From Ophelia neglecta (lineage: Eukaryota), in NCBI GenBank assembly GCA_965285935.1, contig OZ260666.1, forward strand, positions 66,898,001-66,962,000: DNA of 64,000 bases, written 5' to 3'. Numbering within the stretch: position 1 is the first letter of the stretch; each line of letters begins with the position of its first letter. Position numbers and translations under genes: made by a program. Under the pieces are notes generated by a model. The model worked only from the letters and a program-made list of their open reading frames with translations. It ran no database searches and was not told where the DNA came from. This document shows positions 1 through 64,000 of the stretch, piece after piece.

Positions 1-3000
1 CGAGCATTACTCCCGTTATGTTTGGTGCAGTGAATGCTATTGGAAAAAATGTCCCAATGCCTGTCTCTAATGACTCCAACAACAGATCCCCAAACGCCTG
101 AAAAATTACAATAATCGTCTCGTATGTACGTTATCCAGCTGTACGGCAGGCTATAACCTCAAAAAACTAATCAGAGCCACATAAATTCATGTCGTAAAAT
201 GAATACAAGAAATATGGTATTTGAACTGATCATGGTTGACTTTCAGACAGTACCCATTTAGTAACTCTCAAAATGAGCATTTTGTAAGAACAACAAATTT
301 ATTTAAACTAGTGCCTGTATAAAGCTTACAGTATTAGGTGACCTACCATAATCAGATGCATAGCAATATTAGGCTATTTGAGATCAAGCAATAAACATTT
401 TTCGTTGGTATTCTAATAATAAAGAGGTTTAGTCTATTAACTATTATTAATGAACATTTAATAATAGATATGTTGCTCAATATAAATATTCTATATATAT
501 ATGGGTTTTGTCTTGCGACTTTGCAACGCTTGACTGCTGTTGCCTGCCTGCTGTGGCAACACAAGGCTTGATGTGGTGTTTTTTTGAGACGCAGGGCACA
601 AGATAAAACGATTTGAGATGTTTATTTGCTAGGAAAGAAAACGTACTGATATAACTAACATACGCTGGCTGTGAAAAACTAGTTTTGCCGGAGATGTATC
701 ATTTTGTGACAGATCGAAGAAAACTGCAGACAGAACAAAATGACTTTGCATACTTTGTACAGGGAGATTTTTAAATTTGCCTCAAATTGTAAATCATGGA
801 AAAAATCTTTGCGGCGCAACAAGTATTGGTTATAGGCGCGGAAATCACTTCAACACGTTGCTGATTATACTAAATTAGCTACATATATAGTTTGGAAATG
901 AAACCGAAGTTTCCAGCATTTCCATTGCTACTTCTGCAAAATAAAACTCGCATAAAGTCATTTGTATACTACAGTTTGTAGGCCAAAAACTGCTGGCAAA
1001 AAAAAACCTAATTTGTCCCTTGGTTTCTATTTTGAATAATCTTGGTTTGTATCATGAACATGACAAAGGTCCGGTCAACGTTAATAAAATGACACTAATA
1101 AAGCTGGGAAATGGGACACAGTACATATGTTCTGGTTTCTGGAAAAAGGTTAATCCATCAATGACAACGCATAAGCGAAGACCGATGAGTCATTGCTGTC
1201 AGACTGCTTAACGATACTTTACAAGATTAATATATCATTTGATAAAGCAAATGCAATGAATATGCAATAATGATTTTTTCGTTAGTTTTATTTCGTTTCT
1301 GTATCAAATCTTGAATAAACGTTTATTGTGCAAATATAATGCATATAATAATTATATAGATATAATAATGTCAATACGGCATAATGAAATCCACATTATC
1401 TAATTGAATAGCTGTTTTTCCCTGAATGATGTGAATAACAATGTGACCCCGATTAAAATATTTAGTTTTAGGTTTTCAACCTTTTTGCATAAATTGAGAA
1501 TTTCCTCGATAATTGTCTGATCAGTCTTTTTTAAACGATGAAAAAGATGTAATTAACTTCATTAACCTAACAGCTTTCACGCTTCACTGTAACACTATTT
1601 TTTACTGAGACGTATGGGGTCGAATTGATGGCAAAAATGTATTTATCAATGCAAATTGTATTTAAGCGTTCGAGCGATTTGTCTCTAATTTCATGAACTC
1701 CGACCCAATGTTTGCATTCAAAATAACCAGTATTCCCTAATTACTGATGTGTCAGATATAAGTTGACAAATGGCTCCGCCATGCAGCAGATAAATTAATA
1801 GGTAAATATTGAATTGTATTGCGTGCCATATTAATTAAATTGATTGGATGGAATCAATCGAATTGAATAAGTTGTTGCACACACTGGGTAGCCAACATGC
1901 GGCTTTTTTATTCCATTTCGTGGGTCCCACGTTGCCTATATTGTGGTAAGACATCCTAACATGTAAATAAAATATAACCTACAATTTAGAGAGTTTGAAT
2001 AGGATTTGATGCTACATGTCATCTATATCTTAGATTCTCAGACAGAAATATGCATTGAAACTAGGCAGCTTTATGTGACTACTGATAAACTAAGAAAAAC
2101 ACTCTATTTATTGGGAGTTTCCAAGCTTTGGCCTATATATCACCGAAATTTGAAGAGCAATTTTCCTCCTGACAACAAAGACAATGGCGAGGGGAAGAAA
2201 TTGGGAATATTTTAGAAAAAAAAGGGTAGTGGAAGTGTAAGTAAAAGCACAATTTTCTCCCATTGTCGCCGCTTCTTTCATTGTAGTTGTATTAGAAATG
2301 TGCCGAAACTATCATGGGTTGTGCTGGGAAACCATTTGAGATTATTTCCAATACTACAGAGGGAGAAAAAAGGGTCCCAATTTCAAATGACACCACCATG
2401 TTTTAATCATATTTGTGCTCTGGCATATGTGTATTCCACGCCTTTAGCACGCTTAACCTATGATTTTTCCAATCGTCCACTTAAATCTGCAGATTATAAT
2501 TTCATAAGTTGGGTATTTGCCCTATTTATTAAGGCATATACGCAAGCAATGCAGATGTCGAAAGCAATAAATTATTCTTGTATTCTGACTGCTGACTGTA
2601 GCAAGAATTACGATAAATTTGGCATTTAGTAGCATATTCCTTGTCCACCCAACGTCCCCAACAGCCCCTACAGTGCTGGCTCAACAATGTAAAGAATGTC
2701 CTGGCTGCCGTGAAATGGTTCATAAGGGATAAGCTGAAATGCAAAAATGTTGCAGTCTGTATTAATAAGCAAGTGACTTACGTTCACTTTCTTCGTGACT
2801 TTCTCTGTCACATAATGATTGAAACCGCCAATTGAGAATATTTCGGTTGTAAGATGTTAGTTTATTTGTAGAGGAGGCAACCGCAAGTTATAAGGGTACA
2901 AAGACATATATTAGTGCATTGTCTGGCAAAAGACCTCTCAAGGACTGCTATTTGTATCGTTCTGGTAGTAATATATCATCCCTAGTTGATATGAGAAAAG

Positions 3001-4897
3001 GCTGGTTATAACAACAGAACGGCACTTTGGAATTCATTGATATTGAGCCTTCTATAACCAATTAGTTGAATGTCGCTCACGTCACGCGACACAAAACAAA
3101 TGGATCCCTTGTACAACACGCCCATTAAATCGTTCCGAAATTATCAAGAAGACCAGCAGACTTAGAACCATAAACATCTATAACAACTGCCTAGCACTAA
3201 TTTAAGGATACAAAATCATTCATAAAAGCGTAAAATTGCAAAAAGGACGGGCTATAAAAGACTATAAAAAAACTCATTTGCATACCCTCTACTGCTACTA
3301 ATTTGTTGTCTTATTATGTTGGCTTAGTTTGCAATACCATTACATGTTTTACATCTTCAAAGCAGAGCGTAATGTCACTGAACAGGTTGCAATCTCGTGC
3401 AAACCCAAAAGAGTAAGAGTTAAGAGGAGTGTAACTTCATGTTTTGCCGTTAGGTCAATGAAAAACACATTCGTGTGCAGACGATGAGACCTGGATGGTT
3501 TAATAGGGCCGGTTTGATGATATTGCCTACTGCTCACCAACAGCCACATTACTCATCTGAAAGCCTGATTGCAATTAAAGAAACAGTGGTCAAAAATTTA
3601 TTGGTATGGCCATTTTCTGCTGTGCACGGGGAATTTATATAAAGAATTCACTAATTTTCCCGTCTTTCTTGTTAACTGAGACACTTTCATTTATAGTCTC
3701 AAAGTATTATGAGAAAGCTTACACCTTCATAGCCTCTCTTGAAGCATATTTCATCTCTATACTACTTTGACAACTGACTCGTTTGTTTGTAATCTTACTC
3801 GCATCATGGAAACTACTTTTATTTCCTTACACGTTTATGTAACCTTTAGAAGATGCAGATCGAGTTATTCATGAGGGTAGTGATGTGGCAGATGCTTCCT
3901 GATGATTTCTGACCGATTAAATGGACTATTCTAGAACACTGATTTGGTGTTGCCTGCCAGGTATCCACTCCCAATTTTTCTTAACCGTTTATGTGACAGA
4001 ATCGAACACTTTTCGGGGCTATCAATATAAGTGCTCTGATGCCTAGAAAGATTACAATGAGCATGCCACCGATGCAAAAGTAAAACTAAGCCAGCCCTAC
4101 CCATGAGGACTAGTCATATGCAGTTGTCCCCAGCCAGATTAGACGTTGAACAAGGCCTAGTGATTTCTTCTACGACAGAACCTATAATTTTTGTGACAGT
4201 TCTTATCAATATATTGCTAATTTAGGAAGCTAGGAAAACAAATATTTCCATCAAATACAAGAAAAAACAAAAGCATGTTTTCACCTAGCTTTTAACAGCC
4301 TGCGATAAAAAAACAGATCAAAAACTGCAAGAATAACACTTTCAAATTCAAATGCAGTTGTTAATTGTAAGGTATGCTAATGCATGTATCATTTATATTA
4401 CATTAATTGTAGGTCAAAAGTCTATGACAATACATATCTATCTAAAAAGCTGAACAATCTACTCCATCGTCCAATAATATAATTGTAGAAATAAAAGTGA
4501 GTCTAATCTAATCAAATACATTTGCCATTTGATATAATAACTTTCATAATATATCTCAATAAAAGAATCCTTACCCATAAACCGCCTTGGGAGCCGGTTG
4601 ACCAATGTGATAGAATAAGCAACTCAGCTATTTACACCTAATTATTAAATTGAGCCGGCTAAATGCGTGATTCCTTGTGAAAAGCACATCAAAGATTTCA
4701 GTCTCATAAGATGGCGCACGTCAGAAATACGCCGATTTATTGGCTTCTGAAGAACCGCGAGGGTTAAACGCTCTGGGCGAGCAATCAGCCAGTCTCGTGC
4801 CTTAAACATCTAGACTTAATAATAGAGGTCATTAGTTTATAAGTAGACTAAAGAACATAGACATTTTGCCCTTGCAGATTAAAAGGCAACTTAATTA

Positions 4898-5140
4898 CAG
4901 GATCTAGTACATCAGAGAGCCTTGTCCCAAGTTTAGTTTGGGGACCAGTTTAGTCTATAACCGATTAGCTAAGACCACATTAAGAGCTGTTGTCATTGAC
5001 CAGAGAGACCAAAACGACAAGGTTTAGAGACAAAATCGAGCTTACAGAAACACCGTCTTGCTAGATAAGACCGATTAAACTCTTTACTTCTTAATTTAAA
5101 CAAAGATAAGAGTTAAACTGATTACAGAAACAGGGCCCTG
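4898..5140. mobile_element. Highly diverged copy of the 54321-54565 MITE family
   Basis: Shared blocks CCGATTAGCT, TGACCAG, GACCAAAA, AAGACCGATTAA, TAAGAGTTAA and right end CAGAAACAGGGCCCTG. Confidence 0.6.
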
Positions 5141-7396
5141 GACCTTCTTTTCTGCCCATATTTGAAAATTAAACACAAAATATAGAGTTAAATAATAATA
5201 TTATATAAACAAAACGTAAACTTACAATAAATTTGAACATGGTCATTTCAAACCACCAATAAGACAATACCGTCACCTCTAAGTCTTGACCAAAAACAAT
5301 GTGTGTAACGGTGGCTGTGATCAAATACGACAAATTGAAACTCGTGTGACAAAATAACAAACGTGTTTTTTGAATTTATTTAATCATCCCCTACAGTCAC
5401 GATAGAAACTTTTGTACATTTATTTTACCAATGTAACGACAAGCCTGATCAGGGGAAATTGAACACAACTGCATAATTCGTAATCCAGTTTCAGATGAGT
5501 ACGCTGGAGGTAAGTGTATACACATTATTTGGGCAGATTTTGGTTACAGGTTTGAAGTATTACAGAGATGTATATGCTGCTGTTACGTAGTGATAACTTG
5601 TGAATACAGGAAATCTTTTCAACTGGGACGCAGACACATACTACTGAGACACAACCAACGTCTATCATAAGAAAAACAATCTAAGAGCTAAACGGGATAA
5701 CCGGGTAAAGTGATTGAGCTAAAATCACTTCCAATTACACTTGGGAATCATCCAGTCAGATTGAGCAGTGTCATATAGCATAAGCTATGCAATCTCATGA
5801 CTCGTAGACTGCACAAGTATACCAAGATATCCCATTACCATAACAACTCTGGGATCAACCATTGAGCTGATTGCATTTTGGAATCTCTGCTTATTGATTT
5901 AGGTTAATACATGACAGAATTGCAATCTTTAATGTAAGATTTGAAACTAATCCGCTTGATTATTTACCAAGGCGCAATTCAACTGTATAAGATGGGCTCA
6001 CTGTTCAAATTTTGGTAAAAAATAATCTGATAGTTTTAATAAAGAATTCGGTGACCACTTCATGATGATCATATATTACGAATCTTTGGAAGCGGAAAAT
6101 CAACATACAAGATTAAAAATGAAGATGCTCAATGCTGCGGGTAAATATAACAAGGACGTTCAGGTAACTATTACCGCAACAAATATAAAGCTGCATGCCT
6201 GTAAAATTTTAACCAAAAGTTAATTTCATTGGAGGCCTAGCCCGTCAAAATGCATGACCGCCAAGTAATATTGTGTTTGTTTTTAACGTCACTGAAAAAG
6301 GATGCAATTGCTAGCAGAAATGTGACGGAACTAATTGCGAGCGCCCAGGAATTTTTTTCCATCCCTTTATACTTGCATATCGCATGCACCAGGCACAACC
6401 CCACTTACATATCCGGAATCATGCAGCGAATAATAATACGTTGGGCTTTTGCCTCGATCCACGACACAACCACTAGGATAATAACAAATCAGCAGTGGCC
6501 TGGGAAAATGCGTCTCGAAGGAATACCGTTTCGTGGCAGAGGGCCAAATATGTCAGTCTTCCCTTCCACCGTTCTGTTTAATATTTTTGGGTTTTCAGCT
6601 CTGTTAGATACCACTATAGGGAATCTGTAGGTGTATCAGATTGAAATAGGGAAAGTCTGCAACAGGGAAAGCTCAGCATAAAAGATGATTTATCTCAATC
6701 AGTCCGTGTGGTGAACACGGTTTGTCGAACGATCAATATGACCACTATTTCTATTAAAATACAGCCTCTTGAAAATATGTGGCGGCGATTGTAGGCTATA
6801 TTGTTAGATAATACTTAACTGCACTGAATCACCCAGCAGAAATTGCATATTATAGAGATATTACTGAAAATATTTAAAGCACATAAATGCGATAATTTCC
6901 CAACATTTTCGAAAGCATTCTGGTTATTAAGTTTCTGTATGAAGTTTTCCGACTAATGTTTTTATAGATAAACACTTACTATTGTTCCTTTCGCGGAAAT
7001 TTCAAGCTATAAACAAAATTATGCCCAACGAAATGTCCGCGCTCGGCAAGTCTTAGCTTATAGTATTGACTGATTTATATCCTCATGAAATATGATTTAA
7101 GAACGCTCAATATTTACAATTATGTCTGAACATTTATTTGAATTATATTCATTTCTTTAATTATCATTTGAAAAAAAACAGTCCTAATGTCAACTATTAT
7201 TGATAGGTTAATATGAGACATCTCATAGTATGTATATGTTGAACACATAATTCAGGCAATTAACTAAAAAAGTCTCATTCCATTACTAGAGCCAGTATGG
7301 TTTATCCCTTTTATCGAATGCTCTTCTTTCGGAAAGACATATTGGTGCTATGGACATTTTCAAAGCAATGCTTATGATTCCAAGCTGCAAGACCGC

Positions 7397-7491
7397 TTCC
7401 CTTCGTAGCAGAGTACAAAGCTCCGCTCTCTTCGCCTGTAGGTGATGCGGAGAAGCTATGCGATAAGCATTAGCTTCTTCTGCGAAGGGTA
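7397..7491. mobile_element. 95-bp mini-MITE with 9-bp target-site duplication (MuDR/Mutator-like)
   Basis: CAAGACCGC at 7388-7396 and 7492-7500 directly flanks imperfect TIRs TTCCCTTCGTAGCAGA and TCTTCTGCGAAGGGTA. Confidence 0.55.
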
Positions 7492-10400
7492 CAAGACCGC
7501 CGGTGGCAAGCTATTGTGTGAATGGTCTAATTTTTTGGGGAATTATCTGTTGCTCATATTAAACAATCAAACCTAGGGAAAGCCTAAACTGCAGGATGTT
7601 AATAAGATAAACGCATTTGAATGAACATAAAAACTTGCGAATGGTTTAGGGCCGCATATTTATGGACATTTAATAGGCATATATTGTACGTCCCAAGAAT
7701 TGGCTGTGCAAACAATTCTAGATTTTATATTTAACAAAGAGCACGGTGCACATTACCTCATTCCAGATCTGAAATACTATCGTTTCATTCCCTAATGCCC
7801 AATCGCCTGTCTGTGTATACGGTACTCAACATCTACCAATATTTTGAAATTCTATATTCAATTTCTCGAACTATATTCCATACTTACAAATTTCTTCTTC
7901 AAATTCACTATACTGGAAAACAAGACTCACCTGCAAAGATAAAAAACAACAGGCACGTAAGCCAAACAGTATATGTAGTACATAGGAATGCCTAATTAAT
8001 ATAGATATAATTTTCTTTTTTTATACAGCACATATCCAATATATTATATGCTAGTTAAATCATATTCCGTATACAGTGAAACTATATGTGGGGCACAATT
8101 AATCTATTTATTTCGTCGGTGGCCTCCAATGGTAGGCATATAATAACTTTCATTGACTCAAAGATAATATCTTTCATACTGAATAGAATGAAAGGTGATA
8201 AAAGTATGCGATTAAGGGGTTGTAAATGCCACCGAGAAAAAATTTAAATTATAAATGTAAACATGAATGCAGGTCGAGGCAGGCAGAAAACAGTTAATGT
8301 GGCCGTATATCTCATGTTACAATATAGTTTCTGTCTGTTACCAAATATAACCAATAGAACAAAATTTCGGCGGAAGGGCGGAGATAGCCTCATGCATATT
8401 TACCATTTATACGCAACGAAACAAGACTTTTCAGTCCTGATAATGTAGGTAATTCCTTGATGGTTTTCTTACTGGCTTTGAGCGGTAGTGACTAAACCAT
8501 TTTGCCTGAAGCCGCGTCATTAAACTTGCCCAAACCAATAGATAGAGCTTCTACAACTTGTAAAGTCTGTGCTTAACACGCACTGAAAAAAGTCCATTTC
8601 TTTAAATGACTTCCTTTACTCAACTACCTATGCTTCGCGAACACTGGAAAGAGGAGAGAGAGAGAGAGTGATTTACAACTCAGTTAAGCACTGGGAAATA
8701 AGGTTCTTTGCAAAAACACCCTATAATACTAAACTTATATTCAGGTTGTAATACAGAACAGACCTAAAGATAGCGCAATGAAGTGTTCGATTGCCATGAC
8801 CCCATTCAATGACAATCAAGGAGCAAGCTGTGCTCTCCCCAAGGATGCCTGAAGTTAATTTGTAGTGTAACGCTTTCTTCTATCGCGTGAATTTATGACT
8901 TGTATTAAAATACAGATCTAATATAAGAATAGAGTGCATAACCGGCGAACAAACATTATTCAGAGGCCAATCACCCTCAGGATGAAAAAACATTTATCCC
9001 TGATTCACACATGACACTGTCCCCTTTCTTTCGACCAATGACATGTGCAGAAGGACCTTGCATTCTAAGATACTAAGTTGAGTAAATTTTGTTGATTACC
9101 AAGCTAGGTTTGCGTCCTTTACGTTTTTGCTTGAAGGGCACTCATTTCACAGTGGAATATAATCAAATAACTTTATAAATTTACCAGCCTTTTTGTATTT
9201 TTACTAAGCCCGTGCCCTTGCAATATAAGATTAGATTCATATCAGTATGAAACAAGCAAGCAAGGCCCCAAGCTTAACGGTTAGCATTGCAGTCTAACTG
9301 CGAATGCATCTATGTATTTTTGTAGGCTATTTTTGGCTTAAACTGTAATATTATATCACCACTCAGCAATTCTGACGTAGTTTTGCTTACGGTAAGATTA
9401 CTGACATGCATGTACAGCAAAGCTCCTTTGATGATACTACAGAAAACAAATCTGGTCCTTTTCTACGGCAATCACGGGAAAAGGAGACAAAATACAAAAC
9501 TCAATGGCATTGCGTTTGCCCCCCCCCCCTCGTAACCCCCGCCATATCCGTTTCTTCTCACCTGAGGTTATCTGTCAGATAATAGTAAATTACATGCTAA
9601 ATAACAACCTTAAGTTCAAATCATTTTTGATGCTAGGGTATTAAGAGACCCGAAACCATATGTGGACATTAATAGGATAAAATCTTACAGGGAACTATCT
9701 TATTTCATTGTATTTTACTCAGCAAACGTGATAGTCTGGTGATAAATTGATAATTCGAAAAACTGTCAAGTGAGATATCCAAAAAACCGTAGTTTATGTG
9801 TTCTTTGATTGAAGAGCCGAAACCCATAGGACGCTTGGCCAATTCTACAAGAAATGGTGTGAGCAACCTCGCGTAACAAGTGAAACCAAAAGTAATGTGG
9901 GACATGTGTGATGTCAATTGGGTCTAAAATTGCTACGGAATATATACGAAAATCCAATTTACGCTGAATAATCCCTGTTCGGCTGTTCTAGTATTAAGAC
10001 AAATGAACATGCCCTAACTCTGGCATGACAAGATGAGAAATCCAGCAGGTGGGGTGAAGGGTTAAGGGACGAAATACACCAATAAAGAACGTTTCTCTTC
10101 AGAAAATTGGTTTGTATATTGGAGAACAAGGATGGCTATGAAATAAGGCCAAAAAGTATAAGAGATCCAAAATGATGCTTATGCGATGTTTTCACAGTGA
10201 TCTCCTGTTCCTGAGGATACAGCAATTTTAGGCAGAGGTAATATATTATGTGCCAATCATGTTACAGCCACAATTGTTTACTCCGTAAATTGGGTTTCGA
10301 TTTTTTGCGAAGTCTGAATGGTAGTTGACAAACAACTGATTCGCTAATGGTATTGTTATTTAACTGGCTCAGTTTGTTGCCCCATGCATAACTGTGTGTT

Positions 10401-12230
10401 TGGGACCGATTATTGTATTCAAAAACAAAAGAATACTTCTTCTGGTGGAACGCCTATTCCATAAATTAACATTTGGACATCATTAATCTTCTTCAGTGCT
10501 TTTAGCATTTAGCAAACCCTGTGTAAAGAAACCATATAAAGCTGTTTGTGTCTATCACGTGCTCTCTGTTTTCTTGCTGTCACGGTTCTTATTGCTGTCC
10601 AAGCTTGCGTATTGTTCTATATGTCATAATTCACATGCTCATCGCCCTTCAGGAAAGATTGGTTTCCACCCAAAGTAAACTCTTGTAATAAGAAAGCCAG
10701 TTGCAACCCTCAAAAGCATCAGCCCTATCGCGTGCAATACAGGGGCGCAAACTCCGATCTATTATTAATGATAAAGACAAACAAACTGTTGTATACAATA
10801 ATTAGTTATCATCAGAACAATGCGGCATAGTTTATTCTAACCGTTGTTATGTCTTTTCTATGCAAATCCGCATTAAAGAAAAAATGTAATGCCAATCATT
10901 TCATATTGACATCAGATTGTGTTACATATGAGCGTACGAATGACACTTGTCTGAACCACGCCCGTTACATAGAGATCTTGATCTTGATGGACGACCACCC
11001 AGAACGATTCCCAGCTTGTCATGCACTAACTAAGCCTATGACGAAGCTCCATTTCTTATGAATCAGTGGCAACTGGAACATGAATTACATTTGGACATTC
11101 ATTATCTGACGAAGTACAGTGAATTATATAGTACTTGACCAGTCCAAGGATGTGGACCATCTTAACAAGTGGACATTCACTCATACATTTCTCATTTCAG
11201 CTCAAAGCATGATAGCCATCACAGTGTACTGACCCATGTGATAACTTGTAAACCAGGTCGATAACTCCGTATTCCGAAAATTCATTAGCTTATGCCGTCC
11301 AGGGGTCCCAATAAGACACCTAATAATATTGTATACCAACCACCATGGCAAGAATACGGTTCATGTCAAGTCTTCATTATTAGTATGTGAGCTGTTTTCT
11401 GCCATTACGGCTGAATGTTTGTATTGTGGATGGAATAGGTACATCGAAATAGGTACATCTATTTACAACTTTACGATTTTATGACTTTATTAAGTAATTT
11501 TATTAAACTATAATTAGTTCTCTAACTAGATTTGGTAAAGTATCGAGCACGGTCTTCCAGATGACAACGCTTACTATTGTGGGAGTCTTCCAAGGTTTAT
11601 TCATGTTAAGAGGCTCTTTTTTTCTTAAAAGTTTCCAATTTCTTATATCCATGACGTATTGAACTCAAAAACGTTTCCGCACAATAAAATTTCTATTAAT
11701 AAGAAAAAATATTAATTATTTTGTTTTAAGATAAGAACTTATTCTGATTGTAACAACAATTAGAGCTATATTCTATGTCGGTCACAACATTGTTACAAAA
11801 TAATCAGTTTAATGTGTACTGGGAAAGGTTCTTGTGGAAAAGGTAGTGCCATGAACCATTGTATATATGTAAGTCACCAAAAACGGGGTAGAAGCAGAAA
11901 CAAATTACTCTTTTACACATCAATTAATGTAAAGAAAAGTGCTGATAACCTTGATTGTAATAAAAACAACTGTTATGTGGTGGAACTATAAATGTCTAAC
12001 TGGTCTCTCATTGATTGTGTTATGTAGCCAAGCAAATAATTGCGAGTTCGCTTGACAACATCAGTATAATTTACAGCTTCGATCGATTCTGCCTGTTCAC
12101 GTATCGAGGTAGCATCGGGATGGGACCTTAAAACACCAATCTCGTCTTTAATACGTTTCTGGCGGTATACGGTCACTTTACAATGTCTGTCGTCACCAAA
12201 ACACTACAACAGTTATACAGATGGAAATTT

Positions 12231-12670
12231 CACAACGATATAAACAATATGCCATTAAGAAACCTAAAATGCGTTGATGGAGCTTAAGTAGATGGACATT
12301 GCCTAGTAATAAACCAAGGCATGTGTGATTAACAACATAGGGGAGCAAGATCAATGGTTGTAATAAAATAGAAAATTCCAATAGGTGTTTGGCAGCCCAA
12401 ACCACTAATAAGCGAGGAACGCAGCCTACCGTTTGTCATAGGAGCCAACCGAACCAAGTTCACAATGATATCAATCAAAATGACATTGAATAACCTAAAT
12501 CTCGATGGAGATGAAGTAGATGGCCATTGCCCTCCAAAGCAGGGCATGATCGATGAACAATATTAGGAGGTTAGATCAATAGTTATAATAAAATAGAAAA
12601 TACCAATAGGTACTTGACAGACAAAGCCAGTCCAAGTAGGAAGGACAGCAATAGCCGCCAAACGAACCAT
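12231..12670. repeat. Diverged two-unit tandem duplication, period about 230 bp
   Basis: CACAACGATAT/CACAATGATAT (12231/12461), GATGGAG..AAGTAGATGG (12276/12504) and AGATCAAT.GTT.TAATAAAATAGAAAAT.CCAATAGGT recur collinearly. Confidence 0.8.
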
Positions 12671-15060
12671 ATCATTATATCACTTCGCGGTCCACTCGAG
12701 CAAGACAGGAAGTAGAATTCTACAGCAAGAATATTCTATGCTCTATTATACGTAAGAAAGTAGGTGTTATGAGTTGGCCAAAATTCTCTCAAGGTTCAAC
12801 TCAATAGCCAGAAATGCCAATCCTATGCTCTACTGAATCATATGCAAAAATGTATGTTTCCACTCGGAATTGTAAAAAACCAAATTAGTCATAGTTTCTA
12901 ACGAAAGAAATTGGAGTACACCATGCCTCTTACTCTAAATACAATGACATACTGATTATTTAAGCAGCATGTCCAACCAATACACATATAATGTGTCGTT
13001 AGATTATGAAGAAAAAAATAGAATCAATATAAAGTCCCTCTTGTTCTATTATTTGTGAATTGGATGCTTTCATAATGGAAAACATAAGTTTGAGAAGAAA
13101 TATTATACAAAGAAATCAGTAAGGAGTTGGCATTAATTCAGTTAGAGTAGATACTAAATACCCTGGTTGATCGACTTTTCATTGGACTTAATCTACGTCA
13201 TTAAAGTGTTCAAGGTCCAACCGGTAAGGCATGAGGAAACATAATCATACTTTCATGAACTGTCTCGCCTGATTCAAATAGGTGCTACAATGTTCAAAAC
13301 CCTATATTCCAAGAGTAACACTTGCATTACTTATGACTGGAAATCTACGAAAACTGGTAACCCCATTGTTTTCCCCGGTAAATCTGGAATAAATTGTCTT
13401 TTGTATAACATTTGCAATGACAATCCCTGGCAATCCTAACAATATCACGGATAAATGGCCACAGCAAACTCGGTGCAGGCAATTGGGAAACCAATCCCGG
13501 TAGACAGAAGAAAGCCAGTCATCACGAAATGGTCTAATGAGTCGTGTCATGAGAAGCCTTTCTGTAATTGAGGCCCCAATTTACCCTTACAGGACAATAC
13601 TTTGCATGTAATGCTATTTTTATGTGTTGATCGAATGAAAATAATTCTTAAAAAAGGATACTTTGAGGTTTTTAAACGGAAGAATCAACGTTTACAAAAC
13701 AGTATTAATATTCATTTTATTGAGAAAAAAAGTTGTTATTTTTTTTGTTAATTATAAAACGCCATTAATTCCGATTTCTTTGTTGATTTTAACTATAACG
13801 ATAAAATTCGAAAGGGATCACATTCACTAACGTGCAATTAAATGGTCTAGGAATTGACAGAAGTAATCCGAAAGACGCATGTCTTAAGACAACACTTCTT
13901 TATAGATATTCCTTTTCAATACAGGAGTCTGACTCCCTTAATCAGCGTCGCAATTTCGAGCTTTTGCAAAAAAATGAATAACACCCAAACTTCTTTTTAG
14001 ACAACCACAGGAAGCCGAAAGAATCACTCAAGTTAACCAGCAAGCACAAGTAATCAAATTATTTGTCTTGTATTTTTATATTTATATTCATATTTGTTGA
14101 CAAAAAAAAACATTCCTCTACATATAATGTTTTTACTTTCATACCGTCATAAACATTCAGCTTTTAGGCCACAAGTGTCTCAGTCTAATCCCCCATACAT
14201 CATTCAGTTCATTCCAGACGATACATTCAACATAAAACGATAATGCCAATGTTACATCTGTCGTTTGGAAACATGATATACGCAATACCTAACTACAATT
14301 CGCATGGTTTTACTAGCATTAATTTTGGCAGAAGTGTATTTCTTTCACAGACAAGGCACATTGGCTGCCTACTCTGAAATAATTGTTGGCTGGTAGCGTG
14401 TCCAACACAAAACGCAGGCCCGCCTGCTTGTCAATAACCTTTTACTTTTATGTAGGAGCACAATAGACGTACTCATGACGCTCATTTTCTCGAAAAGCCT
14501 ACGTATGATTCCAATACTTAATTTGATGCTATGCTCATTCATCAGCCATTATACTGCAACAATGACACTCTCCTAAGACTATAATGGGTGACTGCAGCAC
14601 TTGACCGATCCGAAAGTGCGAATTGAAATAATAATATATCAGTCATGATGTTAAAAATAAGGTAAGGGCATTGACATTGGCCGGAACAATATGTGATAGA
14701 AAAGTCCATATTCCTTAAATTATTCGAAATATTGAGTGTAATGCGTTATTCATGAATAATGATTATTCATTTGCTTTGTCATTTTTTTTTTAATTTCATA
14801 AAATAATATTTTGTAAAATAACTATATTAGAGACCAACCAATCAGCATAATACGAAAAGGCCCCATTTCAGTTGGTGTGTATTAATTACAGCACTTGCTA
14901 TAGTTAAAAGGCGATTGTTGAAGCTTTCTAATGAAATGTTAGATTGCTTGGAAAAAGGCGAGGTTGGCGCCTTTTTGTTTTGCTTGCACCTTCATTTATT
15001 TCATATGGCGAAGGAGAAATGAGAGCGGAATCAAACATAAAATTTTGTTCGCATAAAATA

Positions 15061-15237
15061 CAGTTAAACCTGTGGATTAGGACCACCTAAGGGACTGGAA
15101 AATACTGGTCTGTTTATAGAGGTGTTCTGTTTATACAGGTCATTTATACTGAAAGTATATACTATGGCCTTCACATTAGTGGTCTGATTTGACAGGTGGT
15201 CTGAATATAGAGGTGGTCTTTAAGGCAGGTTACACTG
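15061..15237. mobile_element. Tc1/mariner-pogo-like MITE (177 bp)
   Basis: TA|CAGTTAAACCTG...GACCACCT and AGGTGGTC...CAGGTTACACTG|TA: imperfect ~28-bp TIRs, TA duplication and internal AGGTGGTCT-type subrepeats. Confidence 0.8.
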
Positions 15238-18200
15238 TAGCAGTAGACAATTAATTGGGTTATTACCATAAGAACAGCGAAATGACGAATGCATGCTTCG
15301 ACCGAACAAACTACATGAAGGATGTACCATTGCATGGCCCCCAGCAATGTCTTGCCAAAATGGAAACATTGCCTTACTGATTAAATGGTTTACATGCTGC
15401 TGATAAGGTTAAAACAATGCTCATTGTTTGCTTTGTATCAACTTTGCTTTGTAACAACCTACTGAAACCTTCAACTAGCCAAAATGAGAATGTAAACCCT
15501 TTAACCATGTGCCAAGTATAAGTAGTAATGGTTCCTCTTGGGATGGAAAGTAAAGTGTATTCCGACAGCCAGGATGTTCCGACATAATCCTGGTCAATAG
15601 CTGAAATATGTTTTGTTGACTAAAGGTTTGCTGCAAAGTCTAACATATGCATCCGCTTTCAGCATGGCAAGGCCGATTTATAACATTAGATACTCGCCTT
15701 AAATGGTCGGGTGTTTCTTCATGGACGCCTGGGTGACCTGAGAAGGGCGGGTGCGGTATTGTCTGGTGAAGTACTCATGTTACACATATTTATTTTTTAA
15801 CCAGTTTTCCTAGTAGCTTTCTATACATTATCTTCAGATACTACATACTATAAGTCTAAACCACTTTATTTTTAATAAGGCGTTTAAAGAAGTAAATAAC
15901 AATATAAAATACAGCTTGCAATGCCGATAATTCGATTGCATTGGATAGAAACATTTTAGGTTCCCTCTTTACCGATTGGTGGATCCAAACAAATGACATT
16001 TTCAACCACTTGATATACTAACTGATCAAAAAATATGCTTATTATTATAAACTCATGGATTTAAGAAGGAAGCACATCTGTACCAGAAGGCGAAAATAAT
16101 GTTATTCATAGCAAAAACTTACGGCAACAATTTGGAGAAAAAGATTACTGGAAGAAATTTCGTGCCGCTAAGTATAGGCCACGATTTGTCAAAAACAAAC
16201 CTGAATATAAAACACTGTTGTGTTTAACGAAGAAGTCAGTTTGATTAGGGCTAATGGTTAATCAGAAAAGTATATAACACCTCATCGTTGAAGGTCATGG
16301 ACACGGCGCTAAGCCCATTGTTACATTGCATACTGCTGTCTGTGCGGTCTTCTAATTATCCTAAGTCGAAGCCGATTGTTGAGGCTATCGGATCTATTAT
16401 AACATGAGAGTTATAATATGCACGGAACAGATTCATCATCTTAGATCATATCTTAGTCATACATTATTTAGCTACCCACCTGGACCTTTATCACATAGTA
16501 CGTGAAAATATCTAGTTTTTTATGCCGTGGAAGATTTGAAGGCTATTTCCTAACAACTCTCTTGCCTTTTGACATGTTTGTGTCGAGCCTTCCCCAATCA
16601 GCAACTAGGGATATATCAGTTTAACAATTGTAGCCATCCTTTGGGAGACCATGGATTCATTGTCGCAATGGGGGCTTTGCTGTCATAACAATGGGATAGC
16701 GATACTTGGAAGAAACCCATTGCAGTCAAAATACTGAAACAAACCGTAAGCAGTTCAAAGAGTTAGAGGGTATTCAGCAGACAAAGCAAATTCATGTATG
16801 TAATGCAGTTGTTTCATATAAATAAATTGTGAGACAAAATTCGCTGAAACTCACTGAGATGGGTATTCACGCTCTTTGGTTAATGAAAATAGTGAAATAT
16901 ATGTAAATGATTGTATAATCCTTCATTTATATGCATTTGACAGACCCGGATGTACCAGTTGAACTTACGAGTTTATTTAAAACACAAAAGTAGACTGCGT
17001 CGCGGGAAGTTTCGCATTCGAGACCCAAATCAGCTAGTACAGCACTGGGCTGCTAGAAGCCCGGATTGCAACAGGCCGTACGAACCTCCGTGGGCCCTGC
17101 TAACAAACAAACTGTACAATGAAAGGACGCAAGAATTCTGTATGATTCGTGAAACAAGTGCATTTGTTCCTTAAGAACTTTCGTAAATTGTAACGAGCAT
17201 CGTACTGTACGAAGGCTTTGTAAAATCAGCACCGAGTTCCTTTGTTAAAATCAGACGGGACAGCACAAGCTCTTACAAAGGTCTGTATAACTTCTTGAAG
17301 ATCTTGGCCTAAATGAATATCGGATATGTAATAGCTCTGGTGTAAAACAAAATAAAATCAGTTCAATTGATCAATCAATCAATAAAAGCTCTACAGAGGA
17401 GACAAAGAAGGTAGCCTTAGTCGAGTTTGCGATGACGTTGTGCAGCCCAAAAACCTCACATAACATCAATTAAGCCTTTAAAATCCTGAGGATGTTATTG
17501 TGTCAGGTTCTTGAGAAACAAAAAAAAGTGCACGCGTAGACTAAATGCTATCGGATTATAAAACAAAAAGCTTCTTACCCGTATAAGGCAAACGATTACA
17601 TGCTCATAACTTTCAAATGCGTCATTCAAATACAAACCCTTATATCCTCAGCATAAATGTTCTTATATCATCAACATTATACGTGTATAAAGAAGAAGTG
17701 GATACAAAGCTTAATTAGGGGAAAATACGCAAGGTATGTGTACAATCTATTTTCTTCTAAGGAACGGTATATTAGGCCATGTAATCAAATTGGTGTAATA
17801 GTTGTACATTTGATTTATAACCACACGTTTCCCTTTATTTCTGTATCAAGATGTGGGAGGCTATGTACTAACGTACTAATACAGCAGCCCACCTTGGTGC
17901 CTCGAGACTCCCGGTAATGGTTATAGGCTTTAAATCCATTCATCAATATCCGAAATCGGTCGTCATAGTGTTGTGACGACCTAAGACTGACTCCTCAGGG
18001 AAGAGTAGAATATCCTAACCCACTTCAACCTAGTGCTGAAAAAGACGCCTTACTAAATTACTTGAGAAGCCTAAAGAGGCATAATCAAAAGCTCACATAA
18101 GAAATTTAAGAAGTAGTGTTGGCTGCATGTCTCTACAGTAGACATAGAATGTGTTTGTTTACTGTCCAATAGGCACATTGTTGGTACAAACCACCTGTCC

Positions 18201-18296
18201 CCTTACAACAGAATAAATTTGACAATATAAATTGAGAAACTGTATCTGTAATAGATGTGTCTGGAATAGATGAGTACAAAAATATATATGTATAAA

Positions 18297-18589
18297 CTAG
18301 CGGGGGTACCCTGAAAAACAGGAGTTTCTAAAATAAGAAATTATGAAACAAAATATCTATTATTACTATTTATATTGTGACTGATTGTAAACCAAGAGAC
18401 CCCCCCCCCCCCCCATGATTCCCAGCATCACCAGGTCTCGGTTCTTCCAAGCTGATACAATTCCCGATCATTCCTTATCACTGTCACAACATATGTAGTA
18501 TACCGAACACCCAGGTCTGTCTGCCAACCCCCCCCCATCCCCCCTCTGTGCACACCCCCCTTCATTTCAATCCTTAGCTCTTATAATGA
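18297..18589 (-). mobile_element. Candidate non-autonomous Helitron (about 293 bp)
   Basis: Minus strand begins A|TCATTATAAGAG and ends with hairpin CCTG-TTTTT-CAGG, 9 nt, then CTAG|T. This gives TC...CTRR termini between A and T with no TSD. Internal poly-C/G tracts. Confidence 0.45.
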
Positions 18590-20249
18590 TCCAACTCCCG
18601 CAGCTGTTGTTTCACAGCCCTATACAAACAGGTACCTTTAAACAGCCTTCATTAAATGTGTGTATTTCTAAAACATATGACCAAGAATTTTGATACGTTG
18701 CTATTTTTAAAAGCTGTTTTACAGCCACAAAAATAAACAAAATGATGGCAAATATGCACCAACAAAAGATTAAATTCGACATTTTAAATAAGATGTTATT
18801 CTACGTACTAATATATTTTTCTATGGGATATCATAAAACAAATGCACTGGGCTTTATTCAAAAAAGGTCGTGGCGTTTACTTATGGCAAAGGTTACTATG
18901 TTTGCAAGAAATAAGATACATATTTATTTACAAAGACTTCTTAGAAAAAAATCTTGGTAAGGTTCCAAATCTTAATTTGAACCAAACATTTAACCTGCTG
19001 TTTTTCTTAATTTATCTGCAGCAGAATTAACAGCTAGGGAATCCGAGAAACAAGGGGAACCTAAAATAATCTAATTCAAGGCCAATCTAACAGCAAATAC
19101 CTCTTTGCATTTAAGTTCAGTGTGTTGTGAAATTGAGAGTAGATCTCCAACCAAACTTGGCAGAAGTAATTTGAGAGATCCTGGTTTTTTACGTACTTAG
19201 GATTCAGTCCATGTTCACAATTAGGAAACTACTGTCTAATAAAGGAGATTAACGAATCGACGCCAACATAAGCACCCCCGATAAGACAATGTGTAGCGAA
19301 TTTGGTACAACCCTCGCCCCCCTCCACCCCCCTTAAATGTACCAAGCCTCAAGAAGCGAAACAGAGCAAGATGGGATCAAGTGAAGATGGACTTTTATCT
19401 CTCCTGACTTTAGATCATTGGCAACTGTACTCTTAATCTTTGATTATATTGCGTGATTTATTAACATTCATCCAAGGGTTTAATAGATCACGCAGATTAT
19501 CAGTCAGACAAGTGCGTAGAATGCCCACAATAATGTTCAGTTAATGTACAACTTCGCCGACCAGTTAATGATGTCGGATGCCACAAAGTAATAGTTGATT
19601 GCAAAGGCCGAGCAAACATGTTCAGAGCCAAGATCAAGAAATTAATGGAAGTACTGGTGGGTGTGTGATAACAAATAATGGCCCTAGATATTCTGCAATT
19701 ACACCGATGCCTTGAAGAATGATTAAACATCAAGAGGCATGAGAATCCTATGGTATTCGAATTTAAAAACAGCAGTGGTATTGATAAAATACTATTGATT
19801 TTGAAATGTCTGTACAAAAACGATTGAATTCTAGTTATCGCACAAACCGCCTGTTTTCGAAAGCCAGGGCAAGGTAAATGAAGATACTTTGAACTTGTAT
19901 TTAAAAATTTACTTCCTAAATAGCAGGGCACGTACAGCAATCACATCTGACACAGGTGCATATGATTACTGGTCTAATGAAAAGAAAAACGCGATAATTA
20001 ACTAGTATCACTTAATATTTGGATCTCAGTTCACATAAATTCTTACCAAAAACCCAGCGACAATTTAACTTCATTCTATGACAACAGTATAAACACAAAG
20101 AAAACCTGATGCAAAGGCACATGCCAATTGCCACTAGTCCCGAGTCTTGTTCTAGGGACATCAACATGCCCACAATTAGGAGTAATAGAATGATTCCTGG
20201 CATTCTAACCCCATGTAAACACCATAAGAGAGGAATTCTAGTACGGTTC

Positions 20250-20540
20250 TCATCCAACTTTATGTCCATACTGCTGAAACGTCTGCGCTCTAGGCGGGTT
20301 TTCACGATGCCCTTATTCTGTATATACAAAACATTCTGCCAAACGATCCAGATGCCATAAAGGGCGGACATTAATTCTACATCATGTTCCTACCGAGTTA
20401 TTCACACTGCACATCTAAGAAGTAAAGCTGCTCTTCAAGCAATAAAAACAGGCGTTACATTCCTTTGCAAATATCAGCACACGGCGTAACTCTGTTAGAT
20501 TTATTATGAGAAGTTAAGGAAAAGACATTGGGCAACAACA
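20250..20540 (+). pseudogene. Possible very old LINE post-RT fragment
   Basis: LLKRLRSRRVFTMPLFCIYKTFCQT loosely resembles LxxLRxLxxxG...LxxxYxxFxRP. Weak. Confidence 0.22.
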
Positions 20541-22107
20541 GTGCATTCTATCTATTTCTGTTGACCTTTGTCGAATTTAAGGATCATTATACATGGCAGA
20601 AACACAGCATGACTTGCCACTTGATAAATAACAGCTTTCTGATTGTGACATTCTATCCAAGCAGGGTCTCTTGAACAAGCGTCTCCGCGACATCAGAAGA
20701 ACAATGAACATAACGGAAGTCTCATTTAAATAATAAAACCTGCACAGACGATTCCAATCCCAAATAACCAAAAGCAAATCAAAAGTATAATCTAAACCCA
20801 AATTAACCAACCCAAAATATAAAAAATGACTCAAATAATTGTTTATAGACAAAATTAAAATCCTTGATCTATATCTAGAAGTTATCTATGTTTGCCTTAT
20901 ATATGATATCTACAACAAGTAATTCGAAGGGCGCATCAAGAACTTCAATTCTCAATACAATGCTCTTTATGGCTTTGAAGTAGATTAGGAATTTTAATAC
21001 CTCTGCTTCGTCCGATCTTCTTTTAGGTTTGTATTTTGTATGTGTTCACTCATAGCGGCTTCCAAACCTTGTCTAAAGAAAACAACGGTTGCATAAAATG
21101 CCCGACAAATACTTCTTTTGGAAATTGATATAAAGTAAACCCAGAAAACCAGTGCCTGGACACCAGTACGTTAAACAAACTTTCAAATGAATCATTGCTA
21201 TGATTGGAACAAACACTGCCGTTTCAAAAACTCTTTTGCTTAAAAGAAACTTGGAGAATTAACTTGATATACAATTTTATTAGGGAAATGTGATATAGCG
21301 TTAATGGAAAGCAGTACACAAGGAGTAAATAAAACCATTTTAAGACCGAACTCGTTACCGTAACATTGTTCCTAATGCATAACAAATATGGTCATTTCCA
21401 TTGCAGGTATGGCATGAATGTGAACCAAAATACTTAGCCTAGTGATTGTTCATAAGGAAACTGTTCTAGGAACGCAAAAGATGGCATGGCGCCATGTACT
21501 TAGGCCAGTCAATAATAATTTGACTAACTTGTTCAATTATACATTTAAGTTTTCAACACCTATAACGACTGGTCGTTTGTACAGGCGTATCTTGTTTAGC
21601 CTAAAAACTACTATGGAGCAATGATATTGCACTTAGGTCGACATAATAGCCTTACTTGTCTCTCAGCCAGCCATAACTGGTTCTCGTAAACACCATATAA
21701 TAGGCATACCGGACATTTCAGGGATACCCGTTATGAAGCCATAGAACTTGCAGGCAAGACTTTTCATCCCATGTCTCCGTAATGGCGCCCTGTAACATAA
21801 CCTAGCACCATCAATGGCGTAGCCTTAATTGCTAGTTAGTAAAGGATCTTGCTATTAATGCACGGTTGCCGCTGTTGTGCAACATATGATGAATGCTGCA
21901 TCATGTTATTGCAATAATCGTAAATAGTATCTATATTACCAGCAGTTTTATGTTCTCAGTCAATCTTTCTTTAGCATAGACGGCCTGATTATTATACTGC
22001 ATGGCACATATGTACTAAATAAAAAAACAGATACCTGGAAATATTAGGCCTGTTGCCGGATTTAGTGTTCTATAATGTACACAGTGGAGAAAGATGAGTA
22101 TTCAAAG

Positions 22108-22340
22108 TATGTTGCTGGACTACATTACTTTCGGCTTATCTCGGGATTTTGCCCCCTGGGGCTTATTTGAAAAGCAGACCGTCATTTCATTATCGTTTGC
22201 ACGGTTTTTTTCATCTGCGGCCTGCCTTTCGTCTCCTGGTGATGTAACACGTGTCATACACATTGCAGGAACGTATGATTTTTGCCAATAAGTGACTATC
22301 CTACCTGCTGTCATCCATGCAGAAATCTTGAATGAGTATA
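22108..22340 (-). pseudogene. Decayed RTE-clade LINE ORF C-terminal fragment
   Basis: Translation ...GRIVTYWQK...NKPQGAKSRDKPKVM*SSNI resembles the RTE consensus RRILxIxWQD...P.GxRxRGRPKxxWxDxI. Confidence 0.4.
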
Positions 22341-24897
22341 CTGCTATTCTATTGCCAGTCCGAGATCTTATGATGCAATGAGGGTGTTGTTCAATTCATA
22401 TTGGCGTTTCCGGACAGCAATTATTAACATTAAAGCCACGCGGACGGTATTATGTTTGTATCAGGAAGCCAGTCTATAGTTGGATAGACTATATTCGTGC
22501 GTACAGGAATAAAACGGTAGTGGATACACGGCAGAGAAATCCAAAAGGTGAGGTGATTTAATATACTATGGCAAAGACCAACCAGTTTCTACTAATATGC
22601 TACAACATTGTAACCGATTTTGCATATTCACATATAATCAAAGGAATCGTGTAAGAGGACTAATAGAAATTAAATCATCAATCAAGTAATGCGACAAATA
22701 GATTTGAGCACAGATGTAGCCTTCCATACTTTGCTTTATGTTTTGTTTTGCCAACCACAGTTTTTATCACCTTCCAAAATGCGTCCTTTTCAGAAACTGT
22801 TAAAAATCTAAATATAACGGCATGTAGATGGATGAAAAACCAATCAACTTCTCTCTTTCATGGAATATAGCATTTGAATTGAAAATATAATGTTTACTTA
22901 CGACAAGCTTTCCTTGGCAAATGTTTCCCTTATTGCTGAATAGGACTGTTAGTCCGAGTTTTCCATCGGTGCTATTTAACGATTCACATGGCAAAATTCA
23001 AGTGGCAACTAAATTATCTAAAATGCTATTCACAAAAATCAACAGTCCACAGCCCTACACAGACCTGATCAATGTATGCCAATTTTCTACTGGATAGAAA
23101 TCGGTTATGGTAGAGTTATTCGTAGTTCTTCTCAGTCGAGGGTGTTCTTAGCAAAGGTTAGGCTGCCAGTTTTGATTACACCGTTATTTTTTCATTCGAT
23201 TATTAAACGAAACCACTGAAAACGCACCTCAAACATTGTTCAACAATGTTGATTGTTTTTGGCTCACAGAATTTCCGTTTCTGCCACTTATTCACTTCCG
23301 TTATTTAAACGAATTAAAGTGTGATGCTGATAATGGTAATATAATAAATATTTCTGTATTCTTTTTAAATGTTCCTTCATATATCAGTAGAATGACGCAC
23401 GCAGGTCCCATGCTATAAAACACAACAAAGTAATGTTTCCAATAATGTTCCTTGAAAAATGTCTTGATCGTTTGAATTTATCAGCTGCGCACGACGCCCT
23501 AGGCACCTGTCAGTTTCACATACTCATATCCACAACACATTTATCAACAGCAAAACTGTTCATCGAGAATTTTATGAACATCAACAGAGCCCATATGTTT
23601 AACCATTTTTCATGTTACGTTCACAGCATCGCTCTCATATTTTTGCCATTATATGCTTAACGTTTCCCAACTTTAAGCATATAACTTATGTTATCATATT
23701 CTATCATACAAGCGAAAATCCCAAAGCAGTTGCAACAATACAATTACCACATATAAACAATCTTATTGGCTCTCAAATTCCACCTTGTGTTTTATTCAAA
23801 CTTTGGACTTATAAATGTACTTTGCAGTGTACATGATATGTAGTCTTTATATTTGTTGGTAGACAAAAAGGGTGTTTTGGGGCGTAATGACAGCTGTGGT
23901 GCCAGGTACCCGATGAGTTTGACTAACCGTGGTATTTTGACCATAAAAAATATCATTTGCAAAGTCAGGACTCTTTAAAACGACACAGTTGTAAGGATAT
24001 GAAGTCATTGTATTGGATACAAACTATTCATATCATATCGGCAAATATATATTGTTATCAAACGATGGGCAATATATTGCGGAAAAAAAACTTGTTCAGA
24101 CGATAGAGTAGCATAGGTCGTAGTATCGGAAGTGTGAGTGTGTGGCCAAACTAGTCCGCAGTGAATGATTTTCGAGTGACTGTTAGTTGGACCGATTGGT
24201 GGCCTGTACTCATCTGTACAGCAGCGGGACCTAAATTTAAGTTTTCATAGGGTGTTTGATGACCTACTGCATGAGTCTAAAGAACCCAAAGCGCAAACAA
24301 CTACTTCTTGCAATAAGCGAATTCAGTTCTAAGCACAATGCACCAAAATTTCGCACCCAGGCCGATAATTAAAATAAGTGTAAACCTTAGGATTTCAAAA
24401 TAGATTTTGATAAGTTGATACCGTGATTTATATTCATGATAGATAGACGATGGTGATAAATTGTCAAAAACATTGTAACCAACTCATTTGTATTTTATGA
24501 GGCTCTTTGTTAATTCAGTGCTCTAATACAAGAATGGATGGAAGCATTACAATTTTGACAAATATAACATTTTCATCCTTTGGTAGTTTTAGTGTACGGT
24601 TATCAATATTGTTCACAGATATATCATGGTGTTTGGTCAATGCTTCCCTGAGCTACAACACGACTAAATGAAATGCTCGTTAGTTTAATACGGATTTAAT
24701 TTCGTGTAATGTGTAAAATTAATTTTATTAACTAGTGATAGGTAAAAATCATTGCACTATGGCCCACCATTTTGTTTCCCTTTAATTTCGTTTTATCTAC
24801 ATCCTTCGGAAACCAAATTTTCATACAAACAAAGCTTTTGAAACATGTTGTATCGTCTTAAACAAATGGTTTATTGTACCACTGTATATGAGAAATG

Positions 24898-24903
24898 CCT
24901 TAC
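24898..24903 (-). other. 5' splice donor of the THSD7-like exon
   Basis: Minus strand reads ...TGTAGACAG|GTAAGG. TSR similarity stops here and the ORF hits a stop 11 codons later. Confidence 0.85.
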
Positions 24904-25407
24904 CTGTCTACAGCTTGTCCAATATCCAATCCTCCAGCTATGTCTGGGACGGGGATCTATAAAGGTACACAAGGGAAGGTCCCGACACTCATCCTGCTCG
25001 GCAAGGTTTTCGCATGTCTTGCCTCCAGATGAGGGCAGGAGCAGTACACGGCGGCTGCGATATCGAGTAGAAGGAGTACAAGTGGTACTACAATCGCTCC
25101 AATCTGACCAATCACTAAGTACACAGTCCTGCTCACAGGGGGAGCAGTGTTGCTCCGTCACGGGGGCATCTGTGCCAAGTTTTCGGCAGTAGAAGGGTGG
25201 GACTAACGTGCTGCTATCCTTATAAACACACGAGATATCCCTAGTCCGTTTACACTTACAGCAGGATCCCTGCTCTCTATACACACAACCGGACCAAGGA
25301 GTTGCCTGCCACTCAAACGTTGTGTTATATCCACATTCCATTGTCTCGAAAAATAAGAAATATCCTATACTGATAAATAACCATGGATTTAACCTTCTAT
25401 ATTCCAT
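24904..25407 (-). CDS. THSD7A: First coding exon of a thrombospondin type-1 domain-containing protein 7 (THSD7A/B)-like gene: signal peptide plus TSR repeats, 168 aa, ending at a phase-0 intron
   Basis: ATG at 25407 in a strong context (AAG ATG G). MEYRRLNPWLFISIGYFLFFETMECG looks like a signal peptide. It is followed by FEWQATPWSGC...RTRDISC...C...EQHCSPCEQDCVLSDWSDWSDCSTTC...RYRSRRVLLLPSSGGKTCENLAEQDEC...HSWRIGYWTSC. This matches the alternating TSR pattern of THSD7 as I recall it (QxC..PCQQDCIVSEFSAWSECSKTC..RTRHVVAPPQFGGSGCPNL..C..YSLHVGPWSTC). The exon ends at donor CAG|GTAAGG. A versus B orthology cannot be resolved. Confidence 0.88.
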
Positions 25408-25845
25408 CTTATTGGTTAGATCCGATTCTATTGATTTCCTCTGGTCAAATATATATTCCACGATCTCCTATATCAACTAAAAAACACCAAATATTGGGTG
25501 GCTCCATCAATTGAAGCTCCTTTTGAAGTTTTTCTTTTGCTCCGGCCGTCTTAATTTCATATTCATTACAAATATTACTGACATCTGACTGATGTTGCAT
25601 AGCCACATCAGGTGCATTACTGCAGAGTCCTAAAGTGTAATACGGTGTTCTGGAAGATCGAAATCCTACAAGTCTCCTTGATGGTACTAGAGTCCATTTG
25701 ACTGCTGGCAATAGAATTCTTACATAAGAATTATAGAAGTAAAATCATATTTCCATAAATCTGTTTTGTAATTCCACTTGCTGATTAAAGAAGACACGAT
25801 TTACTTTTCCACTTCTGAAACCTGAAAATAAGTAAAAAAAGAAAA
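25408..25845 (-). other. Probable 5' UTR part of the THSD7-like exon (25408-25821) and its splice acceptor (AG at 25822-25823)
   Basis: Minus strand has a long pyrimidine-rich tract ending TTACTTATTTTCAG|GTTTCAG|AAG, with tandem AGs 7 nt apart. A weaker alternative acceptor (GTTTTTTAG near 25477) cannot be excluded. Confidence 0.6.
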
Positions 25846-26064
25846 TGATGTTGCGAGAAAGAAGACAAAACCGCTATCAATGATAAATTGACGTGTTAAC
25901 ATTTGCTTCTTTGCTATTTGTTGTGTCTCTTCCATCAATTATATCAAGTACTTCAATCAAATTCAAACATTGCTTTACTGTTTAGGATCGCCGGGAATAA
26001 CTATCAACAAATATCTTGTTGACTTCATGAATAAATCTTCTGGCTGGTGTAGTGAATCAGTCAA

Positions 26065-26287
26065 CAGAGTCCGTTTTCTAGAAGGGGTCTTAAGTTCAGA
26101 GATAGGATTAGCCTAGTATCGGTTACTGGGGTGTTACAATTGACCAGGATTAGGTTTAAGACTAAAATGGCAAACTGTATGACCTAATCCAGTTTCCAGA
26201 AAGCCCGATTGGCAAGTTAACACTGATTAAGCTCTTAAATCCTGATTTTATCCCCGGTTAAAACTTAAGACGGAAACCGGAATCCGA
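26065..26287. mobile_element. Diverged copy of the 54321-54565 MITE family
   Basis: Collinear shared blocks GAAGGGGTCTTA, TGACCAGGATTA, GACCTAATCCAG.TTCCAGAAA and AATCCTGATTTTA, in the same orientation. Confidence 0.75.
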
Positions 26288-28369
26288 TGATGCATATAAC
26301 ATAAACACCTTCACTTAAAATAGAATAAGATAAAGTGTCACCACACCTTCTGAGAAGATGACATTAACTGGCACAACTTACATATCATTTCTCGTAACAA
26401 TTTTTCTTGTTATATCACATATTCCAAATTTTACCATCAACATTTCCTAACCAGCATCTACTAAATATTGCAATGAATTTTATAAAATAAAATATGGACG
26501 GTAGTAAGTAAAGCGATTAAATATCGATCCCTTTGTTATACAGTATTTCTCCAGGAAAACCATCTATACGTAAAACAATTTTGTAATAGTCAAACACTAC
26601 GTAGAAGGCGTGGCTCTGGACTTCCCAAATGTGTGGCCATTATTACTACAAAACTCCGTCTCCTCAGGAAAATAAATCGAATGCATTCTAGCACCAGAAC
26701 TATGTTTGCACAAAGTTAATTCAGCCATTTTCTATGATGACAGACACAAGTTTCAAAGAATCGCCTGCCACTCGTTTGTTTTTTGAAAAAGTACACTACG
26801 AAATGCGTTCAATAAAATAGATCACATCGAAAGAGGCTTTATATTTACTGGAAAGAAACAAATACTCAGGAAAATGCCAAGTGATTGAATGTGCGTCAGT
26901 GGATCACGTCAACAAATGAGGTTTTTACCCGGGCCATCATCAACCGCTCTAATGAGCTGTGGTTATGATGGCAAAATTGATATGAAAGTGTACATAGAGA
27001 AACTGTAAGATACGTAAGGGAATAGGGTGAATATGACCTTTGTTCAAAAATACAAAATAAACCCAGTTATATAACACAGACATGCAAACGTCGTGATACC
27101 TCTAACATGTCTCCATTTCTCGTACATGCTGGTCCGCTTGCAACTTGTAAATCAATTTGTTTGCAACGGATCTCAGTTAAGTAGGCTGTTTCCATTTTAA
27201 CACAGACCTATATCCAGATTTTGATTGGAATAGATGTACAAACTAAGGAAGCATGCCCAGATACATTATGCATCAAACTAATGAAATGGGTCAATGGGAT
27301 AAAAAGGAGAGAGGACTTTCCTGGAAAATGCCCCCAAATTATTTGTGGTCCATTATATCTCACACTGACCCGAGGATTCACCATAAACATTTAGGATTTG
27401 GAAACAATATGCATTGGTCTTCTCTCGTATTAAGTTTAAACAATAGCTAAATTAAACTTTCAAATAGGTTGCACAATGATTCCATTTTTACATAAAATCC
27501 CTTTGAACACAAGCAAACATGTAAAAACATGGGGTTGTAGCGAGCTAATAAAAAACATATACTCAGCACAATACCGCATGATCCTAAAACAGTGTAATCA
27601 TGTAGCCCTGACAAATACTGCCGCTCTCTCCGACGTTAATAGCCAAGATTCCCCATTTAGCCCAAAGCCACACAATGCTCACGAACAAACCATAAGTGAA
27701 CAATCACCTTTCCACAAATTTGTTTTATGAGCCAACTGAGAGACTACCGGAAATATCATTATAGCTTTTATTACCTCGCAAAACTGAAAATAGAAGAAGG
27801 AAACGAAAACTAGTGGGGAGGGAAGGCAATACATTTTCGGATGTGCAATTGGACTTCGTTATAATTGTTTCTGGGTAATTGTGGACAGTGAAAAGGAAAT
27901 AGGGAGGAGGGAGCGTATGATTATCGAACTCATATAAAAGGATTAATATATTGCAAGTGGTGCCCTTTAGCAGGACTTAATATACATAAATAAGTTCAAG
28001 TTACGGGCCACTTGATTTCAAAAGCAGGAAAAGGAAGTTCCTCGACGAACAGTCCGTTGCTAAGAAGTCTAGTGTGAATGGGAACAGTGGAGAGATTGAT
28101 GTATCTCACCATCTACTACAAAAAGATACAAGAAGGCACTTACACACCGACGTATAGCGTCTGGCGTGTTGTAATTAGCTGTCTTCGCTATTGATTGATT
28201 GGTTTTTACTTTCGTCCCTAAAACATGGCAGAAACTGATGTAAAAATTTACATATAAAAATGCACCTTAAATTCAAAATTAGCGCCAGCAACAACCAGTA
28301 ACACACATGTTAAATATCGCAGTAGTGGCAAGAAGTATGCATACATGCATATAGTGACAATATAGCGTC

Positions 28370-28790
28370 AAACGCTTAATGAAAACATTTTTCAATGACG
28401 GTCCTCAATCCTATAAAAACAATTCTTGACATCCAATAAGATAAAATGAACTCTGACTAGAACAATTACAAAAAGAAACACAGCTTCAAACGTAATACCG
28501 ATAGAGCACAAATTCTGGTTGGCCCATGAGCGGCACTATTATACAAAGCCGTGTACTTCCTTTAAAGTCATTCAAATCGGTACGTAACAATTCGGGAAGA
28601 CCATTCCAATATTTAGCACCCAAATATGAAAAAGACATCTGTTCTGGTGAATCCACTCGGTGAGTAAAAGTATTACGTGCACTACTTCTAGTTGAAAGCG
28701 TCACTTCCGTGAACAAACGCGGAAGGGTATATAACTACATCTTAACTGTAATGAGTATTTGCATAAACAACCATTAACACCATCATGTCC
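28370..28790 (-). pseudogene. Decayed L2/Crack/CR1-group LINE 3' end
   Basis: STRSS...SFSYLGAKYWNGLPELLR.DLNDFK matches the ORF2 C-terminal SFxYxGAKxWNxLP motif, followed by an AT-rich UTR. Confidence 0.7.
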
Positions 28791-31700
28791 CAGTTATAAT
28801 TTCCCACTATTTCGGTTTGTTCAGTAGAATGTATCTGAATCGGGAATATAAATGAAACTAAAATAAACAGTGCAAGCAAAACATAAAACGAAAGGGAAAT
28901 CAATAAAATGAGTAATAAATTTTATCTTCGGTAACAGCGATTTTGACAAACCTTCGCAAATAAGCATTGCTTTTTTAACTTTCATTATATATACTTAATC
29001 GGATAACACAGAAAACTTCATATAATGCTCGGGTTTGTATCTTCAAATTGTGGGGGATTGACTGGATAAATTATCTATATGCTTTTATCGCAAAGAAAGC
29101 TACTGTATTGTCACGGTTATTGTGATAAACGCTTTGGTATGGTGTGCCCTTTCTGAGAATAGTAATATCATTTCTGCCGGTCCATTCATTAGGTAAGAAG
29201 ATATCATGAAGCGTTTTTTTTTGTTGTCTTTAAATCACACATTACATGGTAACTAGCATGATACTGCTCAGTTAACATTAACATTTATCTCCCTCAAAGA
29301 CAAACACTTGAAATCTCATATGGGAGTACGATAAGCATGATTTATCTGTTGCTATTTCACTGTATCACGTTGCATGGGAAGCTGTGCTACAAAATTAGGT
29401 AGTGAACACAGTGATTTTTCACCAAACTGTTATGGTTCTGCTCGTCTAAAAAATTGTACACAGCACAATGTATCCGGAAAAAATATGCTGCACATGTGCA
29501 ATATGTTACCAGACAAAACCCTGGAGATTTAGTTGTAGAGTAAGAACCTTTGGTGGTAAGGTAATAATTTACCACAAACTGAGGGTTGAGCCATGAATTT
29601 TTCGCAGTTAACGGTCAAGCTTCCATCATTAAATGTTACTTAAGCTGGTAATAACCTCTTGGCAAGTAACATTTAGACGTACTTGGCCACGGGCTAGTGG
29701 TAAAAAGACACTTATTAGACGTGAACCTTACATGTAACAAACAGAGCTATTTAAACATTTTTTTTCACCTGTCTGTGGTCATTGTGTTTCTTTCTGATAT
29801 AAATAAATAGAAACACAAGAAGAATCAAACTATTGAAAATATGGGGTTTTCACTGATTTCATTAAATTATAACTGCATCTTGGTTTTTAACTTAGCATGA
29901 TCAAGGCCAATCTACTGGCATGCGCCGTAAGGCAAGAGAAAGATTTGAAGAGGACCCCGGACCTACCCAAGGTGCCGTCCCGCGAAATGCGGGGCCAAAA
30001 GAATAAGGCAAAATAACAAATTAAATGTGCACATGCAGCTAACTTTATATACATATATTCATTGCCCGCCCAGTTTTGCCCTACACACAGGCAATAGAGA
30101 CATATAATTATGGCTATTTTGATTATTGTCTGTTATAAAAATAGATGATGTTCAAAAATTTAGTTTATTAAAAGGCCCCTTATAGATTTGAAAGAGCTAA
30201 TTTTATTTAACAACCATCTATAAGTGTTCCCCTATATTTTGACATTCGTGTAGGCAGTCATTTCCGGAAAAGGCTATAAGAGGTAATTAAATACAAATAT
30301 TCTAATTAATACAGATTCAGCGAGTGCTTGTCATTCACGACAGTGCCATATTCCATAAACATTCCCTTTGGAGAGCGTTCTGAAAAGTAAACTTAACAAG
30401 ATGTGTGTACTCAAACACTAATAAATAGAACACAAGTAAACATGTAGATGAAAAAATCTGTAAGTAAATGTCTCACTGATCAACATTTAAATGACAATTT
30501 TACTTATATATTGACCGATGTATTTCTGAAAAACAGAGCTAACAACAGACACTCAACAGAGCATTCAAGTTCCCTGGTTATTCAATCTAATATTAGGCCA
30601 TATCTCATTGATCCAAGTCAATAGGTTAAATATGCCAAGCATATCATGTGGTCGATGTATGTTGTTCTAACTTGAGCAGACTCTTTAAGCGATCACTCCA
30701 AAACAAACAAACCATGACGCACTGACTACCCGCATCATCATCTTAAACAGCATTCTTTGCCACTTAACTCGCTCAAGCAAGCTTCACTGCTTCCTAGCCA
30801 ATACTTGGGAGCACTGTCGGATATTTTCGATTGATTTTTTACAAACGCATAATGTACTTAATTTCATGTTGGTCAAGACTGTAGTTGGCCTGTAAATCTA
30901 GCTGTGGACATAGTTTTATATTTATACACATGCACACAACACGGCATAAACTCAGTTGTTGTGTTATCACTGTGGCCGAAGCTCGAGCATTTACGTGTAT
31001 TGGAGTGTGTATTGTATAAGAACCAATCAATGACCGCCAGTTATATCACATTTGGTACAATCCGACATCCCAGTCTATTAGATCCCTGCCAAGAGTTCCT
31101 TGACTGCTTCATTTCTAATTTAAAAGTTAAAGTCTACCAAAATATATACTGTAAACTATCAGTATATTGGATTCTATGTTGTGAGATCTCAGTATCATCT
31201 TATCCAAGTTTGTGAGCCCTAAATCTGATACTGTAAGTACCCATTCTGCCGAATCCGACACTGGTGAATCTTTGACAGTTAGATTTAATTCTTTTAAATC
31301 CAATTTATACTTAATTAGGCCCCGAGCCATGATAGTCAAGGTACTTCTAACTATATTAAGCTAAGATGGTTAAGCCTTAGCGAAAGTTGTCAACGATATT
31401 AAGTTTTCTATCGGTCGCTAATAATTCAGAATACCCCAAAAGACAATCCGTCCACTGGTAAAGACTTAAGAAAGAACGACGGTCCAGAATCAAATGGGAC
31501 ATCGCACACGATCCTTACAAAATATCATAGAAGGACATTTTTAATAATGACCATAATGGACAATAGGGGAAGACATATTTTTCATCTTACTACGTAGGAG
31601 ACATTCTAGAAACATATCTTATGCCGAAGTATACAACAGTCGTACACGTTATCTGAGATTGTTGCCTAAGACCAATTTCTGTGGACCATTAACCCCCTCT

Positions 31701-31954
31701 CCCCCACTGATTTGATTTATTTTTTCGCACCATAAAAGCATATACAGGGTTAATATATAAATTAAAGACTAGAATCATACATATCTGCATTCAATAAGTA
31801 CCATGCCAATCACATCACAGTATATACTATATTAGCACAAGCGTCACAGCCCAGAAACAGAATGCTACTATTATGTTGCAGGGTATTGTCAAAAGTTGTA
31901 CATAACTTATTTCCATGACGGTCCCGTGAACAAAAAGGCAACAAAGACAATTTG

Positions 31955-32330
31955 TTTTTTGACTGGACAGGCCAAGATTTTTGAGGCATTTCTATGAGGA
32001 TTTTGTACTATCGACATTTTCTCCAATTTGAATTTTTACATAAATCTGCTTGGCTCTTTTATTTCCCTTTGCACTAAATTGCGAAGGCTTTCAAAATCAT
32101 CTCGAATCTCTCCATCAAACGAAGCCTGGCTTCTCTGTTTTAAACGGATGGATATGACATGCGTAATATCATCAAGTACAGATAGGGACAGAGAATTAAA
32201 AGAATCAAAAGCGTTTGATACATCCTCACAGTTTGTTCACGTGGCCAGTCAATGCAAAGTTTTTCACAGAATGTCTCAGCAGAATAGATGTGCATTGACC
32301 TTACAGCTACTGTGTTATGCTGACCTGGTG
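31955..32330 (-). pseudogene. Decayed L2/Crack-group LINE ORF2 fragment (endonuclease-RT linker)
   Basis: Frameshifted translation GQHNTVAVRSMHIYSAETFCEKLCIDW / CEDVSNAFDSFNSLSLSVLDD...IRLKQRSQ...LRNLVQREIK / RAKQIY..IGEN...KCLKNLG matches the typical linker pattern of these elements. Confidence 0.7.
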
Positions 32331-34299
32331 GTGTTTAAATACTGGATGGCGGATAACAGGCAGAATAATATTCGGTTGTGTTTGAAAATCAAGTAGTTAA
32401 TTACGTCTACATTTAAGGAGATTAAAATCTGCTTAGTAATCTATGACGTCAAAAGGCATTGAAACAAAAGACCTTAAACTAATAAGTTTAAAGGCAATTT
32501 GTTCCATAAACTTTATTGAATGAATTATGAAAAGAGAAAGAGGCATAAAGCACAGACCTTTTCTGCCTTTTTGTGTTAGAAATTAAATGCTTTTGCTACA
32601 TCTTGCAGTCAGCTTCCTTCGAAATATCAAATTTAACTCGGCAATAGTCCTAGAGATAAAAACACAATATCATTGGATATGACATGTGCAAAACGTTAAT
32701 AAACACGAGTGGTTACCCAGCAGACAAAGACAAAGACATATCAAAACGTGTTATAATTACTAGTCAGCTGGCCGTCACAATAAATGAGACCGGGAAATGC
32801 TGACTAAACAATGTCACCAGGAAAGTAGAAGCTGACAATTACCGTTCCTAGACAAAAGTCGCATATGTTAGTTCTTGCATTGCTATTTAGCAGAGACAAA
32901 GCACGGTAGAATTAAATAAGGAAAGTCAATTATAGCTAAAAACTCGTGTGGAACTTACCCATTAAAAACTACTTCAGTGTTTTTTTCAACCTACCTCCTT
33001 TTCCGGAAATCATTTTTATTGCTGATTATGTGTACACTTAATATATTGCTTGCCTAGCATATCAAATATCCCAATTTTGTGTTTACTGCCATGTTTCTGG
33101 CAAATGACAATAACATCGCTTCTCCTTAATGCATCGTGTGCATACAGATGCCTTTATTACTAAAATATTTCTACCGAGTATAAGACTCTTGGCCAAAAGA
33201 GCTAGGAGAGGCAGATTCTTTTCTTAAATTCCAATTGCTTTCCGTTAAACATGCGGTAGATCGAAGCTGAAACTCTGGCAACATTCAATACAAAAATGAG
33301 TTGAACTGGAATCCCACAGGGATTTTATATTACTGTAACGCTAGACGTTGAGGCCAGGAGCGCCCCTTTTTCCACACTGACAAGATCAGTGCATTTTTAT
33401 CCCTCACAGTATTTCCATATTATTGGTATGCTAGGGGATTGTATAGTAGCATTAAATGACCTAATGTCTTATTAATACTTTCTCGTCCCTCGTCTACATT
33501 TTGTTTTCCGGACGGGCACCTTGGGGCAAACAGGGTCTCAGACTCCAAAGCTTATTCCTCATTAAATGGGAACGATGAAAGCTTGTTCAGCTAAATCAAA
33601 CATAACACGATGATTTGTAACTACAAGGATATTCAATATGCCAACACCGTCGATAGCGAACTTAGCTTGCAGCATTTTTTATCAGTCAATGCGAAAAATA
33701 TGTATTACAAAATCTCAATGAAGAGTTCCTCCGCCATACAACAACTCAACAGATTTATGTTATACTACGTAAAACTCAAATATCTCGTTAGATAATAAGA
33801 GAGTTTGTACACAGAGCAAGTTGTGCGTTTTATAACTATCAACCGGGAAGCTAGGTTAGTCTTATTTAATATATCTCATAGTTTTCACGTGTATTCTTAT
33901 AAATGTGCATATGTTTTCAAGTCAATACCTTATTGATACCTCATTATCAGGGTACAGAACAATCTTGGAAATCAGGTCAACACATAAAGGCCAAACATGT
34001 AAACTGTAAAAATTGAAGAAATAGTTGCAAAGTCTTTTACCGTGTGGCTTAGCATACTTCCACTTCGATGCCTGTAATGTATATGTATCAATATCACCGT
34101 GTACAGCCTTTTTCTTAACTATATAGGGGCAAATCCTATCTACCGTGCATTCTTCCATCGAAATAATGACTAGATGAATGAGTTAATGAGTTGCAATCTC
34201 CCACTTATCTGATATGACTTTAATCCAAGCAAAAGTGTAACAACAAAATGCTTTTAGCCTGAGGTCAGGGCATTAATAACAGGTATGCAGACTTGTCCC

Positions 34300-34640
34300 T
34301 GCATGGAGACCTGCAGCACAATATTAAAGGAACAAAACAAGGAAAACCAACAGAATTTACTATCATAAACATGTAACTGTAAAATATGTGTCGATCCGGC
34401 AAAAGTATTAACGTATTAGGTGATTGGAAAATTGACTTTTCTAGACACAACAAAATAGACCATTCCCAGAGCAACCTTTGAATCCCAGCGAATGGTATGT
34501 ACATCTCCTTATTCACATGTGTGCGAAAGCCATGAATGATCCTGTGATGGAGCAAATTAGATTACAGTCAAAGGTAGCTCATGTGCTCAAATGGTTTAAT
34601 CTATGAGTACCATTCCATGATTTATATTTGCCTCCAGTTC
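34300..34640 (+). pseudogene. Decayed LINE apurinic endonuclease (APE) fragment
   Basis: KSINVLGDWKIDFS (34401-34442) resembles the GDxNID motif. YHSMIYIC near 34610-34630 resembles the SDH motif. Stops are present. Confidence 0.4.
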
Positions 34641-37009
34641 CTAATTCAACGAATCGAGTGATTCAAGTAGCATACCGATACTCAAAATCCATATAAAGTA
34701 TGTAGTTCCTGCATATTAATGCAAAGTATATATGTGAAAAGCATTACTCTGTTTGTGTGGAAAGGGATAGTTTGTATTTACCACTTATTGAGATGAACAT
34801 TTTGTCTCCAAAATCAGTTTAACAAGAAGATAAGTATATATGTTATATTTCTTCTTTGAAGTGACCCGTATTAAAGCTTTAGCCTAATGGCAAACATATT
34901 TTTTGATTAAAAAATGCCTGATAGTTATAGAAAGAAACTAAGACGTTAAAGTCATATATGATATATTATAAACAAGAAGCAAAAAATCAGTAATCTGTAT
35001 ATCCTTATGTATTTATAAGATATCTTATAAGCAGAAAACTCAAACTGGTCTAATGTAGTTACACAAGTACATAAAGCGTTAGTATACTTAATTACTGTAT
35101 ACACAGTGTGGATCGCCCTTTCCATTTATATCCATGTAAATGCCATCTGAATATATATAGTTTACACAACGGTGCAGTCTTTTCTACACAAATCAAGAAT
35201 AGGGCGTACAGACAGATATATGGGTACAGCATATAAATATATAATATATTCGGGCGGTTTGGGTCTCTCGTCCCACTTTATAGACGCTAAATATATGGAT
35301 GACTCCTATTCGGCTTAACAACAACACTCTCCCTCACGTCAAACACGGCCAAAGAATCAATTTCCGGAAAAAGGACAATTATGGGCCCAATGGGAGCCAA
35401 ATGTAGCCGTCATTATTGCTTTTACCACCTCTGTGTCAAGAATTTAATAAAAAGACACAAATGTCAGTGTTGGGGGAATGCGATTGTTCTCTGGTGAGTA
35501 ATACACCACGGTAACATTGGTCGCTCAAACAATTTGGCCATTGGGCCACAGCATCAACATCCCAAGGGGCTAATTGCTGGCTGTACATGGTAGAAGGAAG
35601 AAGGATGAGAAGTGGCGGTTTAAACAACCGGTCCCCTTCTCAAATTTATTATAGGCGAAGGCCACAGACCTTGGACGTATTAACGAGGTTCTAATTATCC
35701 TCCTTTCTATGGCACTTATTGTCTTCCACTGCCAGTCTTACATAAACACCCTAACATACAGCAACCCTTTACGTACCTACTAAGATCGCTGCCCCCCCCC
35801 CCCATCTCACAAAAAAACATATTTTGAAATTCTTTCCAGAGCCCTGGGGGGAAGGGAGGTGTGATGATCTCCAACAACCGAAAGGGGATAAAGGAATCAA
35901 TAAACGTGGGTTGGTTTTATTTCCTACTAAAGTATGTTGATTGATTTATCTTGGCTTAGCTAAAGGTTTGAGGCAAAGTGCAAAGACTGCTTATTGTATG
36001 AGGCAGACGGACAACTTGACAATGAATTTTTCGCATAGACATGATAATCATAGGAATGCCCAATATATACTACGCATAACTAGACATGACCATGTGGTCT
36101 AGGATACCTTCCTGCCACTAAAAATCCCAGAAAAGTATAAAGGCGATCGGATTGAAGTAGCAACCACAGTTCAACTATTATGTTGCTAACTATATCAAAT
36201 ACTTAACTAGAGCGAATCGATAGTATATATATATGATAAAGGTTGGCATCGGTTGGCATGTACCTATGGGGGACACATCTCGCAGTTACCAGAATGTATT
36301 GATTGACAAAAAAATGTGTCAGACTCCAACACTCGAGAGTGAACCAAGCCTACTTGTTTAGCCTTAATATGATATTTTATGTGTAAGGGGTGGTTCACTA
36401 TTCTAAACTGAGGGAGGGGGGGGGCGAATATTAACCCCCCTTTTGCATACATGTTAACAACAGATTGTTAATCACATGCGTGGTACTAACCGTAACATTG
36501 ATTCCAGCCACATATTTTGGGATCCCTAAAATACTTCAGATGAAATTAACTCACTATCCACATGACTAACGAAAAATGCACTGAAGAAATACGAAAGTAA
36601 GTAATTTTCCTTTGTGATTAAAACAGACTATCTATCGGATCAGTTCTTTTGTGAGAAGGGTATCACAACGTACTAGTGGTTCTTTGAAAAAGTAACAATA
36701 AGTGAGCAATGCCATGATATTGTGCATGTGAAAACGACAATCACATTAGACGAAAGAAGAAGTCACGTATAGTATGTACTTGATTTGTAAGAAAGCACTT
36801 TTGGTATATCACAAGTAGCATGCCGGTGACTATTATTGAAAATTGAAACGCAGGGATATTATAGTTTTCAAATAGACATTTAATATACAACAAAGTGGAA
36901 AAAACGGCGAACGCAATTTTCGCTCATCCTGTCCTAAGATCACGTCATGAAGATCATAACTGAGGGGCCTTGATGGCCCTTATCGTCAGATCCCGCAAAA
37001 CACAGGCCG

Positions 37010-37094
37010 CAATAGCACCCACTGAAATAGCACTTTTAGCCCTTGGGCCATTATAGCACAGGCGCTCAAGGGCAAAAGCGTGGGAACACTATTG
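37010..37094. repeat. Short imperfect palindrome (probable MITE remnant)
   Basis: CAATAG..CCCAC...CTTTTAGCCCTTGGGCC pairs with GGCGCTCAAGGGCAAAAG.GTGGG...CTATTG. Confidence 0.5.
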
Positions 37095-38707
37095 TATATA
37101 TGCAAATAAACACTCTGAGTATACTTAACTTCTTGTTGTGATTACCATGAGTGCAGATAACCTACATATCCAACTTAGGCCTTCGTTTACACGCAGAGCT
37201 ATACAGGAGCATTCAGTAATAATGCAAGGAAACAAACGATGCAATCCTTATGTAGCTGTCCGAGTTTGCCACCAATCTGACTGTCCGGAGGTTTATGCGC
37301 CACTGCCCTGTTGTGCTAGAAAATCAGTATCGAAAAAAAGTGGGGTTTTCATATTTTTGAGAAAAAAGTTGATCCATCAGTTTCAGACATCCTCTCCTAA
37401 ATATTTTTGAAAAAGATGAATGGTCTGAAAAAAATAATGGGCCGCCAACACATCTTCTAGCCCCTCATCCCCCCTTCCTTTATAAATAACGGTGCGTCAC
37501 CAAGACAAGCTCTGAATGAAAAGCCATTGCCTGTAGAGAAATAATGGCTATGTTGGCCAGATTTAAGAGCGATGTGTGTTGTTAACACCAGTTAAGTAGG
37601 TGTTGACAGTTAACTGATTGTTCTCCAGAGATACTTCAAGCGCTTAACATTAACGTTATTTGCAATGTACATTCCAGAGGCTGACCGGTTCTTACTGATG
37701 AGATCAAGCAGGATGGGCTATTGATCTGTTATATAGCAGGGCTTCTTTTATGTGAAGGCTCGGTGTTATTGAATGGTGGCTGCTCGTTTTCATGTGTTAT
37801 CATCCTAATCTCTTGCCAATAACGTATTTTATCTACCAGGGCGTAGCTGCATTCAAGGGTCAATGAGTGCATAAAGCTAGTTAAACCAAAATGCTCATAG
37901 TCTGAAGCCATGTACTCGCTAGGTAAAATATTTGACGAGTACATTTATGAAAAATATATATTAGAATTAAAACGTATTCTGCAATCGGGAAATCTGGCTG
38001 TAGAACTAATGCAGTGCGAAGCCTATGTGCTACATACGTGTCAATGCAGGAAGCGATATATACTTTGTCACATTAAACATCGCCTTACGATAAAATGTTA
38101 TTATACAAATGAAAATGGTGCAATGTATCCGATCTTGGGTGGCCTGTTTTGATGCTTTAAGATCTTAGGTCTTATTTGTGTTCGGCATACAGTCATGGGC
38201 TGGGTGTTTCTGATTTAATGTGAGGAGTGAGGGGGTTAAGCATAACCTCTCACAACGTGCCAGCTTGCCGAAGTTTGCTTCATTAAGATGTCTAACATCA
38301 TTGCGGAAATTTCAGTTTACATCACTAGTCCTAGACAGAAAATTACACTAGGGCCCAAACACACTAATCAATGCTCACACAAAATGCTACACCCAACACT
38401 GCTATTAACCAATACCGGCCAAGATGAGGGCTGGCAACATTGTGGCCACCCACCATCTGTAGGGATGTAAACCTGCCACACAAATGAACATATATGCTGC
38501 CACAGATAGCTAAACCCATGATGGACCATTTCACTCCTCTTTCATTCATTTTTGTACATAGTGATCCTTATTTTATTCATAGGTTTGCAATCATCCTGCA
38601 TCCTTGGTGGTCAGCCTAAACAGTTAAAACAAGGTACTTGTTTAGCCACATGTTGATATTGTACTTTGGTGATTCATAATAAGTTTAGGCACGCACCGTC
38701 GTGCTTA

Positions 38708-38893
38708 TACAGCCAATGGAAACTTATGTTTAGCATCATCTGATTATTTCGGTCAGAGGAATAAGACACTACTGCCTAAGCCTTAGGACAGAGTACGGCG
38801 TTCAACACACGATAATGATCTTGCACCACACAAACAAAAACACACGGAATGCAAGTATCAACAACGTATACCAAATCCCGTCGATAGTAACAG
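38708..38893 (+). repeat. Left arm of a long inverted repeat (partner 39800-39996)
   Basis: ATGGAAACTTATGTTTAGCATC...ATTATTTCGGTCAGA..AATAAG...CTGCCTAAGCCTT..GACAGAGTACGGC.TTCAA...TCTTGCACCACAC...TGCAAGTATCAACAAC...TACCAAATCCC.TCGATAGT reappears reverse-complemented. Confidence 0.85.
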
Positions 38894-39064
38894 TTCTGCT
38901 TTCTGGCAGGAACTGCTGGCCATTCTCACGTACTTAGTAGAATATAATGTGTAGATATGAATAAGCCATCCCCGAAATCCCCCTTGCAAATTATTCAGTT
39001 TTACAGGACTTTGCAGTGAGATATTGTATTATTTTACCTACTTATTTAAACAGTTTTCATACTA

Positions 39065-39439
39065 GGTATATGGCTGTCTTACTGATTAAGTAGCAAAATA
39101 TAACAGAAAGATCAATCGGTCAATAAACCGAGATAGCAGAGCATTCATTTTATCAGCATTATCCTACATTTCCTTCGGTTTAAAAAAATTAAACTGTACC
39201 ATTTTGAATCCAATTAAAATACGGTGTATCTCCAAGCATCTACTTGAACACTGGTAGTATGTATAAAATGGATTTCGTCTTACCGTCACAGCATGTTCCT
39301 GACTTTAGATGTGCATACTTTCTGTTCAAGGTTCTACTGCTTCATGAATAAGACAATCGAGGGAAGATAAAGAGCATATTCTAGACGGACTATTGTGTTT
39401 TGGAACTTCTAGCTAGTGACTATAAGACAGCCATATACC
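39065..39439. mobile_element. TIR element (MITE, possibly Kolobok-like) nested between the long inverted arms
   Basis: Perfect 17-bp inverted termini GGTATATGGCTGTCTTA (39065-39081) and TAAGACAGCCATATACC (39423-39439). No clean TSD. Confidence 0.55.
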
Positions 39440-39799
39440 GTTTATCATTATATCATATAAAATGCCATTAACCTTACACTCATAATCTATGACCAATGAC
39501 ACGTAATGTAGAGAGATGACTTGTTCCTTATGCTTCAACTGGCGCCGGCGGTCGGAGTGACACTCTAACTGAAATATTCGTGTCCAATATTCGATACAAC
39601 AGATTGTTCCTCAGGGTCACCTGCAATAACAGTATATAGCAACAAAGTTATACTGTACAGGCCGTAATCTGACAGCTGCTGGACGAAAAGGATCAACCCG
39701 CACCTGACCTAGTTCAGTGTAAATGGGAACTTTAGTACAAGATGATTTGTTTAATCTCACTCATTCTCATCCGCTGTCGTTTTCCATGTAGCATCCTAT

Positions 39800-39996
39800 C
39801 TGGAACTATCGATGGGATTTGGTACAAGTTGTTGATACTTGCAGTCTGTGTGTTATTTGTTGTGTGGTGCAAGATAACTATCGTGTGTTCCTGCAAGACA
39901 TTGAATGCCGTACTCTGTCTGAAGGCTTAGGCAGAAGTGCCTTATTCTTCTGACCGAAATAATAGGATGCTAAACATAAGTTTCCATGTAGCTATG
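39800..39996 (-). repeat. Right arm of the long inverted repeat
   Basis: Reverse complement of 38708-38893 with scattered substitutions and one ~13-bp indel. Confidence 0.85.
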
Positions 39997-42900
39997 CCTA
40001 TATAGTTGGCGGGGCAGAAGTAGACGTTCAGAGATGGGTATGTCAATTATAAGCTGACTGTGGCGCATCAAATCTTAGAGAGTGCTGGTCTTGCTTTCCT
40101 GAAGTTTTCCTTAGTAGGACAAACACGGCGGTATTCCAAGATTTTTACGTTTTAAGTTTTTGTTGGATACGGTCGGGGCAGACTTATATATAGACCAGCT
40201 AAATCTAATCTCATGTGCCAAGTTTGACACTGCTGGTTGAATGGTGATCATCAGCATTTTGCGCCATCTTTACTAGTTCAACAATGCCGGTAGGGACGAT
40301 ACGGGAGAAGGCACCCGGTACCACCACACAATAATCAATCAGAAATAAATGAAAACAGACGTGCAGAAACGATTACTAAACAAAGCTTATATCAATAAAA
40401 ATCAAGAAATCATCACGTCCAGCAATTCAACACATATACGCCTTGTGATGATTCTACGCAAAGAACTTGAGCTTTCCTTCAGGAAAAACTGAAACGATGA
40501 GCCTGGTATCATATATATTCCTACGTGTTATTCATAGTCAAGACAAAGTATTTATTTAATAAAACCAGATCTAGAAGTACTGATTGCAACATCCTATCTG
40601 TTAAATCAAATTTAAAACCACCGCTATTCTGTTCCAAATTTTAAACCAAATGTCAATCACCAATAATCTTCATTCATAAAGATAAATAGATCCCCTGGCA
40701 GATTAAATCATCAATGAAGGTCAGTACATTGAACATGCCATATTTGGGCAGATTTGTATATGTATAACACTAATTCACATAGCTTACAATGTTTCCACAT
40801 TGATTACTACGCCAATGGACTGACAGCAATGATGATGATCCAAATCACATAAGAACATGACATTTCCATTAGTATCGTTTTGATCACGGGAAGGGATCGG
40901 TGAAAAGCCAAGACACAATTGAGTAACCCGGGGTGTGCACATTGATTCGACAAGTTATCTCAACAATCAAACATTATTCACAGTGACCTGTTAAACGTCG
41001 CATTTGACAAAGCACTTTATTTCGTACAAACCCAGCATTAAAGTCAGAGGGGATGTTGAAAACCATGCAATACGTGCCCTTATCATATAAAGGTCAAAGA
41101 CAAATCACACATCTTTAGAATGCTAAGGCTAGGAAATTCATACCAGAACGAGTACGGTGTGAAATGATCCAAATTTGAAGATATTATTTGGCGACAGTTG
41201 GTTTCTATGTGTCGGGTACCCTTCCCATGTTGCAACATTGCTGTATACACCTAATCCATTTTGACTAGATAAGATAGTGAAGGAAATGAGACGATAGATT
41301 ATTCCAGGTGTCATAGTAGGCACTTAATAACGAGGAATATCCTCCAATTATATACAGCATGCTTATAAGCAAACTCCAGTAGAAGATACTCGGCAGACAA
41401 GGAAACGGAAAAATCATTGATCAAGAAGATACACACTCCAAAGCATCAATCGCCAATTCCGGAACTAGAAAAAAAGTGCTAAAATCAAAGTAGAACTCAA
41501 TAGATAATATAATGCGATCACCCTTTTCCTGCGTTTTTTTTTTTGAAAGAGAGTGCAAATAATCTCAATTAAACTCTACGACACAATATATGGTTCTCTT
41601 GTACATTGTAGGGCATAACACAATGTTGCCTTACTTTTGGCTCAAAACAGTGTGGGTTATATAATTCGGCCGAGGGAAGCCCAAGGCACTTCTAGCACTA
41701 AAAGCATACCTAATTACTCTGCATAAATGATGGAACAATGCTTGTCGAAACACAGTTTAAACTTATTTGCATCTCAGTGCATCCCAATCGAAAAGAAACT
41801 AATGCTGAACCTCATTCCAGCTATCCCTTTCAAAACTATATAAAACTATATAACTCCATCGAATCTTGAGGCCAATATATGCCGATTAAAAACAAAACGG
41901 CCAACTTTTAATGTCTCTAATCCACATACTAAAACCTATACTTACCACACGTATCATCCACTGAAACACTGCCCTTGATCCCCTAGAACGGTATAGAGCA
42001 ACATCGCCTGAAAGCCCAGATTTTGAAATCTATGGACTATTGGCTTAATGACGTGTATACACCCTTGATATACTTAACTTCATGTTGAAAGGCTCTAGAG
42101 TGCAGTTGACCTACATATCCAGTTGTAGGCATGTGTTTACACACAGAAGCATTACCCACAGTTCAGCTCTATTGCTGAGAAGTTAAACGATGCAAACCTC
42201 AGGTAGCAATCCGGGCTGGGCACCGATCTTTCCCAGTTTTCATGTGCAGCTATGTGCGCTACTGGTGCTTTCTGTTAGATCCAAGTCTGTTAAATCCCAG
42301 TTCGTGGCGTGGTGAGCCAAAACTGGAATCAAAGCAGCGAGGGCGCAACACTCCCTCATGAGCAGTGAGCTAAGTACAGTGGCGGATCATAGCCATTGCA
42401 AAGGTATGGGCAAAGTGAGAGGAGTTCACTTGTTTACCTATGTGTTTGACTAACAATCAATCAATAGGGTCGCTCATCCCAATTAACCTCCGGGATGAAC
42501 TTTGAAGAAATGGCTTGGCATTCATGTTTGCATATAGCTTAGTATGTGCGTAACAGCGTATTTTTCCCGAAAACGACGTTGGACACAAATATCTGATGCT
42601 TGCCTGTTCCATAATGGTTATATATGTGTTAGACTTATGTTTTAAGAACGATTAAATGTGTCATATAAAATTGTGGAATTCTTGCAAACAACAGAATTAT
42701 AACTTTTTCCATATGTTCATTTCTTTTAGAGCTGAGTTAAAGTGTTAGAAGTGGCTGGAGGTCTAAATCTGAACGTTGGCTCCGTTTAAATGAACAAATA
42801 GTTCCAGCGGGATATCAAGATGGTTAATATTACATCAGCCCTGCATGGTACGTACTTAAGGCCGCCTATTCCGTCTCAAACAAAATCAAAGACTACATCA

Positions 42901-45719
42901 CATTAACTTATTTTATAGTAGTTCCTGTTCTTTTTCATTTTCCAGACCAGGACCTTTTGTCCTATGAGTAAAGCAAGTACATTCATATTAGTGGATACAT
43001 GGTCCAATGAGAACATATTCTGAGAAACGTCTACCTGAGATTCTGTCATGTGCTTCGCCTGGGATAATCATTACACGTCTCCAAGTCTTCAAAAAAGTAT
43101 CCTTTATATGTTATTAATACCGGTTTGACTGAGCTACAAACCTTTGTAGCTTAGTCTTCGGTTTAAAAGGAGGGTAAAGCAGAAATAAAAGCACAATTTC
43201 GCAACCGGTTGCCTAATGATCCACAACAAAACATTAACCGTATATCAACAATATAGGAGGCTTTATAAGATAATGAGTTTCGTATGTATAAGCTAGTACG
43301 GAAACATACACAATGTAGTTATAATGATTGGTCCTCTTCAAAGAGAAACTATCAACCAGTTAATATGTCCTTCAGCAACCTGCCTCATAAATTGACCATA
43401 TAGTCCGTTTAAAGGAGACACAACAAGAATGCTTTGTTTACTGTTCGTTTACACGTTTACTAAAATGTGACAGAGAGAATTTCTCATTTAAATTAAATTG
43501 AATTGACTTTCATGCATATATTGACTCGTCACATATGCCAATATTTACACGACACATAATCCATGTTATATTTTTAAATAGAACACTGAAGTTCAGGATA
43601 CTTGCATGTTTCCTTTATCATGTATTGCTCTTATCTGTATGGCTTATATGGAATGTAATGGAACAGTGCAAAAAAATAATTCCATCACATAATCATACAA
43701 TTTATTTTGTTTCATATAGGCAGCCGGTGTGACTTATTATATATATTACTGTACGCTCATTTTCTGTAGAACAGGTTTTGATGTGTTCACTAATAAACTG
43801 ACATCAGCGAGGCAGCCAGCAGCTCTGATGGCAACATAACATGAAACCACTTGACGTCCACCCCAAGAACAACCATTGACAATGTGACGGAAGAACATTT
43901 AAAAAAACAATTCCTTAAACTATAATTCAAGGGAAGTTGAAGTGTTTCTTGTACAGTCGAATGTTGGACATTACTTTTTATCCAATTAAAGGAATATCAA
44001 TCATCCAAATTGACTTGATGCCAATAAATATTTTTCAAACAGTTTTATAATTATTGAAAAAAAAATTATTGTCTAGACACCACAAAGTGTGCACGGCCGA
44101 CAAGGCCACTTAAAGTTATTTTTATATGCAAACTTTGTGAGTGAGCTCGAACGCCGACGCATTGTATAAAGTGAAGATTCTATCGTGTCACCCTCAATCC
44201 GTGTACATAAAATGCAAATAAAAATCAGTATGGAGAGACAATTGCGAGTCCCTGGTGAGCAATGTGAGGCCTTGTGAGATGTCCCTGGCATGTTCGAGTG
44301 TCTGCTACGGGGCCTGCAAGACTTATAAAAGAACATAGGATGACATATAAACACTGGTTTTGATGTTGAAAAGCTTGTAAAAGAACACACAGAGTCCCAC
44401 ATGTGGTATGATGACCACACATTTACGTACGCTAAATTAACATTGAAAGCAGTGTTTGTTCCTTGCGCACATATACAGGTTACTTGTCGTTTAATAGTTT
44501 TCGAAAAGAAGAAGCAACTACTATCACACTGGAATAACGAGGAATAAGGGAATATGTATCAAATGTCAAGGTTAATAAAATGGAGGAGAGTGTAACAGTT
44601 TTTGCAATGCTTCGAAGCAGGATAAATTAAGAAATTGCAAATTTTTATATTGAACACATTATTGATCTTCCTACTATGTTTCTTTATAGAATAACACTCC
44701 TGTAATGGAATCTAAATCCCGACACCAGTAATCAGAACCGTAGCATGTGTACAAGATAGGCATCTTGATAAACAGGCAAGACAGTTAGTCTTTAAAATAC
44801 GACAGAAGCAAGTTATTGCTTGCTGAAAACAGTGGATATAATACAAGATTTCAGTTAACCTTATGCAGGAACTTCTCATCAGTCAATGTACACGACACCT
44901 GTGGACAAGCTTGAACAACCGAGACTAAAGCCACAACGTTTTGCAATTATTGTTTTGCCAAGGCTGTTTTACTCGTAATTAACTTTCGACAGAAATCTCC
45001 TGCTGACGCGGGTCAGAACAGGTACTCACTGTAAGCAAAGTGGCTGATGGCAGGGACCTTACACTTAAGGCTCACATCCCATGCTATAGCCTGCATGTGT
45101 TCCCTTCAGTTTAATACGGCAGAGGTCTCATATCAAGCCTTTAACTGCCATAAATCTCACTAAAGCTGACAATTTCCAAGGATTACATTACCCTACCTTA
45201 GGATCCTGTCACATACAAGTCAGACTCATATCCCTTATACCTTAATAAGTAGGCGTCAGGGAGTGAAGTCATACAACAGTACACGGTCCAAAAAGATTAG
45301 GCCGGGGAAAGGAGGGGAGATGGGGGGGAATCACCCTCAGAAGCATTTGTTGGTATATCCGTCATGATAATCTTATGATCAGAATATCAGTTCCAACCCC
45401 CAAAAGCATCAAACCCAAGATAAGTGCGATCCGGCAGTGCAAATTTCGACTTTTTTCTCAAAAATAAAGACGTCGCAGCTTCGGTCAGCCGGTCCCGGGG
45501 CCTAATAAGTATTGATCACCTGAATTGGTGACGCGTAACCTAGACAAGCTAAAGACATGTGGAACAGCAAATCCTGGGTGCAAGATATAAATCATACATC
45601 AACAGCCTCTATATCTTACTTGAGGCAAAATTGGCTTGAGCTGGTGATAAAAGACGAAAATAAGTAAGTAGTAACACTCGAACTAATTATCACAGATACA
45701 AGCTTCATCAGTTTTATAG

Positions 45720-46420
45720 GAAAGACTAAATTAACCAATTTGAAACCAGCGGCCTCACTCGCTATCTATCTTCTGGCTCTGGACAAAGTTTTTGTTAATG
45801 AATCTTTACCAGCCAAACTTATGTCACAACTTATGGTTGTTATAAAGGCTGTTAAACACGATTGAATAAGAGAATACCGGATAGGAAATGAATATATTCT
45901 TGAAGATTTCACTGATTCCATGAGCCAGCATTGCCACAAAAATGCAGGCAATTGCACTATTCAAGATTTAGGTCAATGTTCAAGTAATCTAGGATGCAGA
46001 TTTATTCCTTGTGGTAAAAATACATATCTAACAGCCAGTGTCATTTATCCTCGAGCTTCATGTCTGGCTGCTCTAGATTCAACATAACAGATTCTACTTC
46101 AGGAATACCGTTGAGGTTGTACATCATAGAAGCTGTACACTGTGGCAGAGAACGGCCATTCCCCTCACTGCAAGATGCAAGGAGTACAGGGCTTCTAATC
46201 GCCTAGGAGTTCATTCTTTATGAGCGTGCTCTGGGATATTAATGTTGGTCCAAATTACTTTACTTGCTATTAATAGGACCTCCTTCGCTATCTGTATTTC
46301 GTCTTTCTTTAGGCCAGTCTGGGTCCTGGACTTAGACACTTATTCCCCATTTGGTGAGATGGAATGGAATCTGTTCAACTAAATCACACACAATGTCATA
46401 GTGTCAGGTTTTCCGCAGTC
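45720..46420 (-). pseudogene. Possible very old LINE APE fragment
   Basis: Frameshifted KD/RNTDSEGG/VLLIA (like RxDR...GGGVLI) and a downstream IDLNL (like GDLNL). Weak. Confidence 0.22.
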
Positions 46421-49400
46421 GACTGCACCAAGATTTACTACTGCAATTTGCTGAATTATCAGGGTACTAAATATGGCTACAAAGAAAAAAAAGCTACGCA
46501 AATCTCTTTAATTTCCACAGAGAGCATTGAATGAATTATAAGACCAACCCGAACCCCCACTAACCTTACACATAAGTTTCTTGCTTTTTGCCATATTCAG
46601 AGCCTGAAAATAAGGAAAAACTGGATGAACATCATTGTTAAGGGAAGGTGATAATGCTTAAGTGTGCAAATATACATTCGGAAATTTCCCTTGCACATTT
46701 CAGGTACTTCACAGATGATCAGAAAGCTAACAGGACATGAATCTAATCGTATGATTGTTCAAACAATAGGGATGTGGCAGTTCTCAAAGAAATTGAAATA
46801 GCATAATTTCATAACTTAAAACCTGCATACTTATCATGCTCATCCTTTAGGTTTGCTTAATCATTCGAATGAGGATGTTCATTCAATGTGCACAACATGA
46901 CGCTCGTTACATAGAATTCTTTAATATACCTGCAGACATGATAAGAAAACCCAATAGCTCTACTATTGATCAGCATGTGAGTCTCGGCTGGAACATATCA
47001 CCCTCTCAGTTTCATTGCACTCTACTGAAATACAATTTTTCACGACCCGCCAACTGTATTCGGTCAAGGTGAAAAAACTTCCCTCTTACATTTTCTATGC
47101 CCATTTTGTCCCTTTTGTAGGGCAAAAGCACCTGGCAGAAGCAGCTTTCATAAACACATTGGTAGATAGTGGCACGTCTTTTCAAAGCAACAAAACCGTC
47201 ATCTGATAATGCTAATTCCTCAGAGCTAAGCAGAAAAATGTTGGTTCTCTACATGCAGATATAAGCTTTGAATAAATCCTAGACAAATGACTTGCAAACG
47301 GCATACACCAGGTTAAGAACTAACATCAGTACCACAGGTGGTCGGTAGAACAATATATGGGTATCCGTGGTTATTGCAACGCGATTTCTAACTTCGACCT
47401 TGCTTTTGAATGATGGGTTAATTGTTCTAAACAAGGAATATAATACGCTTTTGATATATATTAGGCAAATAAGAGTTTATTCTAATTTTGGTATTTATTA
47501 AGAAGGACTTTTGAACAGCCCATAATATATCGGGCGTATATGAAGGTCAGTGTTTTTAATTAGCGTTTGTCTCTTATATAAAATGTTGCAAAGAACATGT
47601 TCTGATTTTGATCCTGACCAAAACTACAAAAAGGACCAAGGTATAGAACTTACTGATAACATGTTTACTTTTAAACACTGCCCTATTCTAACCATTACTG
47701 TAAGCCTAAATTGTATTAAGACTTGACATGCCAAAACAGCATGCTCGAAATAATAAAAGGCTTTTTCCGGTTTTACTGATATGTGTTAGAATAAGCACAA
47801 CATACAACCGGTATTTCATCTAATTTTCCAACCGCAAGACTTGAATGAACAGTGTGTTAATTGTACGATAGGACAACCATGCAGAAAAACTATGCTTGGA
47901 ATATTGCATGGCGCTAGTTGCCGCCCACTCATCAGTCAGAGAACAAACCTCTTCCAGACAGGAAGCACATCCTTATTTGCAAGAACATATCTACTTTGGT
48001 ATGCAGTGATATTTTTATATCAAAAGAAAAACGACCAAGATCTCTCCGAAAAACGTAGGTGTTTGTGACAGGGAAACTGTTTACAATAACAGCTACTACA
48101 ACTTGACATGACAGCAGGAAGACACCATAAAATAATGCTACAAGGAAAATATGTCTCCTGTGTTTTGCAGGTACTGTGCGCAGTTTTCTAACCAGAAGAC
48201 AGCATCAAACACAGTTTAGACCCATGTCGTGTTACACCAATACGTATGGGGGTTTCAGGACGTGCAGCCAAAACATGCTCCCATGCGATAATGGCCCAAG
48301 GTTGATAATAAAGTTCGGAGCTAGGTTAAGTCCGTTTTACTTTGGGCAAATTTTCCTTTCCATCCAACATGAGGATTGCCACACAGAGAACTTCGTATGG
48401 ATATCTATGTACATCATGACCCAATGTCATGCCACACATCACGTATTCCTTTCAAATAACATATAACCAATGTGATGTTCAAAGCTTAGCAAGCCATGCA
48501 CTTGATACCCAAAACACACCTAATAAAATTCACACTGACTACCGTTAACTTTTATTACGGGTTTTGACCCAGAGGCCAGCATAGCACTGAGCCACAAGGG
48601 GTTAGTTGTAAGATATGAGGCATTTAACGTCTTATTGTGATCGAATCATTAAGACTTAAATGCAGTTCACCCTGACATATCCAGACAAAGGCACGTGTAT
48701 CTAATTTTACATATACATGTATTAGGGCTAGGCCACATTCCCTGCCACTGCTCCATGTGCCACTGATGCTATGCTGTCAGTTTGGTCTATCAATAGTCTG
48801 TTGGATCTCAGCATGTGGTTGTTTAAGCAAAGCCTAAAATCAAGCAGAGTTTGTCACTCTCTCGCCTAAGCCCTGAGCCAGGCATAGCGATGGCTGGTGG
48901 TTAATGCATTTAATGTAGGCACAGGAAGATGTCTTCGTTCTTGCCACTCACGTGAGTAGCAGGAGGGCGATCACAAGCCTCATCTAATGTAAGCGCTTAA
49001 AACACGAATAAATGCTTAACAGATATACTCTGGTAAAAACTGAGCTACTTGTCTCGAAACAATATGCATACATGTTTCTGGACAATAACTGTTTTTGGAT
49101 CGGTGGGGAAAACAAGAGGTATTAGTGGATGCACCTTGATCATATCTTATGATATATCCTAGACCATCATAACCTTTCCAAAGGCGCTTTCACCTCTGTC
49201 CTGAGTTTACTATTGACGAGATGGTGGTGCTCTAATTCACATCATGGAACCGTGTTCACTTCATCGCATTGCAAGTGACAATATAATTTAACTTTGTTAT
49301 TTTCAATTTCGTTGCAGGCTAGCCAACAAAAGGAAACTGGGAACTGATGATAGTGGGCTTATAGATGAAGATACCTGATAAATTCGGAATTAATTTATCC

Positions 49401-50844
49401 GTGTTATTATGCCTATTGGCAGAGAAAAGTTGTGAGACCAGCTTAAGGCAATATGAAGAAAATTGTGGACATAGTGTTATACCAAATTCATTAATCACAC
49501 AATTGTTTAACAGCCACCAACAAAGTATCTCAGACGCATACTTAAATTAGCAAAATGAAATTACCATGTTAGATATCAGAATAAGCAAATCAAAAGAAGT
49601 CGATTTCCATAAAGGAGTTCCTTTCTATCATCGGCACACTGTGCAGCGAGGCCTTGAAGTGACAAGTTAACATGGCATCTAATTCCTTTGTGTGTCCGTC
49701 TTTAAAAGATTGCTGTGGGATATTAATATTAGTCTAAATGACATTGACAACTATTCATATGTCATCGTCCTTTAAACGCTTTTACTTACAGTGCAGTGTT
49801 GGATATATACTTATCAGCTCATATGCCATTTGATAAAACGGAGAATGACATGGCCTAAAATCAAAAATAATTTGTCAAACGTTTTGTATGCCTTTATATA
49901 TATGTATGTATATATATGAATATCTATAACAGCACCTTTTTGGCATCCTCAGTGTTAAAGAGAGGAAACCTGCAGATATTATACCTTAATGAATGCTAAG
50001 GTTAATAATAAAAACCACAGCCGGGAGACATTTTATCATTATGGTAAGTAAATATTATTGCTATCCTAGCACACAGGAAACAACCACTTTGCTCCCAATG
50101 CACTGTATAAGATTTCACATCGATATTGTTAGGCGAGCTTGAAATTGTCGAAAAATCCTGGATAGTGGCGACTTTTAATAGTAATTCTTGCTCTCAACTT
50201 GTATGCAACCGATTGCCTACTGTACGTGACTTCTCTGTGTAGCCTGGCTTGTTGGACGACACTCCTTTTTGCGGCAAAATTTAATGTCGTAATATGTGTT
50301 GAAACATAATTCGCGAATTGTCCTGCTGGTGAACATATCTTGCTTTCCATTCATGTTCATAGTTAATAAAACTGATGAAATTTCACTTGAAACCTCCAGT
50401 CACTGTAAAAGCACTTCTATCCAACATTAAAATGTGTTGCACTACCCAAGTTCTGAGATATGTATATTTGGCTCGGTATGTTTCAGGTAAGGGCACTTTC
50501 TAATTAACAAATTAACAGATTAACAAATCCTAAGTCTTGGGGCACAGCGAAAGATGCCAGTAACCAGTATACAGGAAAGAATCGTAGAAGCTAATTTAAC
50601 CATTTCAGGTATATACAGAAATTCATAGCTTGAAAGTTCACACAAGAATCACGAATTACGTCTATTTTTAAAAAAAATGGCTCACCTTTGAGCAAATCCT
50701 ATAATCATTCTCCTAAAAAGATCATAGTGTGTTACCAAAGCTGCCTCTTTTTTCCACCTACACAAGCCTGTCTGCATTTGAAAGCAGCCTTTTTACGGTA
50801 TACGAAATCAATGGCAGGAAATGAGCTGATTCAAAACTGATTAC

Positions 50845-51123
50845 CTTGATGCAGGAGTTCTTGTAAATGACAGAACCTGCTTATTCCAGCGCATTCTGGT
50901 GTGCATATTGTCCTTAATACATTTTCCCAAAGGATGTAAGGTCATAGACAGGATCAAGGATTCTTGGTCTTGTTCCGAATCTGCTTCACCCTCTTTTTGT
51001 TTTAAATTTTCAAAGCAGACCCGAACTTGGACTATGATAATCTTATGTAAAATGCTGTCAGAAAGAGGGTGAACATTGAGACATAGCAGCATTTTGTAGG
51101 ATACTCCAGGATGTCCAACACTG
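50845..51123 (-). other. Candidate 279-nt exon (possibly an upstream 5' UTR exon of the THSD7-like gene)
   Basis: Acceptor GTTTTTTTATCTGCAG|CAG| (NAGNAG) and donor CAAG|GTAATC. One frame is open throughout, but I recognise no domain. Confidence 0.3.
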
Positions 51124-51507
51124 CTGCAGATAAAAAAACTGGAACCCTAATTTGTTAAGCATTTGGTCAAAAGAAAATAGTTTTTCAAAAGACGTTACAA
51201 ACCGACAGGCTCAAACAGTTCGTTAAAATTGCTCAAAACAATGTATTTAATGCTTATGTTATATGTAACCTGCAATTCTTTCCACGCATTTTCGCATCAA
51301 CGAAAAATCTATTGGAAAACATCATGTATGTCAATCTTACTACTGTAGGTAATTACAAATTAATATGACAAAAGCGAGAGGCTATTTATTTCCACTTATT
51401 ATGGTTAATTCTTGTCGTGCTGTGCCCCTCTCTGGATGAAAAAAGGGAAGTAGTGAACCCAAGTGGCCAAATTGATATCATTATTTGATGTTTAACAACC
51501 TGACACC

Positions 51508-51557
51508 ACCCCTTCCCTCCCTCCTGCCTGCCCCCCCCCCCCCCACACACACACACC
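51508..51557. repeat. C-rich low-complexity tract and (CA)n microsatellite
   Basis: CCCCTTCCCTCCCTCCTGCCTG, then a poly-C run and CACACACACAC. Confidence 0.8.
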
Positions 51558-54320
51558 AACCACCGCCCGACAGTTGGCTTTCTGTAGTTTGACAGCAGAT
51601 AATGTGTACGAACTTGTTCCAGGATATTTAATTTAAATGTAAATCAATTAAACATCCACCTTATATATTTATAACTAGTTTAATCAGCAATTTGTTATTT
51701 AAGGCGCTGCATAGAGAGATACACTTATAGTTCTTCTTTTGCGTGATTGCGCTGGGCAATGAACCATGTGATACGATGGAAGTATGGCAATAAAAGACGA
51801 TTATAAAATACACATGATTTATGCAAAGCAAAATATTTTATCGAAATTAAAATATCGTTACACAGATTATAATTACAGACAAGGCAGTTTATAAGAAACT
51901 ATACTATTCCAAGATTCAGGATGAGACCATAAATCGGCCCAGACCCATCAGGAACGGTCAAATGAAAAAAATCTTTACCTTTCTTCTTTGTATTATAACG
52001 ATGGGCATTTATTTGATCTACACAAGCTCAGTCAAGTTCCTGAGCCCCAATTGAGCCCCTGACCATATACTAATCATTATAAGTGGCAGTTGCTATCCAT
52101 CTGATATAATGGCAACTCTAATGTGATGGAAGTTTTCTCATTACATAGGAAAAGAACATCCCAATTACTTCCAAATCAAATGATCAAAATCAAATTGGGT
52201 CACATGGTACGTGAGTGCAAATAGCAAGGTGATTAGGCTATCACAGACTAACACATAATGCAACCTAAACTCAACAGCAATCTTACGGTGCATCTTTTGC
52301 ATGAAAAACAAGGTTTCAGTAACCTGCAAAGTGAGTAACCTTCAAAAACTGTTCTAAATATCCTACGTAAAGGAAACAGAAAAGAATCGCATGTGCCGTG
52401 TACCGACATTTCAACAATGAAACTATGGACATTAGATTGGGTTGATCGCGTTAGGGTTAGGGCTGACAAGTATTCTCTGTTGTTTTGACTTGAAGCCATG
52501 AAAACAGAGGTAGACAAACGTATTAACAAATCACAAGTTACACGATTGTCAAACATCCTGCTCTAAACCTAGATGTAAAAGCAACTTCCAATTAAAATTT
52601 GTCATTGTTTCAGTGGACATATCAACAAATAATTTATTCAGTTTTAGCAAAACTTACGGACAGGGACAGAGACAGATTCAGGCAGACAGAATTAATCTTC
52701 AATCAGCAAATTTGATTTCAGTGTTGAACATTTACATTTATTCGACTAAACACCTTGACTGGCACGCGCAGTATGTTAATGTTTTTGAAGAAATAGGCCA
52801 TTGCTAATGCGATCCGAAAGAAGATAAAATATCATGATACAGGAAATCATCATAAAAAGTTTCTAATATACATCACGGCCAATTAGGGAAGCTTAGTTCG
52901 CTTACATCTTGATTAATATTGTCGGGGGAAAAAACATAATGAAGATAGATGATTGGCCAGGTAGTTTGGTTAGTTAGTAAATTTTATATACCTCTCCTCG
53001 AAATGTGATCTAGGTCCGATCAAGCAAAATATTGATTAACTACATGACATCCATATGGTCTTTTCAGTGTTTTTTTTTCAATTTCGGAATGGATGTATTA
53101 ATTTGACTTTGTCTGCTATTTTTATCATTCCCTTTCTGTTCAGTGGCTGGTCTTTTTAGATGCACTCGGAAGATAAAATCTTTTAAAGAAAATTTAAAAC
53201 CAGTATATCCTTACTTGGCGGGCATCTCTAAGTTTTCTTGGGCTTATTGTGAGCGATTATGAACAAATCCGAGTATGCTCCGTACACGTATTTATGTCCT
53301 ATATAATAAATGGCTCAATTGCTTACAACTGAGCGTATTTCCTTAAAACATCTTGTTAGATAGTGGCCTCATAGCGTCATTTATATATCGAAACCAGAAC
53401 AAGACACATTGTATGGTCGTGGGTCTACACGGACAAACAAACACAAACAAACTTTCCATTATACAACTTAAACAGAATTGCTCCACTAAAACCAAGTTTC
53501 CCTAGGCTCTCATGTATGCAAACTGGAAAGGGTTTTACGGCTATTTTTCCAAACCTTATACACAAAACATTAAGCTAAGTGTCATCTCGTGTGGTAGGTA
53601 TAACGACGATGAAGAATATCTCTTAGACCACCTCAATAACTGCATAATACCGTGGGAATATTTTCACATGCTGCACATCGGTCTTCAGCTGAGTGATATC
53701 TGTATTTATGCAGTGCAATCCATTAGGTTCAATCCTGGGCGTGGAGGACGAAGTCCAGAACCACGGAATCAAAGTGCTTTCTTTGATAGGGATCTGCACA
53801 ATTGCGTCATTCTGTTAGTAGGGTACATATATCGGTTATTAACAACACTAAAAGTTCGCTGTACATGTTTACCCAATTCATTAACCAAAAGGTTTCTTTG
53901 AAATTGTTGCTTTCAATCTCGTCGGACAATTCATATGGATGGATGTGAGGTGATCACTGTTGAAAAGGTCATTTTGTTTCAAACTATATATTATGGCATT
54001 TTCATTTATCTATCCTATGATGAAATCCAAAAGCTGCACAATGTTTCAAACATAAGTAATATTAGTCTCTGATCAGTATGCCAAACCTCTAGTTACAAAG
54101 CCTAAGAGCCAAGTTCAATTGATACCAGTCCTCCTGAAGTCGACCAGCCATAGTAAACAATGAAGGGACTTGGTGAAATAAGGCCAACCATGAAAAACAG
54201 AAAGAGCAGCCATAAAGACAGGCATTGAATAATGATATAAATGCACATGATACGGGTAAAATAGTCAACTGCATTATTAAGTTATACGAAAGTCAAAGGT
54301 ATTAATATTTCGTCACATCC

Positions 54321-54565
54321 CCTGGGGCCGGTTTCTGGAAGGGGTCTTACGTTTAGGGATTAGATTACCCTAAGACCGATTAGCTGAGGCCATGTTAAGC
54401 AGTGTTTCCACTGACCAGGATTAAGTGTAGGACCAAAATGGCTAGGTTTAAGACCTAATCCAGCTTCCAGAAACCTCGATTAGTAAGTTAAGACCGATTA
54501 AGCACTTTAATCCTGATTTTAATCCGAGTTAAGAGTTAAGACCGCTTCCAGAAACCGGGGCCAGG
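54321..54565. mobile_element. Harbinger/PIF-like MITE, best-preserved of three copies
   Basis: ~30-bp TIRs: CCTGGGGCCGGTTTCTGGAAGGGGTCTTA and TAAGACCGCTTCCAGAAACCGGGGCCAGG. Internal TTAAGACCGATTA-type subrepeats. Superfamily inferred from the GC-rich ends and CWG flanks. Confidence 0.75.
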
Positions 54566-54859
54566 AGATTCACCAAATAGAATAGTTATGATGGTTGTAA
54601 ATGTCATTTGCCTGAGTACATTGTGTCGTTGGTACAGATACTTATGTAAAGTATTTTACCTAAAAATTACTTAAGGGCTCGCATTGACACATATAGCAGT
54701 TAATGACACAAGGACCACTTGTTAATCACGTTCAAAGGTAGTATGTTACAAAATATGCAATAGTAATATGCAAATTCACCACACAATAAATTTGGATACA
54801 AATATGATCTCATCAAACTGAGGGAATAAAGCGACAATCATGGAAAATATGTAAGACCG

Positions 54860-54872
54860 TAAATGATCTTTA
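54860..54872. repeat. Target-site duplication of the CR1 LINE (3' copy)
   Basis: TAAATGATCTTTA, identical to 57075-57087. Confidence 0.9.
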
Positions 54873-54883
54873 GTTTAAACATA

Positions 54884-54939
54884 TTTATTTATACTGGTTC
54901 CCTCCAATAGCTGCAAGCTAGTCGTGGGAGGTTACCAGT
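54884..54939 (-). promoter_or_regulatory. LINE 3'-terminal stem-loop and AATAAA
   Basis: Minus strand ACTGGT-AA-CCTCC...TAGCT-TGC-AGCTA...GGAGG-GA-ACCAGT (54893-54939), then AATAAA (54884-54889). 3' stem-loops are the known RT-recognition signal in CR1/L2-type LINEs. Confidence 0.7.
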
Positions 54940-55388
54940 CTGTATTTACAAAAATCGACTTATTTACAATTTATCATATATCATAGAGATAATATCAATG
55001 CTAAAAGTACAATAGGTATAACTGGGATGTAATAACAAAAAAATTATAATTATAATGATAATGACTGTGCAATGATATGATATCGCCAAGAGGATTATGA
55101 ACTTGGTAGGCAGAAGAGATTTTATATAATATATGCGTTGTATAAAATATAGGTATCTTGATAGTAAGAGATATTTCATGTAAACGATAACACAACTTAT
55201 TGTCCATCTAAGAGGGTTCAAGTATATCAAGTTATAGTTTTGATTATGTGCAGTTTACATAGATAGAGTAGATAAATACAGTATTTTGATAATGACGTAA
55301 ACGAGGGCGACAGAGAATAGTTATTGCCTGTAAGGAGGCGATCACATCAGGGCTATGCTTAATTTTTTATTAATTGCGAGAGTATTAC

Positions 55389-55591
55389 CACAAGTGACAT
55401 TTTTCAGTAGGCATGGTCGCTACACCATGCCCAAACAAGGCGCCCGGCAGAGCGCACCGACCCAGGAACCCGCAAGTGTCATGCCAAATGTGGAGAGGCG
55501 TACAACCCATGAGCTCCCCGCCAAGCGCAGCGCCGCACGCCAAGCCCGAGCATAGCACCGCGACCATGTCCCACATAGATGTCAAACTGTG
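55389..55591 (-). other. Long G-U-rich RNA hairpin in the LINE 3' UTR
   Basis: 55412-55455 pairs in register with 55525-55568: 28 Watson-Crick plus 10 G-U pairs out of 44 on the minus-strand RNA. Pairing continues inward, and outward via TGACAT/ATGTCA and CACAG/TTGTG. Confidence 0.75.
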
Positions 55592-55797
55592 TAGCACAGC
55601 TCCGACAGTTGCCACCAACATTACATGTCGTGAAATATATTTTGAATGACGATTTGTAATGGATGACAATGATTTGAAATGATCGAATGAAGGTGGGGTT
55701 GATGAAGTAGATGGGGTTATCGTGTTTTTGATGAGTACATATTTACAAAGAGGAGTTGTAGACCCGAAATAAATAAATGGCCAGAGAATAGCTACGC

Positions 55798-57075
55798 CTA
55801 ATGACATCGATTACAATTAAGTATGAACGATTCAATGATTTTGCTTTTTATTTGGTCTAGATGGTCGTTAGTGGGGTAGGCAATGCTATGCATGTTTGGA
55901 GGAAGGTCGTGTTCATCAAGGAATGACAAAAGCGTTCTTCGAAAGGGTTCAAATAAGGGACAATGGAAGAAATGGTGATCACTGGTCTCGGAGCATATGC
56001 CGCACTGACACAAAGGAGAGTCCAGGCAGTGATTTTTGAAAAGGTCATAGTTCAAATTGCTGCAGCCTAGTCGCATTTGGCATAATATAATTTGCGTGAG
56101 TCGAGATCCGAGGTAGAAATATGTTGGAACCTTAGGCGGTAGGTTTCCATAAAAATGGTGTCGGAAGTGAGTTTTGATTCTTGTTTCTTTCAAGTCTACC
56201 GGCAAAGTATTCCAATCTGTCACAGACTGTGGGAGAAATGACCTCTTATATGTGTCAGTGCGGCATCTTGGAGAGTACCGGTTCAAATTGCCAACGCTAC
56301 GTGTGTTATGACCGCCGGGCTGGTAAAGAGGGGGTGCCATGCCAGCAAGATAATCAGGGACGTTACCATTAATGATATCAAACATTTTGATTAAACGGAG
56401 ATTCCTTCTTCGCTGTTCTAGAGTCGTAAAGGAGGTCTCGCTGTACAAAAGAGCATGGGAAGTTCCCTTGCGTGCCCCGCAAATTATACGCAATGACTTT
56501 AGTTGTACACTTTCCAGCCTGTCAACATCGTATTGGTTACAGCCATCGAATATGATACAGCTATACTCAAGGACAGGGCGGATGAAAGAAGTATATGCTA
56601 TCTCAAGGCCTTTTCTGGAACATTTGTTCTTTAAAAATGTCAATAAATTAATTCTTTTGTTAACTTTGGCAATTATATAAGACACGTGTTCACCCCATGA
56701 CAATTTTGGGGTGAGAATGAGGCCAAGGTGAGTCAAACTATCACTTGCAGGAATAGGAGTGTTCTTGATTAGGACACAGGGTTTCAAAGGATTGTTACGT
56801 AAGCTAAACACCATAAACTGGGTTTTGGATACATTAAGACTTACTAGCCATTCCTTGCACCAAATGTCGAGGTTCACAAGATCAGTGTTAATTAAAGCAG
56901 TTGCGTTCAGAGCGTCGGAGGTGGAATAAGATCTGAAGAGTGACGTGTCATCGGCAAATAAGAAAATGTCACTGGACACTTGTCTGGTTATGTCGTTAAT
57001 GTACAACAAGAACAATAGGGGACCCAGGACGGAGCCCTGGGGCACCCCAGCCGAAACGTGTTGCCAGCTGGACAT
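55798..57075 (-). CDS. LINE ORF2 C-terminal part: later reverse transcriptase motifs, thumb and C-terminal CCHC-like motif (425 aa, 5'-truncated)
   Basis: Motifs GVPQGSVLGPLLFLLYINDI, LFADD, HLG, YTSFIRPVLEY, SFLPQSVTDWNTLP and CQCGICSETSDHHFFHCP. No stops or frameshifts. The endonuclease and N-terminal RT are absent. Confidence 0.93.
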   Translation of the reverse strand: MSSWQHVSAGVPQGSVLGPLLFLLYINDITRQVSSDIFLFADDTSLFRSYSTSDALNATALINTDLVNLDIWCKEWLVSLNVSKTQFMVFSLRNNPLKPCVLIKNTPIPASDSLTHLGLILTPKLSWGEHVSYIIAKVNKRINLLTFLKNKCSRKGLEIAYTSFIRPVLEYSCIIFDGCNQYDVDRLESVQLKSLRIICGARKGTSHALLYSETSFTTLEQRRRNLRLIKMFDIINGNVPDYLAGMAPPLYQPGGHNTRSVGNLNRYSPRCRTDTYKRSFLPQSVTDWNTLPVDLKETRIKTHFRHHFYGNLPPKVPTYFYLGSRLTQIILCQMRLGCSNLNYDLFKNHCLDSPLCQCGICSETSDHHFFHCPLFEPFRRTLLSFLDEHDLPPNMHSIAYPTNDHLDQIKSKIIESFILNCNRCH

Positions 57076-57087
57076 AAATGATCTTTA
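57075..57087. repeat. Target-site duplication of the CR1 LINE (5' copy)
   Basis: TAAATGATCTTTA, identical to 54860-54872. RT similarity stops here. Confidence 0.9.
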
Positions 57088-60000
57088 ATATTATAAAGGT
57101 ACCGTTGTAAGGTTGCTACATTCCTAAGTACTAAAGGACCCATTTTTAATCTAATCGTAATCCGAAATGACGCCTTGTCAATCAAATGCAAATCCGATGG
57201 AATTATTTGTTAGATACCATTCTCCAAGGGCAGGCCAGATCCCATAAACGTTATAGGAAAGCGATAATATTGGGTCCTAGTGCCGTAGTACCATCATCCA
57301 ACCGTGCTGTACTAATTACTCTGCAAATGCTATTGTTACAATTGAACACAAAGTATCTTGCAGGTTTTCGATTCACATCATTGGATAATAACCACTTTCC
57401 AAATGTTAATTTTGATCCTGAGACCACAAAGCTTTATTCCATAAATATATTTTATTTGTCCCCTTTCCTTCCCAAATTGTTGTCTTTTATTTCTTGATCT
57501 TTAATTCAATCACGGTTGTCCGTGATCCAGTTTTTCATTCTCCCTTCACCAAAGAGACCAACAGAATAGGTGTTTTGTCTCCCGCAAAGCGAAAAATAAG
57601 TAACATTGGCGGAAAAATTGCAAATGTGCCTGGTTTCTTGATGTGCACCCAACAGGGGATTGGTAGACATGGTATAAAGTATGTTCAGGAAAGAAGAAAA
57701 ATGAAGCTCACAACCTATGCCTTCTGTTGGCGCATTCCATCAAACCCAATCAAACCTAATATTTAACTGACAAATTAGATATATATAAATTTCGCGTAGC
57801 TGTAAACACATTTGCTACTTAATTTTTCCTCGTTTTGCTTGCGACAATAAGTTCAATATATTACTTAAAAACATATCTCACTTGTTTTCTAATATGTTTC
57901 TTCTAAAGCAATCATAAAAGTGTAAATAAAGTAAGTGTAAGCGCATCTATAGGCTTAATATTAAAGCAAAGACAGTATTTGCATTACCTAAGTCATATAT
58001 TGCACATATGGACATCTTTTAAACACAGGTTACATATTCTGTCACGTACTAATCGATTCTTTCATAGAATATGGCAGAAAGAGACTTGTACAAAATGCAA
58101 TATTGGAAAATGAAATGTATTTGTTTCTTTCCCAAACTCAATAAACAACTGTGTTCAGGGTACAAATTATATCATTAACAGTTTAGCCAGGGTTGCTTAA
58201 AAATGCTAAAAAATGTGCTTTTAACGTGAAGTCCATGCAATGTGATTACGCTAAACACATGTGCTTAAGTAGAAGTTTAACGAGTGTGTCGAGGGGGAGT
58301 TTGTGACCATCTTCTTACCTTCCATACCAACCCAAGCAGCAGCGCAGTATGTGACTTGAGTTATAACAACCGAAAACTGATTATTTGTCACGAAAAACAT
58401 AATTCCAAATTTGCAGCAAAGTTTTCCGAATTAAAAGAGGGAAGAGGTTTGATTTACAAAACCAATATCCAATCTCATTCTGCCTGCACGTTGATGCACT
58501 TCGCAATTATGGGGAAAGGCAGTGTGTTTTTCCAAACACTAATTGCCTAAGTTTTCTTGTTTTAACCATAAAATACTTCCCTAGCAAAAGTTAGCCGAAG
58601 GGACATGAACACCAGGCTAAACCACATAAGTTTACCAGATCAATTGCATGTGACGGATTTGATTACGCAGTACTATAGACCTACGCCAAATTTTAAACTG
58701 AGAAATATCAATTGAATTTGAATTGGTGTTTTATCTCAATAGTAAATATTACATACTCAATAAAATAGTTCTATAATTTTGTATCTAAACTACATATATC
58801 TACCGAATTAATACGTCGTTCCATTATGACAGAAGTACATTAAACAAATAACAAAATGGTATCCGACATTTTGATATTTATCCAGTGCGTTTTTGCAGCT
58901 GTTGGTAAGCGACAAAATTGAGCTGATCGATGAAGTGCTTAAAATCAATTAATTGGTGCTCGCGTAGTTAGTACTTGGGAAGACCAGAAGAAAATGGCAA
59001 TAGCATTTTATCTTTAGAATATTGCGCTGCATCTGACAACTGGTATCTATATATATTATATATATTTTGCAGTAGTGTTTTCAATATGCCCAATACAGCC
59101 AGACGTTATTTTAAGTTTAGCCACAGCCAGATATATGTGATTTCGGGTATGCGGGCCCTGAATTTCAAACAGTAACAGCTTCTTCAAATTTGTTACAGAC
59201 AAACAATGATATTAACTCTCAACACTCGCCCTTTTGATTCTTACTGTTGAAAGCACCGCAATATGCTATGTTTATTATGGCATAGCCACGAAGTACCAAT
59301 AAAAACACAGCAGGTGAACGGAGAATATTTGAGCTGAACTAAACCTGGAAATCAAGCATACGCACGATCTTCTCATATGACCTGAGTGACATTTTAAAGA
59401 AGTAGGAAATATGCCTGGCTCAAACCAACATTCTTCAAACGTTGTTTTTTCCTCTGAATCATCAGATATGCGCAGCAGAACGCAACGAGCCTAAACGAAA
59501 AATTGAATACACACAAGTATGTCATCATTGCTGATCTGAATGCAGTTTATGATGTCCTGATGCACCATGTAGACCAGACTGTTCAAAATAAAACAATTGA
59601 ATCAATGCTTTTATATAGATAAATATATTTTATACCAACTGTTTTATTTATTTCAGACAACTTTTTATGCCGAAGATATTGACCGGGTAAAACTGGATTT
59701 ATATGTAAGCAAGTTGAAATGCGGCACTCTCTTAAAGGACCGACCCTTTGTTGGTGTTGGGAAGGGCGCGTCCAAGCGTATAAATAGTTTTCTTTTATGC
59801 TGACTTTTTCGCCATTTTATATAAGAATTTGTGAGTACCAAACCAAGATAAATTAGTAGTCACGCTGTTATACAATATAACTTTATTTGCTTTACCTTCA
59901 CTCCAGTGTTATCGTATATTGTTTTATTGGTTTTCTTTTACAACACAGACTTTAACGTTCATGTATTCATGAAAAGGGTGATATAGATGTTCTAACAATT

Positions 60001-63000
60001 AATTTCCAGCTGTGATTGTAATATTCCCGTTTCATCAGCATATGGGATGTATACGAGGTGACTAGTGTCCAAAAATGTATGCCATGGTTGTCATCTCAGC
60101 GGATTAAATCGGGCATTAACGATGAACGCAGATATATTGCTACAGTTGATGTGATTTCATTTGAATGATCATGATCAATTACAGGTTGCAATTTCTATGT
60201 CATCTTCGCAGAAACGGCTGCGATGGCTTTGAGTGATCAATTCCATTAATACCAAGACAAGATCCCATTTGATTCTGCTAGATACTCTTACATTATAGGA
60301 ACACGTGTTCAATGATTATTTAACAGAAATGCAATTTTGAGTATTTCAATTTAAAGGAGCCTTATCTTGTGTATAAAAAACAACCAACATATCATAATTC
60401 ATAATAATCGTGTAAAATGTAAAATGACTTTTGTTTAAATCGGCGTGGAAGACTTTAACGATTTAGTAAAAAGAAATGATTTGACATGCGAGTCTCCAGA
60501 ATAACTATTTGGTGAGCGATTGGTTGCACCTGGTGGTCATTGCTAATGTGGAACCGATTAAACATGGATATAATGGCTTATCATGCGTTGATAGGAAGCA
60601 ATATCGATATTTATGCAAAGAATGTGCTCTAAAAATTATATCGCTGCATTTTACCGCATATTTACGACACATTTTCTAATAAAATGTCTGAATAGGCTGT
60701 TTGCAGTAAATTCATACGAATATATAAAAATCTAACTAATCATCGTTAGGGATAACGCAGACCTCCTTATGAAACTGTAGAAAACGTTAATCTAATAAAG
60801 CTGGAATCAGCCACTGATACGTGCTTGAAATAAAATCATGAGCGCTCGCATTGATTTGAACGAAGGAAGTAATTCGTTCCACCAAAATCTTTATCATGGT
60901 TATGAAATGCTGCTTCCAGCTATTAATAAAATTTGTTTAATTTTATTTCCCAGACACATGTAAGACAAATAAACTTAGTACCTGAATTTAGACAAAAATG
61001 TTCTATCCAAAAATAGTAGAAGGTTTCCTAACAAAGGAGAAATACAAATCAGAATATATCTTACCAAAAAGGACCCAGCCATTCCCGGCAGGTACTCATG
61101 ATCCATGGGAATCCATAAATGATAAAAATACGCTTACAATCGCTTACAATCTATACAATTATACATTTAATGTCCCGACGAGATATTCCATCACTGGAAA
61201 ATGACATTTTACTTGCAATAGCCCACAACGCATTACAATAGACATTAGTGTATAGCTAATCATCGTGTACTGTAAAAAAAAGTAATTTGGGCTACAAAAA
61301 CTCGTTCCTTGCTATACCTAAGGTATTTTCCGTAGTTAAGTTGTCGTTTAGTCTATTTTGCACATTTTAATCAAGTACTTTCCATCAACAAGGTATAAAG
61401 GTAGGCGAAAGTACACTCGTTTATAGGGGAAAAAGAGCACTACTATTGCCTACGATAAGGGAGACTTAACATGTTCTCCCATTAGCATTATATTAATCAG
61501 TTTCAAACCATAGGCCTCTCTTCGGTACGCCTTCCATATATGTGCTAATGGGTGACAAGGTTTTTATAATGTTCAATTTGAGCATAAGAAGCAGCTACTT
61601 CCACGTGGTTTCTTTAAAAGTTATATTTCATGACAACAAGCTAAAACAATTCCATTCAATACCAAGCTATGGTACTACCAATATAGAGCTAACCGTGAAG
61701 ATCAATACGTTTGCCGCCACTCGAGTTTGCATTTATTATTGGCATACAAAACACAATTGAACCTTGATGACATGGGTGGCCAAGACGACTTCTACGAGGA
61801 AGATTAGTACTTGCTAGCGAAGAAGGCACACAATGGAAGTATAAGGAACCTTTCCCATTCTATGTGGTTAGAGAATACAAAAACTGCATTACAAAGGCAC
61901 TTGCCCCGCTAGCACGGTAATGCGCTGCCATAAAGCGACCAAATAAATCAAGGTTAAGCACGATAGAAAGTCACGTAAGTACATTTTACAGCAATAGGTA
62001 GAACCAAACAAGTTGATAGGAGTAGAATCACAAACCACATATAGGCTAGATAAGAATTAATGCATTCCGTTGTTTTCTTGTATGTTGATAAATAAACGTA
62101 GTTGATCAGTATGTTACCATCATTAAACTCGGGTCATTGCCGTCAATCAAGTTCTTTTTTATTCGTTGGCGTTGTTTGCAGGCTCCGCACTGCACAACAT
62201 AGCGAAAAACATCAATCAGGGAAACCTCCATAGTAAAAGGTCAAATTGGAGGCAGAACGAATGTTACTGGCCAGATTCCTTAGAGCCATTAACCAAATCA
62301 CCATACCCGCCACAGCAGCCCCCACAGAGAAGCAGTATGGCCCTCTCTCAACGAGCGCCCTCGGCACGCTTACATCCACGAACAATATTCTAGAATGCAT
62401 GCCACAAACATACACAGCCCTGTCCTTTTACTTCAAAGCTTCTTTATCTCTAATTCATTACATTTTTAAAGGTTGGCAAGTATTCGTAAGATAGTTACTA
62501 CTTAATGAATACATTTTCCTGGCTTTCTCAAGAGTAAATGAAGCCTCCTGCTAAATCGAATTAAAGTCTCGATTAATTCGAAATGCATTCGTATTAACTC
62601 CGATACTTTAGTACAAAACATCACAAGATGCGTCGCACGTGTATCCTAGTTGTATTACAGTGCAGAATATACGTAAGTCATATGGTACCTGGGCATTTGG
62701 TGCAAAGTTATAGATCCTTCCTGGGGCGTGGAGAGCTGGGAAACGAATGGAAGACAAAGCTGTTTCCCTCCAATACCGAGGTGACCAGGTTTTTGAGTAG
62801 GTCTTGTTCATTTTGAACACGAACGCATATTACCTAGTTGTGCACGATTGCCTCTAAATGAACTTTGAATTCTATACTATATGTCTGTGTAATGAGCTCA
62901 TGTGTAAACATTTACTTGCATGTGTAAATAAGCCATTAAACCAACTGTATATTCGTTAAAGCAAGCCAAGCCAGCTATCCATTTACTTTTTATATGTATG

Positions 63001-64000
63001 CAATCAGAAAGAAGGAACATAAGGGGAAAACATACTGATGTACTTTCCGCTGTGGTCTAAATATGCGACAACTAATTATACGTTCCATAGCGAGCAGAGG
63101 CAGTGATTATGCCTTGACTGCCGTGCAGCCACTCCCGGGTTTTTAATAAGTATGCAACTGGAGATATTGTGTTAATTTCTGTGAATTATTTCAGTTAATG
63201 CATAATAACAACCATGTTTTTCAAAACAGAAGCTTTTTCTCTTTACGGATTTGCCGAACAAAGGTTATATGTCATAGAGGCAGATGTTCTTCAGTCGATT
63301 ACCGGACATTTAGAATGTTTTTCGAAATCCCATAAGGACGAATGATCAATCATTTTTAGGATTTAAGTCCATTCTCCACATACAAAACTCAGTGTAACGA
63401 ATGTAAAAAAAACTAAAGGTTGCGATTTGGTCGTAGGTTGATAGTAGCGGGGAGAAATTAACACCAGTCATCACCCTGTTGTGCCAAATCACAATCTTGA
63501 AACCATCATATTTACATGATGGCCAAAGAGTTTCTGTATCAGGGATTCATTTCTGTTTGCAGTCGGAGTGTAACCACTCTAAGGCGAGGTAAACTGATTC
63601 TGATCTTACAATAACTTTACCTTTTGCTGATTCATAACACCGCTTTAATTGTTTAGCAGTACAACTATTGTGATATTGGTATGCTTAAACAAGCCAGTAA
63701 TATACTTGCAGTATCGTTTCAATATTCCAGCTGTTTCAAAAGTAATATATAATTTCCCCATTAAGCATTCGATGCATATAAAAACATGCAGAAGCATGAA
63801 CATGAAAGATAGATTAATGTTCCGCATGTAACCACGAATGATATTGACGTACTTATCGACAAGCAAATCTGTGGTAAGGTCTGTGTATCTCAAATCTTTT
63901 TCCTGCCGCGGGCCATAGCTTGCTATGTGCTGCAGCAAGGTTTACAAATCACCAATATCCCAGCTGGCTTATCTCTCTCTAAGAGTGTTTCCTATCGGAC

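What the first reader, a model, noticed from the sequence alone, without database searches (positions are those of the whole stretch)
55389..55591. ~200-nt strand-specific, G-U-rich hairpin in the CR1 LINE 3' UTR
Seen: a GC-rich island inside an otherwise AT-rich ~925-bp 3' UTR. 55412-55455 pairs with 55525-55568 with no indel: 28 Watson-Crick pairs, 10 positions that are G-U on the element's sense RNA (A-C mismatches on the other strand) and 6 mismatches. None of the 44 positions is a wobble on the plus strand. Pairing continues toward a short terminal loop near 55486-55496 and outward to about 55389/55591. Inference: a decayed DNA palindrome should not favour one strand like this, so the structure is probably selected as RNA. 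It could be an RNP-assembly, localisation or translation-control element, or a hairpin-RNA/pre-miRNA-like Dicer substrate carried by the retrotransposon. Known: the described CR1/L2 3' signals are short terminal stem-loops, and I do not know of an internal rod this long.
Basis: partly seen in the sequence, partly recalled or inferred. Interest (0 to 1): 0.7.

Follow-up and report, generated by a model that had tools for sequence, protein, structure and literature searches.

The report
RNA-editing scar in a LINE hairpin
A jumping gene carries a real 200-base hairpin that pairs well only on its RNA strand, and because similar hairpins in two related jumping-gene families differ from their still-existing source DNA mostly by A-to-G changes, it is likely a captured palindrome whose RNA was edited by the host's ADAR enzyme and then copied back into the genome, rather than a purpose-built signal.

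Summary
The rod lies in the 3' UTR of a low-copy CR1-group LINE family. The inference 'strand bias means selected RNA' does not follow. Three other families in this genome carry unrelated sense-biased rods in the same UTR slot, and for two of them the source DNA survives. Family B's rod is a captured 88-bp palindromic MITE with 14 of 16 arm adenosines turned to G. Family D's rod arose by inverted duplication, and all 5 arm differences are A>G. In this rod, copies show A>G at 12/421 against 45/7210 outside (7/421 after dropping sites of doubtful polarity), mostly after U, with no T>C excess. The genome encodes an ADAR2 orthologue. Best reading: ADAR edits fixed by reverse transcription and passed on by the element. 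Limits: no source was found for this rod, no RNA data were available, there is no two-sided covariation, and the closest sister family lacks a rod. Some filter on pairing remains possible.

The parts
55389..55591 (-). G-U-rich, A-poor RNA rod in the 3' UTR (80 predicted pairs over 55380-55600: 42 G-C, 21 G-U, 17 A-U)
55525..55568 (-). 5' arm of the indel-free core
55412..55455 (-). 3' arm of the indel-free core
55486..55496 (-). 11-nt terminal loop
55412..55556 (-). Three A>G changes of this copy against the young-copy majority (55556, 55536, 55412), each after U; 55412 turns an A-C mismatch into G-C and recurs in L015; 55536 recurs in L016
55798..57074 (-). 5'-truncated ORF2 (RT C-terminal part), open frame
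   Evidence: longer copy L221 has APE + RT
54873..55797 (-). 3' UTR of the element, about 927 nt
54894..54938 (-). Short 3'-terminal stem-loop-like block, similar in the related families; distinct from the rod
   Evidence: sequence; family tails
54873..54893 (-). AATAAA-containing tail shared by the families, no poly(A)
54860..54872 (.). 13-bp target-site duplication, 3' copy
   Evidence: read
57075..57087 (.). 13-bp target-site duplication, 5' copy
   Evidence: read
55386..55598 (-). 7-bp direct repeat bracketing the rod in most young copies (55598-55592 and 55392-55386); possible relic of an insertion site, may be chance; one base differs in the window copy and in old copies

Best explanation
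The rod is likely a palindrome captured into the LINE's 3' UTR, whose double-stranded RNA was likely edited by host ADAR (A to inosine) and copied back as G by the element's reverse transcriptase, which would leave G-U pairs only on the RNA strand. Steps: (1) a palindrome enters the UTR by MITE insertion or fold-back duplication (shown for families B and D, inferred for this rod); (2) it folds in the element's transcript (predicted); (3) ADAR deaminates stem adenosines (inferred from the A>G spectrum); (4) target-primed reverse transcription fixes them, and an edited copy becomes the source of later copies (the A>G state is shared by the family's copies in B and D: shown; the route is inferred); (5) repeated rounds exhaust stem adenosines, and some G-U pairs close to G-C, giving an A-poor, G-rich island (2 cases seen in B). 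The rod is most likely a tolerated passenger; it may now also be a poorer target for sensors of perfect double-stranded RNA (untested).
For: Family B against a natural copy of its source MITE, over 36-bp arms: 14 of 16 A>G, 2 of 16 T>C (both opposite a new G), 2 of 20 C>T, 1 of 20 G>A; P 5.6e-8 for that many A>G among wobble-making changes under the background spectrum. The MITE itself is strand-symmetric: 340 WC, 9 G-T, 5 A-C in 11 copies. Family D: the 5' arm is the exact 27-nt reverse complement of a hairpin-free unit of another LINE, and the 3' arm differs from it at 5 positions, all A>G (P 0.003); hairpin form in 15 of 15 D loci and 0 of 20 donor loci. This rod: A>G in the helix 12/421 against 45/7210 outside (p 5e-5), T>C 5/762 against 55/7820 (no excess). 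Pooled over three families, A>G after U 11/216 in helices against 36/5970 outside. An ADAR2 orthologue with the catalytic motifs is in the genome. Passenger status: sister family without a rod; young copy L068 lacks it.
Against: No source sequence for this rod was found, so the origin of its own G-U pairs is inferred by analogy. Five of the 12 family-A events lie in old copies where polarity is doubtful; 7/421 remain (p 0.023). In family B, A>G among copies (5/258) is not above T>C (9/631). The neighbour test on existing wobble G's shows no shortage of 5' G (15/52 against 16/58), and A's after G were converted too in B and D. P-values treat cells as independent and use majority-defined structures. 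Editing alone does not explain 42 G-C pairs of 80. Signs of a filter on pairing exist: 5 of 5 non-A>G changes in B keep the pair; shared variants keep pairing in 13/22 against 38/105 private (p 0.057); 5 of 6 near-private changes of the window copy stabilise the fold.
Confidence: 0.65

Rival explanations
1. The rod is now a selected cis-acting element of the LINE RNA (stability, localisation, RNP assembly or translation control), whatever made its G-U pairs. This can coexist with the editing origin.
For: Unrelated rods sit in the same UTR slot in 4 of 15 UTR types sampled. Family D lost the B rod by recombination and then gained a new one, present in 15 of 15 loci. 16 of 16 changed pairs in B still pair. 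Shared variants tend to keep pairing. The rod persists although deletions of 4 nt or more hit it more often (8 in 4068 cells against 19 in 25531).
Against: 0 of 70 pairs with a two-sided change in this family, and the covariation score is not above shuffles. Change rate equals the rest of the UTR, while the ORF is slower. Eight sampled families with 246-389-nt UTRs lacking a long rod, including the closest sister, have multiple copies. No sequence is shared among the rods.
Confidence: 0.22
2. G-U pairs were selected one by one from ordinary DNA mutations, to keep a hairpin while avoiding perfect duplex, with no editing enzyme involved.
For: No 5'-G avoidance among wobble G's. No RNA-level editing was observed, as no RNA run was available.
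Against: C>T is about three times as frequent as A>G outside the helices and also makes G-U, yet 14 of 16 wobble-making changes in B and 5 of 5 in D are A>G.
Confidence: 0.08
3. The rod is a pre-miRNA or hairpin-RNA precursor cut by Dicer.
For: Long stable rod with an 11-nt loop.
Against: No Rfam match in 54500-57500 near any family's threshold. The longest run of Watson-Crick pairs in the in-register core is 9. The loop region is among the most variable parts. An alternative two-hairpin fold exists.
Confidence: 0.05

Closest known systems
Deaminase scars fixed in retroelement DNA: APOBEC3 G>A clusters in LTR elements and AluY (Zaranek et al. 2010, PMC2873906; passages seen)
   Same: A host deaminase leaves a cluster of one substitution type in a retroelement that then integrates.
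   Different: There the substrate is cDNA and the change is G>A. Here it is A>G, confined to an RNA duplex, in a non-LTR element, and shared by a whole family's copies. In the passages seen, that paper reports ADAR clusters only in RNA-derived reads.
A-to-G hypermutated avian retroviral proviruses attributed to ADAR (Felder et al. 1994; Hajjar and Linial 1995; recalled, not read)
   Same: ADAR edits on a duplex in the RNA genome are fixed by reverse transcription.
   Different: Isolated retroviral variants. Here several endogenous LINE families carry near-saturated stems, with the unedited source still in the genome for two of them.
3'-terminal stem-loops of CR1/L2 LINEs and partner SINEs (for example eel UnaL2; recalled; one related paper, PMC2653535, seen as a search listing only)
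   Same: RNA hairpin in a CR1-group 3' UTR.
   Different: Those are short, terminal and conserved. This element has such a terminal block separately (54894-54938). The rod is internal, about 80 bp, and family-specific.
CR1-group APE-type LINEs with a 2A-like motif at the start of ORF2 (Odon et al. 2013, PMC3708506; passages seen)
   Same: Copy L221 has an upstream ORF1-like frame, a DIECNPGP motif, then APE and RT.
   Different: The exact clade (CR1, L2, Crack, Rex1) was not resolved here; that paper's passages do not deal with UTR hairpins.

Membership tests
CR1-group APE-type non-LTR retrotransposon (host element) | ORF2 with APE endonuclease followed by RT, no RNase H | tested here: met
   L221: PF03372/PF14529 and PF00078, no RNase H family at E<=0.01
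CR1-group APE-type non-LTR retrotransposon (host element) | 5' truncation, target-site duplication, short non-poly(A) tail | tested here: met
   13-bp duplication and tail read; truncations
CR1 clade in the strict sense | RT groups with reference CR1 elements in a tree | not tested
No named references held; best database relative 43% identical and unnamed.
ADAR-edited duplex fixed in DNA | Long duplex on the transcribed strand | tested here: met
   (prediction)
ADAR-edited duplex fixed in DNA | A>G excess confined to the duplex and to the sense strand | tested here: met
   this rod 12/421 (7/421 strict) against 45/7210, T>C not raised; B 14 of 16 and D 5 of 5 against source
ADAR-edited duplex fixed in DNA | 5'-neighbour preference (G under-represented, per PMC2873906; U favoured, recalled) | tested here: inconclusive
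   variant events: after U 11/216, A 0/113, C 5/295, G 2/188; existing wobble G's show no 5'-G shortage
ADAR-edited duplex fixed in DNA | Unedited source sequence for this rod | tested here: inconclusive
   none found; searches give lower bounds and would miss an old or extinct source
ADAR-edited duplex fixed in DNA | Host encodes an active-type ADAR | tested here: met
   A_deamin matches at five genomic regions; L217 closest to ADAR2 structures, E 1e-98, CHAE/PCGDAR/SCSDK motifs
ADAR-edited duplex fixed in DNA | Editing seen in RNA against matched DNA | not testable with these tools
   no RNA holder listed
Inserted palindromic MITE (this rod) | Free-standing copies and a target-site duplication | tested here: inconclusive
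   no free copies found; only a 7-bp flanking repeat. Met for the source of the family B rod (8-bp duplication in 6 of 11 copies with both ends found).
Conserved structured RNA under selection | Two-sided compensatory changes | tested here: not met
   0 of 70 pairs in 18 copies; low power, as copies are 80-100% alike and mostly decaying
Rfam families, including pre-miRNAs | Match at gathering score | tested here: not met
   3 weak matches, none over the rod or near threshold
pre-miRNA / hairpin RNA | Phased small-RNA products | not testable with these tools
   no small-RNA data

The most novel reading that the evidence does not exclude
ADAR acts as a heritable, structure-guided mutagen on active LINE lineages: any palindrome a LINE picks up is driven from A-U to G-U to G-C through editing, reverse transcription and repair or selection, and the edited rods are kept because they hide the element's RNA from double-stranded-RNA defences while giving a useful fold. 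These CR1-group families would then be a dated genomic record of germline RNA editing, and many 'G-U-biased, therefore selected' repeat hairpins would be editing fossils.
Probability: 0.35. Interest if true: 0.82.

Novelty: new variant of a known kind. Interest (0 to 1): 0.66.

Why it matters
If right, RNA editing here feeds back into the germline genome and is passed on by an active retrotransposon, with before and after sequences both still present for two families. That makes a question raised in a 2025 review (whether edited A's in transposons get replaced by genomic G; PMC12458077, passage seen) directly testable. It also warns that strand-biased G-U pairing, a common argument for a selected RNA structure, can be produced by a mutator in anything that is reverse transcribed.

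Tried and rejected
No RNA holder listed for the element. Three runs of unrecorded kind, one sample, contigs only, were laid on 54860-56200: they show the family-majority letters at the window copy's private sites and say nothing on editing. Search for an unedited source of this rod: DNA searches, two degenerate patterns (14 matches, all family copies; 17 family copies and 1 non-palindromic chance match with 3 control matches), and local transition-tolerant alignment found none; the B-source MITE is not its source (score 82.5 within a background up to 92). RNAalifold on all 18 rows, including four partial or gapped ones, gave a weak multi-hairpin fold; on 12 full rows it gave the rod. CpG decay as the source of the wobbles: wobble G's are not enriched for 5' C (11/52 against 26/114). 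Clustering of 5' truncations at the rod's base: not seen. Fold-back repair limited to the 5' arm: T>C opposite G occurs on both arms in B, so not supported. A fifth, weaker hairpin (L077, L081) shows little strand bias and was not counted. Branch-by-branch polarity of changes was not obtained, so direction rests on source sequences and on minor against majority letters. Ten literature searches returned no paper describing long G-U rods in CR1 UTRs or ADAR edits fixed in LINE lineages; four returned nothing at all, the terms were narrow, and subscription papers are not covered. No supplements were read.

Full report
OBSERVATION. The minus strand folds into one rod (-111.9 kcal/mol, z -7.0, 0 of 200 shuffles), the plus strand much less well (-68.4, z -2.9, 1 of 200). 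The core is 9% A and 38% G, against 32% and 12% in the rest of the UTR. Rfam has no match over it. The window copy is the best-folding of its family, about 11 kcal/mol better than the young-copy majority.

HOST ELEMENT. The rod lies in the 927-nt 3' UTR of a 5'-truncated non-LTR retrotransposon on the minus strand (57074-54873) with a 13-bp target-site duplication. A longer copy has an ORF1-like frame, a 2A-like motif, APE and RT, as described for CR1, L2, Crack and Rex1 elements (PMC3708506, passages). The exact clade was not tested. The genome (G000, 762 Mb) gave 18 matches to the rod, the window's own included, all in the same UTR; L009 and L011 share flanks and count once. One older copy (L049) and one young copy with the rod deleted (L068) were added.

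SELECTION WITHIN THE FAMILY. In 18 aligned copies, 96% of cells pair but 0 of 70 pairs show a two-sided change, and the covariation score is not above shuffles. Power is low, since copies are 80-100% alike and mostly decaying. Between old and young copies the rod changes at 8/221 sites, the rest of the UTR at 26/656 and the ORF at 11/884. Variants shared by several copies keep pairing in 13/22 cases against 38/105 for private ones, over three families (p 0.057; some of the breaks scored in family B are projection artefacts). So sequence conservation is absent and structural selection is at most weakly indicated.

OTHER FAMILIES. I took 46 of the 150 scored relatives (of 1366 candidates); they fall into 14 clusters and 15 UTR types. 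Four types carry clear sense-biased rods unrelated in sequence: this one (A), B (L107; 28 WC, 14 G-U, 0 A-C), C (L085; 19, 4, 0) and D (tandem 220-nt units; 26, 8, 2). Eight families, including the 54%-identical sister, have 246-389-nt UTRs without a long rod; two share a weaker hairpin with little bias; one had no end found.

TWO NATURAL EXPERIMENTS. Family D shares its ORF and distal UTR with B, but the B rod is replaced by a piece of a different LINE (D'). D' carries the same tandem unit without a hairpin (0 of 20 loci), D with one (15 of 15 loci), and the last partial unit of D still has the D' form, which fixes the direction. The new 5' arm is the exact reverse complement of 27 nt of the D' unit; the 3' arm differs from D' at five positions, all A>G (P 0.003 under the background spectrum). 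Among 29 D units, stem variants are A>G 9/290, T>C 2/493, C>T 0/377 (units not independent). Family B's rod matches a high-copy palindrome found by chance in a flank (642 candidates; score up to 128.5 against at most 56 in 54 background loci). It is an 88-bp MITE-like element: 11 of 16 loci examined had both ends, with 340 WC, 9 G-T and 5 A-C over the arms and an 8-bp duplication in 6 of the 11 (the other five lie in one larger repeat). Against one natural copy with perfect arms, the majority of 15 B copies shows 14 of 16 A>G, 2 of 16 T>C (both opposite a new G), 2 of 20 C>T and 1 of 20 G>A; the two unchanged A's are the innermost; all 16 changed pairs still pair (one of the 15 rows was mis-cut on the 5' arm). 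A 25-locus source majority gave 14 A>G of 20 differences. C>T is about three times as common as A>G outside helices and also makes G-U, so selection from ordinary mutation predicts the opposite mix (P 5.6e-8).

THIS ROD. Counting independent occurrences of minor letters on a tree of the non-hairpin columns, and leaving out letters carried by 30% or more of the rows and columns beside gaps, A>G is 12/421 in the helix against 45/7210 outside (p 5e-5), T>C 5/762 against 55/7820. Five events are in old copies with doubtful direction; 7/421 remain (p 0.023). Pooled over A, B and C: 18/812 against 93/18122; by 5' neighbour U 11/216, A 0/113, C 5/295, G 2/188. Sites recur in separate insertions, two of them at A-C mismatches (55412, 55482). 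Against this: in B alone A>G among copies (5/258) is not above T>C (9/631), C has too few events (1/133), and existing wobble G's show no 5'-G shortage, although such a shortage is the signature given in PMC2873906 (passages). No source for this rod was found. The genome encodes an ADAR2 orthologue with intact catalytic motifs.

MECHANISM. Shown: the fold bias, the family distribution, the sources and A>G spectra of rods B and D, the A>G excess among copies of this rod, and an ADAR gene. Inferred: that the transcripts fold this way in vivo, that ADAR made the changes, that reverse transcription fixed them, and that this rod began as a palindrome like B and D. From established knowledge: inosine is read as G by reverse transcriptase. 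The simplest account is a captured palindrome edited close to saturation and carried as a passenger (0.65). A present-day cis function (0.22) is compatible with that origin and has some support: rods recur in one UTR slot, D regained one, 5 of 5 non-A>G changes in B keep pairing, and three non-A>G changes of the window copy all improve pairing. Templated repair between arms would explain the last two as well and was not separated from selection.

COMPARISON AND NOVELTY. It works like deaminase scars fixed in retroelements: APOBEC G>A clusters (PMC2873906, passages) and A>G-hypermutated avian proviruses (recalled, not read). It differs in being a non-LTR element, helix-confined, family-wide and recurrent. 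It is not the known short 3'-terminal CR1/L2 stem-loop (recalled), which the element has separately. Ten searches found no description of this; they were narrow and miss subscription journals. PMC12458077 (passages) asks whether edited A's in transposons could be replaced by genomic G; PMC13665439 (passages) added nothing on fixation. Other listed papers were seen as search listings only. Verdict: real; new variant of a known kind; interest 0.66.

Noticed in passing
L221:5394-6041 (-) and 4717-5393: A 2A-like DIECNPGP motif precedes the APE domain of this family's ORF2; in this copy an insertion of about 680 bp with palindromic ends splits ORF2 just after it.
   Followed up: partly
L167-L196 against L197-L216: Family D is a recombinant: the ORF and tail of family B with the ORF2 end and tandem units of an unrelated LINE in its UTR; a second small hairpin at the junction looks perfected by templated copying.
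   Followed up: partly
L224-L253, e.g. L242, L239, L238: High-copy 88-bp almost perfectly palindromic MITE with 8-bp target duplications (hAT-like, recalled) and variable internal duplications.
   Followed up: partly
window 55388-55590: The window copy has 6 near-private changes in the rod against about 10 in the other 2 kb (p 0.003, tally by eye); the three that are not A>G all improve pairing. Unexplained.
   Followed up: partly
L068, L015, L017, L135, L165: Several copies lack all or one arm of their rod; L015 and L017, from different subfamilies, resume at nearly the same base in the 5' arm. Possible skipping by reverse transcriptase.
   Followed up: no
window 54317-54569: About 250-bp element with 33-bp terminal inverted repeats, MITE-like, just downstream of the LINE.
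   Followed up: no
window 24871-25467 (-): Open frame with thrombospondin type-1-like repeats (label from recall), probably an exon of a host gene on the same strand as the LINE.
   Followed up: no
L217 (G000:C1:51216456-51219944): The ADAR2-like deaminase domain lies in two adjacent long frames (243 and 180 codons) with little or no intron between; whether this is a tiny intron, a frameshift or an assembly error was not checked.
   Followed up: no
L077: A copy with two successive 3' tails of related families, suggesting a template switch or nested insertion.
   Followed up: no
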